Of a stretch of 64,000 nt of DNA, positions 1 to 64,000 are shown one piece after another. The notes beneath the pieces were generated by a model. The model was not told the origin of the DNA, did not search any database, and worked only from the letters and a program-made list of their open reading frames with translations. The position numbers and the translations under genes are program-made. This DNA comes from an uncultured Chlamydiales bacterium (GTDB lineage Bacteria > Chlamydiota > Chlamydiia > Chlamydiales > JAAKFR01): NCBI GenBank assembly GCA_963699155.1, contig OY969414.1, forward strand, positions 1,963,757-2,027,756, read 5' to 3'. Position 1 is the first letter of the stretch, and every line of letters begins with the position of its first letter.

Positions 1-28
1 AACACTGGCTTTTAGAAAAGCTAGATTA

Positions 29-490
29 TCACTCCCCTCTGGAAGCCAGGGAGTTATATTCCAAAGAACACCCTTCTGAACAAATTTTATCGGCGTTAGC
101 TGAGGTTGGAGAGGGAGCACGGCTACTTTGTTCTGGCAAGGATATGATAGCAAAAACTGAGAATTTTAGAATAATTTTAAAGCGACGGAAGAAATTTACG
201 CAAATTTGTGTCCAAAGAAATGGTGGCGATACACTTGAAACAACCAATAGTACTCCTACATATGGACTGGCTGCTTGGAAGATAAGAACTGCTTTGTTTG
301 CTGCACTATTGGGCAGTAATTGATCACTTTTATTTAGAATCACGAGTATAAATAGTGCAATGGCGGATGCCAAAAAAAGTGTTCCAACAACTTCACCTGC
401 GATGCTGAGATTTCTCCTTATCTTTCCAGCTTCACTTAAACCGTCTGGACCGTACCTTCCATAAGCATCTGCTATAGAATTAATTGCCAT
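29..490 (-). CDS. Hypothetical Inc-like membrane protein
   Basis: 153 aa ORF with GGAGG RBS upstream, two adjacent hydrophobic segments, AT-rich. Confidence 0.55.
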   Translation of the reverse strand: MAINSIADAYGRYGPDGLSEAGKIRRNLSIAGEVVGTLFLASAIALFILVILNKSDQLLPNSAANKAVLIFQAASPYVGVLLVVSSVSPPFLWTQICVNFFRRFKIILKFSVFAIISLPEQSSRAPSPTSANADKICSEGCSLEYNSLASRGE

Positions 491-645
491 TATTAAACCT
501 CCATGTTTCTATCAATAATTATAGTAAAAATTTATAAAGCGACTATAAAGATTTGTTATCAAAAATGTCTTATTCCAAATTCGTGAAGAAGTTTGAGCAG
601 GGTTAAACCCTAAGGTGGGTTTGCAAAGGGGCCCGCCCCTTTCCC

Positions 646-809
646 GGATTGTGTACCGCTTTTTCTACACGTTTGGGCTAGCTGCGGCGGGCATCTTGCG
701 CGCTTTTTTCGTCACAAATAGCGCCAGGCTATTTGCTTCCTCAAAAAATCACGCAATCTGGCACCGCCTCGCTTTACCCCAAACGTGTAGAAAAAGCGGG
801 ACACAATCC
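646..809. mobile_element. 164-bp hairpin MITE-like element
   Basis: 32-bp terminal IR GGATTGTGT(A/C)CCGCTTTTTCTACACGTTTGGG (646-677/778-809, 1 mismatch) and inner stem CAAATAGC/GCTATTTG. Confidence 0.75.
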
Positions 810-1001
810 TTGCCGCGTGAGAGGGGGTATAGGGGGAGAGGCAATGCTGTCAAATTAAGAAAAACGGGCCTTCTTCGCTTCAGCCTCGGCTTCGTCACTC
901 GGCGCGCTTCGCGCGGTCCTGGGGGAGGGCTCGCCCCTTAGGCCATTTCAAGCTCTTCCATACGATCAGAAATTTGAGCAAGAAGCATTTCTTATAGGGG
1001 T

Positions 1002-1104
1002 AAAAAATAACAGGATCGGCCGGCCCCAAATAAATTTGGGGACCCCCGGCCGGCAGGATCCCGCAAGCGGGGCAGGATGGGGTCGGCCGATCCTGTTATT
1101 TTTT
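1002..1104. repeat. ~100-bp palindrome
   Basis: AAAAAATAACAGGATCGGCCGGCCCCA ... TGGGGTCGGCCGATCCTGTTATTTTTT. Confidence 0.8.
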
Positions 1105-1164
1105 TTTGCTGCAATAAAACAAGACCCTCAGCAGCCGAGCGAGCAGCCAACAGTCCTGACCATG

Positions 1165-1597
1165 TAGGCCCGACGCTGTGACCCTCGGCTTCAGCCTCGG
1201 TCTCAGGCGCGGGGGAAAGGCGCCGAAGGTCGCTCGCGGCCTCTTCGAGCCGCTGCCACTCCCAACGGCGCCAATTGCCGAGCCACACCTTCGGTGCGGT
1301 CTCAGTACTCAGCCAACGGGTTCTGCAACTGAGTGTCCCTGTCATCCTCTTCCATGCGCAATGCGAAACCTATAAGGACTCAGATAGAAATAAGATGGCA
1401 ACTTTCGATGATCTTCTGCCGAGTGACCACAGAGATAGGATGTATCCGAGAGCGACAATCATCAGGAAGTATGGCTCGACTATTGGCGCCGTTGGGAGTG
1501 GCAGCGGCCCATTGAGGGCCGCGAGCGACCTTCGGCGCCCCCCCTGCGCCTGTGACCGAGGCTGCGTCAGCAGCCGAGTGTCACGGCGTCGGGCCTA
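1165..1597. repeat. REPIN/MITE-like element with ~120-bp imperfect inverted arms
   Basis: Arm 1165-1285 is the reverse complement of 1472-1597 with a few mismatches and indels; TA at both termini. Confidence 0.8.
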
Positions 1598-2234
1598 ATT
1601 GATTGATTTTTTCACATACTCGAAGAGCAGCCCATCATTCACAGACAATGACAAGGCGACAGTCCTGACCATCTCTTTGCAACATAGAACCCACTCCGAA
1701 AGATCTATCCAAAAATGGGTGGGGAGGGGTCAAAAGGCAATGCTGTTAAATTAAGAATAGCAGTGAACAGAGAACGGCTTTTAGGGAAATAATAACCAGA
1801 AGGTGGCAGACCACTTGCCCTATTTCAGATTGGGAATGCAAAGGGTCTTGACCCTTTGCCGCGGTGAGAGGGGGGAAGGTGAGAGAGGGGCGCCCCGTTC
1901 GCAGGCAAGAGTGGCGAGGCATTACTCCCGAAAGATGTAACCTGAGATGCTTTCACTGCCTCAGGGTTTAACCAGCACCAGAAAGTGCGGGGCCTCGCGT
2001 AGCGAGTAGCCTCTCTCCCCCTGGAATAATACATAAATCCAGCCATGGACATAGCTAGAGGCCGTTTTTTCTTAATTTGACAGCATTGGGGGGGGAGAGG
2101 GGCGCCCCGTTCGCAGGCAGGAGTGGCGAGGCATTATTAACTAAAACATAAAAACAAGAAGAGTTTCACTGCCTGAGAGTTTAACCAGCACCAGAAAGTG
2201 CGGGGCCTCGCGTAGCGAGTAGCCTCTCTCCCCC

Positions 2235-2266
2235 AAAAAAAAGCCCTTTTGGCTAGCCAAAAGGGC
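2235..2266 (-). terminator. Intrinsic terminator of rplM-rpsI
   Basis: Palindrome GCCCTTTTGGCTAGCCAAAAGGGC followed by a T8 run on the minus strand just after the rpsI stop. Confidence 0.8.
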
Positions 2267-2299
2267 GAAGCACTCCAAGGAAAAGAGGAGGGGGATTCT

Positions 2300-2698
2300 T
2301 TAACGCTTGGAGAACTGGAAGCTCTTACGAGCTTTTTTATGGCCATACTTCTTGCGCTCTTTCTTACGAGGATCGCGCGTGAGAAAGCCTTCAGCTTTGA
2401 GGTCATGTCTGAGACCTTCATTGAGCTTGACGAGTGCACGGGAGATACCGAGACGAGAAGCAATCACTTGTCCTTCAATACCTCCCCCATTGACGCGGAT
2501 GATCAGGTCATATTTGCCTTCTGCATCGATCATCTTTAAGGGAGCAAGGATCGTTGAGCGCTGGATTTCGAGAGGAAAGTACTCTTCAAACTCACGTCCA
2601 TTCACGTCGATCTTTCCATTGCCATCGCGGAGACGAATACTGGATACGGCGCGTTTGCGGCGTCCGGTTGCGACTGTTTCTTCGAGTGCTTTTGTCAT
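2300..2698 (-). CDS. rpsI: 30S ribosomal protein S9
   Basis: [10 protein letters not shown]-terminus, [18 protein letters not shown]-terminus. Confidence 0.98.
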
Positions 2699-2722
2699 GA
2701 AATCATCCTAAATAAATCCAGT

Positions 2723-3169
2723 TTAAAGGTTAGTTACGACCGGTTTTTGGGCGCCATAGGGATGCTCATCCCCTTTGAAAATACGGAGCTTGCGCAGCTG
2801 CTGTTTACCGAGTCTCGAACGTGGCATCATTCCTTTGACACCATGACGGATGGCATAATCAGGGTGGCGCTCCTTCATCTGTCGATAGGGAATTTCACGC
2901 AGACCGCCAATGTGGCCAGTGTAATAGCGATAGAGTTTTTGCGCCTCTTTTGACCCCGAAACGACAATCTTATCAGCATTGATCACGATGACCCCATCCC
3001 CATTGTCGATATTGGGTGTAAAAGAAACTTTATGTTTGCCACGTAAAATCTTTGCCACTTCAGAGCAAAAACGGCCTAAAGTTTTTCCTGATGCATCGAG
3101 AATATACCAGCCGCGCTGGATCTCTTCTTTATGCACGAGGGTCGTCGATCTTTCTTTCTTTTGTTTCAT
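2723..3169 (-). CDS. rplM: 50S ribosomal protein L13
   Basis: WYILDASGKTLGR, LRGKHK, GDGVIVINA motifs; likely start is the ATG at 3169. Confidence 0.97.
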   Translation of the reverse strand: MKQKKERSTTLVHKEEIQRGWYILDASGKTLGRFCSEVAKILRGKHKVSFTPNIDNGDGVIVINADKIVVSGSKEAQKLYRYYTGHIGGLREIPYRQMKERHPDYAIRHGVKGMMPRSRLGKQQLRKLRIFKGDEHPYGAQKPVVTNL

Positions 3170-3237
3170 AGTGATCCGTCTTGTTTTGCCGTAGATAATA
3201 ATTTTTGGTCCGATTTTTGCCAACCAAAGAAAATTTT

Positions 3238-3660
3238 TTAGCGCATCTCTACGTAATAGGGTTTGATGATGTAGAGCGCGACTAAAATAACGATCAAGAT
3301 GAGTCCGGCTACGCCATGTAAAATTTTATAGAAAGTTCCCTTGGCAAAGTTTCTACGGACAATATTCCATCCGGCGGCCACGTCGCAAAGCATGAGTAGG
3401 AAAACGCCGGTCAATTTTAAATGGAGCCAGGGCTCTTTCCAATTGATCTCTTTTAAACAGATGACAGAGGCCCCTAAGGAAATAGCGAGCAGCATGGAGG
3501 GAAGATCGATCAATAGATACATGCGGCGGCTGATGTCGCCTACTCTTTGCCGCACAAGAGCTTCCTCTTTGGGAAGATAGGCCACCAAGCGGGTCAGCAT
3601 TAGGAGAGTGCCCACCCAGACGAAGACGAATAAGATATGCAGTAACTTTAGTATAGCCAT
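3238..3660 (-). CDS. hemJ: Protoporphyrinogen oxidase HemJ / CopD-family membrane protein
   Basis: LKLLHILFVFVW..L.L.RL and WLHLKL motifs, 4 TM segments, 140 aa. Confidence 0.7.
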   Translation of the reverse strand: MAILKLLHILFVFVWVGTLLMLTRLVAYLPKEEALVRQRVGDISRRMYLLIDLPSMLLAISLGASVICLKEINWKEPWLHLKLTGVFLLMLCDVAAGWNIVRRNFAKGTFYKILHGVAGLILIVILVALYIIKPYYVEMR

Positions 3661-3707
3661 AAACAGCCGCTAACCATAAAATATTAGACGAAAAATTTCA
3701 AGAAACG

Positions 3708-5024
3708 ATGAAAAAAAACCCAAAAACCTTTTACATGCGGACCTACGGTTGCCAGATGAATGAGCTGGACACCGAGATCATGGCAGGCATTTTAGATGCC
3801 CGTGGAATCAAGCAAACTGAAGATGAGAGTAAAGCTGACCTTCTCATCTTCAATACCTGCTCGATTCGAGATTTAGCTGAAAGGAAAGTGATGGGCAAAT
3901 TGGGCAAGCTCGGCCTGCAGAAAAAAAGAGAGCGGATCATCGGTGTGACAGGCTGCATGGCCAATGCGAAAAAAGAGAGTCTCTTTCAGAAACTTCCCCA
4001 TGTCGATTTTGTCTTAGGGACAAACAATATTCATGACCTCAATGCTGTTTTAGATGAGGTTCTTTTCACAGGCCTCCAAACAGTGCGCACTGACGAAGAG
4101 TTTACCCAAGAACTCGATTATACTGTCGCTAAACGGACAGACAAGCACAAAGCCTACGTCTCGATCATTCGTGGCTGCGATAAATATTGCACCTACTGTG
4201 TCGTCCCCTATACGAGAGGTCCTGAGGTTTCGAGGGCTCCTGAGTCGATCATCGAGGAGTGCAAGCAGCTGGTCGCAAATGGGTATCAAGAGATCACATT
4301 GCTTGGGCAGAATGTCAATAGCTATGGCAAAGATCAGCCTGAGTGGAACTGTCGTTTCAACGATCTGCTCTATCAGCTCGATCGCATCCCCGGTCTCAAG
4401 CGGATCCGCTTCCTGACAAGCCATCCTGTCGATATCACCCGCGACCTGATGGAAGCGATTCGTGATTTAGACAGTCTCTGTGAGCATGTCCACTTCCCTC
4501 TACAAGCCGGCTCTGACAGAATTTTGCGCAAAATGCACCGGATGTATACCGGACAAGACTATTTTGAGAAGATCGCATACTTACGTGAAATTGTCCCCAA
4601 TGTGGCTCTAGGAACCGATATGATCGTCGGATTCCCAACGGAGACCGAAGAGGAATTTTTGGAAACATTGGAGGCGATGAGAAAGGTTCGCTATTCCAAT
4701 GCCTTTCTCTATACATATAGCCCTAGAAAAGGAACTCCGGCAAAAAGATGGGCCGATGATGTTCCAGAAGATGTGAAGGATGACCGCCATCAGCGTTTGC
4801 TCGCTCAACACCAGCAGATTGCCTCTGAACTGATGCGTGACATGCTTGGACAAGAAGTGGAGGTTCTTGTGGAAAGGAGAAACAAGGACTCCCGCTATCT
4901 CAAAGGTTTGACGCGCTGCTGGAGAAATGTGATTTTTGAAGGAGATGACTCCCTGATAGGCACTCTACAAAAGATTAAGCTCCACAGTTTGAGTCATCAT
5001 ACTTTGATTGGCGAATTGACATAG
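3708..5024 (+). CDS. miaB: tRNA methylthiotransferase MiaB
   Basis: TYGCQMNE, NTCSIR, CDKYCTYC radical-SAM motif, TRAM C-terminus. Confidence 0.96.
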   Translation: MKKNPKTFYMRTYGCQMNELDTEIMAGILDARGIKQTEDESKADLLIFNTCSIRDLAERKVMGKLGKLGLQKKRERIIGVTGCMANAKKESLFQKLPHVDFVLGTNNIHDLNAVLDEVLFTGLQTVRTDEEFTQELDYTVAKRTDKHKAYVSIIRGCDKYCTYCVVPYTRGPEVSRAPESIIEECKQLVANGYQEITLLGQNVNSYGKDQPEWNCRFNDLLYQLDRIPGLKRIRFLTSHPVDITRDLMEAIRDLDSLCEHVHFPLQAGSDRILRKMHRMYTGQDYFEKIAYLREIVPNVALGTDMIVGFPTETEEEFLETLEAMRKVRYSNAFLYTYSPRKGTPAKRWADDVPEDVKDDRHQRLLAQHQQIASELMRDMLGQEVEVLVERRNKDSRYLKGLTRCWRNVIFEGDDSLIGTLQKIKLHSLSHHTLIGELT

Positions 5025-5037
5025 TCGAGGAAGAACT

Positions 5038-8288
<3,251 letters not shown>

Positions 8289-10217
8289 TTATTGGACATC
8301 TGCCGCACAGCGGAATCCATAGGTACTGTTAACTGTTCCAGGGTTATTGCGGTGGCGGTGTGAGCAGCGCAAGTCATCTTGGAGACTCTTCCAGCAGCCT
8401 CCTCTCAAGACACGGTAGACGCCTTGGAGAGGCCCCTTAGGATTGCGCGGTTCATTCGCAGAAGTTTCGTAATAGTTATAGCCATACCAATCTTGACACC
8501 ACTCATAGACGTTTCCTACCATATCGTAGAGGCCGTAGCCATTGGAAGGATAGCTCACGACTGGAGTTGTGTCTGAACTAAAAAAGTTGGCTTGGCTTTT
8601 TTCGATCTGTTCACCCGTAGGATAGGTGGCATGGTTGAGACCGCCATAGCAGGCAATTTCCCACTCAGATTCATAAGGAAGCCGCTTTCCTGCCCATTTA
8701 GCATAGGCATCTGCACCATACCAGGTCACTCCCACGACAGGATGTTTGGCATAGCCAGGCTCAACACCCAAGCGTCCGCCACTTCTCGTGATGCGAGAAT
8801 CTTTGAGGCGAATGAGATCAAAGTTTTGATCTTTTTCACCGCCCATATACTCTAAAAAGCGGACAAACTGCTCATTGGTAATGGGGTGGATATCGAGGGC
8901 AAAATTCTCTACGCTAATTTTATGGGCGGGCATCTCATCTCTATGACCGCTATTAGAGCCCCGCAAAAATTGTCCCCCTTGAACGACCACCATTTCCGTC
9001 TGGAGAGGTTCGATCTTTTTGGTCTCCTTTTTCTCGGGATTATAGTGGGTGATGACCGGATCTCTGTTGAGCATCGCATTGAGCTGCTGGCTGTAGTTTT
9101 CTTCTGGCTCAGCAGAGGGAGCCATTTTTGCCGGACTCAGGGTAGCGACAGTGGGAACCTCCACAGGGACGGGATGAACAACCGGCGCCTCCTCCATCAC
9201 CCTTTGAATGATCGGCTTCAATGTGCCAGCTTCTCGCTCCACCTGATGAGGGAAAGGTGCTCTTTGAGCGGCTACCTCTTTAAACTGCTCAACCATTCCG
9301 AGCAGGTGGTGAACTTCTCCACTTTTCTTCTGATCTAAAAGCGGAAGAAGCTCTGTCGGCCGTTTTTGCGGATCTTGGTTCAAGCAGCGAACCAGCAGCT
9401 GATCCCAATCAAATTGATACTCTGGAGCTATTGCTGAGGGCATAGCGAAAATACCTTCAGGGAATTTTCCGCTGATCAGATAGTAGACGATGACTCCAAA
9501 GGCAAAGATATCAGCAGAGAAGCCGACCTCTTCATAGAGCTTTTGCTCGGGAGCTAGAAAGGCATAGCTCTGCAAGAAGGAGAGCGTCAATTTTGTCTGC
9601 TTTTCAGCATCGAGCGGCCATGGGAGGTAACGGAGATCTGTGCAAGCTTCCCTCGGCAAAGCAGCTAGAGCTGCTGCTACCGCATAGAAGCTTTTCATCA
9701 CGACCTGAGGAGCTGAAATAATTTTCGAGAGTCCAAAGTCGGAAATGAAGACATCGATTCCACCATCTCCTCTTCCAATTAAGACATTATTCAGCTTAAG
9801 AGCGCGATGAGCGAGTGCTCCTTTGAGATGGGCATAATCGAGCGCATCGGCCAGCTGTTTCACCACACTCATGAGCTCATCCTCTCGCAGCCTCTCTTTC
9901 CTTCCTGCCATGTACTGCGCCAGGTTGGTCGTCTCCCCCAAAGAGTCGACGATGCAATCGGTCACTAAAAAGTAGAGGCCGTCAGCGCAAGAGACGTTGT
10001 GGATTTTGACAATATGGGGATGATCCAACAGAGCCAGTTTTGCCACCTCATCCTGAAAGCGTTCGATAAAACCGCGATCTTGAGAGAGATCCTTCGGCAA
10101 AATTTTGATGGCAAACTGTTTTTTAATGAAGCGATGCTCAGCTAAGAAGAGAGTCCCCAAAGCACCGGCGCCGATCTGTTTGATCAGACGATAATCGCCA
10201 AGAATCTGTTCGTTCAT
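8289..10217 (-). CDS. pkn1: Ser/Thr kinase with formylglycine-generating-enzyme-like domain (Pkn1)
   Basis: FAIKIL, HRALKLNN, SDFG kinase motifs; GLYDMVGNVYEWC and GFRC FGE motifs. Confidence 0.9.
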   Translation of the reverse strand: MNEQILGDYRLIKQIGAGALGTLFLAEHRFIKKQFAIKILPKDLSQDRGFIERFQDEVAKLALLDHPHIVKIHNVSCADGLYFLVTDCIVDSLGETTNLAQYMAGRKERLREDELMSVVKQLADALDYAHLKGALAHRALKLNNVLIGRGDGGIDVFISDFGLSKIISAPQVVMKSFYAVAAALAALPREACTDLRYLPWPLDAEKQTKLTLSFLQSYAFLAPEQKLYEEVGFSADIFAFGVIVYYLISGKFPEGIFAMPSAIAPEYQFDWDQLLVRCLNQDPQKRPTELLPLLDQKKSGEVHHLLGMVEQFKEVAAQRAPFPHQVEREAGTLKPIIQRVMEEAPVVHPVPVEVPTVATLSPAKMAPSAEPEENYSQQLNAMLNRDPVITHYNPEKKETKKIEPLQTEMVVVQGGQFLRGSNSGHRDEMPAHKISVENFALDIHPITNEQFVRFLEYMGGEKDQNFDLIRLKDSRITRSGGRLGVEPGYAKHPVVGVTWYGADAYAKWAGKRLPYESEWEIACYGGLNHATYPTGEQIEKSQANFFSSDTTPVVSYPSNGYGLYDMVGNVYEWCQDWYGYNYYETSANEPRNPKGPLQGVYRVLRGGCWKSLQDDLRCSHRHRNNPGTVNSTYGFRCAADVQ

Positions 10218-10253
10218 CCCTTACTTACCTCTTATTGGAACCTATCCCAAAAA

Positions 10254-11147
10254 TCATTGTGTTCGAGTTGATTGTTGGGATCTGTTCTGATTTAAATAGT
10301 CTTGAGCCGCGCTGACAGCCCTACTAAAATCGTAAAGCTCGCGCGCAAGGTCTACGATCTGCTGGGCCAATGCGAACTCCCCCTGCTCCACCGCTTCATG
10401 CACATAAAACTGGATATCTGCCCGAGGGATGGGCGCCCTTTGATCGACAATCCCTTTTAGATATGATAGGGCCGACTCTCTCTTTTTCTCTTCTTTGGCA
10501 AAAAGAATCAAAATCCGATAGAGACCCATATCTTGAGGGTTTTGAGCGAGTGCCAGATTAAGCTGTTCGATAGCGGCTTTCTGGAAATAGCTCCTCTCCT
10601 CCCCTACTTGCGTGCGGTGTGCGAGCCTTAAGTAGAGAATCCCTTGAGTTTTGTGAGCGATGAAACTATCACTTAGAGTGGGGTAAGAGCGATAAAAACG
10701 GTCAAAAAACTGTTCATATTGCCCTATATTGGCGTAAGCAGTGGCTAGTAAAAAATTGAGATGGCAAAAATCGGGATGATTTTGGGCGACGAGCTCATAC
10801 TTTTTCAGAAGTGAGTTTCCTGACTCAGTCGGATCGTAGCCTGTATAGGAAAGATATTCTTCCAACGCAGGGAGATAGTATTTTTTTTCCTCTTCGCTTA
10901 TTGGAGCAGGACTCCTCTTTTCGGCTAGATCTAACGCTTCTAAAAATGTTTTAAAGGCCAGATCTTGTTCCTGATCTTGATAGTAGGCCACTGCCAGTTC
11001 ATAGAGAATTTGGCTTTTCTCCTGAGAAGAAATGACAATTTCCAGCCGCTGTTTCTGCAAAGCAATCGTCCTCTTCACCGTTTCCGAATCGATCGCCGAA
11101 AGAGTGAGCGGCAGAACGGTTAAAAAAATAATAGATACGCTTCTCAT
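10254..11147 (-). CDS. TPR-like exported protein
   Basis: Signal-peptide-like start MRSVSIIFLTVLPLTLSA; helical TPR-type patterns. Confidence 0.65.
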   Translation of the reverse strand: MRSVSIIFLTVLPLTLSAIDSETVKRTIALQKQRLEIVISSQEKSQILYELAVAYYQDQEQDLAFKTFLEALDLAEKRSPAPISEEEKKYYLPALEEYLSYTGYDPTESGNSLLKKYELVAQNHPDFCHLNFLLATAYANIGQYEQFFDRFYRSYPTLSDSFIAHKTQGILYLRLAHRTQVGEERSYFQKAAIEQLNLALAQNPQDMGLYRILILFAKEEKKRESALSYLKGIVDQRAPIPRADIQFYVHEAVEQGEFALAQQIVDLARELYDFSRAVSAAQDYLNQNRSQQSTRTQ

Positions 11148-11232
11148 ATAGTAGTCTATCACAGCAAAATTTCGCCTGGTTGTCAATCTCGATCTTATGC
11201 TATTATATCAGTTTTTAAAAGTTGGATATCAC

Positions 11233-13701
11233 ATGGATAAGCGGACAATTCTTTTTGTTCTTTTGGTCGGCATTTCGTTTGTTGGCTTAAATCTTTTCTT
11301 TAGCCATCAGCGCGATGAGAAGAATCGGGAAGCTCTCAAAATGAAAGCAGCCCATACAGAGGCCGGGGAAGCAAAAAGGTCTACTGATCTGCAAAAGAGA
11401 ACAGCTCAGCTGAGCGATCTCCCGGTGGTTCCGGTCTATGGAAGTTCTGAGTCCAAAGAAGCTATCGCCTATGGAATTTCCACTCCTGATGCGACGCTGA
11501 CCCTCGCTTGGGATAGCCAGCTGCCCAAAACAATTTATGTGAATGGGACTCCCCAACAGCTGGCCACTACAGAGGCTGTGAAAGAGGGGCCTGCTCTCTT
11601 CACAGGCGACCAGTTTCAAAATTTACTCATCGCATCTGTTCCTCAAAAAGGAAGCTTCGATCTGCAGCTTGTGACCTTCCCCAATCATGGCACTCCTCAA
11701 GTGCTTCTTGGCGAATATCGAGATGGCACCGTCACCATCCCTCAGGGTGAGCTCACAGAGAATGCTCTGGCCCTCTACCGCACTCCCACTGGATGGCTCC
11801 CTCTCGGATTTTATGAGTGGAGAGGTCGTCTCTTCGTCTCCTTACAAAATATCCCGTTTCTGACCAGCTATATCCCTGCAAATATCACTGCCCCCACACA
11901 TGTTCCAGAGAAGGAACAAAAGTATTATGTCTTAGAAAATAGCTATCAGCAGCTCGTCTTTACAAATGTGGGTGGAGCGCTCGCGGAAATCAATCTTCCT
12001 TTTCAAAACGAACAAAACCACTCCAGCGCCGTGAAAGAGATCGGCTTTGACAGGACAATCGCTGAAGAGTCACCTGCTAACGCGCGCTTCCCCAGCCATC
12101 CTTTCTATCTACCTGGTTCGAAAGAAGAGCAATCTACAGGCCATTTAGGAGGCTACTATCCCCTAATCCGGCGTGGAATTTTTAATAGCAAAACGGCTCC
12201 ACTCTCGCCCCAATATTATGCCCTCAACATCGTCTCAGAATATCCCGAAATGGCTGAGTTGGTCTACTCGGTCAAGGAGTTTAGCTCCAACCGCATCGTC
12301 TTTGAGGCGGTCCAGCCCCATCGCAAAATCACTAAAATTTATACCCTGCCGGAGGGTGCTGAAAATAGCCTGCCGGAGGGTGCCGCAGGTGGGAAGAGTG
12401 CTCCCTATACTTTCGATTTAGAGCTCAAAATCGAGGGCGACAGCCGCGGGCTCTGGCTCACTTCTGGTGTACCTGAGGTGGAAATCATCTCCAATAACTT
12501 CTCACCGCAGATCCAGTATCGACTGAATCGTAAAGGGAAATCTGAGGTAGAGAAACTCGATCTTCCCAAAGTGAAAGAGGTGGTGACCATCAGCTCTATC
12601 CATCCCGAGTGGGTCACTAACTCGAATGGCTACTTAGGGATGATTCTCGATCCTTTAGATGAGATCGGAGGTGGCTACCGCGCTGCGGCCATCGCAGGAA
12701 ATTTGGTCCCCACACGCCTTTCGGTGATCGATCCCCAATATCAGCCCTATCCTGCCACAAAATACCCAGGTTATCAGCTGCTCATGCCACTGCCAACCTC
12801 CGCTGGCAGTTACAAATTCCGTGTCTATTCGGGCCCTTTTGATGAATCGGTATTGAAGCAGGTCGATGCGATCTACGCCGACCCTACAACGGGATATAAT
12901 CCTGACTATGTGGCCTCATGGACCTTTTATGGCTGGTTCTCATTTATTTCTGAGCCCTTTGCCAAGCTTCTCTTTCTGGTCATGAAGTTTTTCTACAACT
13001 TGACCCACTCCTGGGGCTTTTCGATCATCCTCCTGACAGTCTTCTTGCGCATCATTCTCTACCCGCTCAATGCCTGGTCGATCAAATCGATGCGACGGAT
13101 GCAGCTTCTCTCCCCTGAGATCCAGGCGATCCAAGCGCGACATAAGAAAGATCCCAAAAAGGCGCAAGTCGAAATCATGGCGCTTTATCGAGAAAAGAAG
13201 GTCAATCCCTTCACGGGCTGTATCCCTATTGTGATTCAGATCCCCTTCTTGATCGCCATGTTCGATCTATTAAAATCCTCTTTCGCACTTCGTGGGGCCA
13301 GCTTTATTCCCGGATGGATCGATGATTTGACTGCACCTGATGTGATCTTTTCTTGGAACACGCCTATCTTCTTCATCGGCAATCAGCTCCATCTACTCCC
13401 CATCCTTCTTGGGGGTGTCATGTTTATTCAGCAGCGCTTCTTCTCAGCGACGCCTATCGATCCTAAGAATATGACCGATCAACAGCGTCAGCAAAGGGCT
13501 ATGGGAACTATCATGACCGTCGTCTTTGCAGTCATGTTCTACCATTTCCCATCAGGCTTAAACCTCTACTGGCTCTCCTCTATGCTCCTCGGGATACTCC
13601 AGCAGTGGATCACCAATAGAATGTTGGATAAGAAAAAAGAGCCCTTAGAACTGAAGGTGGAACCGGTCAAAAAGAAACTCGCACCTAAAAAGGCGAAATA
13701 A
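11233..13701 (+). CDS. yidC: Membrane protein insertase YidC
   Basis: MDKRTILF start, WGFSIILLT, GCIPIVIQIP, PSGLNLYW. Confidence 0.96.
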   Translation: MDKRTILFVLLVGISFVGLNLFFSHQRDEKNREALKMKAAHTEAGEAKRSTDLQKRTAQLSDLPVVPVYGSSESKEAIAYGISTPDATLTLAWDSQLPKTIYVNGTPQQLATTEAVKEGPALFTGDQFQNLLIASVPQKGSFDLQLVTFPNHGTPQVLLGEYRDGTVTIPQGELTENALALYRTPTGWLPLGFYEWRGRLFVSLQNIPFLTSYIPANITAPTHVPEKEQKYYVLENSYQQLVFTNVGGALAEINLPFQNEQNHSSAVKEIGFDRTIAEESPANARFPSHPFYLPGSKEEQSTGHLGGYYPLIRRGIFNSKTAPLSPQYYALNIVSEYPEMAELVYSVKEFSSNRIVFEAVQPHRKITKIYTLPEGAENSLPEGAAGGKSAPYTFDLELKIEGDSRGLWLTSGVPEVEIISNNFSPQIQYRLNRKGKSEVEKLDLPKVKEVVTISSIHPEWVTNSNGYLGMILDPLDEIGGGYRAAAIAGNLVPTRLSVIDPQYQPYPATKYPGYQLLMPLPTSAGSYKFRVYSGPFDESVLKQVDAIYADPTTGYNPDYVASWTFYGWFSFISEPFAKLLFLVMKFFYNLTHSWGFSIILLTVFLRIILYPLNAWSIKSMRRMQLLSPEIQAIQARHKKDPKKAQVEIMALYREKKVNPFTGCIPIVIQIPFLIAMFDLLKSSFALRGASFIPGWIDDLTAPDVIFSWNTPIFFIGNQLHLLPILLGGVMFIQQRFFSATPIDPKNMTDQQRQQRAMGTIMTVVFAVMFYHFPSGLNLYWLSSMLLGILQQWITNRMLDKKKEPLELKVEPVKKKLAPKKAK

Positions 13702-13752
13702 ATTATAAAAATCTCCCCTTTGCTACAAAAAATCGAGGGTGAAAGTTAAGTT

Positions 13753-15117
13753 ATGCGCGCGTGGGAAGAATTTCTCACTCTACAAGAAAAAGAGTTGGGC
13801 AAGGAAACGGTCGACAAATGGCTGCGCCCTCTTAAGGTCGTCCGATTCGATGCCTGTAATCTCTATTTAGAAGTGAATGACTCTTTTAAGCTCATCTGGT
13901 TTGAAGAGCAGATGCAAAGCCGCATCCAAAAAGGGCTCTTCAACAATAACAAAAAATCGATCAAAGTCCACCTGGCCATTGCCTCCAGCCAAGAAGCTCT
14001 AGCGGCACCAAAGAAAACAGCAAAAAAAAAGAGTGCCCTAACAGCTACTCCTCCACCTGCTTTTACGCTCCGTTTCGATGAACTGGATTCGGAAGCCACA
14101 TTCGAAAACTTTGCCACCTCACCCGACAATCTCTTAGCCTATAAATTGTTGTTGGAGCTCTGTGGAAGTGATAAAGCCCATTCCTCTTCTCTGCAGTTCA
14201 ACCCCATCTACCTCTATGGAAGAAGTGGTACCGGCAAAACTCATCTTTTAATGGCAGCGGCAGCTCAGCTCCAGCAGATGGGGAAAAATGCCTGTTATGT
14301 CCGCGCAGAAACCTTTACAGAACATGTTGTCGATGCAATCCGCTCCGCAGAAATGCAGACCTTCCGCAAGACCTATAGAGGCATCGATGCTCTATTGATC
14401 GATGGCATCGAGCTCTTTTCTCGTAAAGGGGCTACTCAGGAAGAGCTCTTTCACACCTTCAATACCCTCCATGTTGAAGGCAAACAGATCATCCTCTCAG
14501 CGGGCCTACCACCCAATGATCTCAAATTTATTGAGCCCCGGCTTGTGAGTCGATTCGAATGGGGCATCGTGATTCCCCTTCATATGCCTGGAAAGGAGCA
14601 GCTCCGCACCATCCTCATCCAAAAAGCAGCGAAACTCAGCTTTGAGCTCCCTGAAGTTCTCCTCACCTTTTTGCTCGACACCTTTGGTAACAATACAAAA
14701 AACCTCCTCCGCTCTCTGGAAGCGCTTATTTTAAGGGTCCATCTGAACTCCACCGGAAGCAGCGCTCTCACTGTGAAGGCAGCCCAAAACTGCTTAAAAG
14801 ATCTGATCCAAGAAGAGGAAAAAGCGGCGCTGACGCCTGGGAAGATCATCCGTGCTGTGGCCGAATACTATGGAATCCGCATGGATGATATTTTGAGTAA
14901 GTCCCAGGCGCGCGAATCTGCCCTTCCCCGCCAAATTGCGATGCATCTCTGCCGCCAACAGTTGAGTCTTCCTTTCATGAAAATCGGGGACATTTTTGCA
15001 AGGGACCATTCCACTGTCATGGCTTCAGTGAAACAGGTCCAGAAGGGGTTGGAAAGTAAAAATTATGAAATCACAGCCCCCATTAGCGGAATCCTCAAAC
15101 TACTTGAAAGAAACTAA
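13753..15117 (+). CDS. dnaA: Chromosomal replication initiator DnaA
   Basis: NPIYLYGRSGTGKTHL, QEELFHTFN, RLVSRFEWG, RDHSTV. Confidence 0.96.
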   Translation: MRAWEEFLTLQEKELGKETVDKWLRPLKVVRFDACNLYLEVNDSFKLIWFEEQMQSRIQKGLFNNNKKSIKVHLAIASSQEALAAPKKTAKKKSALTATPPPAFTLRFDELDSEATFENFATSPDNLLAYKLLLELCGSDKAHSSSLQFNPIYLYGRSGTGKTHLLMAAAAQLQQMGKNACYVRAETFTEHVVDAIRSAEMQTFRKTYRGIDALLIDGIELFSRKGATQEELFHTFNTLHVEGKQIILSAGLPPNDLKFIEPRLVSRFEWGIVIPLHMPGKEQLRTILIQKAAKLSFELPEVLLTFLLDTFGNNTKNLLRSLEALILRVHLNSTGSSALTVKAAQNCLKDLIQEEEKAALTPGKIIRAVAEYYGIRMDDILSKSQARESALPRQIAMHLCRQQLSLPFMKIGDIFARDHSTVMASVKQVQKGLESKNYEITAPISGILKLLERN

Positions 15118-15199
15118 TAAAATTCATAACCCTACTGAGCGGCGAACAGGAAAAATTGTTCTTGTGTATTTCTAGTTTGTTTTGCTAGAATATCCATTT

Positions 15200-16513
15200 A
15201 TGTCTTCAATTATTTCAAATAAGACAATTCTAAGCTTTTGTAACCAACTGACTCCTGCTCAAAAAGCCTGTCTCGAGGCCTCACTTCAAACCAACACAGG
15301 TGAAGGCTGGCTTACGCTCTATCGTGTTTTTAGGGCTTATCGTAGAGATGAGTTGCCCCAACTGCTCGATGGTCCAGAACAGAAAGTCGAGGATGTTCGA
15401 TTGAAAGCCTTTATGGCAAATGATGTGGCATTTCCCTTTTTCAAAGAGAAGTTCTCATTCCGGGATAAGGAGTGGAATGCGCCGGTTTTTCAGCATCTTC
15501 TCTTTTCAGCAGGATTTCACCATCTGACCACCTGCTTGCAAAGCGCCTTGCCCTCCCAAAGAGAGGCCCTCTTCAGCCATGAAAAAGTCGATACCGTAGT
15601 TCTCATGCGTCAGGCAATGGAAAAGAATTCCCAGCTCGATCCAACTACTTTTACCCGCCAGCTATTTCACTTATCAGGCTTAATCAATGAGAACCATTTT
15701 TATAAACGGTCTGAATTGAGGATCGTGATGCATTATCTCCAACTCCTCACCGCACCGGCAGATCCCGACACACAGTTAAGCCCAAAAGACCATTTATACA
15801 TCTCCCTGGCATCACTTTTTGGACTCAAGCTAATGCCTAGCAAAGCCTCTTTTGCATGGCTCATGAAGTCTGCTCAGGCGGGTGAAGAGGGATTTCTCCA
15901 AGATCTCGAAGCGGCTGCCCAAAAACACCGATTTGCTTTCCATCTATCTCGATTAAGTCGCCGTCTTCACGCAGTTAATTTTTCTCTTCTTCGGAGTCGA
16001 TTATTCAACATGATTATCGATCTTTCCACAGAAGATAGGGCCTCCATTCCCGGCGAAATATCCCGATTTTGGTGTTGCTGCTCCGAACTCCTTTTTGGCT
16101 TTAACACACTCTTCGATGGGCTTCCTATCTATGTAGAAGCTAAGAAATTAATCGAGACTCGCTTCGCTGAAAATCCCCAAGCAAGTCACGCTGAAATTAT
16201 CCGCTTGTTAAGAACAACTTTATTTCAAAATGAGTTTAGCGCAACCGCATTGAGGTTCTGTGCTACTCTTTATAAGACCTGGTGGTACCAAACCATTCCA
16301 GATGGTAATCGATGCTCTTTCAACGAGCGTCTGTGCGACTGGTATGCTCATCTATGGTTAAATGAACCAGAGAAGAAGCTCTCTTGTAGAGAGTTTACGA
16401 AAAAGCTGGAAGAGACTTACCATCTTCCTACAAGTAGCTTACGCTACATCCCATTTGACGCAGGTGCTGCAGCGCGCGCTTATTCGCGTTGGTTGGATAA
16501 AAAATCGGCGTAG
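15200..16513 (+). CDS. Hypothetical protein
   Basis: Long ORF (~437 aa) with no recognised motif; TAGAAT 8 nt before the ATG. Confidence 0.7.
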
Positions 16514-17415
16514 GTACTCACTAGACCTTCTGCTAAAGAAACTTTGGGTGACCAGCCCAAAGCAAGAATCCGCTGGATATCTGTCTTTTTTCGGGGTGTG
16601 CCATCTGGTTTGGTAAGGTCATGCATCACTTTTCCTCGATAACCCACCGTATCTGCTATTTTCTCAGCCACCTCTTGAATGGTGAACTCCTCTGTAGAGC
16701 CGACATTGATCGGAGTAGCATCATCATAATGGTGGAGCAGATGTAGAAGCGCTTCGGCCAGATCATCCACATAGAGAAATTCTCGTTTCGCACTTCCCGT
16801 TCCCCACATTGTCACAGAAGAGGCTTTGCTTAACCTCGCTTCATGAAAACGGCGGATCAACGCCGGGATCACGTGGGAGTGTTCTGGATGGTAATTATCA
16901 TTAGGGCCATAGAGATTGGTGGGCATGGCGCTGATATAGCTTCTCCCATACTGCGCCCGGTAATGTTGACAGAGTTTAATCCCGGCTATTTTAGCCAAGG
17001 CATAGGCCTCATTGGTCTTTTCTAGGGGTCCTGTCAGCAACGCCTCCTCAGGAATGGGTTGAGGGGCTTCCCGGGGATAGATGCAGCTGCTACCTAAAAA
17101 GAGAAGACGCGGCACACCTACTCGGTGCGATTCGTGGATCAGATGGGTGGCGATGGCCAAATTGGTATAGATAAACTCTGCCGGATAGCTCTGATTGGCC
17201 CAGATGCCCCCCACTTTAGCAGCAGCAATCACTACAATGTCGGGTCGATGGCGTTGGAGGTACTCTCTGACCTCTCCCTGTTCCGTGCAGTCCAGTTCAT
17301 CACGAGAGGGGGTCAACGGGCGCTCAAACCCCTGGAGCTCTAAGCAGCGGACCAGGGCGCTGCCCACCATCCCGCGCGCACCTACAATTAAGATCTTATC
17401 TTTTGAGCCGAGCAC
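16480..17415 (-). CDS. fcl: GDP-L-fucose synthase
   Basis: [35 protein letters not shown]. Confidence 0.95.
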
Positions 17416-18236
17416 AGGAACCTTCTATAACGGACCAACAAACAACCCCCAGCGATAATAAAGGGGATACTCAATAGCTGTCCCATTTTGATCCACCCAT
17501 TGGCGTCGAAGGCGTCATTCTGGGGCATTTTCAGATATTCGATCCCAAAACGGAAGGTGAAGGTGAGAAAGAGGAAAAGTCCCGAAAGGAGGCCTCTCCC
17601 CAAACTTTTTTTGTCACGCGCCCAGAGGGTGAATAGAGCGAAAAAGAGCAACAGAAAAAAGAAGGCTTCATAGAGCTGAACGGGGTGGACAGGGAGTCCT
17701 GGATAGCCATCGATCGGGTGGAGGAAGTTGACACCCCAGGGAAGGGAGGTCGGCACGCCCGTGATCTCTTGATTGATAAAATTTCCTATCCGGATACAAA
17801 AGGCGGCGAAGGCAGTAGGAACAACGACGAGATCGAGAAAGGTGAGAAAGGTAAGAGGCTGCTTTTTGCGATTGATCCAGATAAAAAGTCCCATCGCTAT
17901 GAGGATGCCGATCGCCCCACCATGGCTGGCGAGCCCTCCCTCCCAGACCTTGAAGATACTCCAGGGATGCACGCTGTAATAGTGGAGACCATAAAATAAA
18001 ATATGGCCAAGTCGGGCACCGATAAGCGTGCCAGCCACTAGAAAAATGATGCTTTGATCGGCAAGGCGTATAGCCTCTTTAGAGTCTTCCAGCAGGGCCA
18101 GGAACATCTTTTTGAGTAAATAAAAGCCTACAATAAAGCCAACCGCAAAAAGAATTCCATACCACATCACCGGATGGTGGATGTAGGGGATGATAAAAAA
18201 AACTCTATCAGGATCCCAAGTAAAGGTACTCAACAT
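17388..18236 (-). CDS. lgt: Prolipoprotein diacylglyceryl transferase
   Basis: [26 protein letters not shown]. Confidence 0.96.
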
Positions 18237-18355
18237 GCTCTACCAAAAAAGGAATAGAAGTTATATACTGCCGGAGTAAAAAAGTCCAGGGTAACGAGTA
18301 ATTCAAAGACTCATATCAGCTCCTCGGGCACGGGCACGAAATTTTAGGAGATCTC

Positions 18356-18865
18356 ATGAAATTCAAACATAACGTATTGATCTTTATTTGCGGTTTTTTG
18401 TGGATGGCGATCGGAACTTTCCTGATGTCTTTCGGGATCCATCTCATTCTCGATTCACTCCGCTCTCCAGAAGTGGTGAGAACCGGTTTTTCGATCGTCC
18501 ACTTTTTCAACCGCTTTGTGAGCCAGACCTCTCATGCGGTCATCATCACGGTGACAATTGCTTTAATGATCGGCTATTTCAAGGGAAAAATGGTCCTTGC
18601 CAAGTCGGTCAAGCGGCAGATCAAAAGGGTCGACTCCCTCCCCAACCCTGCCTCTTTGAGACATCTGTTTAGTAAAGCCTATTACCTCCTGATAGCTTCG
18701 ATGATTCTTCTAGGGATCTCCCTTCGCTATCTGCCTATCCATAGTGCCACAAGGGGGTTCGTCGACCTTGCTATTGGCTCTGCTCTGATCAACGGGGCGA
18801 TGCTCTATTTCCGTGAGATAGCCCAGCGGATTTATCTCGCAAGAAGAGGAACTCATTCCCGATGA
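18356..18865 (+). CDS. Conserved chlamydial membrane protein
   Basis: 169 aa, 4 TM segments, first gene of the run leading to acpS-trxB. Confidence 0.75.
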   Translation: MKFKHNVLIFICGFLWMAIGTFLMSFGIHLILDSLRSPEVVRTGFSIVHFFNRFVSQTSHAVIITVTIALMIGYFKGKMVLAKSVKRQIKRVDSLPNPASLRHLFSKAYYLLIASMILLGISLRYLPIHSATRGFVDLAIGSALINGAMLYFREIAQRIYLARRGTHSR

Positions 18866-19917
18866 CACTTTCGAAGACTTTTGTTCGCCTCCTTTTTGTC
18901 ATACTCAGCACACTATTTATGGTTGCCTATGTGGCGGGCAATGAACCTCAGCCGACAGCCTGGACCTATATTTGGGGAATTCTCATCGGCCTGATCATTG
19001 GAGCCTCTCTTATCGCTTTCGATTTCTTGTGTCGGCGGTTTAATTTACGTGTCTTCAACACCACCCTTCTCGGCCTCTTGTTTGGATACTTGATGGCAGA
19101 AGCCTTCGTTTTGATTTTCAATGCGATTCTCGATATCAGTGGGGTCCATCCTGAACATTTTCTCGTCGCCATCATCAAGATCTTCCTCTTCCTTTTTGGG
19201 ATCTATCTCGGCGTCATGATGACCCTGAGGGCTGCAGATGAAATCTATGTCAGTATCCCCTTTGTGAAATTTACACCCACAGCCCAAGTTTCCAAAGATT
19301 TCTTGCTTGATCTATCTGCTTTGAGTGATCCCAGGATCATCGATTTGGCAGCTTCTGGTCTTCTCGATCGGCGACTCATTCTCCCCCGTTTTCTTCTCAA
19401 AGAGCTCCACCAGCAAGAAGAGGAGAGAGACGAAGGAGTCAGTCACAAAGCCAAAAGGGTGCTCGAGGTAGTCCGTAAGCTGGAAACTCTCCCCGATCTC
19501 CACCTGCGCTTCCAAGATACCGACTTTCCTGAAATCAAAGAGCTCTCTGGAAAAGTGCTCCACTTAGCGCGACTGCTCGATTCCGATATCTTATCGGCCG
19601 ATATCAACAGGGTCCAGCTGGCCCAAGTCGAAGGGATCCGTGCCATCAATATTCACGCTCTCTCAAATGCCTTGAAACCTCTGATGCAAAAGGGAGAATT
19701 CCTCAAAATTAAGATCCAGCGTCTCGGAAAAGAGGAGATGCAGGGTGTCGGTTATCTCGAAGATGGCACCATGGTAGTCGTGAATGGAGCGGGCAACCAT
19801 ATCGGAGAGACGATTGCCTCACGCGTTTTATCGGTGAAGCATACCTCTTCGGGTCGCATGATCTTCTGTAACGTTGCAGAAAACGGTGAAGAGGATGATG
19901 AAAGAGAAAGGGGTTAA
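18862..19917 (+). CDS. YacL-like membrane PIN/TRAM domain protein
   Basis: 4 N-terminal TMs, LLDLSALSDPRI PIN-like motif, GKE..QGVGYLEDGTMVVV TRAM motif. Confidence 0.88.
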   Translation: MTLSKTFVRLLFVILSTLFMVAYVAGNEPQPTAWTYIWGILIGLIIGASLIAFDFLCRRFNLRVFNTTLLGLLFGYLMAEAFVLIFNAILDISGVHPEHFLVAIIKIFLFLFGIYLGVMMTLRAADEIYVSIPFVKFTPTAQVSKDFLLDLSALSDPRIIDLAASGLLDRRLILPRFLLKELHQQEEERDEGVSHKAKRVLEVVRKLETLPDLHLRFQDTDFPEIKELSGKVLHLARLLDSDILSADINRVQLAQVEGIRAINIHALSNALKPLMQKGEFLKIKIQRLGKEEMQGVGYLEDGTMVVVNGAGNHIGETIASRVLSVKHTSSGRMIFCNVAENGEEDDERERG

Positions 19918-20284
19918 TGTTCTCGGTGTTGGGACAGATATCATCGAGATCGAAAGGATTGAAGAGGCAATCGGTCGCCATGGAGATCGCTTTCTCAACC
20001 GACTCTTTACTGAAAAGGAGAAGAAGTATTGCCTGCGCTATAAAAAGCCCGGGACCCACTTTGCGGGCCGTTTTGCCGCCAAAGAGGCGATCTTGAAGGC
20101 CTTCGGGACTGGACTCCAGAAGGAGATGACTTGGAAAGAGATTGAAATTGTCAATGACCGCCAAGGCAAACCAGAAGTACATCTCTCTGAAAGACTGAAA
20201 AAAATCATGGCGATGGATCATATTTTCATCTCCATCAGCCATTGTGAGTCTTATGCAACGGCAACAGCGATCGTGGTGGGCTAA
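19895..20284 (+). CDS. acpS: Holo-ACP synthase
   Basis: [25 protein letters not shown]. Confidence 0.95.
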
Positions 20285-20298
20285 CAAGGGAACAAATT

Positions 20299-21249
20299 AT
20301 GGAACATAGAAAAGTTGTCATCATCGGTTCGGGACCTGCAGGTTATACGGCTGCCCTCTATGCCGCACGCGCCAATTTAAGCCCCTTACTTTTTGAGGGC
20401 TTTTTCTCAGGACCTGCGGGCGGCCAATTGATGACGACGACTGAGGTGGAAAATTACCCCGGCTTCCCTCATGGCATTACCGGCCCAGCTCTGATGGATG
20501 CCTGCCGTGCGCAGTGTGAGCGGTTCGGGACAATCCTCCTCCGTGAAGATGTCCACTCTGTCGATCTGTCGACAAGACCTTTTACCGTCCATGGCGCCAA
20601 AACACAATCTACCTGTGATGCGCTGATCATCGCGACAGGTGCCACGGCAAGAAGGCTCGAGATCCCGGGTGCGGGCGAAGAGGGCTTCTGGCAGAAGGGG
20701 GTCACCGCCTGCGCCATCTGTGATGGGGCGATGCCGATCTTCCGCAATAAGGAGCTCTACGTGATCGGTGGAGGCGATTCTGCCGTCGAAGAGGCGACCT
20801 TTTTGACCAAATATGGGAGTAAGATCCACATTGTCCACCGTCGAGATGAATTGAGAGCTTCCAAGATTATGGCTCATCGCGCCATGAGCCATCCTAAAAT
20901 CGAAATTTTGTGGGACTCTCTCATCACCAACATTGAAGGAGACAAAGTAGTCCGCTCGGTCACCATTAAAAATCTAAAAACAGGGAAAGAGATCAAAAAA
21001 GAGGCGGCGGGCGTCTTCTTCGCCATCGGCCATCAACCCAATACGGCTTTTCTTGGAGGCCAGCTCGAACTTAATGCCCAAGACTACATCGTCGTCAAAG
21101 CAGGCACCACAAACACCAGTGTCGACGGGGTCTTTGCTTGCGGAGATGTTCAAGATCCTGTCTATCGGCAGGCAGTGACAGCAGCCGGCAGCGGCTGCAT
21201 GGCAGCGATCGATGCGGAAAGGTGGCTCTCCCATCATGGCATTCATTAG
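20299..21249 (+). CDS. trxB: Thioredoxin reductase
   Basis: GSGPAG, CAICDG, GGGDSA, HRRD. Confidence 0.97.
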
Positions 21250-22051
21250 AACCGCTCCACTTCTGTTGCTGACCACCACTCTGTGCGCCACTGAATATGC
21301 GCCCTGGTTCCCCCCACTCTTCGAAGTTCAAGCTGAAGCTGCCTACCTCTACACCCACGCTAACCGTGTCCAAACACCCCTAGGCACCTTTCATGAGCCA
21401 ACGCGCAACTCCTCCCTGCACGGCTCTCTCGGCGTGACTCCCCTCCCCTATTGGAATCTCGAAGGAGAGATCTATCTGACACGCACTTCAAACATCTCTT
21501 TTACATATGAAGCCGCCTGGCTCACTCTCCGCTATGCCTGGCTCGACGACATTGCTGGGGATTGTCTCACCCTTGTCACTGGCGCGACCTTCTCCTTTCC
21601 CGGCAGCCGCTTTCTTCACCAGTTCAGCCTCCCCTATCATGGCCATTTCAATACCGAAATCCATACCAGCCTCGGCAAAGAGTGGAGCTGCGGCCCTGAG
21701 TGGAAAATGCGCCTCTGGGGTCTGGCAGGAGTTGGTATCGCTGAAAGAGGAAGCCCCTGGGTGCATGCCATCGCAGCCGCCTCCTACCGCATCTCGCGCT
21801 GCACCGCCCTCACCCTCTTCTCAGAGACCCTTCTAGGTCTCGGCTCTCACAACATCCTCCCTCACACCCGCTTTCGCGGCTATGCCAATATCGCTCACCG
21901 CTCCCTCTCCATCTGCTCCTCCCTCGATTATGAACTCCCCTACCTCGCCACACTCGCCGTCGCTGGCTGGTATATGCCCTACACTCACAATTTTATCGAC
22001 CATCCTTGGGGCATTGCCGCTTCGCTACTCATCCCTTTCGGCCTGTTTTAG
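21236..22051 (+). CDS. Exported protein, possible outer-membrane beta-barrel
   Basis: Signal peptide, aromatic-rich amphipathic strands, terminal Phe. Confidence 0.6.
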
Positions 22052-22167
22052 CAAAAAAAAAGACGGCAAAAAATGCCGCCTTCTATATGCGGCAAACAAA
22101 GTTGCCGCCTGATTGATTAAGGGGCAGAATGCCGCCTTCTACATCCTAGATGGATGCGCAACTCACT

Positions 22168-22526
22168 CTATGCTTTAGTGGAGCTAGAGTGGAAATTAGG
22201 GCACCATTTGTCGCTATCAGATTTCTCACCACTGCATCCGGTGACACCTTGGCAGGTTCTTAAGAAGGTGGCGAAGATGTTGACAGCACCAGCAGCGATA
22301 GCACTATATGCGGCGCATCCTGCTGGGACTCCTGCAGGTAAAGGAAGAATTTTCATGAGAGCTAAGATCCCTAAAACAACGAGAACAGCCCCGATTAAAA
22401 AGTCAGCTCCATGCAGCACTTTGGCTGTTGTCGAATATTCAAAAATCTACTTGTAGACTCCCTACGGCTATCTTTGCAGGTTTGTCTGCATTGATGAAAA
22501 GAGGCGCCGATTTCTGAAATTGCCAT
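22168..22526 (-). pseudogene. Small Inc-like membrane protein with one frameshift
   Basis: AGGAG RBS and ATG at 22526; one frameshift near 22432-22445 joins it to the bilobed hydrophobic ORF 22168-22419. Confidence 0.6.
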
Positions 22527-22654
22527 ATAAAAACTCCTGGTTAAGGTTTGAAAAAAAAGAATAACAGAAGTGGGAATCGCGGGCAAGGCAAATCTTGATT
22601 TAAATTTACTTGCTGCTCTATAATATTTGTTAAATTAATTTAATAAGGTTTGAG

Positions 22655-23587
22655 ATGGTTAAACCAATTTCTTTAATATGTGAGCCACTTTGTGCACCCT
22701 CGGAGATCGAAGAGTCTACACTTTCACTCACTGTCAGAGTCACCGGGGTTGTCATCGCCGCTTTGACAGTTGCCTTTGGGGCTATGCTTCTTTGGGGTGG
22801 CCTTCGCGTCAACGAGCTGGGTCCCGTGGTTGGTTGGTCAACCCTCTCAGGAGGAGCTGCCCTTCTTTTAGCCCTAACTTTTATTCGCATTGTCCAAAAA
22901 GAGAATCAGCCTGAAAAAACTCACCCTCCTGTTACGCAACCTCTCATTCTAGAGCCTGACCTGACGGTATCTAAAGCTCCTATATCTATCCCTCTAGAGA
23001 TGGTTGGGAAACTACCGACCTGGCTCAAAAATATTCTTGGTGGCATCCCCTATGTGGAAGTTCAAAATAGGGAAGAACTCGAAAGCCTCACCGAACCCGT
23101 GGCTATTTTTAAGATGGGTGAGAGCACTGGCGTTTCCTTCCATGTTCAAGCGAAAGCGCTGATTTTAGACAATCTGGCTTACAATCGCAAAGAGGCTTCT
23201 TTTGATACACGTCACTACAGCACAACAGTACTCACTTTCTCTCTGAATTTCGTCGCCTACATGACGTCGACTGGATTTTTACTCCAATGTCTATCGACTA
23301 GAGGAATGGCGCACAGAGATGGCCCTTTTACCATCGATCAAATATTTGCTGGCGGTACCTACCAATTTCAAAGCGATCTTCTAGACCCTGCATTGATCGA
23401 GATTGACCATCAGGAAAAGCTGCCCGAAAAAGAGCGTTACAATCTCGCATGGTTGATGGCTCGTTTGATCACAAAAGGATCTGTCAAGCTCGTAGAGAGA
23501 AAAGCGAGTGAGATTTTTTCCGATGCGCCCTGGAAACGTCCCTCCATTGGCTATTGGTATCTCTGGATTAAAAAAGCGTCAGAGTGA
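22655..23587 (+). CDS. Inc-like protein
   Basis: Bilobed N-terminal hydrophobic domain followed by a soluble domain. Confidence 0.7.
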   Translation: MVKPISLICEPLCAPSEIEESTLSLTVRVTGVVIAALTVAFGAMLLWGGLRVNELGPVVGWSTLSGGAALLLALTFIRIVQKENQPEKTHPPVTQPLILEPDLTVSKAPISIPLEMVGKLPTWLKNILGGIPYVEVQNREELESLTEPVAIFKMGESTGVSFHVQAKALILDNLAYNRKEASFDTRHYSTTVLTFSLNFVAYMTSTGFLLQCLSTRGMAHRDGPFTIDQIFAGGTYQFQSDLLDPALIEIDHQEKLPEKERYNLAWLMARLITKGSVKLVERKASEIFSDAPWKRPSIGYWYLWIKKASE

Positions 23588-25186
23588 GAGGTGGAGACGC
23601 TGCTCTAGCTTTAAAGTGAGCGTGGTGGCGTCTGAGAGGAAGGCTGGGCCCTCAAACTGGATCGGTCCAGGGTTGCGGTAGAGATCGTCAGTAGCCCAAG
23701 CGGTGCGGTGGCGGGCAAAGAAGCGGAAGGGCTCTCCATGAAGGTCGACGAGCGCTTTTTGGATCACCGGTTTCTTTTTGCCTTTGCGCTCTTCGATATG
23801 GATGAGGCTGACTAGGGGAATCCCGAGCGGTAACCACTTATCGGGCGAGTCGCTCAACTTTTGCAACGCAGAGATGTAACCTGTCTTTCCTGATCCAATT
23901 AAAAGAGCTGCCACATGGCCCAGCGCATAACAGTAGTTGGCATCGAAATTAGAGGGATAGCCACAACGCCCTTCATAGCCAAAGAAATGACCTAGGGGAT
24001 GGAATTTTCCTCGGTAGCCTGGCCATTTTTTAAGCCGCTGCTGCACCAAGGAGATGAGGATCTGCTCTGTGGCGATATGGGAGACTTGCACATTGCCATG
24101 AGGATCACGGTCGAAGAGAAGCTGCTGACCGATCTCTTGAGGCAGGCTGGCAAAGGCATCCGCAGCAGGCGGTGAGAGGCGCTGCACCACATCGTTCTTC
24201 TCCTCTTCAGCAAGTAAGCTGTTGAGCTCTTTGAAGAGCAAATTCATTTCGGGAATGAATTCGATCAGCCCTTCCGGGATCAGGATGATGCCAAATTGTT
24301 TGCCTTGCTCGGCACGTCTAGCAATGATCTCACAGAGATGGTCGACGATCTGGTGGAGGGTCCACCTCTTTTCCGCAATCTCTTCGCCGATGAGAGTGAC
24401 GTTGGGATGCGTTTGTAGAGCACATTCGAGGGCAATATGGGAGGCGGATCTGCCCATCAGCTTGATAAAATGGGTATATTTTTTTGCCGAAAGGGCATCG
24501 AGGCAGAGATTACCGATCATCTCAGAATAGATCTTAGAGGCAGTATCAAAACCAAAGGAGCATTCTATCAGCTCATTCTTGAGATCGCCATCGATCGTCT
24601 TGGGAACTCCGATGAGACGGACCTGGCAGCCTTGCTTGAGAAAATATTCCGCTAAAATAGCTGCGTTGGTGTTGGAATCATCGCCTCCAATGACCACCAA
24701 TCCGTCGAGATTCAACTGTGAACAGGTTTGCTCTGCAGCTTGTAGCTGCTCGGGCGTCTCAATTTTGGTGCGGCCAGAACCGATAAGATCAAAGCCTCCT
24801 GTATTCCGGTAAGGGGCGATGATCTCTGCGGTGAGCTCACGATGCCGATTCTCTAGAATACCTGAAGGGCCACCCAGGAAGCCGAAGAGCTGACTTTCGG
24901 GATTCATTTTTTTTAGGGCATCGAAGAGGCCGATGATGACATTGTGGCCGCCGGGAGCTTGGCCTCCTGATAAGACAACCCCTACTCGGAAGGGTTGATA
25001 GGTTTTTGAAACACCTATGCGAAACTGGAGCAACGGCTGGTCGGCTGTCCGAGGAAAGAGCTCGACGATGGTAGGATCTACAGATTTCTTCTCACCAGAG
25101 AGCAGTTCCACTCGATTGAGCTGCTGAAAAAGTTGAGGGAGTTTAGGCGGATAGTGGAGCCGGACTTCATGTAAAGGATTGGACAT
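23579..25186 (-). CDS. pfp: Pyrophosphate-dependent phosphofructokinase
   Basis: SGGQAPGG, GGDDS, PKTIDGD, MGRSAS. Confidence 0.95.
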   Translation of the reverse strand: MSNPLHEVRLHYPPKLPQLFQQLNRVELLSGEKKSVDPTIVELFPRTADQPLLQFRIGVSKTYQPFRVGVVLSGGQAPGGHNVIIGLFDALKKMNPESQLFGFLGGPSGILENRHRELTAEIIAPYRNTGGFDLIGSGRTKIETPEQLQAAEQTCSQLNLDGLVVIGGDDSNTNAAILAEYFLKQGCQVRLIGVPKTIDGDLKNELIECSFGFDTASKIYSEMIGNLCLDALSAKKYTHFIKLMGRSASHIALECALQTHPNVTLIGEEIAEKRWTLHQIVDHLCEIIARRAEQGKQFGIILIPEGLIEFIPEMNLLFKELNSLLAEEEKNDVVQRLSPPAADAFASLPQEIGQQLLFDRDPHGNVQVSHIATEQILISLVQQRLKKWPGYRGKFHPLGHFFGYEGRCGYPSNFDANYCYALGHVAALLIGSGKTGYISALQKLSDSPDKWLPLGIPLVSLIHIEERKGKKKPVIQKALVDLHGEPFRFFARHRTAWATDDLYRNPGPIQFEGPAFLSDATTLTLKLEQRLHLSL

Positions 25187-25193
25187 GGGCACC

Positions 25194-26012
25194 TCAGAGA
25201 TGAGTTTCAAACCAGAGTTTTGTCTCTTCTACGACGACGGGGAAATGGGGAGAAAAGCCGAGTGAATGTTCCGATTCCGGATATTTGATGAAACGGCCGT
25301 CGATTCCGGACGTGAGGCAGGCTTCTTTAAACGCTTCATAATGAGCGATAGAAACTGTCTCATCATTCTCCCCATGCATCAATAAGATCGGCACCTGATC
25401 CAATTGCTCGATCACCTTATAGGCTTGCATATGACGGAACTCTTGACGGAATGCTTCGCTCAGACGAATGCCACGATAAGAGGAGAGCACCTGGGAGGGA
25501 TCGGCGTGGAGATATTCAGGATGGCGCATGAGAAAATCGCGGTACCAGAGCTCTCCGCTTGCGACAGGAGCCCAGAGCCCCATCGCCTTCACCCGCTGAA
25601 AACGGGCCGCTGCAATGACGGCGATCGCACCGCCGAGAGAGGCGCCAAAAAGTCCGATCCTTTCGCAATCGATTCCGTCGATCTTCTCTACCCCATCTAG
25701 AACGGTGAGGGCATCTGAGACCAGATCCTCGAGAGAGATTGTAGAAAGCGTCCCTTCGCTATCGCCACATCCTCTAAAATCGAAGCGGAGCGAAGCGATG
25801 CCTTCAGCGGCTAACGACTCAGCGAGCGTGACATAGCAGCGATTGGAGCCATGCTTGCTACTGGCAAAGCCATGGAGAAAGAGAACAAGCGGAGGATTCG
25901 CTACTTCAACAGGGCGGTGTAAAACAGCAAAAATCTGCTCTCCCCCATTATCGAAAACGACCGGCTCGCGCACTTCCACTTTTTCCAAAGTTCCTCGCAT
26001 CCTTCTCTCCAT
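25194..26012 (-). CDS. Alpha/beta hydrolase
   Basis: LHGF, DFRGCGDS, GASLGG nucleophile elbow, HGEND. Confidence 0.9.
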   Translation of the reverse strand: MERRMRGTLEKVEVREPVVFDNGGEQIFAVLHRPVEVANPPLVLFLHGFASSKHGSNRCYVTLAESLAAEGIASLRFDFRGCGDSEGTLSTISLEDLVSDALTVLDGVEKIDGIDCERIGLFGASLGGAIAVIAAARFQRVKAMGLWAPVASGELWYRDFLMRHPEYLHADPSQVLSSYRGIRLSEAFRQEFRHMQAYKVIEQLDQVPILLMHGENDETVSIAHYEAFKEACLTSGIDGRFIKYPESEHSLGFSPHFPVVVEETKLWFETHL

Positions 26013-26052
26013 TCAGGCATAATGAATGATCTAATGTAATGATTCAAAATCC

Positions 26053-26120
26053 CTCTGTGGTCTCTGTGAGCTCTCTGGTGTTTTTTTTATTTTACCACAG
26101 AGAGCACAGAGTACACAGAG
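26053..26120. repeat. REP-like inverted array of CTCTGTG/CACAGAG units
   Basis: CTCTGTG-type units followed by three CACAGAG units in a divergent intergenic region. Confidence 0.7.
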
Positions 26121-26164
26121 AGCTGGTGAATAATTACCACCTAATTTAACGCTCTTAATTGATA

Positions 26165-27355
26165 ATGTCACTAAAAGAATTGGTTATTATTGGGGGTGGG
26201 GCGGCCGGTTTTTTTGCCGCACTGGCTGCAAAAGAGGCGAATCCTGCGGCGCGCGTCACCCTTCTCGAAAAGACAGCTGTACTCCTCTCCAAAGTGAAGA
26301 TTTCAGGTGGTGGCAGATGTAATGTCACCCATGGCTGCTTTGACCCTAAAGAGCTGGTAAAAAATTATCCTCGTGGAGAGAAGGAGCTGCTCGGCCCCTT
26401 TCATCGCTTTCAGCCGAAAGACACTGTTGCCTGGTTTGAGGAGCGGGGTGTGCGCCTCAAGACAGAAGCCGATGGGCGCATCTTTCCTATCAGCGACTCC
26501 TCCCAGACGATCATCGACTGTTTAGTGGATCAGGCACAAGCCTTAGGGGTCGAAATTCTGCTGAAGCAGCGGGTTCAAGAGATCGTGAGAAGAGAATTTT
26601 TTGAAATCACGCTGCAAGATGGGGAGAGATTACTCACACCCAAACTTCTCCTGGCAACGGGAAGTAGCCGGGAAGGCTATGAGTGGGCACAGCGGTTCGG
26701 CCACACCATTCAATCCCCTGTTCCCTCGCTCTTTACCTTCAATGTCCCCGATTCGCCCTTGTCCCACTTAAGCGGCATCTCCTGGAATCCGGTGAAAGTC
26801 TCTTTGCCCGCTGCTATGTTGTCGCAGACGGGCCCTCTGCTCATCACCCATTTTGGATTCAGCGGTCCCGCCGTTTTAAAACTATCTGCCTGGGCTGCCA
26901 GATTTCTCCATGAATGCCACTACCAGAGTGAGCTCTCGATCGACTGGTTCCCCGATTTCAACGAAGAAGCGCTCTTTCAAGAGCTGCGCAGTTGCCGAGG
27001 GCGCTCTTTGCGCTCCAATCCTTTCCACCTCCCCAAAAATTTATGGATTAGCCTTCTAGAAGATGAGGGTGATCAAATGTGGCTCTCTTGGAGCGATAAA
27101 GAGCTGCGTGCGCTTGCTGCAAAGCTCCATCGCAACACCTACCTCATCTCAGGGAAAACGACCCATAAAGAGGAGTTTGTCACCTGTGGGGGTGTCACTT
27201 TGCAGGAGATCGATTTTAAAACGATGCAGAGCAAGATCTGCCCTGGTCTTTATTTTGCTGGCGAGATATTAGATATTGATGGAGTCACCGGTGGTTTCAA
27301 TTTCCAAAATGGATGGACCACAGGTTATCTATCAGGATTGAGTGCATGCTCTTAA
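26165..27355 (+). CDS. HI0933/BaiN-family flavoprotein
   Basis: GGGAAG, KISGGGRCNVT, THFGFSGP, GGFNFQ. Confidence 0.93.
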   Translation: MSLKELVIIGGGAAGFFAALAAKEANPAARVTLLEKTAVLLSKVKISGGGRCNVTHGCFDPKELVKNYPRGEKELLGPFHRFQPKDTVAWFEERGVRLKTEADGRIFPISDSSQTIIDCLVDQAQALGVEILLKQRVQEIVRREFFEITLQDGERLLTPKLLLATGSSREGYEWAQRFGHTIQSPVPSLFTFNVPDSPLSHLSGISWNPVKVSLPAAMLSQTGPLLITHFGFSGPAVLKLSAWAARFLHECHYQSELSIDWFPDFNEEALFQELRSCRGRSLRSNPFHLPKNLWISLLEDEGDQMWLSWSDKELRALAAKLHRNTYLISGKTTHKEEFVTCGGVTLQEIDFKTMQSKICPGLYFAGEILDIDGVTGGFNFQNGWTTGYLSGLSACS

Positions 27356-29163
27356 CGACGACACATAGACCGCGCAACGTCAATATGCCCCGGGCGGCTG
27401 CCATTCTCTATGGCGACTGGGGCACGAGCAAAGCCTACGTCATCGGACTTGCCTTCGCCATCGCCGGTTATGCCTCTTTCTGGCCAATTCTCGGGGTTTC
27501 CATTCTCTCCCTTTTGGTGGGAATCTGCTATATCATGATCTGTCGTTTCTATCCCAATGGGGGTGGGGTTTATGCCAGCGTCCATCGCCGAGCGGAAGAT
27601 AATCCTAACTATGCTTGGCTTGCCATTGTGGGGGCCTTTTTTCTCGTAGCAGACTATCTGGTAACAGCCGCCTTGAGCGCCCTTTCCGCTTTTTACTATT
27701 TCAATGTGGCCGACCCCGTTCTCTACTCAGCCATTTTTATCATCCTGATTGGCCTCGTCAACTACCTTGGCCCTCGCCATACAGGGACCTTTGCCCTGAT
27801 CATCGCCATCGCTGCAGTCTCCGTCTTTACCGGACTCGCTCTGCTGTCACTGCCCTTTCTAAAAGAGGGTTGGCTCAATCTGCAAGCGCCCCCAAAAAAT
27901 CCGCTCACTCTCTGGGCCCAATTTTGCTCTGTCATCGTCGCCCTCTCCGGGGTGGAGACGATCGCTAATACCACCTCGATCATGAAGCTCAATCCAGGCT
28001 GTGATTCGAAAAAACCGATCGTCACATCTACTTCGACACCCTCCATCGTGAGCGTGATGATTGAAGTGGTTCTCTACACGACACTCTTCGGTCTCGCTGC
28101 CGCCTCCTACTCTGGATTTACCATTCATAACCAATCAGTTTCAGCGCCAGGCTTCCCCGATGTCGAAAATAGTATGCTCAGTTTTCTGGCAACCACTTTC
28201 GGGACAAAATTGCTGGGAGAGACCGGCGGAGCCATTTTTGCCAATCTCCTCCGCATCATTGTCGGTTTAATCTTACTCTCAGCCGTCAATACCGCAATCA
28301 ACGGCCTAGTCTCCTTACAGTATCTGATGGCCTGCGATCAGGAGCTACCTCGCACCTTTCGACGCATCAACCGCTTTGGAGTGCCACTTATCCCTCTTGC
28401 GATAGCCGCCCTCATCCCGGCCCTGCTCGTTGTCACAGTGAAAAAGCTTGTTCTCTTGGCCGATCTCTACGCCATTGGATTTGTTGGCGCAATAGCTGTC
28501 AATCTCGGTGCCACTTCAACAGATAAAAAAATGCCCCTCAAATGGGGTGAACGTACTTTCATGTTTTCTGTCTTCATTATCATGTCGGCCATCGAAATCA
28601 CCCTCTTTATTCAAAAGTCGCATGCCCGCTATTTCGTTCTCGCCATCATGATCGTCGGCCTTCTTTTGCGCCAATTGGCCAAGATGCTCAAAAAAGTGCC
28701 CGCTGCTCCTGTTGAGAAGCTGACAACAACTGAATTTTTCTATAAAGCAGATTTGCTTGTTGTCCGCAAACCTTACAGCCGAGCTCTGCGCAAGGCGGTG
28801 GAAGAGTCGCGTCTGCATAAAACGCCCCTCAACCTTCTTTTCTTACGCGAACAACGGGTGATCTCCGATAAAGATCTCAAAATGACAGGAGAAAGAGACC
28901 CGCTTGCCGTGAAAGCCTTTCAGTATGCGAAAAGCCATACCGATCCGGGGCTCGTTCACTGTTATTACAGCATCACCGACTCCTTTGTAGATATGGCAGC
29001 GGCTTATGCTTACCGATTAGAGGCTCCACGCATGATCATCGACTCCCCTCCTTCCAAAATCCTCTCTGCCATCCGAGGAAACACTGTCGTCCAACTGCGC
29101 CGCCTCCTCCCTGAAAATACCCAGTTGAAAATCGTCTCTGCAAAAATGAAAACGAAGCTATAA
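27346..29163 (+). CDS. APC-superfamily permease with USP-like C-terminal domain
   Basis: About 12 TMs, YGDWGTSKAY in TM1, GGGVY, soluble C-terminus. Confidence 0.8.
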   Translation: MLLTTTHRPRNVNMPRAAAILYGDWGTSKAYVIGLAFAIAGYASFWPILGVSILSLLVGICYIMICRFYPNGGGVYASVHRRAEDNPNYAWLAIVGAFFLVADYLVTAALSALSAFYYFNVADPVLYSAIFIILIGLVNYLGPRHTGTFALIIAIAAVSVFTGLALLSLPFLKEGWLNLQAPPKNPLTLWAQFCSVIVALSGVETIANTTSIMKLNPGCDSKKPIVTSTSTPSIVSVMIEVVLYTTLFGLAAASYSGFTIHNQSVSAPGFPDVENSMLSFLATTFGTKLLGETGGAIFANLLRIIVGLILLSAVNTAINGLVSLQYLMACDQELPRTFRRINRFGVPLIPLAIAALIPALLVVTVKKLVLLADLYAIGFVGAIAVNLGATSTDKKMPLKWGERTFMFSVFIIMSAIEITLFIQKSHARYFVLAIMIVGLLLRQLAKMLKKVPAAPVEKLTTTEFFYKADLLVVRKPYSRALRKAVEESRLHKTPLNLLFLREQRVISDKDLKMTGERDPLAVKAFQYAKSHTDPGLVHCYYSITDSFVDMAAAYAYRLEAPRMIIDSPPSKILSAIRGNTVVQLRRLLPENTQLKIVSAKMKTKL

Positions 29164-29173
29164 AATCAGTAAC

Positions 29174-29734
29174 ATGAGCCTACTCGCCATCTATATTCCC
29201 TTTATTTTCGACTACCTCGTCCAAATCGGCCCCATTTTTCTTTTTTTGGCCCTTGTCTTAGGGATTGTAGGTTTACCTGTACCCGATGAACTGCTCCTCA
29301 TCGGAGCTGGTTATCTGGTCGCACACCAGAAACTTCACATGGGTTATACTGTATTGGCCGCACTTACGGGGAGTATGATCGGGATCACCGTGAGCTATCT
29401 TCTCGGTAGATTAGTTGGTCATTGGCTGATCAAGCGCTATGGCCCAACTCTCAATATCACACCCGAAAAAGTCGACCTTGTCCACAACTGGTTTCGCAAA
29501 CTAGGAAAATGGCTCCTCATCCTCGGCTACTACATCCCACTCTTCCGCCATCTGGTCGGGTTTGTCGCTGGCGGCGCAAAGATGGAGTACAAAACTTTTG
29601 CCCTCTTCGCTTATGTGGGAGCCATTCTTTGGGCGTTGATCTTTTTATCGATCGGCTACTACACTCATTCTACAGTCAATGAGATGGCTAAAAAATATCA
29701 CCAGATGACCCATCAATTTTCTCATCATGAGTAA
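29174..29734 (+). CDS. DedA family protein
   Basis: GLPVPDELLL, YIPLFRH motifs. Confidence 0.9.
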   Translation: MSLLAIYIPFIFDYLVQIGPIFLFLALVLGIVGLPVPDELLLIGAGYLVAHQKLHMGYTVLAALTGSMIGITVSYLLGRLVGHWLIKRYGPTLNITPEKVDLVHNWFRKLGKWLLILGYYIPLFRHLVGFVAGGAKMEYKTFALFAYVGAILWALIFLSIGYYTHSTVNEMAKKYHQMTHQFSHHE

Positions 29735-30572
29735 AAAATGTTTGATCTATGCCAACTGTCAAGGTGAGGCTCTCGGCCATTTTCTCCACCATTCTCCTCA
29801 ATTTCGAGCTGAGTACTCCATCGAATACTTAGCAAACTTTCTCATGATTTCTGAGAAAAAGAGTTTTGATTCCGATCAGATTGACAGTGCCGATCTCTTG
29901 ATCTATCAGCCTCTAAATGACGACCACGGCCCCTTTTCAACCCGCTCACTTCTGACGCTACTTCCTGAGCGTTGCCGCTCCCTCTCCTTCCCCTACATCT
30001 ATAACGATGCCCTCTGGCCCCTCTTCAAAGATGGCCAGAAGATCGCCCACAGCTCAATTATCACTGACTTGCTCGATCAGGGGGCTTCTCCTCTCGACAT
30101 CGCCTTTCAATTCCTCACTCTCAAAATCGATTTTCGCTTTCAACAACGGTGGGAGCGCTCACTGCGCATCTTAACCGAGAAGGAAGCTCTCACCGATGTC
30201 AAAGTGGTCGATTTCATCTTGCATCATTACCAAAAAAAACGTCTCTTTCTCACCCAAAACCATCCCGCGACTCCCCTCCTGCTTCATGCCGCCAACCAGA
30301 TCCTCGCCTCCCTCAACTATCCGCTCCTTCTCGAAGAAAACCACCCCCATCCCAACGAAGCCCAGTTGCCTGGTCTTCTCCCCCACTCCCCTTACGACAT
30401 CAACCACCACCAGCTCATCTTCGCCGATGATTGGCACCAGTTCAGCTGGCGCCGCCACTACCTCCAAAATATCATGGAGACCATCCTCTCCCGATACCCC
30501 CAGAAAAATTTCCGCTACCACCTCAACAGATTCACCCTCAAAATGGTCCGCTCCCTCTCCTCCTACTTTTAA
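29727..30572 (+). CDS. WcbI-family polysaccharide biosynthesis protein
   Basis: YANCQ at the N-terminus, DLLIYQP, LFLTQNHP. Confidence 0.75.
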   Translation: MSKKCLIYANCQGEALGHFLHHSPQFRAEYSIEYLANFLMISEKKSFDSDQIDSADLLIYQPLNDDHGPFSTRSLLTLLPERCRSLSFPYIYNDALWPLFKDGQKIAHSSIITDLLDQGASPLDIAFQFLTLKIDFRFQQRWERSLRILTEKEALTDVKVVDFILHHYQKKRLFLTQNHPATPLLLHAANQILASLNYPLLLEENHPHPNEAQLPGLLPHSPYDINHHQLIFADDWHQFSWRRHYLQNIMETILSRYPQKNFRYHLNRFTLKMVRSLSSYF

Positions 30573-30593
30573 TCACTGCATTAGCATTTTTGA

Positions 30594-31637
30594 TTAATGA
30601 AATGAATATGCCGCATCTAACCAATCAAAAGCAGGTTGCGGAAAATCCAAATATTGTTGAATAAGCTCTGAAATGACTGAAAATCCATTTGAACTATTCG
30701 TAAATATAATAATTGCTTTATTGCGATTTTTAAATCCCACAATGAAACTTTTAACGCCTTGGTTATCTCCCCAATGCCAAAATGAATCGCCTATTTTAGT
30801 TCGTTGGAGTCCCCAACCTAATCCCCATGAGATGGAATCTGAAAAACGACTCGAACATTTGTCAATAGAGTTGGTACTCTCTTTTGGAACCTTCGCTTGA
30901 AATCGAAACATTTCATTAATTGTTTCAGCTTTCAATCCAACTCCTTTAAAAATGGCTATAATAAATCTTGCATAATCCAATGCGCTTATATGCAAAGTGA
31001 ATGCGGCATTTGGAGGTTCTGTGCAGATTTCAATTGGAAAGCCGTCAGGATTATGACCCAATGCTTTTCTATTATCATTTACCCAAATAAAAGTACATTG
31101 ATTCATTTTTAAAGGAATAAATACATTTTTCTTGACAAAGTCTTCTAATGATAATCCTGAGATATGTTCTATAACTTTTTGCAAATATAGGAAGCCTTCT
31201 CCAGAGTAGCTAAATCTTTCTCCTGGTTGAAAGTGAATTTTTAGAGGTTCATTTTTTGGTCTCCAGTTTGGAAAACCGGTAGTATGGGCTAAAACCATTC
31301 TAGCTGTAATAAAATTGACCCTTTCATCATTTTTGATATCAGAATAGGGAAGATATTCAGCAAGTGGTTTGTCCAAATTTAATTGACCCGTTTCCACCAA
31401 CTTTAGAATTCCATAGGCAAAAACAGGTTTACTAAGAGAAGCTGCTTCAAATAATGTCTCACTGTCAACAGGATCTCTAGTTTGTGAGTTTTTTACTCCT
31501 AATTCTAAATGCAAGATAACTTCAGCATTTTCAATAATTACCATTGAAAGCCCAGGTATTTTCCTTTCTTTCATTAAAGCTTCAAGTTCATATCTTGTAG
31601 GAAAATTTTGAGCAGCGTCCATTTGAATTCCTCTCAC
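30594..31637 (-). CDS. Serine hydrolase (beta-lactamase class C-like)
   Basis: FEAASLSK (SxxK), PGERFSYS, HWG; AT-rich; AGGAGG RBS. Confidence 0.9.
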   Translation of the reverse strand: MRGIQMDAAQNFPTRYELEALMKERKIPGLSMVIIENAEVILHLELGVKNSQTRDPVDSETLFEAASLSKPVFAYGILKLVETGQLNLDKPLAEYLPYSDIKNDERVNFITARMVLAHTTGFPNWRPKNEPLKIHFQPGERFSYSGEGFLYLQKVIEHISGLSLEDFVKKNVFIPLKMNQCTFIWVNDNRKALGHNPDGFPIEICTEPPNAAFTLHISALDYARFIIAIFKGVGLKAETINEMFRFQAKVPKESTNSIDKCSSRFSDSISWGLGWGLQRTKIGDSFWHWGDNQGVKSFIVGFKNRNKAIIIFTNSSNGFSVISELIQQYLDFPQPAFDWLDAAYSFH

Positions 31638-31755
31638 TTTCCTCCTATTTTTAAACGCTCGGTCACAAAATTTTCTATTTTTTTATTTTTGACTACATAC
31701 AATCAAATTTTGAAAGCATAGAAATCAATTTTAGAGCCCAAAGGAGAATTAAGAG

Positions 31756-32244
31756 ATGTCAAAATTTATCAACTGGCTTTTCAAGTCATATACCGAAGGT
31801 CCTTCAGCAATCATCTTGATCCGTCTTTTTGCTGGCCTGACATTTTTAGGTGAGGGACTTTTAAAATTTATCTATCCCAGCATGGGTGTGATGCGTTTTA
31901 CACTGCTCGGTTTCCCTATGCCAGAATTCACAGCGCACGCTATTGGTTTACTAGAAATTTTCGGGGGGATCTGTCTATTACTGGGTCTTTTTAACAACTT
32001 TTTTGCCCTCTTGTTTGCGGGAGAAATGGTTGTGGCCTTTCTTTCGACAAAAATTACCATGTTATTAGGCTCCTCTCCTCTACCTCTCCCTTCTGTTCCT
32101 CCTCAAAGTGGGTTTTGGGCAGTTGTGCACGAATCTCGCGACGACTACACGCTATTATTTGCCATGATTTTTCTTCTAATTATGGGCCCTGGCAAGTGGT
32201 CTTTGGATGCACTATTATATGGCAAAAAACAAGTAGCGAAGTAG
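31756..32244 (+). CDS. DoxX family membrane protein
   Basis: IRL..GL.F...G..K, EIFGG, GPGKWSLD. Confidence 0.88.
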   Translation: MSKFINWLFKSYTEGPSAIILIRLFAGLTFLGEGLLKFIYPSMGVMRFTLLGFPMPEFTAHAIGLLEIFGGICLLLGLFNNFFALLFAGEMVVAFLSTKITMLLGSSPLPLPSVPPQSGFWAVVHESRDDYTLLFAMIFLLIMGPGKWSLDALLYGKKQVAK

Positions 32245-32254
32245 CTCGAGACTT

Positions 32255-34891
32255 TTACAACCAATAACGAAACTTGGAGATGAACCAGACCTTCGCGAAC
32301 TGGGTCAGTGTGCAGTACGCGAGGAGGATAGCGATGAGCCAGCCAAAATAGCTGGCTGGCATGGGGATGAGTCCGATGCTTTTGCCGATGGAGATAAAGG
32401 GGATGATGATTCCGATCGCCATGATGAGGCAGGTTGTTGTGAGGAGGGCTGCTGAGGGACGGCTTTCAATAAAGGGAATCTTTTCTGTGCGGATCATATG
32501 AACGATGAGCGTTTGCGATAGAAGGCCTTCGATAAACCATCCCGTTTGAAAGAAGGCCTGCTTCTCGATGGTTGTCGCTCCGAAAACAAACCAGAGAACG
32601 GCAAAAGTGACATAGTCAAAAATGGAGCTGATGGGGCCGATGATGACCATGAAATGTGCAATACCGCGAGGGTCCCATTTGCGCGGCTTTGTCAAAAAGC
32701 TCTGATCGACATGGTCGAAAGGGATCGCCGTTTGGGAAATGTCGTAGAGGAGGTTCTGGAGCAAGATTTGCACCGGAAGCATCGGTAAAAAGGGAAATAT
32801 GACGCTGGCTCCGATCATGGTGAAGACATTTCCAAAATTGGAGCTCAAGGCCATCTTGATATATTTGATGATGTTGCCAAAGGTGCGGCGCCCCTCTGCC
32901 ACACCTTCAGCTAAAAAATTGAGGCTTTTTTGGAGCATGATAATCGAAGAAGACTCTTTGGCGATATCGACTCCCGTATCGACCGATATTCCTATGTCCG
33001 CTTCGAGAAGCGCAGGCGCATCATTGATTCCATCTCCTAAGTAGCCCACAGTGTGGCCCTGACTTTTCAACGCCCTAATGATGCGCCGCTTTTGCAGAGG
33101 GGTGAGTTTGGCAAAGATGGTTGTCTTTTCCGCCACTTTCCGAAGCTCTTCCTCACTCATGGACTCAACTTGGTCTCCAAGGACAAATCCATGATTTTGC
33201 AGATTGACCCACTCACAGATTTTACGCGTGACCCTTTCGTTATCCCCCGTTAAGAGTTTAACGGTAACTCCAAAATCATTTAACTGTCGGATCGCCTCTT
33301 TAGCAGAAAGCTTAGGCGGGTCTAGGAAAGCGAGAAAGCCGGCAAAGACAAGATTCTGCTCATCTCTGATCCGGTACTCTTCTCTTTGTGCATCCACCTC
33401 TTTGTAACCGACGGCAATCACCCTAAGTCCATCTTCACTGATATTCCTGTCTATCGCAAAGATCTCTTGACGCCTCTCTTCCGTAAGCTCCTCTTCACTC
33501 TCTCCTATTTTTACTCGATTGCAGACGGCGACAACCTCCTCCACAGCTCCTTTTGAGATGATGAGATGATGCTCAGGCTTCATTTGAACGATCACAGACA
33601 TCCGTCGCCGCGTAAAATCAAAAGGAAGCTCATCGATCTTTTTCACACCACTCTTCATAAGAGGAAGGGCTTCGACCTCTTTGTGCTGAAGTACCGCTAA
33701 GTCCAACAGATTTTTTAAACCAGTCTGATAAAAGCTATTCAGATAGCCATAGAGAAGGACCTCCTCGCTCTCTTTACCCACAGCATCCAAATACATTTCT
33801 AAAATAATCCGATTCTCTGTCAGCGTCCCGGTTTTGTCAGTACATAATATATTCATCGCACCAAAGTTTTGGATCGCGTTGAGCCTTTTGACGATCACTT
33901 GGCTCTTGGCCATCTGCACAGCCCCTTTGGCAAGGTTGGCCGTCACGATCATCGGCAACATCTCTGGAGTCAAACCGACGCCGACAGATAAGGCAAAGAG
34001 GAGCGCCTCAAACCAATCTCCCTTCGTCAATCCGTTGATGACAAAAATGCAGGGTACCATGAAGACGACAAAACGGATCAAGAGCCAGGTCACCCGATTG
34101 ATGCCGATATCGAAACTGGTTAAAGTACGTTTACCGATAATGGTGGAGGACATCTCACCAAAATAGGTGTGCCTCCCTGTAGCTACGACGATAGCTTGAG
34201 CGGTGCCATTCACGATATCTGTCCCCATAAAGCAGAGATTGGGCATGTTGAGCGGATTGGACTCATTTTCAGGGATGGGGATCGACTCGTCCTTGGTGAC
34301 TGGAAACGATTCACCTGTTAAGGCGGACTGATTGATCGCGAGCTCCTTGGCATTGATAAGCCGGATGTCTGCGGGAATCCGATCTCCGGCCGAAAGGTTG
34401 ACAATATCGCCTGGAACCAGATTTTTGATTGGAATATCGTAGCTGTTTGGTTCTGACTCCTCATCTTTTCGTCGGAGAACAGTCGTCTGGATACTGACTA
34501 GCTCCTTGAGCTTTTCGGCTGCCTGGTTAGAGCGGTATTCTTGGAGGAAACGCATGATGACGCTAACCACCACCATGAAGGCGATGATGATCGCTGAGTC
34601 GTATTGCTTGAGAAAAAGAGAGATAATTCCTAAGACAAGCACTAAAACAACGAAGGGATTGCGGAAATTGCTGAAAAGCAACGAGAGCGCGCTCTGGGGC
34701 TTTTCATGGGCCACTTCATTGGTCCCATACTCTTCCTGCCTCTTTTCCCCCTCTGCTTCTGTTAAACCCTTCTTGGAGCTTTCCCATTTTTTAAAGAGTT
34801 CAGCCAGAGGCATTTTGGCCTCTTCAAGCAGCGTCTTTGACATCTGCCATTTTTCTTTGGAATCGCTGGAGGGGCGTGAAAAGAGCTTCAT
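32255..34891 (-). CDS. mgtA: Mg2+-importing P-type ATPase
   Basis: TGES, LTPEMLP, DKTGTLT, GDGIND, SSNFGN. Confidence 0.94.
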   Translation of the reverse strand: MKLFSRPSSDSKEKWQMSKTLLEEAKMPLAELFKKWESSKKGLTEAEGEKRQEEYGTNEVAHEKPQSALSLLFSNFRNPFVVLVLVLGIISLFLKQYDSAIIIAFMVVVSVIMRFLQEYRSNQAAEKLKELVSIQTTVLRRKDEESEPNSYDIPIKNLVPGDIVNLSAGDRIPADIRLINAKELAINQSALTGESFPVTKDESIPIPENESNPLNMPNLCFMGTDIVNGTAQAIVVATGRHTYFGEMSSTIIGKRTLTSFDIGINRVTWLLIRFVVFMVPCIFVINGLTKGDWFEALLFALSVGVGLTPEMLPMIVTANLAKGAVQMAKSQVIVKRLNAIQNFGAMNILCTDKTGTLTENRIILEMYLDAVGKESEEVLLYGYLNSFYQTGLKNLLDLAVLQHKEVEALPLMKSGVKKIDELPFDFTRRRMSVIVQMKPEHHLIISKGAVEEVVAVCNRVKIGESEEELTEERRQEIFAIDRNISEDGLRVIAVGYKEVDAQREEYRIRDEQNLVFAGFLAFLDPPKLSAKEAIRQLNDFGVTVKLLTGDNERVTRKICEWVNLQNHGFVLGDQVESMSEEELRKVAEKTTIFAKLTPLQKRRIIRALKSQGHTVGYLGDGINDAPALLEADIGISVDTGVDIAKESSSIIMLQKSLNFLAEGVAEGRRTFGNIIKYIKMALSSNFGNVFTMIGASVIFPFLPMLPVQILLQNLLYDISQTAIPFDHVDQSFLTKPRKWDPRGIAHFMVIIGPISSIFDYVTFAVLWFVFGATTIEKQAFFQTGWFIEGLLSQTLIVHMIRTEKIPFIESRPSAALLTTTCLIMAIGIIIPFISIGKSIGLIPMPASYFGWLIAILLAYCTLTQFAKVWFISKFRYWL

Positions 34892-34923
34892 AGCGATGAA
34901 GAAGCAATTTCTACACCATCAAT

Positions 34924-36165
34924 CTAATGATTGACTGCAGATCTTAGCCCGCGATCTCTGAATCCCCAATGCATCAGGAAATAAGAGATGAGCACAGCGA
35001 TCAGGCCTATCAGAGCAGGAAGGTAAGAGCCGAGAGCGACAAGGTGGCCGCCGAAGAGAGGTGTGACAATGAAGACCATCGATTCGAGAGACTGAAGCAT
35101 CCCTAGAACCTCCTCCTGGTTCTCTTTCGGTACGATTGCAGAAATCGCAGTCACAGCCTGCGAAAAGAGAAGGGCCAAAAAGTACTGCTGCAGAGGAATC
35201 AGCAGCCAAATGATGATCACATTGACCTTCCAGATGAATGGAACTAGAGAAAAGCCAATGGCTAAGAGAGAGAAGGAGACTACATTAGTAGCCGAAAACT
35301 TATTGAGAATGGGACGGATGAGAAGCCCTGAGCTGATGGCAAAACAAACAGCTGCATAGATATAGAAATAACCGATCTCCCTCTCGCCTAAGCTGTAGCC
35401 TCCCACCAAGGTGACGGAGATGAATTCAAAATAGAAGGACCAGCCCACTGAAAAGATAAAGAGACTTAAGAAGCAGACCCGGATCAAGGGGTTCTTCAGG
35501 ATTGTTTTTAAACTTTTCTTCAGGGAAATCCCAGCTAACAAGTGCTTAGCAGGCCCAAAACCCTTTACTGTGAGATTCTTCCTAAAAATAAAGATAAAGA
35601 TGACAAAGCTGAGGACACTGATGAGCCCTGCTACTATGAAGGGGATTGTCATCTCACCCATGTTGGTGCCAAACCCGCCCCAGAGTGGCCAAATCGCAAA
35701 ACTCAGCGAGTTCAACAGGCTGGCAAAGTTCAGATTGATCGGCCTGTCGGAAGGGTGTCTCAAATCGGCGAGGGCGCTATTGATAATCCCTGAGTTCGAG
35801 CTTCCCACGCCCACGATGATCTGGCCCAGGAGGATCATCCAGAGGTTTCTCTGCAATAGGCCACAGGTCGATAGGGAATAGCCTGAAGCGGTAATGCCAA
35901 AGGTGACCCTCAGGAAGGGCGACCTTTCTACTTTTTCAGGAGCCATCCCTACAAAAATGGCACAGAGAAACTGCATGAGAGGGCACGCAGCCAGCAGTGC
36001 TGCCATCCAGAGCCATCTGAACATAGAGGAGCTATGGGCATCTAAGAAATAAAAATCGCCCTGGAAACCGATGGACGAGTAGATAGGGTAGATAAAGCCA
36101 ATGCTGAGCCAATCCACGAAGGCCAGAAGTAGGAGAAAAAGTAATGAGAGCTTTGCTATCCCCAT
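34924..36165 (-). CDS. MFS transporter (TetA-like)
   Basis: About 12 TMs, 413 aa, degenerate motif A. Confidence 0.8.
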   Translation of the reverse strand: MGIAKLSLLFLLLLAFVDWLSIGFIYPIYSSIGFQGDFYFLDAHSSSMFRWLWMAALLAACPLMQFLCAIFVGMAPEKVERSPFLRVTFGITASGYSLSTCGLLQRNLWMILLGQIIVGVGSSNSGIINSALADLRHPSDRPINLNFASLLNSLSFAIWPLWGGFGTNMGEMTIPFIVAGLISVLSFVIFIFIFRKNLTVKGFGPAKHLLAGISLKKSLKTILKNPLIRVCFLSLFIFSVGWSFYFEFISVTLVGGYSLGEREIGYFYIYAAVCFAISSGLLIRPILNKFSATNVVSFSLLAIGFSLVPFIWKVNVIIIWLLIPLQQYFLALLFSQAVTAISAIVPKENQEEVLGMLQSLESMVFIVTPLFGGHLVALGSYLPALIGLIAVLISYFLMHWGFRDRGLRSAVNH

Positions 36166-37384
36166 TCACCAACTCTGAAAGTGAAAAAGTATAGATAATA
36201 TGAAGGATTATGCAAGGCCTTTTTCCATTTTTCTGAAAATAGACCTTTTGCACCCCTCCCACAGAGGAGAAAGCGGCACTTTTATCAAAAATATAGCAAA
36301 AAAGCAGGCCGGGAGAATTGGGTAGACCTGGACCCCGCTTAGAATAACCAGTTACGGTCATTTTATCTAAATCGACGGTTTCTATTATTGCAGCATAACT
36401 AGCTAGATCATTATCTGCCCAGTCCTGCTGGGCAATCAGCCAGGGTGTTTTGCCTCCTTTATAGCTATTAGGCCTTTCTAAATTGAAAAAGAGTCGGTAG
36501 CTCTCAGCTTTTCGGATAAAATCTTCCCTAGATTCAAATTTAGCAATATCAAAAAACTCTGTCTCAATAAGGTTGTGGAGACTTTCCACATCGCCATTTG
36601 CATTGCACAGCTTCGGAGGAATGAAGAGATGCTCTCCGCCATGGGCCTGCACAGCTTGGCAAAAGGGAGATTTCTCAAAATGTCTTGTTGTTCCTCCAAA
36701 TTCCACACCATTATCTGTTTGCACAATGATCTTTTTATCGGGCATTTGTGAGCGTAAGCGTCTTAACACATAATCGATCATCGTTCTCGCATTAAGTTCT
36801 GAAAGCTCATCCGAAAAGCCTAGAAAGAGCATACCTGATTTGGTATCTCTCACAGTGTATTGAAAACGTGGAAGCTTTAAAGGGTTAAGTTGTCCCCAGT
36901 AGTTAGGAATATCCCTTAAATACTTTAAATCCATTTGCATATGACCAAAAGCCTGATACTTTGCTTTAGCCTCTCTCAAATCGTTCTTCTTTTGATATTT
37001 TTTGCGTCTCTTGACAGTGAGACCGTTTTGTTTAAGCACCCTGTAGATAGCATCTAATGAGCACTCTATATTGAAAAAATACTTCAATCTTCTGGGGCCA
37101 TAACAAGGCACTTCGTGGCGGGCTTGGATAATTTTCTTCTCTAGCTCTGGGGAAATCTTGTGGGGAATATGGTTAGGGCCTTTTCTTTTGTCATAAAGAC
37201 CTTTATTCCCTTCCGCTTCAAAGTTTCTCAACCAACGTCGGATGGTATTTCTACCTAAGCCCCACCTTCTCATCGCAGGCTTAATTCCTTCTGCTTGAGC
37301 ACTTTTAACAACCTGCTTCTTAAATTGAAAAAGATATTCTTGCGGTGTTCCTTTCATCATCATACTATATGTGCTGAGCCCCAT
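36032..37384 (-). CDS. DDE (rve) transposase reading through the IS end
   Basis: N-terminal HTH; MQMDLK, QTDNGVEF, NGDVES catalytic triad; no stop codon within the element. Confidence 0.9.
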   Translation of the reverse strand: MGLSTYSMMMKGTPQEYLFQFKKQVVKSAQAEGIKPAMRRWGLGRNTIRRWLRNFEAEGNKGLYDKRKGPNHIPHKISPELEKKIIQARHEVPCYGPRRLKYFFNIECSLDAIYRVLKQNGLTVKRRKKYQKKNDLREAKAKYQAFGHMQMDLKYLRDIPNYWGQLNPLKLPRFQYTVRDTKSGMLFLGFSDELSELNARTMIDYVLRRLRSQMPDKKIIVQTDNGVEFGGTTRHFEKSPFCQAVQAHGGEHLFIPPKLCNANGDVESLHNLIETEFFDIAKFESREDFIRKAESYRLFFNLERPNSYKGGKTPWLIAQQDWADNDLASYAAIIETVDLDKMTVTGYSKRGPGLPNSPGLLFCYIFDKSAAFSSVGGVQKVYFQKNGKRPCIILHIIYTFSLSELVNGDSKALITFSPTSGLRGLAQHWLYLPYLLVHRFPGRFLFLRCP

Positions 37385-37567
37385 ATGACCTCTCTTAAGT
37401 TTACAAGATAAGACAGCTTATGCGGGCTCAATTTTTCAATAAAGTCTTATAATCCCGTTATTCTCTTAATCCCGAAAATTTTTTCCTTTAGCCTTTCAAA
37501 AGAGACGGTTCCCATGCAACTTAAGTGTTCTAATTTTGAGGGGTCCAGCTTTTCCCAGGTGTTACCA
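36310..37567 (-). mobile_element. Insertion sequence copy 1 (IS481/IS1202-like), 1258 bp
   Basis: Matches 40621-41878 (one difference seen); flanked by the 15-bp direct repeat AGCAAAAAAGCAGGC (36295-36309/37568-37582); imperfect IRs sharing TGGG.A.A.CTGGACCCC. Confidence 0.92.
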
Positions 37568-37621
37568 AGCAAAAAAGCAGGCCTTAATTATTTTTTAATA
37601 AAAAGCACTTATAATAGATGT

Positions 37622-37933
37622 ATGAATCCAATTAGTTTAGCACAAGCTTATACAGAAGGACGCCTTACTCCAGAGGGAGAAAAAACCCGAAACCGCTTGA
37701 TTGTGGCCTCAGTCATCAGCGCACTTTTTGCAGCTGCATCGATAGCCCTGCTCACTTATTTCGCAGTTTGTAAATCTTCTTTTGCCGGTTTTGGAGCTCT
37801 CGGAGGGACGTTCAGTCTAGGTCTACTTGGAGTCTGTATCTACACAATTCATGGTCCCCTAAGACCGCATGAGGCATCCGAGATGGTTAACTCTTCTCCA
37901 CCCAACGAACAGTTATTATTGAATGCCGCCTGA
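37622..37933 (+). CDS. Small Inc-like membrane protein
   Basis: Bilobed hydrophobic segment; the ORF-track start at 37514 lies inside the IS, so the ATG at 37622 is preferred. Confidence 0.65.
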   Translation: MNPISLAQAYTEGRLTPEGEKTRNRLIVASVISALFAAASIALLTYFAVCKSSFAGFGALGGTFSLGLLGVCIYTIHGPLRPHEASEMVNSSPPNEQLLLNAA

Positions 37934-37946
37934 GCGAGGGCATCTT

Positions 37947-38984
37947 CTAGAAATTACGTCCAATGATAAATAAGAGAGCGAGATTGGTTTTGGGTTGATG
38001 ACCATTGAGCTGTTGTACGAGAGGGATTCCGATACCTCCTTGTAAAATCCATTTCTTTGTGGAGTACCAAAGTGAAGGGGTCATCAAAAGCACATTGCCG
38101 CCCGAATTTCGATCGATGAGACCGTTAATCCGATTTTTCTTAGTATATGTGCCATCAATTTCCACCATCCATGCAAAAATCATCCGATCTTTGCGCGCAC
38201 AGATCACTTTTTCGAAGCCCCATTGGTAGAGAAATTGGTCTCCAAATTTTGATCGATGATTTTCCGTAGAAAAGAGCTCTCCTGTAGAAAAGAAAGCATA
38301 CCACCATCGATCGGTATGGCTGAAGGTTCCGCCAAGGAAAAATGAGGGAGCTCCAAAACCGGTGGGAGGCTCCTTATCAGGATCGCCTGAGGGATAGAGA
38401 ATAGTAGCGACAACGGTGGCTTGATTGGAGTAACACTTTGTCGTGTAGGTATAGTAAGCATATTCGAATTGCAGAACGATGTCCCCTAGTCCCGCAGAAG
38501 TCTGGTCATCTATGTGATTCTCAAGAATAAACGGAAGCTGGAGATAGATATCGACCTGGTCTGTAACCCCATATAAAATGGAGGGAAGCAACGTCGAAGT
38601 GAGTAGGCGATTCCCCCAAAATAGATTACCTACGAGATAATATTGGAGTACATCTGTGCCTGCGACCAACTGTCCAAAACCGATAAGAGGAGCGATTTGT
38701 TGTGAGGTGGGAAGAGAAAAATTTCCAATAGTAAGGGGCGTTGGCCCATGTTTGGACTCGGTTGTTGTCTCTTCTGCAGGCTTCTCCTCCTCTTTTTTAG
38801 TTTCCTCCTTTTCATCTTTTTTCTCTGTTTGGGTAGAGCTCTCCTTTTCAGTTTTTTCCTCAGCTTTGGCTGGCTCTGTCGATTTGGTCTCCTCTTCGCT
38901 ATCTTTTCCACTCAGCGAAAATGGCAGGAAGAGAAATAGGCCGATGAGAACTAATAGTGATTTGACTCTAAGCATAGTATTCAC
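37947..38984 (-). CDS. Exported outer-membrane beta-barrel-like protein
   Basis: Signal peptide, E/K-rich linker, GLGDI and PSG motifs, terminal Phe. Confidence 0.7.
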   Translation of the reverse strand: MNTMLRVKSLLVLIGLFLFLPFSLSGKDSEEETKSTEPAKAEEKTEKESSTQTEKKDEKEETKKEEEKPAEETTTESKHGPTPLTIGNFSLPTSQQIAPLIGFGQLVAGTDVLQYYLVGNLFWGNRLLTSTLLPSILYGVTDQVDIYLQLPFILENHIDDQTSAGLGDIVLQFEYAYYTYTTKCYSNQATVVATILYPSGDPDKEPPTGFGAPSFFLGGTFSHTDRWWYAFFSTGELFSTENHRSKFGDQFLYQWGFEKVICARKDRMIFAWMVEIDGTYTKKNRINGLIDRNSGGNVLLMTPSLWYSTKKWILQGGIGIPLVQQLNGHQPKTNLALLFIIGRNF

Positions 38985-39009
38985 ATAGTTTTACTTGATC
39001 CAAAGGATA

Positions 39010-39813
39010 TTAATAAAGGATTTTTGGGTGGAGTTTTGTTGCGAGGAGCAGCAGACCAACGTAGAGAACGATGCCAAAAGCAAAATCTGTCACAAGACCA
39101 AAATGAGAGCTCTCTCCTATGATCATCAATGTGCGTAGTGCATCGACCTGGTAGGTGAGGGGGTTGATGATGGAAAGCACTTTGATCCACTGAGGCATCT
39201 TCTGGATAGGATAAAGGGCATTGCTCGCGAAAAAAAGAGGCATAATGACCATCTGTCCTATTCCCATAAAGCGCTCCCTTTTTTTAACGATCGAGGCAAT
39301 AATCAGCGAAAGGGTTGAAAAAATAGCACCGAAAAGCAGTGAGATGAGGATGACACCGATTATAGAGCCGACAGCGAGCTTGAGGTCAACCCGAAGGATG
39401 AGAGAGAGAATGTAGACGATGAGGACTTGGCTCAAGCCTCTTATTCCTGCCGCTGTCGATCGCCCGATAATGATCAATATCCGAGGTGTGGGTGTGACCA
39501 AGGTTTTGTGTAAACTGCCAGCATCCCGTTCCCAAATGAGTGCAATCCCATAAAAAATAGCGACGAGCAGAATGCTTTGGGCCAAAATTCCTGGCACCAT
39601 GAAGTCAAGATAAGAAGGCTCTCCCAGACCCGGTGTCAACATTTTTGCCATTGCTTGGCCAAAGATCAGAATCCAGATAAGGGGCTGGAACATGCGTATG
39701 AAGAGCTGACTCGGATCATGTTTCAATTTGCACATGTCAGCTCCGACGATGGCAAAAATCTGGTTGATCCCTCTAATCAAGCTGTGAATATGTCCTGCGA
39801 GTCTCTTTTGCAA
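39010..39813 (-). CDS. ABC-2 type exporter permease
   Basis: QPLIW, YLDFMVPGI, INPLTYQVDALR. Confidence 0.92.
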   Translation of the reverse strand: MQKRLAGHIHSLIRGINQIFAIVGADMCKLKHDPSQLFIRMFQPLIWILIFGQAMAKMLTPGLGEPSYLDFMVPGILAQSILLVAIFYGIALIWERDAGSLHKTLVTPTPRILIIIGRSTAAGIRGLSQVLIVYILSLILRVDLKLAVGSIIGVILISLLFGAIFSTLSLIIASIVKKRERFMGIGQMVIMPLFFASNALYPIQKMPQWIKVLSIINPLTYQVDALRTLMIIGESSHFGLVTDFAFGIVLYVGLLLLATKLHPKILY

Positions 39814-40567
39814 GCTGAAATGTCCCTCCCTCCACTGTTGCCCCTGTCAGTTTGATGAAAACATCATCGAGAGTTCCTCCAGGCCCAACCATCGCTTTGA
39901 GTCGCTCAGGTGTGTCGATGGCCACAAGATGTCCTAAATGCATAAAGCCGATGTGATCGCATAATCTGTCAGCTTCATCCATATCATGCGTGGTCAGCAG
40001 AAAAGTGGTGCCAAAATGAGAACGCCACTCCTGAATGCTCTGCCAAAGCGATTTCCGAGCCGAAGGATCTAAACCCACTGTCGGTTCATCAAGAAAAAGG
40101 AGGGCGGGTTCGTGGAGAACCGCTTGAGCAATTTCGAGACGACGAATCATCCCTCCGGAATACTCACTGACAAGCTTGTCAGCCGCCTCCGATAGACCCA
40201 TAAACAGAAGAACACTCTCGATACGCTCTTTCAACGCCTTTCGTGACAGTCCATATAACTTCCCAGAGAGCACAAGATTCTCATATCCTGTCAGGTCGCC
40301 ATCTGCCGAAAGCGTTTGCGGTACATAACCAATCTGCTCACGTACCTTCGACGGCTCCTTCACGATATCATACCCTCTGATCTTTGCCGTCCCTGATGTG
40401 GGCGGCAGTAGGGTCGTCAACATTTTAATCGTTGTACTTTTTCCTGCCCCATTTGGTCCCAACAAACCAAAAATTTGCCCCTGCTTCACTTCAAAGGAAA
40501 TCTGATCGACAGCCATAACTGATCGATATCGACGGCTCAATTTTTGCACTTCAATCACATTTTCCAT
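39773..40567 (-). CDS. ABC exporter ATP-binding protein (DrrA-like)
   Basis: GPNGAGKST, YSGGM, LFLDEPT. Confidence 0.95.
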   Translation of the reverse strand: MENVIEVQKLSRRYRSVMAVDQISFEVKQGQIFGLLGPNGAGKSTTIKMLTTLLPPTSGTAKIRGYDIVKEPSKVREQIGYVPQTLSADGDLTGYENLVLSGKLYGLSRKALKERIESVLLFMGLSEAADKLVSEYSGGMIRRLEIAQAVLHEPALLFLDEPTVGLDPSARKSLWQSIQEWRSHFGTTFLLTTHDMDEADRLCDHIGFMHLGHLVAIDTPERLKAMVGPGGTLDDVFIKLTGATVEGGTFQLAKETRRTYSQLD

Positions 40568-40606
40568 AGTTTTACAGAGTTACCATTTTCCCCCTTTTTC
40601 GCCTAA

Positions 40607-41695
40607 TCAATCGTCATCAGCGGGAGAATTGGGTAGACCTGGACCCCGCTTAGAATAACCAGTTACGGTCATTTTATCTAAATCGACGGTTTCTATTATT
40701 GCAGCATAACTAGCTAGATCATTATCTGCCCAGTCCTGCTGGGCAATCAGCCAGGGTGTTTTGCCTCCTTTATAGCTATTAGGCCTTTCTAAATTGAAAA
40801 AGAGTCGGTAGCTCTCAGCTTTTCGGATAAAATCTTCCCTAGATTCAAATTTAGCAATATCAAAAAACTCTGTCTCAATAAGGTTGTGGAGACTTTCCAC
40901 ATCGCCATTTGCATTGCACAGCTTCGGAGGAATGAAGAGATGCTCTCCGCCATGGGCCTGCACAGCTTGGCAAAAGGGAGATTTCTCAAAATGTCTTGTT
41001 GTTCCTCCAAATTCCACACCATTATCTGTTTGCACAATGATCTTTTTATCGGGCATTTGTGAGCGTAAGCGTCTTAACACATAATCGATCATCGTTCTCG
41101 CATTAAGTTCTGAAAGCTCATCCGAAAAGCCTAGAAAGAGCATACCTGATTTGGTATCTCTCACAGTGTATTGAAAACGTGGAAGCTTTAAAGGTTTAAG
41201 TTGTCCCCAGTAGTTAGGAATATCCCTTAAATACTTTAAATCCATTTGCATATGACCAAAAGCCTGATACTTTGCTTTAGCCTCTCTCAAATCGTTCTTC
41301 TTTTGATATTTTTTGCGTCTCTTGACAGTGAGACCGTTTTGTTTAAGCACCCTGTAGATAGCATCTAATGAGCACTCTATATTGAAAAAATACTTCAATC
41401 TTCTGGGGCCATAACAAGGCACTTCGTGGCGGGCTTGGATAATTTTCTTCTCTAGCTCTGGGGAAATCTTGTGGGGAATATGGTTAGGGCCTTTTCTTTT
41501 GTCATAAAGACCTTTATTCCCTTCCGCTTCAAAGTTTCTCAACCAACGTCGGATGGTATTTCTACCTAAGCCCCACCTTCTCATCGCAGGCTTAATTCCT
41601 TCTGCTTGAGCACTTTTAACAACCTGCTTCTTAAATTGAAAAAGATATTCTTGCGGTGTTCCTTTCATCATCATACTATATGTGCTGAGCCCCAT
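40607..41695 (-). CDS. DDE transposase (copy 2)
   Basis: Identical to copy 1 except N/K at WGQLxP and the flank-derived C-terminus ADDD. Confidence 0.92.
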   Translation of the reverse strand: MGLSTYSMMMKGTPQEYLFQFKKQVVKSAQAEGIKPAMRRWGLGRNTIRRWLRNFEAEGNKGLYDKRKGPNHIPHKISPELEKKIIQARHEVPCYGPRRLKYFFNIECSLDAIYRVLKQNGLTVKRRKKYQKKNDLREAKAKYQAFGHMQMDLKYLRDIPNYWGQLKPLKLPRFQYTVRDTKSGMLFLGFSDELSELNARTMIDYVLRRLRSQMPDKKIIVQTDNGVEFGGTTRHFEKSPFCQAVQAHGGEHLFIPPKLCNANGDVESLHNLIETEFFDIAKFESREDFIRKAESYRLFFNLERPNSYKGGKTPWLIAQQDWADNDLASYAAIIETVDLDKMTVTGYSKRGPGLPNSPADDD

Positions 41696-41878
41696 ATGAC
41701 CTCTCTTAAGTTTACAAGATAAGACAGCTTATGCGGGCTCAATTTTTCAATAAAGTCTTATAATCCCGTTATTCTCTTAATCCCGAAAATTTTTTCCTTT
41801 AGCCTTTCAAAAGAGACGGTTCCCATGCAACTTAAGTGTTCTAATTTTGAGGGGTCCAGCTTTTCCCAGGTGTTACCA
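40621..41878 (-). mobile_element. Insertion sequence copy 2, 1258 bp
   Basis: Direct repeat (A)TCAATCGTCATCAG at 40606/7-40620 and 41878/9-41892. Confidence 0.92.
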
Positions 41879-41932
41879 TCAATCGTCATCAGATTAATTG
41901 TATCTTAATTATTTTTTGCTAAAATAATTTAC

Positions 41933-43380
41933 ATGAGTATTCGACGCCCGGAATTTGTTGAAATAGATCATAATCCGCGCCCCTTGAAGCGCGCTAGGGA
42001 AGAGGGTTCTCTTCCTCCTGAAATTCTTACTCTCATTTTTTCTTGGCTAGAAGCTGCCAAAGATTTTTATAGCTGTTTACAGGTTTGTCGTAGTTGGAGA
42101 GACAATCTCGATAAGACACCCTCATTTCGTTTTTTCAAATTTTCCCCTGCCCTGGCAATCTTCTATCCCGAGCTTTCTATTCAAAGGAGGGAAGCAGCCT
42201 CTAAAAAAGAGCCCCTCGCCCAGCTTCTAGACCGAGGGGATAGGATAAGGAAGCTCATGCAGCTGAAACCCGTTTTGAGGTTACAGCAATTTGGACAAGT
42301 TTTCTTAGAACGTATGACAGGTAAACAGGATCTATCAGAAGGAAGGGTTCTCTGTTCTGTAAGAAATGGATCGACACAACACAAACTCAAATGGCTCGAC
42401 TTGAAATCCTTGCAGCTTGAGGATTTTCCGTTGCAAGATTTTTTGTCTGGCGCAAACCAAAGGATTCAAAAAGCTATTGTCACTGCAATCACATCGGGCA
42501 CTCTTGTACAAGCAAGTTGCCTGGAAGATCGCTATTTGGTCTTCAGGAAATCCACAAATGAATTTTTTGTTCTTGATCGTATCGCTCGTAGAGTAGCGAT
42601 GCTCCACAATTCCCACTATCAAACTTCTCCTTATCTGATCTGGAATGATTCCCTCATCTATCGTCTTAAAAAAGCGCCTTCAAGAGAAGCTCATCAAAAT
42701 CATCTGGTCCGAGATTTGACCTTACAACTTTCACCTCATCTATTTTGACGCGATCAGAAGAAGTCACTACTGATTGCATTTTGAATTGCTCTGGACAAAG
42801 TGAATTTCTTCTTGTTGAAAACCAAGAGGGAATTACTCTTTTTGATCGAGAGTTTAAAAGAAGCTTAACTCTCGAGACGGACGCACAATTCGCTGTCTCG
42901 CATGATGGATTATTTATCAAAACTGAGGAGGGTCTTTCTCAATATTCATATGGGGATGGGAAATGGAGTGAAAAGAAACTCCCATCTACAAGTTGCGCTT
43001 TAAGTGGCGAGCTTCTCTATCCTACTATTTCATTTGCACAAGAAACGCAAGGTGAAGATGATTCTTGTTGGGAGGGCGAAGATGATCCCTATCTTTACCT
43101 TCTTAACAATATAAAATCTGCACAGTCTCTACTGGTACTTCACGCAAGTGAACCTATCACTTGCTATTGTTTTACCTTGATTGGCGATTATTTCCTTCAG
43201 CTTGTGAAGCACGACGGCAAATATAAGTTTTTGGGATCTAAGATAGGAGAAGGGACAAAAGAAATCGCTATCCCTATTAACGCTCCTTCCGACGAACTCT
43301 ATTTCGCACTTCATGACGACTGCCTTTTGCTCCAAGAAGGCGACAGATTTAGCCTCTTCCAATTCACTGAAAGCTCATAA
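41933..43380 (+). pseudogene. F-box domain effector split by a frameshift
   Basis: LPPEILTLIFSWL...LQVCRSWR F-box; ORFs 41933-42748 and 42745-43380 join if 2 nt are removed at CGAGA near 42710-42714. Confidence 0.7.
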
Positions 43381-43389
43381 TTGCTCAAA

Positions 43390-43689
43390 CTACTGACTAA
43401 ATCCCTCATAAGTGCAAAAAGTATCGGTAACATCGGTAGTTCTATGGTGGATTTTTATATTTGTGATGACTTCTATTGCACCGCAATCCATGCACCTTTG
43501 CTGCGCCCTTTTAACAATTTCAAGTAATTGGTCGAGATCACCATACATGGTTGTTTCCATGGCGCTCACTTGATAAGGAACTCCCGCTTCTTTCACTACT
43601 TCTATGGCGCGATCGACAATCTCAAAATTATTTCCCTCGCGCACCCTTGGAATGACTTGAAAAGCGACATATGTTTCTATTTTCCGCAT
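43390..43689 (-). CDS. Thiamine-binding (DUF77/YkoF-like) protein
   Basis: VAFQVIP, VDRAIEV, YQVSAMETT. Confidence 0.85.
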   Translation of the reverse strand: MRKIETYVAFQVIPRVREGNNFEIVDRAIEVVKEAGVPYQVSAMETTMYGDLDQLLEIVKRAQQRCMDCGAIEVITNIKIHHRTTDVTDTFCTYEGFSQ

Positions 43690-43733
43690 TTTTTCTCCTT
43701 CGAGAAAGCGATGGCCTTTGTTTGAAAATAATG

Positions 43734-44648
43734 TCAAGGCACAAGCAAGATCTTCCCGATCCCACCCTTCTGTGCCATTGCATGAGCCTTGGCCGCCTCA
43801 CTGAGCGGCAGTTTCAGGCCAATCGGGATTACCAGCTTGCCATTTCGCACCGCTTCGGCCATCGACTCGAGCGTTTTCCTGTCGAATTTCGAGAATACTT
43901 GCACCACCTTTACAGATGGGTAATCTGTGGCATTCTGGGGCGCCCCGACAACCGATGCATAGATTCCTCCCGGCTTGACCTTGGCGATCAGCTTTTCTGC
44001 TGTTTTTCCTCCGACCGCATCCGCCACTGCATCGAGTGGCGAGAGATTTGCAATCGCTCTCTCGTCGTCTGTTGCGATGAGTTGATCCGCGCCGACCGTT
44101 TTCGCGACGTCGAACTGCCTCTTCAGAACCCCTGCGATCACAGTCGCCCCGCGTGCCTTCGCAGTGAATACCGCCGAACGTCCGACATTTCCAGCAGCAC
44201 CGACGATGAGGACCCTCTTGCCAGCTTGGATACCCGTAGCTGAGAGGAGCTGGTTGCCAGTCGTCGTCACCAATGGCAGCGCCGCTGCCTCGATCAAATC
44301 GAGCCCCTTGGGAACTTTCGCCAGAATAGCGACTTTCACGACACAAAATTCGGCATAAGTATCATCTGCCATAGCGAACACTTGGTCGCCTACAGAAAAG
44401 CCTTCTACTCCTGTCCCAATCTTGACCACGGTGCCCGCGAGATCAACTCCGATAAGCCCTGGGAACTTAATGGGGTACCACTCTTTCGTTAATCCAGCAC
44501 GACGCTTATAGTCAATCGGATTCACGCTCGCTGCAGCGACCTTGATCAGCACTTCACCCTGACCTGGAACAGGATCTGGGTATTCTTCCCACTTGAGTAC
44601 TTCAGGACCGCCATATTGATGAACAACAATCGCTTTCATCTGTATCAA
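43734..44648 (-). CDS. NADP-dependent (MDR/quinone) oxidoreductase
   Basis: MKAIVVHQYGGPEVL, VNPID, GAAGNVG, GKILL. Confidence 0.92.
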   Translation of the reverse strand: MIQMKAIVVHQYGGPEVLKWEEYPDPVPGQGEVLIKVAAASVNPIDYKRRAGLTKEWYPIKFPGLIGVDLAGTVVKIGTGVEGFSVGDQVFAMADDTYAEFCVVKVAILAKVPKGLDLIEAAALPLVTTTGNQLLSATGIQAGKRVLIVGAAGNVGRSAVFTAKARGATVIAGVLKRQFDVAKTVGADQLIATDDERAIANLSPLDAVADAVGGKTAEKLIAKVKPGGIYASVVGAPQNATDYPSVKVVQVFSKFDRKTLESMAEAVRNGKLVIPIGLKLPLSEAAKAHAMAQKGGIGKILLVP

Positions 44649-45058
44649 CCGTATTTCATTGTGGTGCTCTGTCCAATCTCGATGATATAACCGTCAGGAT
44701 CTCGGATGTAGCAGCGTATCTCGCCATACTTGGGTATCGGTTCTGTGATGAACTCGGCTCCTCGACTTTTCCATAATTTATGGCACGCCTGAATATCTGC
44801 AACGCGGATATTCAAAAAGCTGTTGATGTGATTCGGGTCGGGGACGCTGAGGATTACCGACGGCTTGTCCACGGTAGGCCCGCCTCCGACGTTTAGAAGG
44901 ATCCATGTATTGGCGATCTGAATGTATCCGGGTGCTCCACTGCTGTCTCCTCTGCTCAGAATGCGAGCGTCGAATACCTTTTCGTAGTATCGAACCGATC
45001 GGTCAATATCGGAGACGGTGAGAAAATAGGCAACAGAAATACCCTCCTTTGGGGGCAT
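44645..45058 (-). CDS. VOC (glyoxalase/bleomycin resistance) domain
   Basis: LTVSDIDRSVRYY, RDPDGYIIEI; in frame with the DJ-1 C-terminus upstream. Confidence 0.85.
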   Translation of the reverse strand: MPPKEGISVAYFLTVSDIDRSVRYYEKVFDARILSRGDSSGAPGYIQIANTWILLNVGGGPTVDKPSVILSVPDPNHINSFLNIRVADIQACHKLWKSRGAEFITEPIPKYGEIRCYIRDPDGYIIEIGQSTTMKYG

Positions 45059-45774
45059 CTCATAGCTCTTCTGTTCGATTTGGACGCTGTCGTCCGATGC
45101 ATTCAAGAGCTTCAAAAGCGCTTGAGCCGCGGATGTCGATGACGCAGGGTTCTGGCCAGTGATGAGACGGCCGTCAGTGACGACGAAAGACTGCCAGTTC
45201 ACTCTTCTTCTCGAATATGGCGCCAAGGCGCATCATTTCATCCTCGACCAGGAACGGTACAACGTGGGTGAGCTTCATCTCTTCTTCCTCGCCGTTCGTA
45301 AAGCCGGTTACATGTTTCCCCTTCACGAGAGGCTCGCCCTTGTATGTGACATGACGAAGGACACCAGGTGCGTGGCAGACCAACGCCACCGGCTTTCCGG
45401 AGTTATAGAATGATTCGATCAGAGCTTTCGAAACCGGGCTCTCGGCCAGGTCCCACATAGGACCGTGTCCGCCAGGATAGAAGACTGCGTCATAATCTTC
45501 TGCTTTCATATCCGCCAGCCGACGAGTGTTAGCGAGCGCCTTCTGCAGCACTCTCATCTTTTTTGAATCGCGTCATAGAGGACGTTTGGTTTTCCGGAAG
45601 ATCGCTTTTCGGATCGAGCGGCGGCTGCCCGCCTTTCGGTGAAGCAAGCGTCAGATCGACCCCGGCCTCTTTGAAAACAAAATAAGGGGCCGCAAATTCT
45701 TCCAACCAGAATCCTGTTTTTCGGCCGGTGCTGCCGAGTTGATCATGCGAGGTTAAGACCATCAAGATTTTCAT
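45059..45774 (-). pseudogene. DJ-1/PfpI (Hsp31-like) protein with two +1 frameshifts
   Basis: MKILMVLTSH, TGFWLEE, PGGHGPMWDL, VCHAP, LITGQNPAS spread over three frames. Confidence 0.85.
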
Positions 45775-45958
45775 ATTTTTCTCCGGTTGAGCTAATTTAT
45801 GTTTGTTGCCGCAGGGAGAGCAGTTTCTCCAATGAATCAACTTGCCCTTTTTCAGACACAATTGATAGGTTCAAATAATTTTATTGATAGTGTAAGACCC
45901 TAATCCAGTCAAGTGCCTCTTCATGGGGTAGACCTGCGAGCCGAGGAATATTCTAAAG

Positions 45959-46408
45959 TTAACAAGCAATAAGTTGTTGGCGATCAATTTCAATTGGAGC
46001 TTCTTTTTCTTTTTTATGCATCGCTAGGATTTCAGCACTTACCTCTGTGATAAATTTTCTAAAATCTTCATCTTGAATAAGCTTTAAGACCTCAATCCGT
46101 ACGCACATGTCAGCTGTCGGATTGATATGAGCCTCCTCTTTTTCCCAAGACAAAATTGTTGGATGTGTGACACCCAACTTTTTGGCAAAATCTGTTGTAG
46201 AGAGTTTTAAAAATTTTCGGATGAAGCGCAGTTGACATCCTGTTAAAGGAGTTGCCTTAAAAATAAGTTGTTTTAAAACAGTAATCTGCAATTTGTACAT
46301 ATCTATGTCTAAAATCTCTTCCCCCATAACCATCTTGATAGGTACATCGACGAGAGTAATGGGAAAGCCAAAATCCTCATAAATTATAGTTTTTTTATTA
46401 TTCGTCAT
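45959..46408 (-). CDS. HTH (XRE) antitoxin
   Basis: LRFIRKFLKLSTTDFAKKLGVTHPTILSWE; ATGA overlap with the upstream gene. Confidence 0.85.
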   Translation of the reverse strand: MTNNKKTIIYEDFGFPITLVDVPIKMVMGEEILDIDMYKLQITVLKQLIFKATPLTGCQLRFIRKFLKLSTTDFAKKLGVTHPTILSWEKEEAHINPTADMCVRIEVLKLIQDEDFRKFITEVSAEILAMHKKEKEAPIEIDRQQLIAC

Positions 46409-46719
46409 ATGTCTCTCCCAATCGTTAAATTTACAACAGTTATAATAACAATATTATCTTCACTAATTACTATTATAACCCTTATCTCAATGTCCTCTAG
46501 AGTTTTTCCTCGTATCGCATACTTCCAATTTTGAAAGGCCTCATCATAAGAATCTTTTGCCTCTTCTCTTCGCCCATTTTCCAAAACAAAAAGCACGTCT
46601 TGAAATGTCACTTTTCTTTTATCGATCCGCTCAAGTGCATGCAGGGACTGTTTGTACTGTCGATTGATTAAGCAATTCTTTATCTTTTTAGCAATTTCAA
46701 CATCCTTATATGGTCTCAT
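46405..46719 (-). CDS. DUF4258-like putative toxin
   Basis: SLHALERI..R.V, WKYAIRGKT, IVIITVV; 104 aa upstream of the HTH gene. Confidence 0.8.
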   Translation of the reverse strand: MRPYKDVEIAKKIKNCLINRQYKQSLHALERIDKRKVTFQDVLFVLENGRREEAKDSYDEAFQNWKYAIRGKTLEDIEIRVIIVISEDNIVIITVVNLTIGRDI

Positions 46720-46908
46720 CTGGATTTACCTTATTGTAGCAAATCTACATATTAAAATCAAGATATTACAAGTTTCCGAGGAAAAACTGCAATGAAAATG
46801 TAAGATTTTTTCAAAAAAGCTGAGATCCCCTATAAGACCTAGAGAGAACCCTCCGCTCTTGGATGATGAGAGCCAGAAGCTTGAAGAGCTTTTGCCCCAT
46901 GACAAATT

Positions 46909-46990
46909 GGGTATGCAAAGGGGCGTGCCCCTTTGCCGCGGTGAGAGGGGGTTTAGGGGGAGAGAGGTAGCGTTAGCCTCTCTCCCCCTA
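46909..46990. repeat. Intact short copy of the dispersed double-hairpin REP-like element
   Basis: GCAAAGGGGC-GT-GCCCCTTTGC followed by TAGGGGGAGAGAGG...CCTCTCTCCCCCTA; relatives at 618-841, 1832-2021, 2089-2234 and 47144-47169. Confidence 0.8.
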
Positions 46991-47078
46991 AAATATCGCG
47001 TAAGTCGAGGCAACGCCGAGGCGGAAGCGATGTGATCTTTTACTGAAAGCCACCAATGAATAGTGAACATCTTTTGGA

Positions 47079-47143
47079 TGATAACACCCAGAAACTGTCA
47101 GCGATGTCTTGCATCAAGTGTCAGCGATGTCCCGAGTCTATCA
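47079..47143. mobile_element. Isolated IS481-like terminal remnant
   Basis: Tandem TGTCAGCGATGTC repeats (47096, 47119) ending ...CCCGAGTCTATCA, abutting a half REP hairpin. Confidence 0.5.
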
Positions 47144-47272
47144 AGGTGGCGTTAACCTCTCTCCCCCTAGAATCGCTTGAAGAGAGCTAGCTGAGAAGAG
47201 AAAATCTTGCCTATCTTGCAGGCGAAGCCGATCCTCACTATCTTGTTTTGTTGCTTGTGGCTGGTAGAAGTG

Positions 47273-47346
47273 TGACGGTAGCCGGACTTGAACCAGCGAC
47301 CCGCGGATTATGATTCCGCTGCTCTAACCAACTGAGCTATACCGCC
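47273..47346 (-). tRNA. tRNA-Met(CAT), probably elongator
   Basis: GGCGGTATAGCTCAGTTGG...GCGGA-ATCATAA-TCCGC...GGTTCAAGTCC cloverleaf; no encoded CCA; Ile2 not fully excluded. Confidence 0.92.
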
Positions 47347-47382
47347 AAGGGGAAAGAAGCCACAGCGGACGCTGTGGAAAAA

Positions 47383-47455
47383 TAGCGGGAGAAGGACTCG
47401 AACCTCCGGCCTTTGGGTTATGAGCCCAACGAGCTAACCACTGCTCCATCCCGCG
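47383..47455 (-). tRNA. Initiator tRNA-fMet(CAT)
   Basis: CGCGGG start with a 1:72 mismatch, GGG/CCC in the anticodon stem, CAT anticodon. Confidence 0.95.
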
Positions 47456-47466
47456 ATAAGGGGGTG

Positions 47467-47496
47467 ATGGTATCATGGTCGGTTCTTTTGAAGCAA
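47467..47496 (-). promoter_or_regulatory. Putative sigma66 promoter for the tRNA pair
   Basis: TTGCTT-N18-TACCAT with an extended TG, just upstream of tRNA-fMet. Confidence 0.45.
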
Positions 47497-47508
47497 GGGT
47501 GTAAAAAC

Positions 47509-48777
47509 TTATGTGGATGGCTGTAGTAGGGGGAGAAGGCATTGGAAAGTTTTGTCGAGGGCGCCGCGGGAGGCAGCAGTGAGGGCGAGGCCGGAAGCGC
47601 CGAGTTGGTGGAGCTGGGTGGGGTTGGAGAGGAGGTTGTTGAGAGTGGGGATGCTCTGGGTGGGGGTGATTTGGAGGCCGGAGTGGTAGGTGCGGACGAG
47701 TTCGAGGAGGTCGGGCTGGGAGTGCATGTGGGGGCCGAAGAGGACCGGCTTGCCGAAGAAACCGGGTTCGAGAATGTTATGTCCGCCCACTTTTTCGGTA
47801 AAGCTACCCCCGACAAAGGCGAGGGTGGAGATCTGGTAGCAATTGCGGAGTTGGCCCATCGTATCGACGAGAAGGAGGTTGTTGTTTTGGAAGGTGCCGC
47901 CTTGGCTCCAGCGTGCATAGGGAATGGCTTTCGAGTCGAGGAGGGAGGCGACGATGGGGAATCGTTCGGGATGGCGGGGCACAAGGAGCACTTTGAGGGT
48001 GGGGTGGGTGAGCCAAATTTGGGAAAGTGCATCGAGCCAGATTTTCTCTTCGGGATCGTGTGTTGAGCCGAGAGTGAGTAGAGGCTGGTCTGAAAGGGAG
48101 AGTTTTTGTTTGAGGGCGGTCGTATCGATCATTTCGATAGGGGTGTCGAGTTTGATATTTCCGGTTATGGAGAGTTTGGAGGGGTCGATGCCGAGATCGA
48201 GAAACCGTTTTTGGTAGATCTCGCCTTGCAGATAGAAGTGGTCGATGGGGGCAAAAAGTCGTTTTGAGAGGAAGGGGAAGGGCTTTATCCGAGTGTAACT
48301 TCTTTCGGAAATTTTGCCATTGACGACGACGAGCTGCGCACCCTGTCTCTTAGCCGCAGATTGAAAGTGGTACCAGAAGTCGGTTTCGGTGAGGATGACG
48401 AGATCAGGTTTGGTTTGGGCGATGATGGGTCTCACAATATAGCTGAGATCGAAAGGCAAAAAGAGATGGTAGTCTGCTTCTGGGGCACTTTTTTTACCCT
48501 CCGCATGGCCTGTTTCCGTCGCTGTCGAGAGGAGAATCAGCGGAGGATTAGGCAGGTCTTTGATCTTTTTGACGAGGGGGGCGATCGCTTTGGTCTCGCC
48601 GAGAGAGACTGCGTGAATCCAGATGAGCTGCCTCCCCTCTTTGTAGATCTTAGGAAAGTCTTTCCCGAGCTTCTTCAGAACGTTGTTTCGATATTTACCC
48701 CACCCTTTGATGAGTTTAGGAAGGCTTGCCACAATGTAGAGATGGAGCGCGAGGTCGTATAAAAAATCGAACATCAC
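47509..48777 (-). CDS. waaA: Kdo transferase
   Basis: IWIHAVSLGE, TGNIKLD, VPRHPER, GGHNILEP. Confidence 0.95.
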   Translation of the reverse strand: MMFDFLYDLALHLYIVASLPKLIKGWGKYRNNVLKKLGKDFPKIYKEGRQLIWIHAVSLGETKAIAPLVKKIKDLPNPPLILLSTATETGHAEGKKSAPEADYHLFLPFDLSYIVRPIIAQTKPDLVILTETDFWYHFQSAAKRQGAQLVVVNGKISERSYTRIKPFPFLSKRLFAPIDHFYLQGEIYQKRFLDLGIDPSKLSITGNIKLDTPIEMIDTTALKQKLSLSDQPLLTLGSTHDPEEKIWLDALSQIWLTHPTLKVLLVPRHPERFPIVASLLDSKAIPYARWSQGGTFQNNNLLLVDTMGQLRNCYQISTLAFVGGSFTEKVGGHNILEPGFFGKPVLFGPHMHSQPDLLELVRTYHSGLQITPTQSIPTLNNLLSNPTQLHQLGASGLALTAASRGALDKTFQCLLPLLQPST

Positions 48778-51248
48778 TCAACAACTAGATTTAATATTTT
48801 TCCGGGGACAAAGATGATTTTCTTGATCTCTCCCTCGAGGTACTTGGCGACGTTAGGATCGGCCTTGGCTCTCTGCAGCACACTTTCTTGATCAGCTTGT
48901 TTGGGCAAGGTATAGCGTCCACGCACTTTGCCATTGATCTGCACCACATAGAGAACATCCTCTTCGATGAGATATTTGGGGTCGTAGCTGGGCCATGGGG
49001 CTAGAGCGACGGAGGGTTTCTCCCCGAGATGGGCCCACAGTTCTTCAGCGATGTGGGGTGCAAGGGGTGCGACCATTTGGACAGCCATCTTGACCGCTTT
49101 TTTTGGATAAGTAGCTAGTTTGGTGAAGTCGTTGAGAAATTCCATCATCTTGGCGATCGCAGTGTTGAAGAGGAGCTTCTCGATATCTTCACTGACTCCC
49201 TGCACGAGGCGGTGGGCGAGCTTCATCCCTTCGGTATTCTCTACCTCTTGCACCTTCTCGGAGTGGGCCATTTCATAAAAGCGGTTGAGGAAACGTCTAC
49301 AGCCACTCACCCCTTCGGTATTCCAGACCTTCTCTTTTTCGATCGGCCCCATAAACATCGAATAGAGCCTGAGGGCATCAGCACCATATTCTTCAATCAC
49401 CTCGTCTGGCGAAACACCATTCAGCTTCGACTTCGACATCTTATCGATCTGGCTGCGGAGCTCTTCCCCCGTTTCCCAATGGAGATATTTGCCATCCTGT
49501 TCGACCACCTCTTCAGGTGTCACATAGGCTCCTCCTGCTTTTTGATAGGAGCGTGAGATGACGAGACCCTGGTTGACAAGCCGCTGGAAGGGCTCCTCAG
49601 TTGAAAGATAGCCACAATCGTAGAGAACCTTATGCCAGAAGCGGGCGTAGAGAAGGTGGAGCACCGCATGCTCAGCACCCCCGACATAGAGATCGACAGG
49701 CATCCAGTACTTTTCTTTTGCAAGGTCCCACGCCTGACTCTCATTATGGGGATCGCAGAAGCGGAGGTAATACCAGCAGGAGCCCGCCCACTGAGGCATC
49801 GTGTTGGTTTCGCGAGTAGCTTTACTTCCGGTTTGGGGATCTTCGATTTCAACCCAATCGCGCACCTTAGCTAGAGGACTTTCACCGCTAGGTGTCGGCT
49901 TATACTCCAAAACTTCAGGCGGCTCCAAGGGAAGCTCATCGATTTCTAAAGCCCTCTTCGAACCATCCTCGAAGTGGAGAATGGGGATCGGCTCTCCCCA
50001 ATATCTCTGACGAGAAAAGAGCCAATCGCGCAGCTTATAATGGACCATCCGCTTGCCAATGCCCCAGCTCTCCGCCCACTGAATCACCTTTTCAATGGCA
50101 TCTGCAATAGAAAGTCCGTTGAGATTGAGCTGATCCGAATGACTCGCCACACAGTGCCCTCTCTCATCAATAACAGGCACAATCGGCAGCTCAAATTGGG
50201 TGGCAAATTCGTGATCGCGCTCATCATGCGCAGGCACCGACATGATCGCGCCTATGCCATAACCCATCAGGACATAGTCGGCGATCCAGATAGGCAGCTC
50301 TTCGCCATTAGCCGGATTTTTTGCATAGCCGCCGGTGAAAACCCCTGTCTTCACTTTGGCCAGCTCAGCCCTTTCGAGATCATTCTTGGCAGCAGCCTCT
50401 CTCCGATAGCTTTCGACAGCATGGTGGTGCGCCGGCGTCGTCACATGGTGCACTAGCGGATGCTCAGGGGCTAAAACGAGATAGGTGGCCCCAAAAATGG
50501 TGTGGGGGCAGGTGGTAAAGACCTCGATCGTTTTGCTATTGCCAATCACAGGGAAAGAGAGCTGTGCACCCACGCTTTTCCCGATCCAATTTCTCTGCAG
50601 CCTCTTAAGCCCTTCAGGCCAATCCAGGAGGTCCAGATCCTCTAACAGGCGGTCAGCATAGGCGGTGATTTTCAAAATCCACTGGCGCAAAGGACGCCGC
50701 TCTATCGGATGTCCCCCCTCTTTTGACCTCCCTGCCTCGATCTCCTCATTCGCCAAGACCGTTCCCAGAGCCGGACACCAGTTGACCAACATCTCCGCTT
50801 GATAGGCAAGCCCTCTTTCATAAAGTTTGGTGAAGATCCACTGTGTCCATTTGTAATACTTGGGGTCGCTCGTCATGATTTCACGATCCCAATCATAGGC
50901 ATAGCCCATCGTCTGCAGCTGCGCTTTAAAGTTCTTCACATTGGCATGGGTCGTGATGGCGGGATGGGTCCCCGTGCGGATCGCATACTGTTCTGCAGGC
51001 AGACCAAAACTATCCCACCCCATCGGATGGAGCACCGAAAAGCCGCAAGCCAGTTTATAGCGAGCGACAATATCGGTCGCCGTGTAGCCAACTAGATGGC
51101 CGACATGTAATCCAGAGCCCGATGGATAGGGAAACATGTCCAATACATAGTGTTTTGGCTTACTGGACACCTCCTCAGCCTTGAAAGTTTTCTGCTCCTT
51201 CCAAAACTTCTGCCACTTCTTTTCGATCAGATGGGGGTCGTAGTGCAT
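48774..51248 (-). CDS. leuS: Leucine--tRNA ligase
   Basis: MFPYPSG..LHVGH, DWLFSRQRYWG, KMSKS. Confidence 0.98.
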   Translation of the reverse strand: MHYDPHLIEKKWQKFWKEQKTFKAEEVSSKPKHYVLDMFPYPSGSGLHVGHLVGYTATDIVARYKLACGFSVLHPMGWDSFGLPAEQYAIRTGTHPAITTHANVKNFKAQLQTMGYAYDWDREIMTSDPKYYKWTQWIFTKLYERGLAYQAEMLVNWCPALGTVLANEEIEAGRSKEGGHPIERRPLRQWILKITAYADRLLEDLDLLDWPEGLKRLQRNWIGKSVGAQLSFPVIGNSKTIEVFTTCPHTIFGATYLVLAPEHPLVHHVTTPAHHHAVESYRREAAAKNDLERAELAKVKTGVFTGGYAKNPANGEELPIWIADYVLMGYGIGAIMSVPAHDERDHEFATQFELPIVPVIDERGHCVASHSDQLNLNGLSIADAIEKVIQWAESWGIGKRMVHYKLRDWLFSRQRYWGEPIPILHFEDGSKRALEIDELPLEPPEVLEYKPTPSGESPLAKVRDWVEIEDPQTGSKATRETNTMPQWAGSCWYYLRFCDPHNESQAWDLAKEKYWMPVDLYVGGAEHAVLHLLYARFWHKVLYDCGYLSTEEPFQRLVNQGLVISRSYQKAGGAYVTPEEVVEQDGKYLHWETGEELRSQIDKMSKSKLNGVSPDEVIEEYGADALRLYSMFMGPIEKEKVWNTEGVSGCRRFLNRFYEMAHSEKVQEVENTEGMKLAHRLVQGVSEDIEKLLFNTAIAKMMEFLNDFTKLATYPKKAVKMAVQMVAPLAPHIAEELWAHLGEKPSVALAPWPSYDPKYLIEEDVLYVVQINGKVRGRYTLPKQADQESVLQRAKADPNVAKYLEGEIKKIIFVPGKILNLVVE

Positions 51249-51411
51249 GAACCTATCTCACTATTCAAAAAAATTGATTTTTGAAGGATTTTTTCACAGA
51301 TTTTAGAGTCGCTGCGCAGGACATACTTGAATAAGTAGGCCTGCGCAGCGACTCAAAAAGATGTGGAAAAAGACTCAAAAAGCAACTTTTTGAATAGTGA
51401 GATAGGTTCAT
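51247..51411. mobile_element. 165-bp palindromic MITE (RPE-like)
   Basis: Perfect 25-bp IR ATGAACCTATCTCACTATTCAAAAA; inner stem GAGTCGCTGCGCAGG/CCTGCGCAGCGACTC. Confidence 0.85.
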
Positions 51412-51414
51412 AGT

Positions 51415-53655
51415 TTATTTCTTAACCCAGACCTGCGTTTGAAAAGGGGCTGCGATCGAGTTAAACTTTCTCCACTCTAGACCGGTCGTATCGAGAGTAT
51501 CCTTACCAATCAACACCGTTTTTCCCGCCTGTGGAGCATACTTCAGACGGGCCGCCAACAGCTTCATATCATCACTCAGATCTGAGTCCATTTGGAGCTT
51601 CATCGCCGAAAGTAGGCTGTTGTAGTGGGTGTATCCAACAAAATTACCATCATCGATCGTTGCGATGGCTTTTTCTGCTGCCACTTCCATATTGGACAGA
51701 AGATAGAGGGCTAAATCTGCTTTATTATCCACTAATTCTTTCATTTTTTCAGGATGCTGTTTGTAAAAGTGAATGACCAGAACATCGGGAAATAGAGCAG
51801 CTTCTTTTCGAAGACAGTTTAGCCACGCACCGATAGCCTGATCTTGTTTGGAAGTGTCGGAGGCGATTAATGCCTGGATGTAAGTCTGGGGAAATTGCAA
51901 TTGAACAGCGCTGTTCATCACCCCAAAAACAGGTCGTAGAAGATCGATGGAGTGCACTGCATTTTTTTCTCCGATGGCTAATAGGGCATCTGCAAAATGG
52001 AGAGGCAAACCAGCCATCAGATACTGCGTTACAAGAGGAAGGGTGCCTCCACTTTCCGCAAAGTGATTGATCCAAAGCTCTAGTCTCTTCGTAGCATCTG
52101 CTTTATTAGCCTCTGTAAAGAGTATTATAGTTCCTTCTAGGATTAACTTTTGCCCTTTCGCATCCATCAGATTGAAGAGCGTATTGAAGAAAGCTGTTTC
52201 CAGATGAAGCCTCTTCTTTGAGACATAGACATTCTGCATCACATGGAGAGGCCATTTGGCGATCTCCTGAAGGAGTGCTGTTTTTTCGTCTGAGTCGGGA
52301 GATTTTGCCAACTCAAGGGTCATAAGCTCTTCTAGACACTTTTTAAGAAGCTCTTCGACTGGCTTTTCTCCCAATTTTTTCAGAAAGGCGGTTTTGTTTG
52401 GAAGATCCATATCCACAAAGATAGGGATCACTGCGCTCACTGTGAATTCAGCCGGCTTCTCACGCACCATTTCCAGCAACTCTTCAGGGCGCTTTTTGTA
52501 GTGAGCTCGATCATTAGAACCAGGGATAAGCGCTTTCAGGGCTTGTCTGACAGGCGTCAAAGAGGAATTGGTGTCACTATCTACTAAGCGCGCAAAGGTA
52601 CGACCTGCTGTCAAAATTTTCCGTTTGAAAGTCTCTGGATGTCGCGCTAAAACAAGCTGCTCCTCCCCTGTCGGTGCTTTCCCCACAATCTCAAAGAGCT
52701 TATTCATGATCACCTGGTTATCCCAATCAACCGGCATAACTTTCAAAAGAGCGAGGGCAAAGGGAGCCACCTTACCCTCAATATGACGGCCCATTGCTTT
52801 TGGGTGCCGCGTGAATAAGAGGCACTGGGCTTCATCCATGGCGATGCCGACCGTGGCAAAAAGAGCGTTAAACAGCCGCTCATCCCCCACATCTCCCTCG
52901 AGATGCCTGAGCATCTCCCACGCTATTTCAGGTTCAGTCAAAAGAGCGGGTCTACGAGCTAAAAGCTGAGCTTCTGAGGTTGATGTTGGCACCCCAATCT
53001 TTGCCATCAATTTCTTCAATAATTCGGGAAAATTAAGATCGAGAGGAAGAGCCTCTAGAACCGAGAGCGCATAACCACGATCTTTGGTTGAAAAATCGAT
53101 CTTATTGAGCTCTTCAGGAAAAGCGACGCAGGCAGCTATCACTCTTTTGTCTCCCACATTCTGCGCAGCAACTCCCTCGACAAAGTGGAAGCACTCCTTG
53201 TCACCAAATAGGCTGAGGGCCGTTTTGATCTGAGTATCGGTCACTTCCGGTTTCACGATCTCAGACAAGATATCAGCCAGTTTCACAGGCAGTTTCTTCA
53301 ATTCTGTCATCTCTTCTTGAATCAGCCTCTTTTCACGCATCGTCTGCACGCCATTGATCACGATGCCTGCCGCAAGAATGAGGGCACCCGCTGCCAGAAC
53401 GCAGCCCGGGACAAAGAAAAGAAGATCAGCTGGACCACCACTTAGGACAATCAGTGCGGCAGCACCACCTGCAAGAAGCATTGTGAAGATGGAGAGGGCA
53501 ATTCCATTGCAGAGGCAGTGGCTCCCCTCGCTTTCGAGATCGAGCTGAATTGCTTTAAACTTATCTTGAATCGGTTTGACAAACCCAGGAACCCCTTGGA
53601 GCGCATCGCCCCCTGCTAGCTGTTCCCACCGTACCTGAAAATCTCCAGATGCCAT
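51415..53655 (-). CDS. Large Inc-like protein with helical repeats
   Basis: Bilobed hydrophobic domain at aa ~51-101, coiled coil, three ~50-aa repeats. Confidence 0.75.
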   Translation of the reverse strand: MASGDFQVRWEQLAGGDALQGVPGFVKPIQDKFKAIQLDLESEGSHCLCNGIALSIFTMLLAGGAAALIVLSGGPADLLFFVPGCVLAAGALILAAGIVINGVQTMREKRLIQEEMTELKKLPVKLADILSEIVKPEVTDTQIKTALSLFGDKECFHFVEGVAAQNVGDKRVIAACVAFPEELNKIDFSTKDRGYALSVLEALPLDLNFPELLKKLMAKIGVPTSTSEAQLLARRPALLTEPEIAWEMLRHLEGDVGDERLFNALFATVGIAMDEAQCLLFTRHPKAMGRHIEGKVAPFALALLKVMPVDWDNQVIMNKLFEIVGKAPTGEEQLVLARHPETFKRKILTAGRTFARLVDSDTNSSLTPVRQALKALIPGSNDRAHYKKRPEELLEMVREKPAEFTVSAVIPIFVDMDLPNKTAFLKKLGEKPVEELLKKCLEELMTLELAKSPDSDEKTALLQEIAKWPLHVMQNVYVSKKRLHLETAFFNTLFNLMDAKGQKLILEGTIILFTEANKADATKRLELWINHFAESGGTLPLVTQYLMAGLPLHFADALLAIGEKNAVHSIDLLRPVFGVMNSAVQLQFPQTYIQALIASDTSKQDQAIGAWLNCLRKEAALFPDVLVIHFYKQHPEKMKELVDNKADLALYLLSNMEVAAEKAIATIDDGNFVGYTHYNSLLSAMKLQMDSDLSDDMKLLAARLKYAPQAGKTVLIGKDTLDTTGLEWRKFNSIAAPFQTQVWVKK

Positions 53656-53711
53656 GCTGACCCCTATTTTTCCGAGTGAGTATAGGAGATCAACAAAAGA
53701 ATGGAAATAGG

Positions 53712-53743
53712 AAAAAACCGGAAGAGGAACCCCCTTCCGGTTT
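53712..53743 (-). terminator. Intrinsic terminator
   Basis: CCGGAAG..CTTCCGG stem with a T6 tail on the minus strand after the 53769 stop. Confidence 0.7.
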
Positions 53744-53768
53744 AGAAATGAATAACCTGAGTTTTGTG

Positions 53769-55079
53769 TTATTTACCGATATCGTCTTGTCGTGAGGCAG
53801 CTATAGCTAAGAAACGGCTCCACTGAACGCCTTCAGGTACCAGATCCCACTCTTTAGTGCCTATTCGCGTATGGGTGCGACTATAATTAAAGATTCCAGT
53901 GCCTCTATAATCTTTTGCATAAAACATGCGTGCCATCAATTGGGCTCTTGAGTCTGTGATTTCGCCAGTAGCTTTTGCTGCTTCAGCCATCAAAAGATTG
54001 ACTTGGCGATTATAATAGGGGAAGCCTCTTTCGTTCTTATCCATAACTGCGATCACCTGAAAGGCCTTCTCACCCATCATCTCTAAGCATCTGAGAGCAA
54101 ATGCCGCTCTTTCATCATCTGAGCCAAGCTTGTCATTCTTGAGAACTTCCTCTTGAAACATTTCAGGATGCGTCTTAAAGATCTCTACAGTCTCTGCAAA
54201 TTTCCTGGCTTTAGCTAATTTAGCCGCAGCTTCGATGAACCCATTTTTTCTCGGATCACCTTCGTTAAATCGTCCCTGCTGGAGTAAAGCCATGAGATAG
54301 GCTTCTTTATCAGCGCCAGCTAAAGAGTCGATATGCTGATTGAGGGCCGCTTCATCTGCTATAAGTAACTTCACCTCTTTATCATTTTGAGGAGATCCAA
54401 TTTTGGCATAAATGGTTTTGATAAGTGCTTCTTGACGGTGATCGACATGGCCTAACATCTCTAGAGCAAACTGGCGATCTCTTTCCCCAATGAGTTTTTC
54501 GACCATCTCTTCATCTGAAGAGAAGATCGAAAAAGCAAGCTTCTGCTCATCTGTCAGGGCAGCTTTCCCTTCGCCAAAATAGTCATCGGCCATGCCTCTT
54601 AATAATTCTCGGCGTACCTCACCACTCATCGCCTGTTGCGTTTCCCGGACCTGCTCTTCTTTAATGCCAGCGCTCGCCAGCTGAGCCAATGTTTCTTTCA
54701 GCGTGATACGCTCTTCATCTGCCTGCTCCACCTTCTCCTTGGCAGCTTCTTGCTTTTGCAACTCGCGGAAAGTGAGGATAGCTAAGGCGAGCATCGTGAT
54801 GACAAAAAAACCTCCCGAGCCCATACCAAATCCGAAATAAGTCGTATTAAAAGTACTATGAGCAGGAGCATATTTCCCGCTGAGGACGACGAGAGTGATG
54901 GCTCCACTGGCTGCTAATCCCGCAAGAGTGCCCAAGAAAATTTTAATGAACTTGTCTCTTATCTCAGAACCCATCACAGCTGAGTCTCTCTCTGTTTGTT
55001 GCTTCAGAACGGCAACGCCATAGAGACCCTTATACTCTTTGCCGACCAAATCCGTTTTTTTAATGGGAAAATATGACAT
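53769..55079 (-). CDS. Inc-like protein, paralogue of 51415-53655
   Basis: Bilobed hydrophobic domain, coiled coil, shared C-terminal motifs. Confidence 0.75.
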   Translation of the reverse strand: MSYFPIKKTDLVGKEYKGLYGVAVLKQQTERDSAVMGSEIRDKFIKIFLGTLAGLAASGAITLVVLSGKYAPAHSTFNTTYFGFGMGSGGFFVITMLALAILTFRELQKQEAAKEKVEQADEERITLKETLAQLASAGIKEEQVRETQQAMSGEVRRELLRGMADDYFGEGKAALTDEQKLAFSIFSSDEEMVEKLIGERDRQFALEMLGHVDHRQEALIKTIYAKIGSPQNDKEVKLLIADEAALNQHIDSLAGADKEAYLMALLQQGRFNEGDPRKNGFIEAAAKLAKARKFAETVEIFKTHPEMFQEEVLKNDKLGSDDERAAFALRCLEMMGEKAFQVIAVMDKNERGFPYYNRQVNLLMAEAAKATGEITDSRAQLMARMFYAKDYRGTGIFNYSRTHTRIGTKEWDLVPEGVQWSRFLAIAASRQDDIGK

Positions 55080-55172
55080 AAATTATTATCCTTTAATTGG
55101 TTTTAAGTTTTTAAGATGATAATATTTTAAATTATCAATATTAAAATTGAATAAAGTTAATATTAATTTTTT

Positions 55173-55424
55173 CTAAAAGTTAGAGAAGAGCGCCAAAATG
55201 AGCAGCGCGCCACCCCCTGCCAGAAGCCCAATTCCCCCCGTTTGAGAGGGAATCGTCCCGATCCCACCAAAATAGAGATAGACCCCCGTAGCGATGAAAG
55301 CGAGGGCGATGATGGCTGTACAGATGGTGGTCGCTTTATCTTGCGAAAGCTCACACTTAAAAGGAGGGAACTTTGCCCCTTTGGATTCGATGATACAAAA
55401 ATGAGTAGGGGTGATTGAGGACAT
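55173..55424 (-). CDS. Small two-TM Inc-like protein
   Basis: 83 aa, two hydrophobic helices; TATAAT 7 nt before the ATG. Confidence 0.6.
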   Translation of the reverse strand: MSSITPTHFCIIESKGAKFPPFKCELSQDKATTICTAIIALAFIATGVYLYFGGIGTIPSQTGGIGLLAGGGALLILALFSNF

Positions 55425-55460
55425 GGTCGAGATTATAAAAGAGGTCTAAAAAAAGAGACA

Positions 55461-57353
55461 ATGTTAATATTTCTTGCTATGAACAGTAGAAAAAGAGCCA
55501 AAAATGGCCCACGAAGTAAGAAAGGGGACATCGTAGCAGGGACAATCCGGGTTCACCCCAGGGGCTTCGGTTTTGTGATTCCAAGCGACAAGGTGCAGTT
55601 CCCCGAGGATATTTTCATCCCACGCCACTCCACTTTAGGTGCCGTCGATGGGGATAGTGTGGAGGCCTCCTCTGTCCCTTCCCAGATTTCTGATAAAGGA
55701 CCTGAAGGAAAAGTTTTAAAAATTCTGCGGCGAGGGCGCTCCCATTTAGCGGGGATTATCAGTTATGTAGGTAAGAAGAAACAGCTCTTAGCCTATGCAC
55801 CCTTGCTAGGTGAGGATAAGGCTATCGTGATTCGACCCACGCGAGAAAGAGAGCTCGCCATAGGTGACCGGATCATCATCCATGTGCTCGATTGGGGGGG
55901 CAAGCAGCGCGATGCAATCGGCGAGATGAGTGCCTATATTGGCCACATCAGCGACCCTTCTTGCGATGTGCCTGCAGCGATCGAAGAATTTGACCTCTCC
56001 TCCGATTTTCCCGAGGAGGTACTTGCTGAAGCCAAAGCTTACGGCGAAAAGGTGACTGAGAAAGATTGGAAAGGGCGGAAAGACTTAACCGATCTCACCT
56101 GCTTCACCATCGACCCCGACACTGCCAAAGATTATGATGATGCCCTCTCATTATCCCGCGACCCTTCTGGAAACTATCATCTGGGCATCCACATTGCCGA
56201 TGTTTCCCACTATGTCAAACCGGGTAGCGCCCTCGACTGCGAAGCGATGGCAAGGTGCAATTCCGTCTATTTTCCAGGAACTGTGCTTCCAATGCTTCCA
56301 CACGCACTTTCCAGCCATTTGTGCAGCTTAAAGCCCAATGTCGAGCGCCTGGCCATCTCCGTTTCAGCGATCCTTGATCAGGAGGGAGAGCTCCTCGAAT
56401 ATCGTATCGACCGCACTGTCATTAAAAGTCGCAAACGATTCACCTACGGTGAAGCCAGGGAGGTGCTCGATGGAAAGAAGAAGAGCCACTACCGCTCCCA
56501 TCTCGAATTGATGGTGGAGCTCTGCCGCCTGCTGAAAATAAAGCGCTATGAGCGTGGAAGCATCGAATTTTCCCTCCCCGATCTCACCCTTGATTTAACT
56601 CCAGAAGGGCATGTGAAGGGGGTTGGGCTTGTCGAATATGATATCACCCATCAACTTGTCGAAGAGTTCATGCTCCTGGCTAATGAAATTGTGGCGACCC
56701 ACTTAAGCGAAGCTGGAAAAGAGCTGACCTATCGCGTACACGAAGAGCCTAACCCTGAAAATTTGCGTGATTTCGCCCTCACAGCCCAGGCTCTCGGCTT
56801 TACCCTTCCGCCTGCACCGACCACAGAGGAGCTGCAACTTCTTTTTGATGCAGCCCGAGAATCCCCTTTTGGCCAGTTTTTAGCGACCTCCTTTATCAAA
56901 AGCATGAAGCTAGCCAGCTATTCAACACAAAATATCGGACACTATGGTCTGGGTTTAGAGCATTATACCCACTTTACCAGCCCTATCCGACGCTACATCG
57001 ACCTCATTGTGCACCGAGCCCTTTTCCATGCCATCAAAGAGGATGAGGATTTGGAAGAGATCGCAGCACGCTGTTCCGATAAAGAGCGTCTTTCAGCCAA
57101 AGCGGAAAGCTCTGTCACACAGCTGAAGAAACTTCGTTATCTCAATGCCCTCTTGCAGGAGGGCCAAGAGCTCTTCGCTGCAGTCGTTGTGGCTGTCAAA
57201 CCCTTTGGGGTGATTTTTGAATTGACCTCTCTTCTCTTCGAAGGGTTCGTTCCTCTTCCCAATAGCAGATTGCCTGTCGGCACACCCGTCAAGGTGAGAC
57301 TCAATCGTGTCGATTTAGTGACACGGCAAACAGAGTGGAGCCTCAAACGATGA
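55461..57353 (+). CDS. rnr: Ribonuclease R
   Basis: HPRGFGF, TIDPDTAKDYDDA, HFTSPIRRY. Confidence 0.93.
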   Translation: MLIFLAMNSRKRAKNGPRSKKGDIVAGTIRVHPRGFGFVIPSDKVQFPEDIFIPRHSTLGAVDGDSVEASSVPSQISDKGPEGKVLKILRRGRSHLAGIISYVGKKKQLLAYAPLLGEDKAIVIRPTRERELAIGDRIIIHVLDWGGKQRDAIGEMSAYIGHISDPSCDVPAAIEEFDLSSDFPEEVLAEAKAYGEKVTEKDWKGRKDLTDLTCFTIDPDTAKDYDDALSLSRDPSGNYHLGIHIADVSHYVKPGSALDCEAMARCNSVYFPGTVLPMLPHALSSHLCSLKPNVERLAISVSAILDQEGELLEYRIDRTVIKSRKRFTYGEAREVLDGKKKSHYRSHLELMVELCRLLKIKRYERGSIEFSLPDLTLDLTPEGHVKGVGLVEYDITHQLVEEFMLLANEIVATHLSEAGKELTYRVHEEPNPENLRDFALTAQALGFTLPPAPTTEELQLLFDAARESPFGQFLATSFIKSMKLASYSTQNIGHYGLGLEHYTHFTSPIRRYIDLIVHRALFHAIKEDEDLEEIAARCSDKERLSAKAESSVTQLKKLRYLNALLQEGQELFAAVVVAVKPFGVIFELTSLLFEGFVPLPNSRLPVGTPVKVRLNRVDLVTRQTEWSLKR

Positions 57354-57988
57354 AGAAGTACTTTTTAACAGGATTGATCATCTTACTCCCGATTGCAGTG
57401 ACTACCGTTATTGTGATCTGGATCTTGAATTTGATCACCAATCCCTTTGTAGGTTTGTTCGACCAAATTTTGAACCGATATAGCTGGTATCTGAATCATC
57501 AAGCAGCTTTTCATGCCGCTCTCAAGATCCTTCTTCTTTTCGCCCTCTTTTTTTTCACCGCTCTTCTCGGTGTTTTAGGAAGGATCTATATCTTCAAATC
57601 TCTGCTCTCTTTTTATGATTACCTGCTCCACCGCATTCCTGTGATCAAATCGGTCTATAAGGCCACCCAGCAGATCATCACCGCTATTTTTGGCTCCTCT
57701 GCGCAATCCTTTAAACAGGTAGTTCTCGTCCGATTTCCCAAGGAGGGCTATTCGATCGGCTTTATCACTGGAAACGCACCGAAACTCTGCGAAAGTACAC
57801 TGGGAAGCAAATTGGTCACCGTCTTTGTCCCTACGACGCCCAACCCCACTTCTGGTTTCTTAATGCTCTATCGCGAAGAAGAGGTGACCTACCTCGACAT
57901 GAAAGTTGAGGATGCCTTCAAATATATCATTTCTTGCGGCGTCCTTACTGAAGTTGAAACAGCCTCTCAAAAAACCATCCAACAATAG
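57350..57988 (+). CDS. DUF502 membrane protein
   Basis: MKKYFLTGL, VFVPTTPNPTSGF. Confidence 0.9.
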   Translation: MKKYFLTGLIILLPIAVTTVIVIWILNLITNPFVGLFDQILNRYSWYLNHQAAFHAALKILLLFALFFFTALLGVLGRIYIFKSLLSFYDYLLHRIPVIKSVYKATQQIITAIFGSSAQSFKQVVLVRFPKEGYSIGFITGNAPKLCESTLGSKLVTVFVPTTPNPTSGFLMLYREEEVTYLDMKVEDAFKYIISCGVLTEVETASQKTIQQ

Positions 57989-59199
57989 AAGTGTTTACCA
58001 TCGTCCGACCCAGGACGTCTGACCCTTTCCCATGCAAAGAGAAATTGATGGTCAATCAGAAAAGTGAGTGCCTGGACAGTCTGCTCTTTGAAAGAGTCCC
58101 TAGGTTCAAACTCACTTTTAAAAATTTGAATATCGAGGATCGCTTGTCTACCAGTTGTCAGACTGATCTGGTCGAGCCTTTCGATATAAAGATTGAGATG
58201 GGCGACGATCCTCTTCACCAACCTTTCTGAGCAGAAAACATTTGATGTATTGAATAAACCCTCTCTCATGATCCCCTCTAATGAGAGGGGCTGCCTTGGT
58301 GAGATTAAGCCATTCTTCTCGTAGAAACCCCTGAGATGTGTAATTCTTTTAGATTTGAGCTCAGATTTGGCTTTCAATTTGGGAAGCTTATCCAAGAGTG
58401 CACTCATTCTTGGTGCAGTAATGAGATTGTTAACCATAAGGACTGCCGAATCAAACCACTGTGGTGGAATGAATGAAAAGAGTCCACCATTGCCCGTACA
58501 GCTTGTACTTGATGTCAAACCTAAAACGCCATCTTCTGCAAGCTGATCCTTTTCATCGACATCAAAAAGACCTACACGCGCATCCCACATCCAAGCAGCA
58601 TTATCAAATTTGAGATCGGCATACTTCAATTCACAGGTAACAACAGCAAGCTCTCTCAATGCCTCTTTGGCTAAGACAGACATCTCCTCATCTTGATACA
58701 TCCATTCATAGAGCGCTTCAATAGAATAAGCATCGCTAGAAACCAAAGAGATTCTCTCTTCCATCAAGATGGTTGGATCGAAATTGACCACTTCACATTG
58801 AGGAATATAGAGGACTGTTAACCCGCGAGTTTTACAGATGTCTCGCGCTTTATCGGCAACTTTTTTATAGTCTGCCATTGTCTCGCCAGCCTTAAGAGTG
58901 ATCTTTCTCTTAAAGAGGACGCCAGGTAGCTCATCTGAAGTGAGACAGTAGCGTACGGCCCCTTTCCAACGTCTAAGATGGCTAGGCAGCTCATTTTTCC
59001 CAAAAAAGGGTTTCATCGCTTCAATTTTGCCGCGCACTTCGAAATCACTAAGATTTGGTAATCGGGGTAAAGCATCAGAAGATTTATGTTGAATGCGGTC
59101 CAATACACTGCTGTGAAAACGGCGCCTGAGCTCATGATAAGCATGGACATCTTCGTTACTCGCGGGCGTTATAGTTGCAAGAGACTTGTTTATGGCCAT
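57967..59199 (-). CDS. Atypical kinase-like hypothetical protein
   Basis: GVLFK, LMEERI, YADLKFDN, GLFDVD in kinase motif order. Confidence 0.6.
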   Translation of the reverse strand: MAINKSLATITPASNEDVHAYHELRRRFHSSVLDRIQHKSSDALPRLPNLSDFEVRGKIEAMKPFFGKNELPSHLRRWKGAVRYCLTSDELPGVLFKRKITLKAGETMADYKKVADKARDICKTRGLTVLYIPQCEVVNFDPTILMEERISLVSSDAYSIEALYEWMYQDEEMSVLAKEALRELAVVTCELKYADLKFDNAAWMWDARVGLFDVDEKDQLAEDGVLGLTSSTSCTGNGGLFSFIPPQWFDSAVLMVNNLITAPRMSALLDKLPKLKAKSELKSKRITHLRGFYEKNGLISPRQPLSLEGIMREGLFNTSNVFCSERLVKRIVAHLNLYIERLDQISLTTGRQAILDIQIFKSEFEPRDSFKEQTVQALTFLIDHQFLFAWERVRRPGSDDGKHFYCWMVF

Positions 59200-59331
59200 A
59201 TTTTACTTCTTCAAAAGGGAGAGAGTAGCATAAAGGGCGATTTTCCAATAACCGAAGAGATGTTTTTGATTCCTTTTCCTTGCACTTTTTGGAAAAGGCT
59301 TATAGAATGGGGCCATTTTTAAGAGGTTCTT

Positions 59332-59499
59332 ATGACACGAATGAGCAAACAATCGCAGCGAAGGGCGGTCTCTCGACGCCGGCCAAAGCTTTCTGGTCCC
59401 AAAACGGGCCCCCAAAAAGAGAAATACAAGACAGGTTTCAAACCACACGAGAATGCTGTCTCAGGCAGCCAAGCCGTTTTTATTCCGAAAATAAAATAG
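59332..59499 (+). CDS. Small basic protein, CT421.1-like (absent from the ORF track)
   Basis: 55 aa MTRMSKQSQRRA...VFIPKIK with GAGG RBS; conserved chlamydial position. Confidence 0.8.
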   Translation: MTRMSKQSQRRAVSRRRPKLSGPKTGPQKEKYKTGFKPHENAVSGSQAVFIPKIK

Positions 59500-59515
59500 A
59501 TATTAAAGGTTTCTT

Positions 59516-59677
59516 ATGTCACGTCACAACAGTTATGGAAAGTCGACAAAAAGCGGCAAAAAAAGAAATGTCTTAAAGCGATTTGAGCGTGTGGAAGTTT
59601 TGAAAAAGCTGGGCCGCTGGAATCTGGAAAAAAATAAACGCGTTACTGGCCTCCCTAAGACTCCTGTTGTAGGGTAA
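59516..59677 (+). CDS. PVC small basic protein, CT421.2-like (absent from the ORF track)
   Basis: 53 aa MSRHNSYGKS..KRNVLKRFERV..GLPKTP. Confidence 0.88.
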   Translation: MSRHNSYGKSTKSGKKRNVLKRFERVEVLKKLGRWNLEKNKRVTGLPKTPVVG

Positions 59678-59701
59678 CCCTTTTCGGCAGAGAGATCGCT
59701 A

Positions 59702-60160
59702 GTGGCTAAGATTCTCATCTTTAATGAGCAGAGCGATCTACCTTTAATCAAAAAGTCTGCACAACTTCTTGTGCAAGAATTTCTTGAGTTCAAATGTGTG
59801 GAGACAGATGAATTAGCTGTCCACTTTGTGACGAAAGAAGCGATCTGTCGCCTCCATGAAGAATTTTTCCAGGATGCTTCCCCTACCGACTGTATCACCT
59901 TCCCCATCGATCCTCCAGAAACTCAAAAAACTAGCTACCATGTTTTAGGCGAGGTCTTTGTCTGTCCCCAAACCGCTATCGACTACTGTCAAACAGAGGG
60001 CACTGATCCTTATGAGGAGTGTTCTCTCTATCTAGTGCATGGTCTTCTGCATCTATTAGGTTTTGATGATCAAAGCGTTAATGATAAAAAAGCGATGCGT
60101 GCAGCGGAAGCGAAAGTCCTCAGCCACCTCAAACGTCATCAATTGTTGTTAAGGAATTGA
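59702..60160 (+). CDS. ybeY: rRNA maturation endoribonuclease YbeY
   Basis: PTDCITF, LGEVFVC, HGLLHLLGFDD. Confidence 0.92.
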   Translation: MAKILIFNEQSDLPLIKKSAQLLVQEFLEFKCVETDELAVHFVTKEAICRLHEEFFQDASPTDCITFPIDPPETQKTSYHVLGEVFVCPQTAIDYCQTEGTDPYEECSLYLVHGLLHLLGFDDQSVNDKKAMRAAEAKVLSHLKRHQLLLRN

Positions 60161-60205
60161 CTCACGTTTATAATCATTATTTATCGGACTTCATTTAAGG
60201 TAAGG

Positions 60206-61519
60206 GTGGCGCTCACCGTTTCAATCTTCTGTTCTCTCTTTTTTCTGATCTGGTCCTTTTTTTTAACGACGATCACACATTCTCTGACTCGATTGGGTCA
60301 AACACGCTCTCTGGATCTCATCAAGAGGCACCCAGGCCGCTTTTTCTACGCCCCCCTGCACCATCTCTTTCATAAAGGATCTCGGTTTGAGCTTCTGATC
60401 TTAGCCTCTACCCTGAGTGAGAATTTTGCCCGGATCGGCTATGTCGCCTTTGCCACATTGGGCTTAATGACCGTTCCTCCTGAATCGACGGCGATCTGGA
60501 TGATCATCATCCTAGTCACCCTCTTCATCATCTTATTGATCGGCGATTTCTTCCCCAGACTATGGGCGATCTATAATCCCGAGAATGCGCTCCTCATCTC
60601 CCTCCCTTTCGCCTCCTTCTTCCTTTACCTCTCCTTCCCGATCTCCTTTTTTTTCCTCAAGCTAGCCGAATCGGCCACGCGAGGGCGGGAATCTACGAGC
60701 TGGGGCGATCCAATGGAGGAGATGAAAGAGTCGATCGTTCAAATTCTCCAGGAAGCCAATGTGAAAGGTCCCCTCCACCATTCAGATAAAAAACTGATGG
60801 AATCGGTGGTCCACTTTAAGGACCGCATTGTGCGCGAAGTGATGGTCCCACGTGTCGACCTCTTTATCCTACCTGCAGATACGAAAATCCAAGATGCCGC
60901 GAAGGAGTTGACAAGCGAGGGTTACAGTCGTGTTCCCGTCTATCGCGAAACGGTCGACAACATCATCGGCGTCCTCATGTTTAAAGATATCTTACAGCTC
61001 TATATGGACTGTCTCGAAGGCAAAAAAGATAGCGCCCTGATGCATGCCCCCATCGAAACAATCACCAAAGGGGTTTTTTACACGCCAGAGACTAAAAAAG
61101 TCGCACAGCTGCTCCAAGAATTTCGCTCCAAACAGATGCACATGGCGATCGTAGTCGATGAGTATGGAGGGACTGAAGGGGTGGTGACCATGGAAGACAT
61201 TCTCGAAGAGATTGTGGGGGATATCGCAGATGAATATGACATCGGGGAAGAGGAGCTCTACACAACGCAGCCAGGCGGCGGGGGATGGATCGTCGATGCG
61301 CGGATGTCGATACTCGATGCGGAAGAGGCCTTCAATATCCATATTCCACAAGAGGGCGAATATGATACGATCGGCGGATATATCTTTCATAAAGTCGGCT
61401 CAATCCCTCACAAAGGGTTGAAGATCCACCATGAAGACTTTGATTTAGAAATTCTCAGCTCCTCAGAAAGAAGCGTTGAGAAAGTGCGGATTACCCCTCT
61501 CAAGAGTGAAGGTCTATGA
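60206..61519 (+). CDS. Hemolysin-family CNNM/CBS/CorC protein
   Basis: N-terminal TMs, VREVMVPR, VVDEYGGTEG, EDILEEIVG. Confidence 0.92.
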   Translation: MALTVSIFCSLFFLIWSFFLTTITHSLTRLGQTRSLDLIKRHPGRFFYAPLHHLFHKGSRFELLILASTLSENFARIGYVAFATLGLMTVPPESTAIWMIIILVTLFIILLIGDFFPRLWAIYNPENALLISLPFASFFLYLSFPISFFFLKLAESATRGRESTSWGDPMEEMKESIVQILQEANVKGPLHHSDKKLMESVVHFKDRIVREVMVPRVDLFILPADTKIQDAAKELTSEGYSRVPVYRETVDNIIGVLMFKDILQLYMDCLEGKKDSALMHAPIETITKGVFYTPETKKVAQLLQEFRSKQMHMAIVVDEYGGTEGVVTMEDILEEIVGDIADEYDIGEEELYTTQPGGGGWIVDARMSILDAEEAFNIHIPQEGEYDTIGGYIFHKVGSIPHKGLKIHHEDFDLEILSSSERSVEKVRITPLKSEGL

Positions 61520-61523
61520 AACT

Positions 61524-63002
61524 ATGAGTTTCTTATTTCTTGGAACAGTGATCGGTTTTTTGGCCACCTTCCTCTATTATCGCTGGCGCAAAGGGGGAAG
61601 CGAAAAAATCGCTCAGGAGATCTTGGCGAAGGCCGAAGCGGAGGCAGAGCAGATCCGAAAGGCTTCCCAGATAGAAGTGCAAAAAAAAGAGCAGGAGCTC
61701 GCGCAACTGATCGAAGGAAAAAGGGAGAAGCTCGATCAACAACTCTCCCACTCCGAGAGAAGAGCTCAAGAGATCGACAAAAAAGAGAAAGAGCTGACAA
61801 AGGTGAAGCTCCAATTAGAAAACAGACAGAAGGAGCTCTTTAGCCATGAAAAGAGATGTGAAGAGAAGATCCATCAAGTGGCAGCCATCTCGGCAGAAGA
61901 GGCGAAGTCCTATCTGCTGAATCGTTATCAGGAAGAGGTGCGAGCAGAGTGTGCCGCTTACCTTGTCAAGCAACGAAGAGAGGTCGAAGAAGAGGCTGAA
62001 AAAGAGGCGAGTCGGATTCTCTCGACAACGATAAATCGCCTTTCGACTGCAGCTGTATCTGACATGGCGATCGCCACCGTCGCCCTTCCCAACCAAGAGA
62101 TGAAAGGAAGAGTGATCGGACGTGAGGGGCGCAACATCCGCATTCTGGAACAAGCGACGGGAATGAACTTCATCATCGACGATACCCCAGGGGCCATCGT
62201 CATCTCCGGTTATGACCCTGTCCGCAAGGAGATTGCCAAGATTGCACTAAAAGAGCTGATTCAAGATGGGAGAATCCACCCCACACGCATCGAAGAGGTC
62301 GTTCTTCAAGCAGAAAAAAAAGTAGAACTGCTCATTCGAGAAAAAGGAGAAGAGGCAGCTCTCCTTGCCGGCAACTTTGTCTTCCACCCAGAACTGGTGC
62401 ACCTCCTTGGCCTCCTCTATTTCCGGTATAGTTATGGACAAAATCTCCTCACCCATAGCCTAGAGGTTAGCCGCATCATGGGCATTATCGCGGAAGAGCT
62501 CCATCTCGATGGCCCAAGAGCGCGCCGTATGGGCCTCCTTCACGACATCGGTAAGGCCGCACCGCCCGAGCTAGAAGGCTCTCACGCCCTCATCGGCCAG
62601 CAGTTGGCTCTCAAATATGGGGAAAAAGCGGATATCGCCAATGGCATCGGCTGCCATCATGGGGAAATCGAAGCTGAAACGATCGAAGCTAGCTTCTGCA
62701 CCACTGCTGATGCCCTCTCAGCTAATCGCCTTGGCGCCCGTATCGAAGCGATGGAGAGCTACCTCAAACGGTCGGCCAAGCTCGAAGCGATCTCTCGCCA
62801 ATTCGATGGCGTCGAAAAGGCCTACGCCATGCAAGCAGGACGCGAACTGCGTGTTATCGTCGAACCCAAAAGCTACGATGACACAAGCGCTCTCCATCTC
62901 GCCCGCGCCATTGCCCAGAAAATCGAAAAAGAGCTCAGCTATCCCGGCAAAATCAAAATCACCGTCATCCGCGAAAGCAAAGCAGTCGAATACGCCCAGT
63001 AA
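61524..63002 (+). CDS. rny: Ribonuclease Y
   Basis: TM anchor, coiled coil, KH (KGRVIGREGRNIR), HD (LLHDIGK), QAGRELRV. Confidence 0.95.
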   Translation: MSFLFLGTVIGFLATFLYYRWRKGGSEKIAQEILAKAEAEAEQIRKASQIEVQKKEQELAQLIEGKREKLDQQLSHSERRAQEIDKKEKELTKVKLQLENRQKELFSHEKRCEEKIHQVAAISAEEAKSYLLNRYQEEVRAECAAYLVKQRREVEEEAEKEASRILSTTINRLSTAAVSDMAIATVALPNQEMKGRVIGREGRNIRILEQATGMNFIIDDTPGAIVISGYDPVRKEIAKIALKELIQDGRIHPTRIEEVVLQAEKKVELLIREKGEEAALLAGNFVFHPELVHLLGLLYFRYSYGQNLLTHSLEVSRIMGIIAEELHLDGPRARRMGLLHDIGKAAPPELEGSHALIGQQLALKYGEKADIANGIGCHHGEIEAETIEASFCTTADALSANRLGARIEAMESYLKRSAKLEAISRQFDGVEKAYAMQAGRELRVIVEPKSYDDTSALHLARAIAQKIEKELSYPGKIKITVIRESKAVEYAQ

Positions 63003-63016
63003 GAATCAAGTTTTGA

Positions 63017-63241
63017 CTATCCAGCAAACAAATCATTTGGATTAGGTAAACGATGAAGCTTACCATCTTCCCTGAGTTGGTAGTTGGTGTCCCCTTTCTT
63101 AATAATATCCCCTACCTGCAGAGTGCCCGAAGCTCCAGCTCCACCTGATAAAGCTTTCATCTCTTCTGCTGACATTTCACTTTCAGGTTTTTCTTTATTC
63201 TCTGGCGATTGTTCTTTTTGAGATTTTTCTTTATTTTCCAT
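63017..63241 (-). CDS. Small protein with a double-glycine leader-like motif
   Basis: 74 aa, GGAGG RBS, EMSAEEMKALSGG. Confidence 0.65.
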   Translation of the reverse strand: MENKEKSQKEQSPENKEKPESEMSAEEMKALSGGAGASGTLQVGDIIKKGDTNYQLREDGKLHRLPNPNDLFAG

Positions 63242-63425
63242 GATAACCTCCTCTCATCAAGATAATTGTAAACAAAATCAGGCAGTTTGTCAAGTAAATT
63301 TTTTATAATGAAGATCAAATGAACCCTACGCCCAGAAAATCGAAAAAGAGCTCAAGCTGCCTTGACAAGTAACAGTAAAAACACTATCTCGGAGGTAATC
63401 TTTTATTAATGGGGAATTGTTGAAG

Positions 63426-63782
63426 ATGGCGATGGATATTCGGGAAGAAAAGAAGGGAAATATCATGATCTATGCGCTCAATGGGAGATTGGACAGCTCT
63501 ACCTCCCCCATGGTAGAGACTAAAATCATCGATGCGATCGAGGCGGGCGCTCACGATGTCGTTCTCAACTTCAGCAGTGTGGACTATATTTCAAGTGCTG
63601 GGATCCGCGTGCTTGTCCATTGTCATAAGGAGCTTGAAAAGAAGCATGGACACATTTTTTTGGCATCGGTTCCCAAGCCGATCGAAAATGTACTTTACAT
63701 CACTGGCTTCCTCCCCTACTTCAAAGTTTTTGAAAACCCCACGCTGGCACTAGCTGCTTTAGAAAAGGCGACTAATCGGTGA
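63426..63782 (+). CDS. rsbV: STAS anti-sigma factor antagonist
   Basis: LNGRLD, VDYISSAGIRVL; position matches chlamydial rsbV1. Confidence 0.9.
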   Translation: MAMDIREEKKGNIMIYALNGRLDSSTSPMVETKIIDAIEAGAHDVVLNFSSVDYISSAGIRVLVHCHKELEKKHGHIFLASVPKPIENVLYITGFLPYFKVFENPTLALAALEKATNR

Positions 63783-63828
63783 GCCTGACTCCCCTTTTGG
63801 ATTTATCGAGATTGAGAAAAAGTGGAAT

Positions 63829-63856
63829 GGCCCTTATGATCAAGGGCCTATTTTTT
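63829..63856 (+). terminator. Intrinsic terminator
   Basis: GGCCCTT-N6-AAGGGCC followed by TATTTTTT. Confidence 0.7.
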
Positions 63857-63875
63857 AAATAAAAAAAAAGATCTT

Positions 63876-64000
63876 ATGCGTCGGTCTATTTGCTATAGCG
63901 ATCCATCTGTGGCCCGCGCGGGGCAGAACTCTACGTGGAAATTTCATTATACCACGGCTACGGCCCTGCCTAAGGGGACCCGGCTCAAGTTTGACCTCCT
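63876..64000 (+). CDS. 5' part of a CT425-like (DUF3604) protein, cut by the window edge
   Basis: MRRSICYSDPSVARAGQNSTWKFHY...LPKGTRLKFDL; follows rsbV as in other chlamydiae. Confidence 0.7.
   Translation, partial: MRRSICYSDPSVARAGQNSTWKFHYTTATALPKGTRLKFDL

Follow-up and report, generated by a model that had tools for sequence, protein, structure and literature searches.

Oriented, position-precise insertion of a divergent IS481-related element just upstream of predicted promoters

Two copies of an insertion sequence (IS) were found in a 64,000-nucleotide stretch of DNA from a chlamydia-like bacterium (the window, to which all feature coordinates refer). Comparison with the other copies in this genome and with relatives in several phyla led us to conclude, with high confidence on sequence grounds, that the element undergoes oriented, position-precise insertion just upstream of predicted promoters. 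The geometry and orientation of the insertions, their independence and the family-wide extent of the property were demonstrated. It also appears probable, at a lower level of confidence, that IS of this clade insert oriented upstream of sigma-70-type promoters and that the promoter, as a functional entity, guides target capture.

The IS was 1258 bp long, and its window copies, both on the minus strand, were located at 36310–37567 (copy 1, from BLAST and the constant end bases) and 40621–41878 (copy 2, from BLAST and a unitig). The collapsed unitig of 1259 nt (DNA run X1) spanned exactly copy 2 and ended at the IS ends. Besides the 11 full copies that BLAST revealed, with identities of 99.5–100%, the genome contained a single truncated copy and a solo end. 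The termini read TGGTAAC... and CGGGAGA..., and the first base C and last base A were invariant across all copies. The left end of copy 1, distal to the transposase start, was CGGGAGAATTGGGTAGACCTGGACCCC, and the right, proximal end was, as reverse complement, TGGTAACACCTGGGAAAAGCTGGACCCC. Target duplications were 14–15 bp and distinct at 9 of the 11 full copies. Copy 1 was bordered by the 15-bp AGCAAAAAAGCAGGC at 36295–36309 and, identically, at 37568–37582, and copy 2, as read from the sequence, by the 14-bp TCAATCGTCATCAG at 40607–40620 and 41879–41892. Inclusion of an ambiguous A at 40606 would extend the latter to 15 bp. All coordinates of both copies given in an earlier note on this DNA agreed with the sequence, and its suggestion of independent insertions was borne out by the difference between AGCAAAAAAGCAGGC and TCAATCGTCATCAG.

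The element belongs to a divergent, IS481-related clade of insertion sequences and has an rve-type DDE transposase carrying N-terminal helix-turn-helix (HTH) domains. The transposase was encoded by a single frame of at least 358 codons without a frameshift. In copy 1, the frame (36032–37384, minus strand; identified from the ORF, Pfam, NCBIfam and the predicted fold) met no stop codon within the IS and extended 278 nt into the flank, giving 450 aa as an open frame; in copy 2, the ORF (40607–41695, minus strand, 362 aa) had its stop codon in the flank. Pfam HTH_32, HTH_28 and HTH_29 scored above their cut-offs in the N-terminus, and rve_3 reached 23.9 bits, slightly below its cut-off of 26.5. 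The predicted fold matched IstA, the PFV and HIV integrases and TnsB with E values of ~1e-7. The invariant residues D224 and E267 were separated by 43 residues, and the spacing of these candidate residues would fit an insertion. IS481 was the top full-length NCBIfam model for 10/10 transposases (the window element and nine relatives), with NF033577 giving 142 bits for the window element and 96–159 bits for the relatives, below the curated cut-off of 224. The ISNCY_2 model NF033594, which we take to be the model covering IS1202 and hence the transposase signature of that family, scored 31 bits against a cut-off of 250, with the match confined to the N-terminal HTH, and at most 38 bits on the relatives. 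The earlier designation "IS481/IS1202-like" was thus supported by the top-scoring models in its first half and not in its second, for which the models scored lower.

Both window copies sat in divergent intergenic regions, with a predicted promoter beside the right-hand duplication. Promoter 1 (37583–37615, plus strand) consisted of C at 37583, TTAAT at 37584–37588, N6, TTAAT at 37595–37599, N10 and TATAAT at 37610–37615. Promoter 2 (41893–41925, plus strand) had A at 41893, TTAAT at 41894–41898, N6, TTAAT at 41905–41909, N10 ending in TGC, and TAAAAT at 41920–41925, so that TGC-TAAAAT covered 41917–41925. These assignments were read from the sequence, and the layout recurred at strict sites genome-wide. 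Downstream gene 1 (37622–37933, plus strand), an ORF whose 103-aa product has a hydrophobic stretch of Inc-like type and matches no Pfam family, began with an ATG at 37622, only 6 nt past the -10 box, and its mRNA may therefore be leaderless. Gene 2 (41933–42748, plus strand) encoded a 271-aa F-box-like protein (Pfam F-box-like, 42.6 bits), with its ATG at 41933, 7 nt past the -10 box. As the earlier note had described, in both copies the -10 box started 28 nt beyond the last duplicated base, the ATG lay 55 nt from the IS end, and the 5' end of the minus-strand transposase, at the right, faced the promoter. The -35-like hexamers that it had marked (TTATTT at 37588 and TTGTAT at 41898) were not the conserved elements; these were two TTAAT boxes at +1 and +12. 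The shared sequence CTTAATTATTTTTT was indeed present in both flanks, but in different registers, at box 1 for copy 1 and box 2 for copy 2.

The same geometry was found across the genome. All 12 transposase-proximal ends faced the layout C-TTAAT-N6-TTAAT-N10-TAnnnT in a single orientation, with the -10 box 27 (±1–2) nt after the duplication; the solo end fitted when a small inserted MITE was read through. For the full copies, TAnnnT was present at +26 to +28 in 10/11 promoter-side flanks versus 0/11 opposite flanks, an excess well above chance (the mean was 1.66 in 500 dinucleotide shuffles, never more than 6). Positional enrichment of TAnnnT, as anticipated earlier, was thereby observed, and the anticipated TTG at +6 was not enriched in this genome, because the upstream elements were the two TTAAT boxes. 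With the -10 box as the alignment anchor, all three defined bases of TAnnnT (T, A and T) were conserved in 11/11, compared with 8–10/11 for box 1, 7–10/11 for box 2 and 3–7/11 for the 15 duplicated nucleotides. The hexamer adjoining the cut was insufficient, since only 31 of the 237 occurrences of CTTAAT outside long ORFs had TAnnnT at +26 to +28. A -10 box accompanied only 100/530 relaxed double boxes, and IS sites with degenerate boxes still carried one. Strict TTAAT-N6-TTAAT occurred 49 times, 29 times with a -10 box, and the full layout was found at 33 strict sites genome-wide. At least 25 further promoters with this motif carried no IS, and those tested preceded F-box, kinase, macro-domain, phosphatase and Inc-like genes. 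Judging by a statistical excess of ~54 TTGnnn-N17-TAWAAT sites, this genome appears to contain at least as many ordinary promoters as promoters of the TTAAT class. In a genome from the same family, the site of the closest relative (67% identity) showed both boxes, with a -10-like TATAAG at +22 rather than +27.

Relatives with transposases 30–60% identical were collected from several phyla as 49 non-redundant independent insertions, each validated by its duplication. The duplications were 13–18 bp, and the ends began with TGG on the proximal side and mostly with AGG, CGG or TGG on the distal side. These relatives adjoined predicted ordinary promoters of the TTGACA-N17-TATAAT type. A TTGACA-like -35 hexamer started -1 to +5 past the duplication in 33/49 insertions, and none was found in this interval at the other 16. 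TTG at +4 was found in 33% and TTGACA (at least 5/6 matches) at +3/+4 in 34%, each against a background of ~1–2%. The best promoter-like match began at -1 to +5 in 30/49. In a strict promoter test, 16/49 insertions were positive versus 4/48 opposite flanks (shuffle mean 1.7, maximum 6 in 300), and windows shifted along the same flanks showed no enrichment (1/49 and 3/49). The flank alignment proposed in the earlier note gave a sharp TTG/TTGACA peak at +3/+4 and TAnnnT at +26/27 (or +22), which supports its idea of promoter targeting, and the opposite flank was flat, with no peak of either motif. In an acidobacterial subgroup, the TTG/TTGACA peak lay at -1 instead; as subfamilies differ in offset (-1 versus +3/+4), no single universal geometry exists. 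For a spirochaete genome that carries many copies, the listed flanks were read as having TT(G/T)nnn near +3/+4 at 9/9 independent sites, the exception in position being one at +1, where the detected duplication was only 13 nt. The inner cores of the inverted repeats varied by subfamily (TTGACCCC, CGTATCCCC, TAGTACCCC and CTGGACCCC) while the target remained a promoter; the target therefore does not imitate the termini of the element itself. Because it is shared by the relatives' insertions, oriented promoter-adjacent landing is a property of the IS481-related clade.

We propose that the element would integrate directly upstream of sigma-70-type promoters and with a fixed orientation. The promoter-side cut would fall ~27 bp upstream of the -10 hexamer, at roughly -40, and the second cut 15 bp farther upstream, at roughly -55. 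The 5' end of the transposase would point toward the promoter, with transposase and downstream gene divergently transcribed, and the insertion would leave promoter and gene intact. In the chlamydia-like genome, the only predicted promoter class used was C-TTAAT-N6-TTAAT-N10-TATAAT, which would drive effector-type genes. What guides target capture would be the functional promoter as a whole and not a short cut-site sequence. The earlier note had proposed that RNA polymerase/sigma66 or promoter DNA may position the transposase. The most likely guide would be the promoter-bound RNA polymerase holoenzyme or an upstream DNA distortion that it causes; in the chlamydia-like genome, the holoenzyme would be joined by an activator bound to the TTAAT boxes. 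From the site patterns, guidance by the promoter complex appears to have about an even chance of being correct, and it was favoured over direct reading of DNA by the transposase.

Direct reading, which we consider possible but doubtful, would have the N-terminal HTH domains or spare transpososome protomers bind a composite sequence by the cut, namely TTGACA or, in chlamydial hosts, the pair of TTAAT boxes, while the -10 box co-occurs only because such sequences lie mostly in promoters. A transpososome could reach both boxes, which begin 1 nt (box 1) and 12 nt (box 2) from the cut, and two or three HTH modules of the transposase might bind them. Yet the invariant target positions in the element's own genome were the three defined bases of TAnnnT in the -10 box, 27–32 bp from the cut, which were conserved better than either TTAAT box, and the -10 box kept its exact distance even where box 2 was degenerate or missing. 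As 29/49 strict double boxes have a -10 box anyway, reading of the double box by the multi-HTH N-terminus could account for much of the co-occurrence of the -10 box in this genome. In the relatives, a -10 box at a spacer of 16–18 was nevertheless enriched given a -35 (17/33 sites, against 4.0 in shuffles with a maximum of 10 in 1000), and transposases only 30–40% identical, with differing inverted-repeat cores, would all need the same TTGACA. The spirochaete sites speak for direct reading, with TT(G/T)nnn at 9/9 while several -10 boxes were weak. So does the exclusive use of the TTAAT class, for which recognition of any RNA polymerase-bound promoter alone is no explanation; since 12/12 ends used this class though ordinary promoters appear at least as common, a sequence- or factor-specific component must exist. 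A more tentative version of guidance by the promoter complex, rated no higher than direct reading, is that the transposase is physically tethered by promoter-bound transcription machinery, the chlamydial branch having been re-specialised to the complex on TTAAT-TTAAT effector promoters.

It is very improbable that insertion was near-random or AT-preferring and that only harmless promoter-upstream copies persisted. With ~87% of the genome masked as long ORFs, surviving copies would be expected in intergenic DNA, as both window copies are, but selection cannot yield base-pair precision (±1–2 nt at 12/12 ends) or a single orientation, neutral intergenic positions elsewhere were unused, and the shifted windows on the relatives' flanks were unenriched. 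Least probable of all, and rejected, was delivery of the promoter to downstream genes as part of a longer IS or an IS-plus-promoter cassette: the constant distance from the same IS end to the promoter would suit it, but it was already contradicted by the differing, site-specific duplications that separate the two, the spacers vary among sites, the collapsed unitig stops at the IS ends, and the promoters of the same class that have no IS nearby imply that the element does not carry them.

The TnGBS/ISLre2-type elements share oriented promoter-adjacent insertion with the window element, which works alike but is not a member of that family. Their distance from element end to -35 is given as 15–17 bp (PMC3942029), similar to the ~14–19 bp in the present clade (a 15-bp duplication plus -1 to +4). 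The same text proposes differing ends for its elements (PMC3942029); the ends of the window element also differ (TGG versus CGG/AGG), and by analogy this may set the orientation of insertion. TnGBS, ISLre2 and ISKra4 use a Mutator-like DDE transposase, whereas rve/IS481-type domains and a retroviral-integrase fold were found here, and not a Mutator-like enzyme with the promoter-targeting signature motif. The window element also differs from TnGBS/ISLre2 in its 15-bp duplication and, in its own genome, in using a special promoter class lacking a -35.

With the IS481 family, the element shares the rve-type DDE domain, the N-terminal HTH and the single frame. In PMC10045372, the family's duplications are 2–15 bp, mostly 6 bp, with ~15 bp in ISMac4 and ISA0963-1, and the word "promoter" has 0 occurrences; the 14–15 bp here lie at the long end. 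IS3 and IS481 termini are given as 5'-TGT...ACA-3' in bioRxiv 10.1101/2022.12.17.520857, whereas the window element ends in TGG/CGG and scores under the curated cut-off. The IS1202 family has related rve-type enzymes and long target duplications. Its ISTde1 subgroup has repeats of 15–17 bp, a range that includes the present duplication length, and ends beginning with TGT, which the window element lacks (bioRxiv 10.1101/2022.12.17.520857). Its ISAba32 subgroup targets XerCD sites, inserting oriented and site-specifically beside a protein-bound site with the duplication between, and the accessible parts of these sources report xrs targeting only and no promoter targeting (bioRxiv 10.1101/2022.12.17.520857; PMC10132070). 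Our literature search found no published report of promoter targeting by IS481-type elements. In eukaryotes, the retrotransposons Ty3, Ty1 and Tf1 move through an RNA intermediate; the integrases of Ty3 and Ty1 are tethered at RNA polymerase III genes, and that of Tf1 at polymerase II promoters, by known proteins. In these elements, integrases of the same fold class are steered to promoter-proximal, gene-free DNA.

In the literature searched, the Mutator-like TnGBS/ISLre2/ISKra4 elements are the only ones for which transposition directed to promoters has been documented in bacteria. What is new here is an unrelated transposase clade of retroviral-integrase type, spread across many phyla, with the same behaviour at base-pair precision. 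Since it always lands just upstream of promoters, the element spreads without breaking genes, and the DNA upstream of promoters would be a "safe haven" at which different transposases have arrived independently and more than once. The clade offers a second independent system for asking which promoter feature a transposase senses. The two cuts would bracket roughly -40 to -55, which may also help to explain why some of the IS481/IS1202 group have unusual 15-bp duplications. Element flanks provide free promoter annotations in uncultured phyla, and in their own genome the elements revealed a previously unnoticed promoter motif common to effector-type genes. If tethering is true, it would mirror in bacteria the tethering of the Ty3 and Ty1 integrases, and the IS copies would naturally mark an undescribed effector regulon together with its activator and would drive recombination among effector loci.

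All 11 full copies of the IS481-related element (IS) in the host genome were found to face the same promoter layout. In each copy, the duplication at the proximal end (the transposase 5' side) was followed by [C/A/G]-TTAAT-like sequence, 6 nt, a second TTAAT-like box, ~10 nt and TAnnnT. Counted from the end of the target duplication, TAnnnT started at +26 to +28 in 10/11 promoter-side flanks and in 0/11 opposite flanks, and the eleventh copy had TATTTT at +29. In 500 dinucleotide shuffles of the host flanks the mean was 1.66 and the highest count 6, and control windows gave 0 at +10 to +12 and 2 at +36 to +38. The fixed-distance −10 box, which the earlier note had claimed from the two window copies, was thus borne out genome-wide. 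When the sites were aligned on the −10 box, the T, A and T of TAnnnT were the commonest base in 11/11, compared with 8–10/11 for box 1 (the first TTAAT box), 7–10/11 for box 2 and 3–7/11 for the 15 duplicated bases. A TGn extended −10 was seen by eye at five IS sites.

The host contig holding the window was a single sequence of 2.40 Mb with 47.5% G+C. By BLAST it contained, besides the 11 full copies (99.5–100% identity), one truncated copy of 746 nt, and a pattern search added one more trace, a solo 24-bp end. The two window copies, at 36310–37567 (copy 1) and 40621–41878 (copy 2), were equal in length (1258 bp). Copy 1 had its own 15-bp direct repeat, AGCAAAAAAGCAGGC, and copy 2 a repeat of 14 bp, TCAATCGTCATCAG, or 15 bp with an ambiguous A; the positions first assigned to these features were all correct when checked against the sequence. 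A 15-bp duplication was found in 7/11 full copies (six exact, one with 1 mismatch or alternatively 14 exact) and a 14-bp duplication in 2/11, and it was absent from 2/11, presumably due to recombination among IS copies. No two duplications were alike in the host genome, and therefore the insertions were independent, as had been proposed for the window pair. The two duplication-less copies (host genome G000, 1940127–1941384 and 2042229–2043486) had their proximal side facing a TTAAT promoter even so; they suggest rearrangement between IS copies, and comparison of their flanks gave no reciprocal match. An empty-site joint was not seen in a low-coverage DNA run, and when the empty site was sought in the same-genus genomes G001–G003 (completeness 74–97%), the right flank had no DNA match. 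Next to the truncated copy lay the gene for a sigma-70-family factor of 275 aa (G000 1547747–1548492 and 1546631–1546777); three such factors were present in G000, with open frames of 552 (551-aa ORF), 275 and 177 aa.

At the solo IS end, box 1 was interrupted by a ~190-bp TA-targeting MITE, and with the MITE read through the site was TTAATA-N20-TATTAT. This MITE (ACCTGAGTTTTGGGTTGATTTC...) had 13 copies, one of which lay beside the solo end at G000 ~1400994–1401180. On metagenome contig L096 the same MITE was observed inside box 2, with a related IS beside it.

Relatives of the transposase numbered 356 at E≤1e-30, chiefly on short metagenome contigs. A metagenome scan with a single transposase sequence found no relative, and a scan with an alignment as query found 80 loci; 78 loci from genomes and 80 from metagenomes were fetched. 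The nearest IS relatives were in MAGs of Waddliaceae, Parachlamydiales and Chlamydiales, and hosts in the record titles included Acidobacteriota, Spirochaetota, Pirellulales, Verrucomicrobiota, Cloacimonadales and Firestonebacteria. Among related genomes of the host, 2/40 had an IS match, namely one fragment and a copy cut by a contig end (L002), whose insertion site was ambiguous to read. Ends were searched automatically as an exact 13–18-nt direct repeat, 1100–1700 nt apart, with ≥17/30 complementary bases at the enclosed ends, by which 51/158 loci were resolved and the other 107 were left out. Removal of one short-flank locus and the duplicate L075 left a flank set of 49, in which the doubtful L059 and L070 were included.

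On the transposase-5' flank of the relatives, 33% had TTG starting at +4 and 8% had it at +3, TTGACA (≥5/6) stood at +3/+4 in 34% against a background of 0–2%, and TAnnnT peaked at +26/27 (26%) and +22 (14%). The opposite flank showed no positional peak of TTG, TTGACA or TAnnnT. The best promoter-like match (score ≥8) was at −1 to +5 in 30/49 promoter-side flanks, and at +1 to +5 in 9/48 opposite flanks. In a strict test, which asked for a −35 (≥4/6) at −1 to +5 and for TAnnnT after a spacer of 16–18, 16/49 promoter-side and 4/48 opposite flanks were positive; dinucleotide shuffles gave a mean of 1.7 and a maximum of 6 in 300, and moving the promoter-side window to +9 to +15 or +16 to +22 gave 1/49 and 3/49, respectively. 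A −35-like hexamer was present in 33/49, 17 of which had a −10 box too, and shuffles for −10 given −35 yielded 4.0 (at most 10 in 1000 shuffles). The closest relatives (48–61% identity) often adjoined the chlamydial TTAAT layout (L104, L116, L119, L120, L121, L096). At 11 further loci the proximal end alone could be placed, and TAnnnT lay 41–43 nt from the tip in six; control windows there gave 0–4, and the AT-richness of these flanks makes the result weak evidence. The −35 was at −1 in the acidobacterial subgroup and at +3/+4 in most other relatives. At the −1 loci (L033, L034, L042, L050, L051 and L061, acidobacterial) the last base of the duplication was the first T of the −35; the +3/+4 offset was seen at L025, L068, L079, L098 and L132. 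The offset is thus subfamily-specific, and the two values differ by half a helical turn.

The sole long frame of the IS was on the minus strand, starting at 37384 (copy 1) and 41695 (copy 2). It had no IS-internal stop codon in either copy: the copy 1 frame (450 aa) ended 278 nt past the left IS end and the copy 2 frame (362 aa) 14 nt past it, the parts beyond the IS being 36032–36309 and 40607–40620. The same was found in 37/51 relatives (loci L017–L163). It follows that DNA past the distal end supplies the code for the C-terminal tail, and transcription from the IS may run out into adjoining minus-strand genes. The N-terminus of the transposase contained several helix-turn-helix domains, and the rve_3 core scored slightly below the Pfam cut-off. 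The best NCBIfam model was IS481 (142 bits, below the cut-off of 224), which was also best in 9/9 tested relatives (96–159 bits); ISNCY_2 covered the HTH alone (31 bits). In Foldseek, the AlphaFold model (mean pLDDT 79) showed predicted similarity to IstA, foamy-virus integrase, HIV integrase and TnsB, with E about 1e-7.

As to what steers the transposase, guidance by the promoter as a functional unit was tentatively favoured. The best-conserved target bases were the −10 positions read by sigma, 27–32 bp from the cut; the local hexamer was insufficient, with a −10 box at just 31/237 intergenic CTTAAT sites; and the target was common to subfamilies with unlike inverted-repeat cores. A simple model, in which any polymerase-bound promoter is a target, is disfavoured, since the host copies were confined to the TTAAT class although ordinary TTG-N17-TAWAAT sites had an excess of ~54, and most strict double boxes have a −10 box regardless. 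The target as a mimic of the IS inverted repeat was rejected because the cores differ by subfamily while the target is constant; the chlamydial relatives had the core TTGACC, yet their target was of the TTAAT class. A promoter carried by the IS was ruled out because the duplication separates IS and promoter and IS-free promoters exist, and survivorship because of the base-pair precision and single orientation. Under guidance by the promoter as a unit, the transpososome would dock onto the upstream face of the promoter complex, the two strand transfers would bracket about −40 and −55 (positions reckoned from the −10 box), and orientation would be set by the unequal IS ends, TGG versus CGG/AGG. 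A predicted complex of the transposase with sigma66 region 4 scored 0.00 in a run without controls, which is evidence neither way.

TnGBS, ISLre2 and the ISKra4 group, whose transposases are all Mutator-like, are described as inserting in a fixed orientation 15–17 bp upstream of the −35 (PMC3942029). For IS481 members, 15-bp duplications are known, and the word "promoter" is absent from the retrieved part of the source (PMC10045372). For IS1202, the retrieved part of bioRxiv 10.1101/2022.12.17.520857 reports targeting for XerCD sites only, in one subgroup. Two large IS surveys name IS481 solely for orientation/adjacency biases (PMC9208149; bioRxiv 10.1101/2025.07.22.666184). In the literature searched, which did not extend to ISfinder or TnPedia, no account of an IS481-type element that targets promoters was found.

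Other repeats were also observed. A ~400-bp MITE with ends GTAAGT.GTCAGAAA.TGGAGG and an 8-bp duplication was located at G000 ~131816–132218, 541982–542389 and 1469686–1470078, with a solo end at 1941399. At four promoters its end lay 13–14 nt ahead of the C-TTAAT box; the IS was present as well at three of these, inserted between MITE and promoter. This MITE, too, may home to promoters, as an element unrelated to the IS; no autonomous partner was found with the repeat pattern used. In the window, GC-rich repeats of 49–102 nt, both direct and inverted, were clustered at 1240–2234 and 46866–46967, and by eye similar sequence flanked several of the MITE copies in other parts of the genome.

The targeted promoters belong to a class that also exists apart from the IS. 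TTAAT followed by TAWAAT 21 nt later occurred 33 times genome-wide (other spacings 4–16). Upstream of all 891 TATAAT sites, TTAAT peaked at 21 nt (24 sites) and 10 nt (25 sites), the remaining distances having 0–10 sites, mostly 0–6. TTAAT-N6-TTAAT occurred 49 times (other spacings 4–15). The strict TTAAT promoter sites numbered 33 including the IS-adjacent ones, and at least 25 were IS-free; examples are G000 116531, 515299, 856100, 983386, 1057009, 1329341 and 1353750. The window contained two promoters of this class, at 37583–37615 and 41893–41925. The two boxes were one helical turn apart and stood in place of a −35, in a pho-box-like manner. TTAAT is unlikely to be a −35 for sigma66, because region 4.2 is nearly identical to that of E. 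coli sigma70 and the spacer would be 20–21 nt. The sole Trans_reg_C (OmpR/PhoB-type) protein of G000 (118716–119447, minus strand, L195) adjoined two TTAAT-promoter genes. This position makes it a candidate for binding the boxes; however, its own upstream region had the direct repeat AAGATTGTGTAAAG twice, not TTAAT, and the Waddlia PhoB motif in the retrieved text of PMC4989314 is unlike the boxes.

At most strict sites an ATG lay 6–31 nt past the −10 box. The gap was only 6–7 nt in 7/28 genes behind the motif (window 37610–37624 and 41920–41935; G000 starts 1848802, 1608969, 1473875, 980414 and 98426, all minus), which suggests leaderless mRNAs. The other genes had leaders of 11–104 nt, mostly 22–31, and a GGAG-type ribosome site was visible by eye before several of their ATGs. 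In a Pfam scan of 19 downstream proteins, F-box domains were found in four, including the product of window gene 41933–42748, and protein kinase, PARG-type macro, Macro and dual-specificity phosphatase domains in one each; one had weak ankyrin matches, none of which exceeded its Pfam cut-off, and the rest had no Pfam family above cut-off. No description of such a TTAAT effector-promoter motif was found in the literature search. By eye, many of the 28 translated proteins had a hydrophobic stretch, often two-lobed, ~30–40 residues in, similarly placed to that of chlamydial Inc proteins. Read from these sequence features, the genes behind the motif would constitute an effector-type regulon with a common promoter motif.
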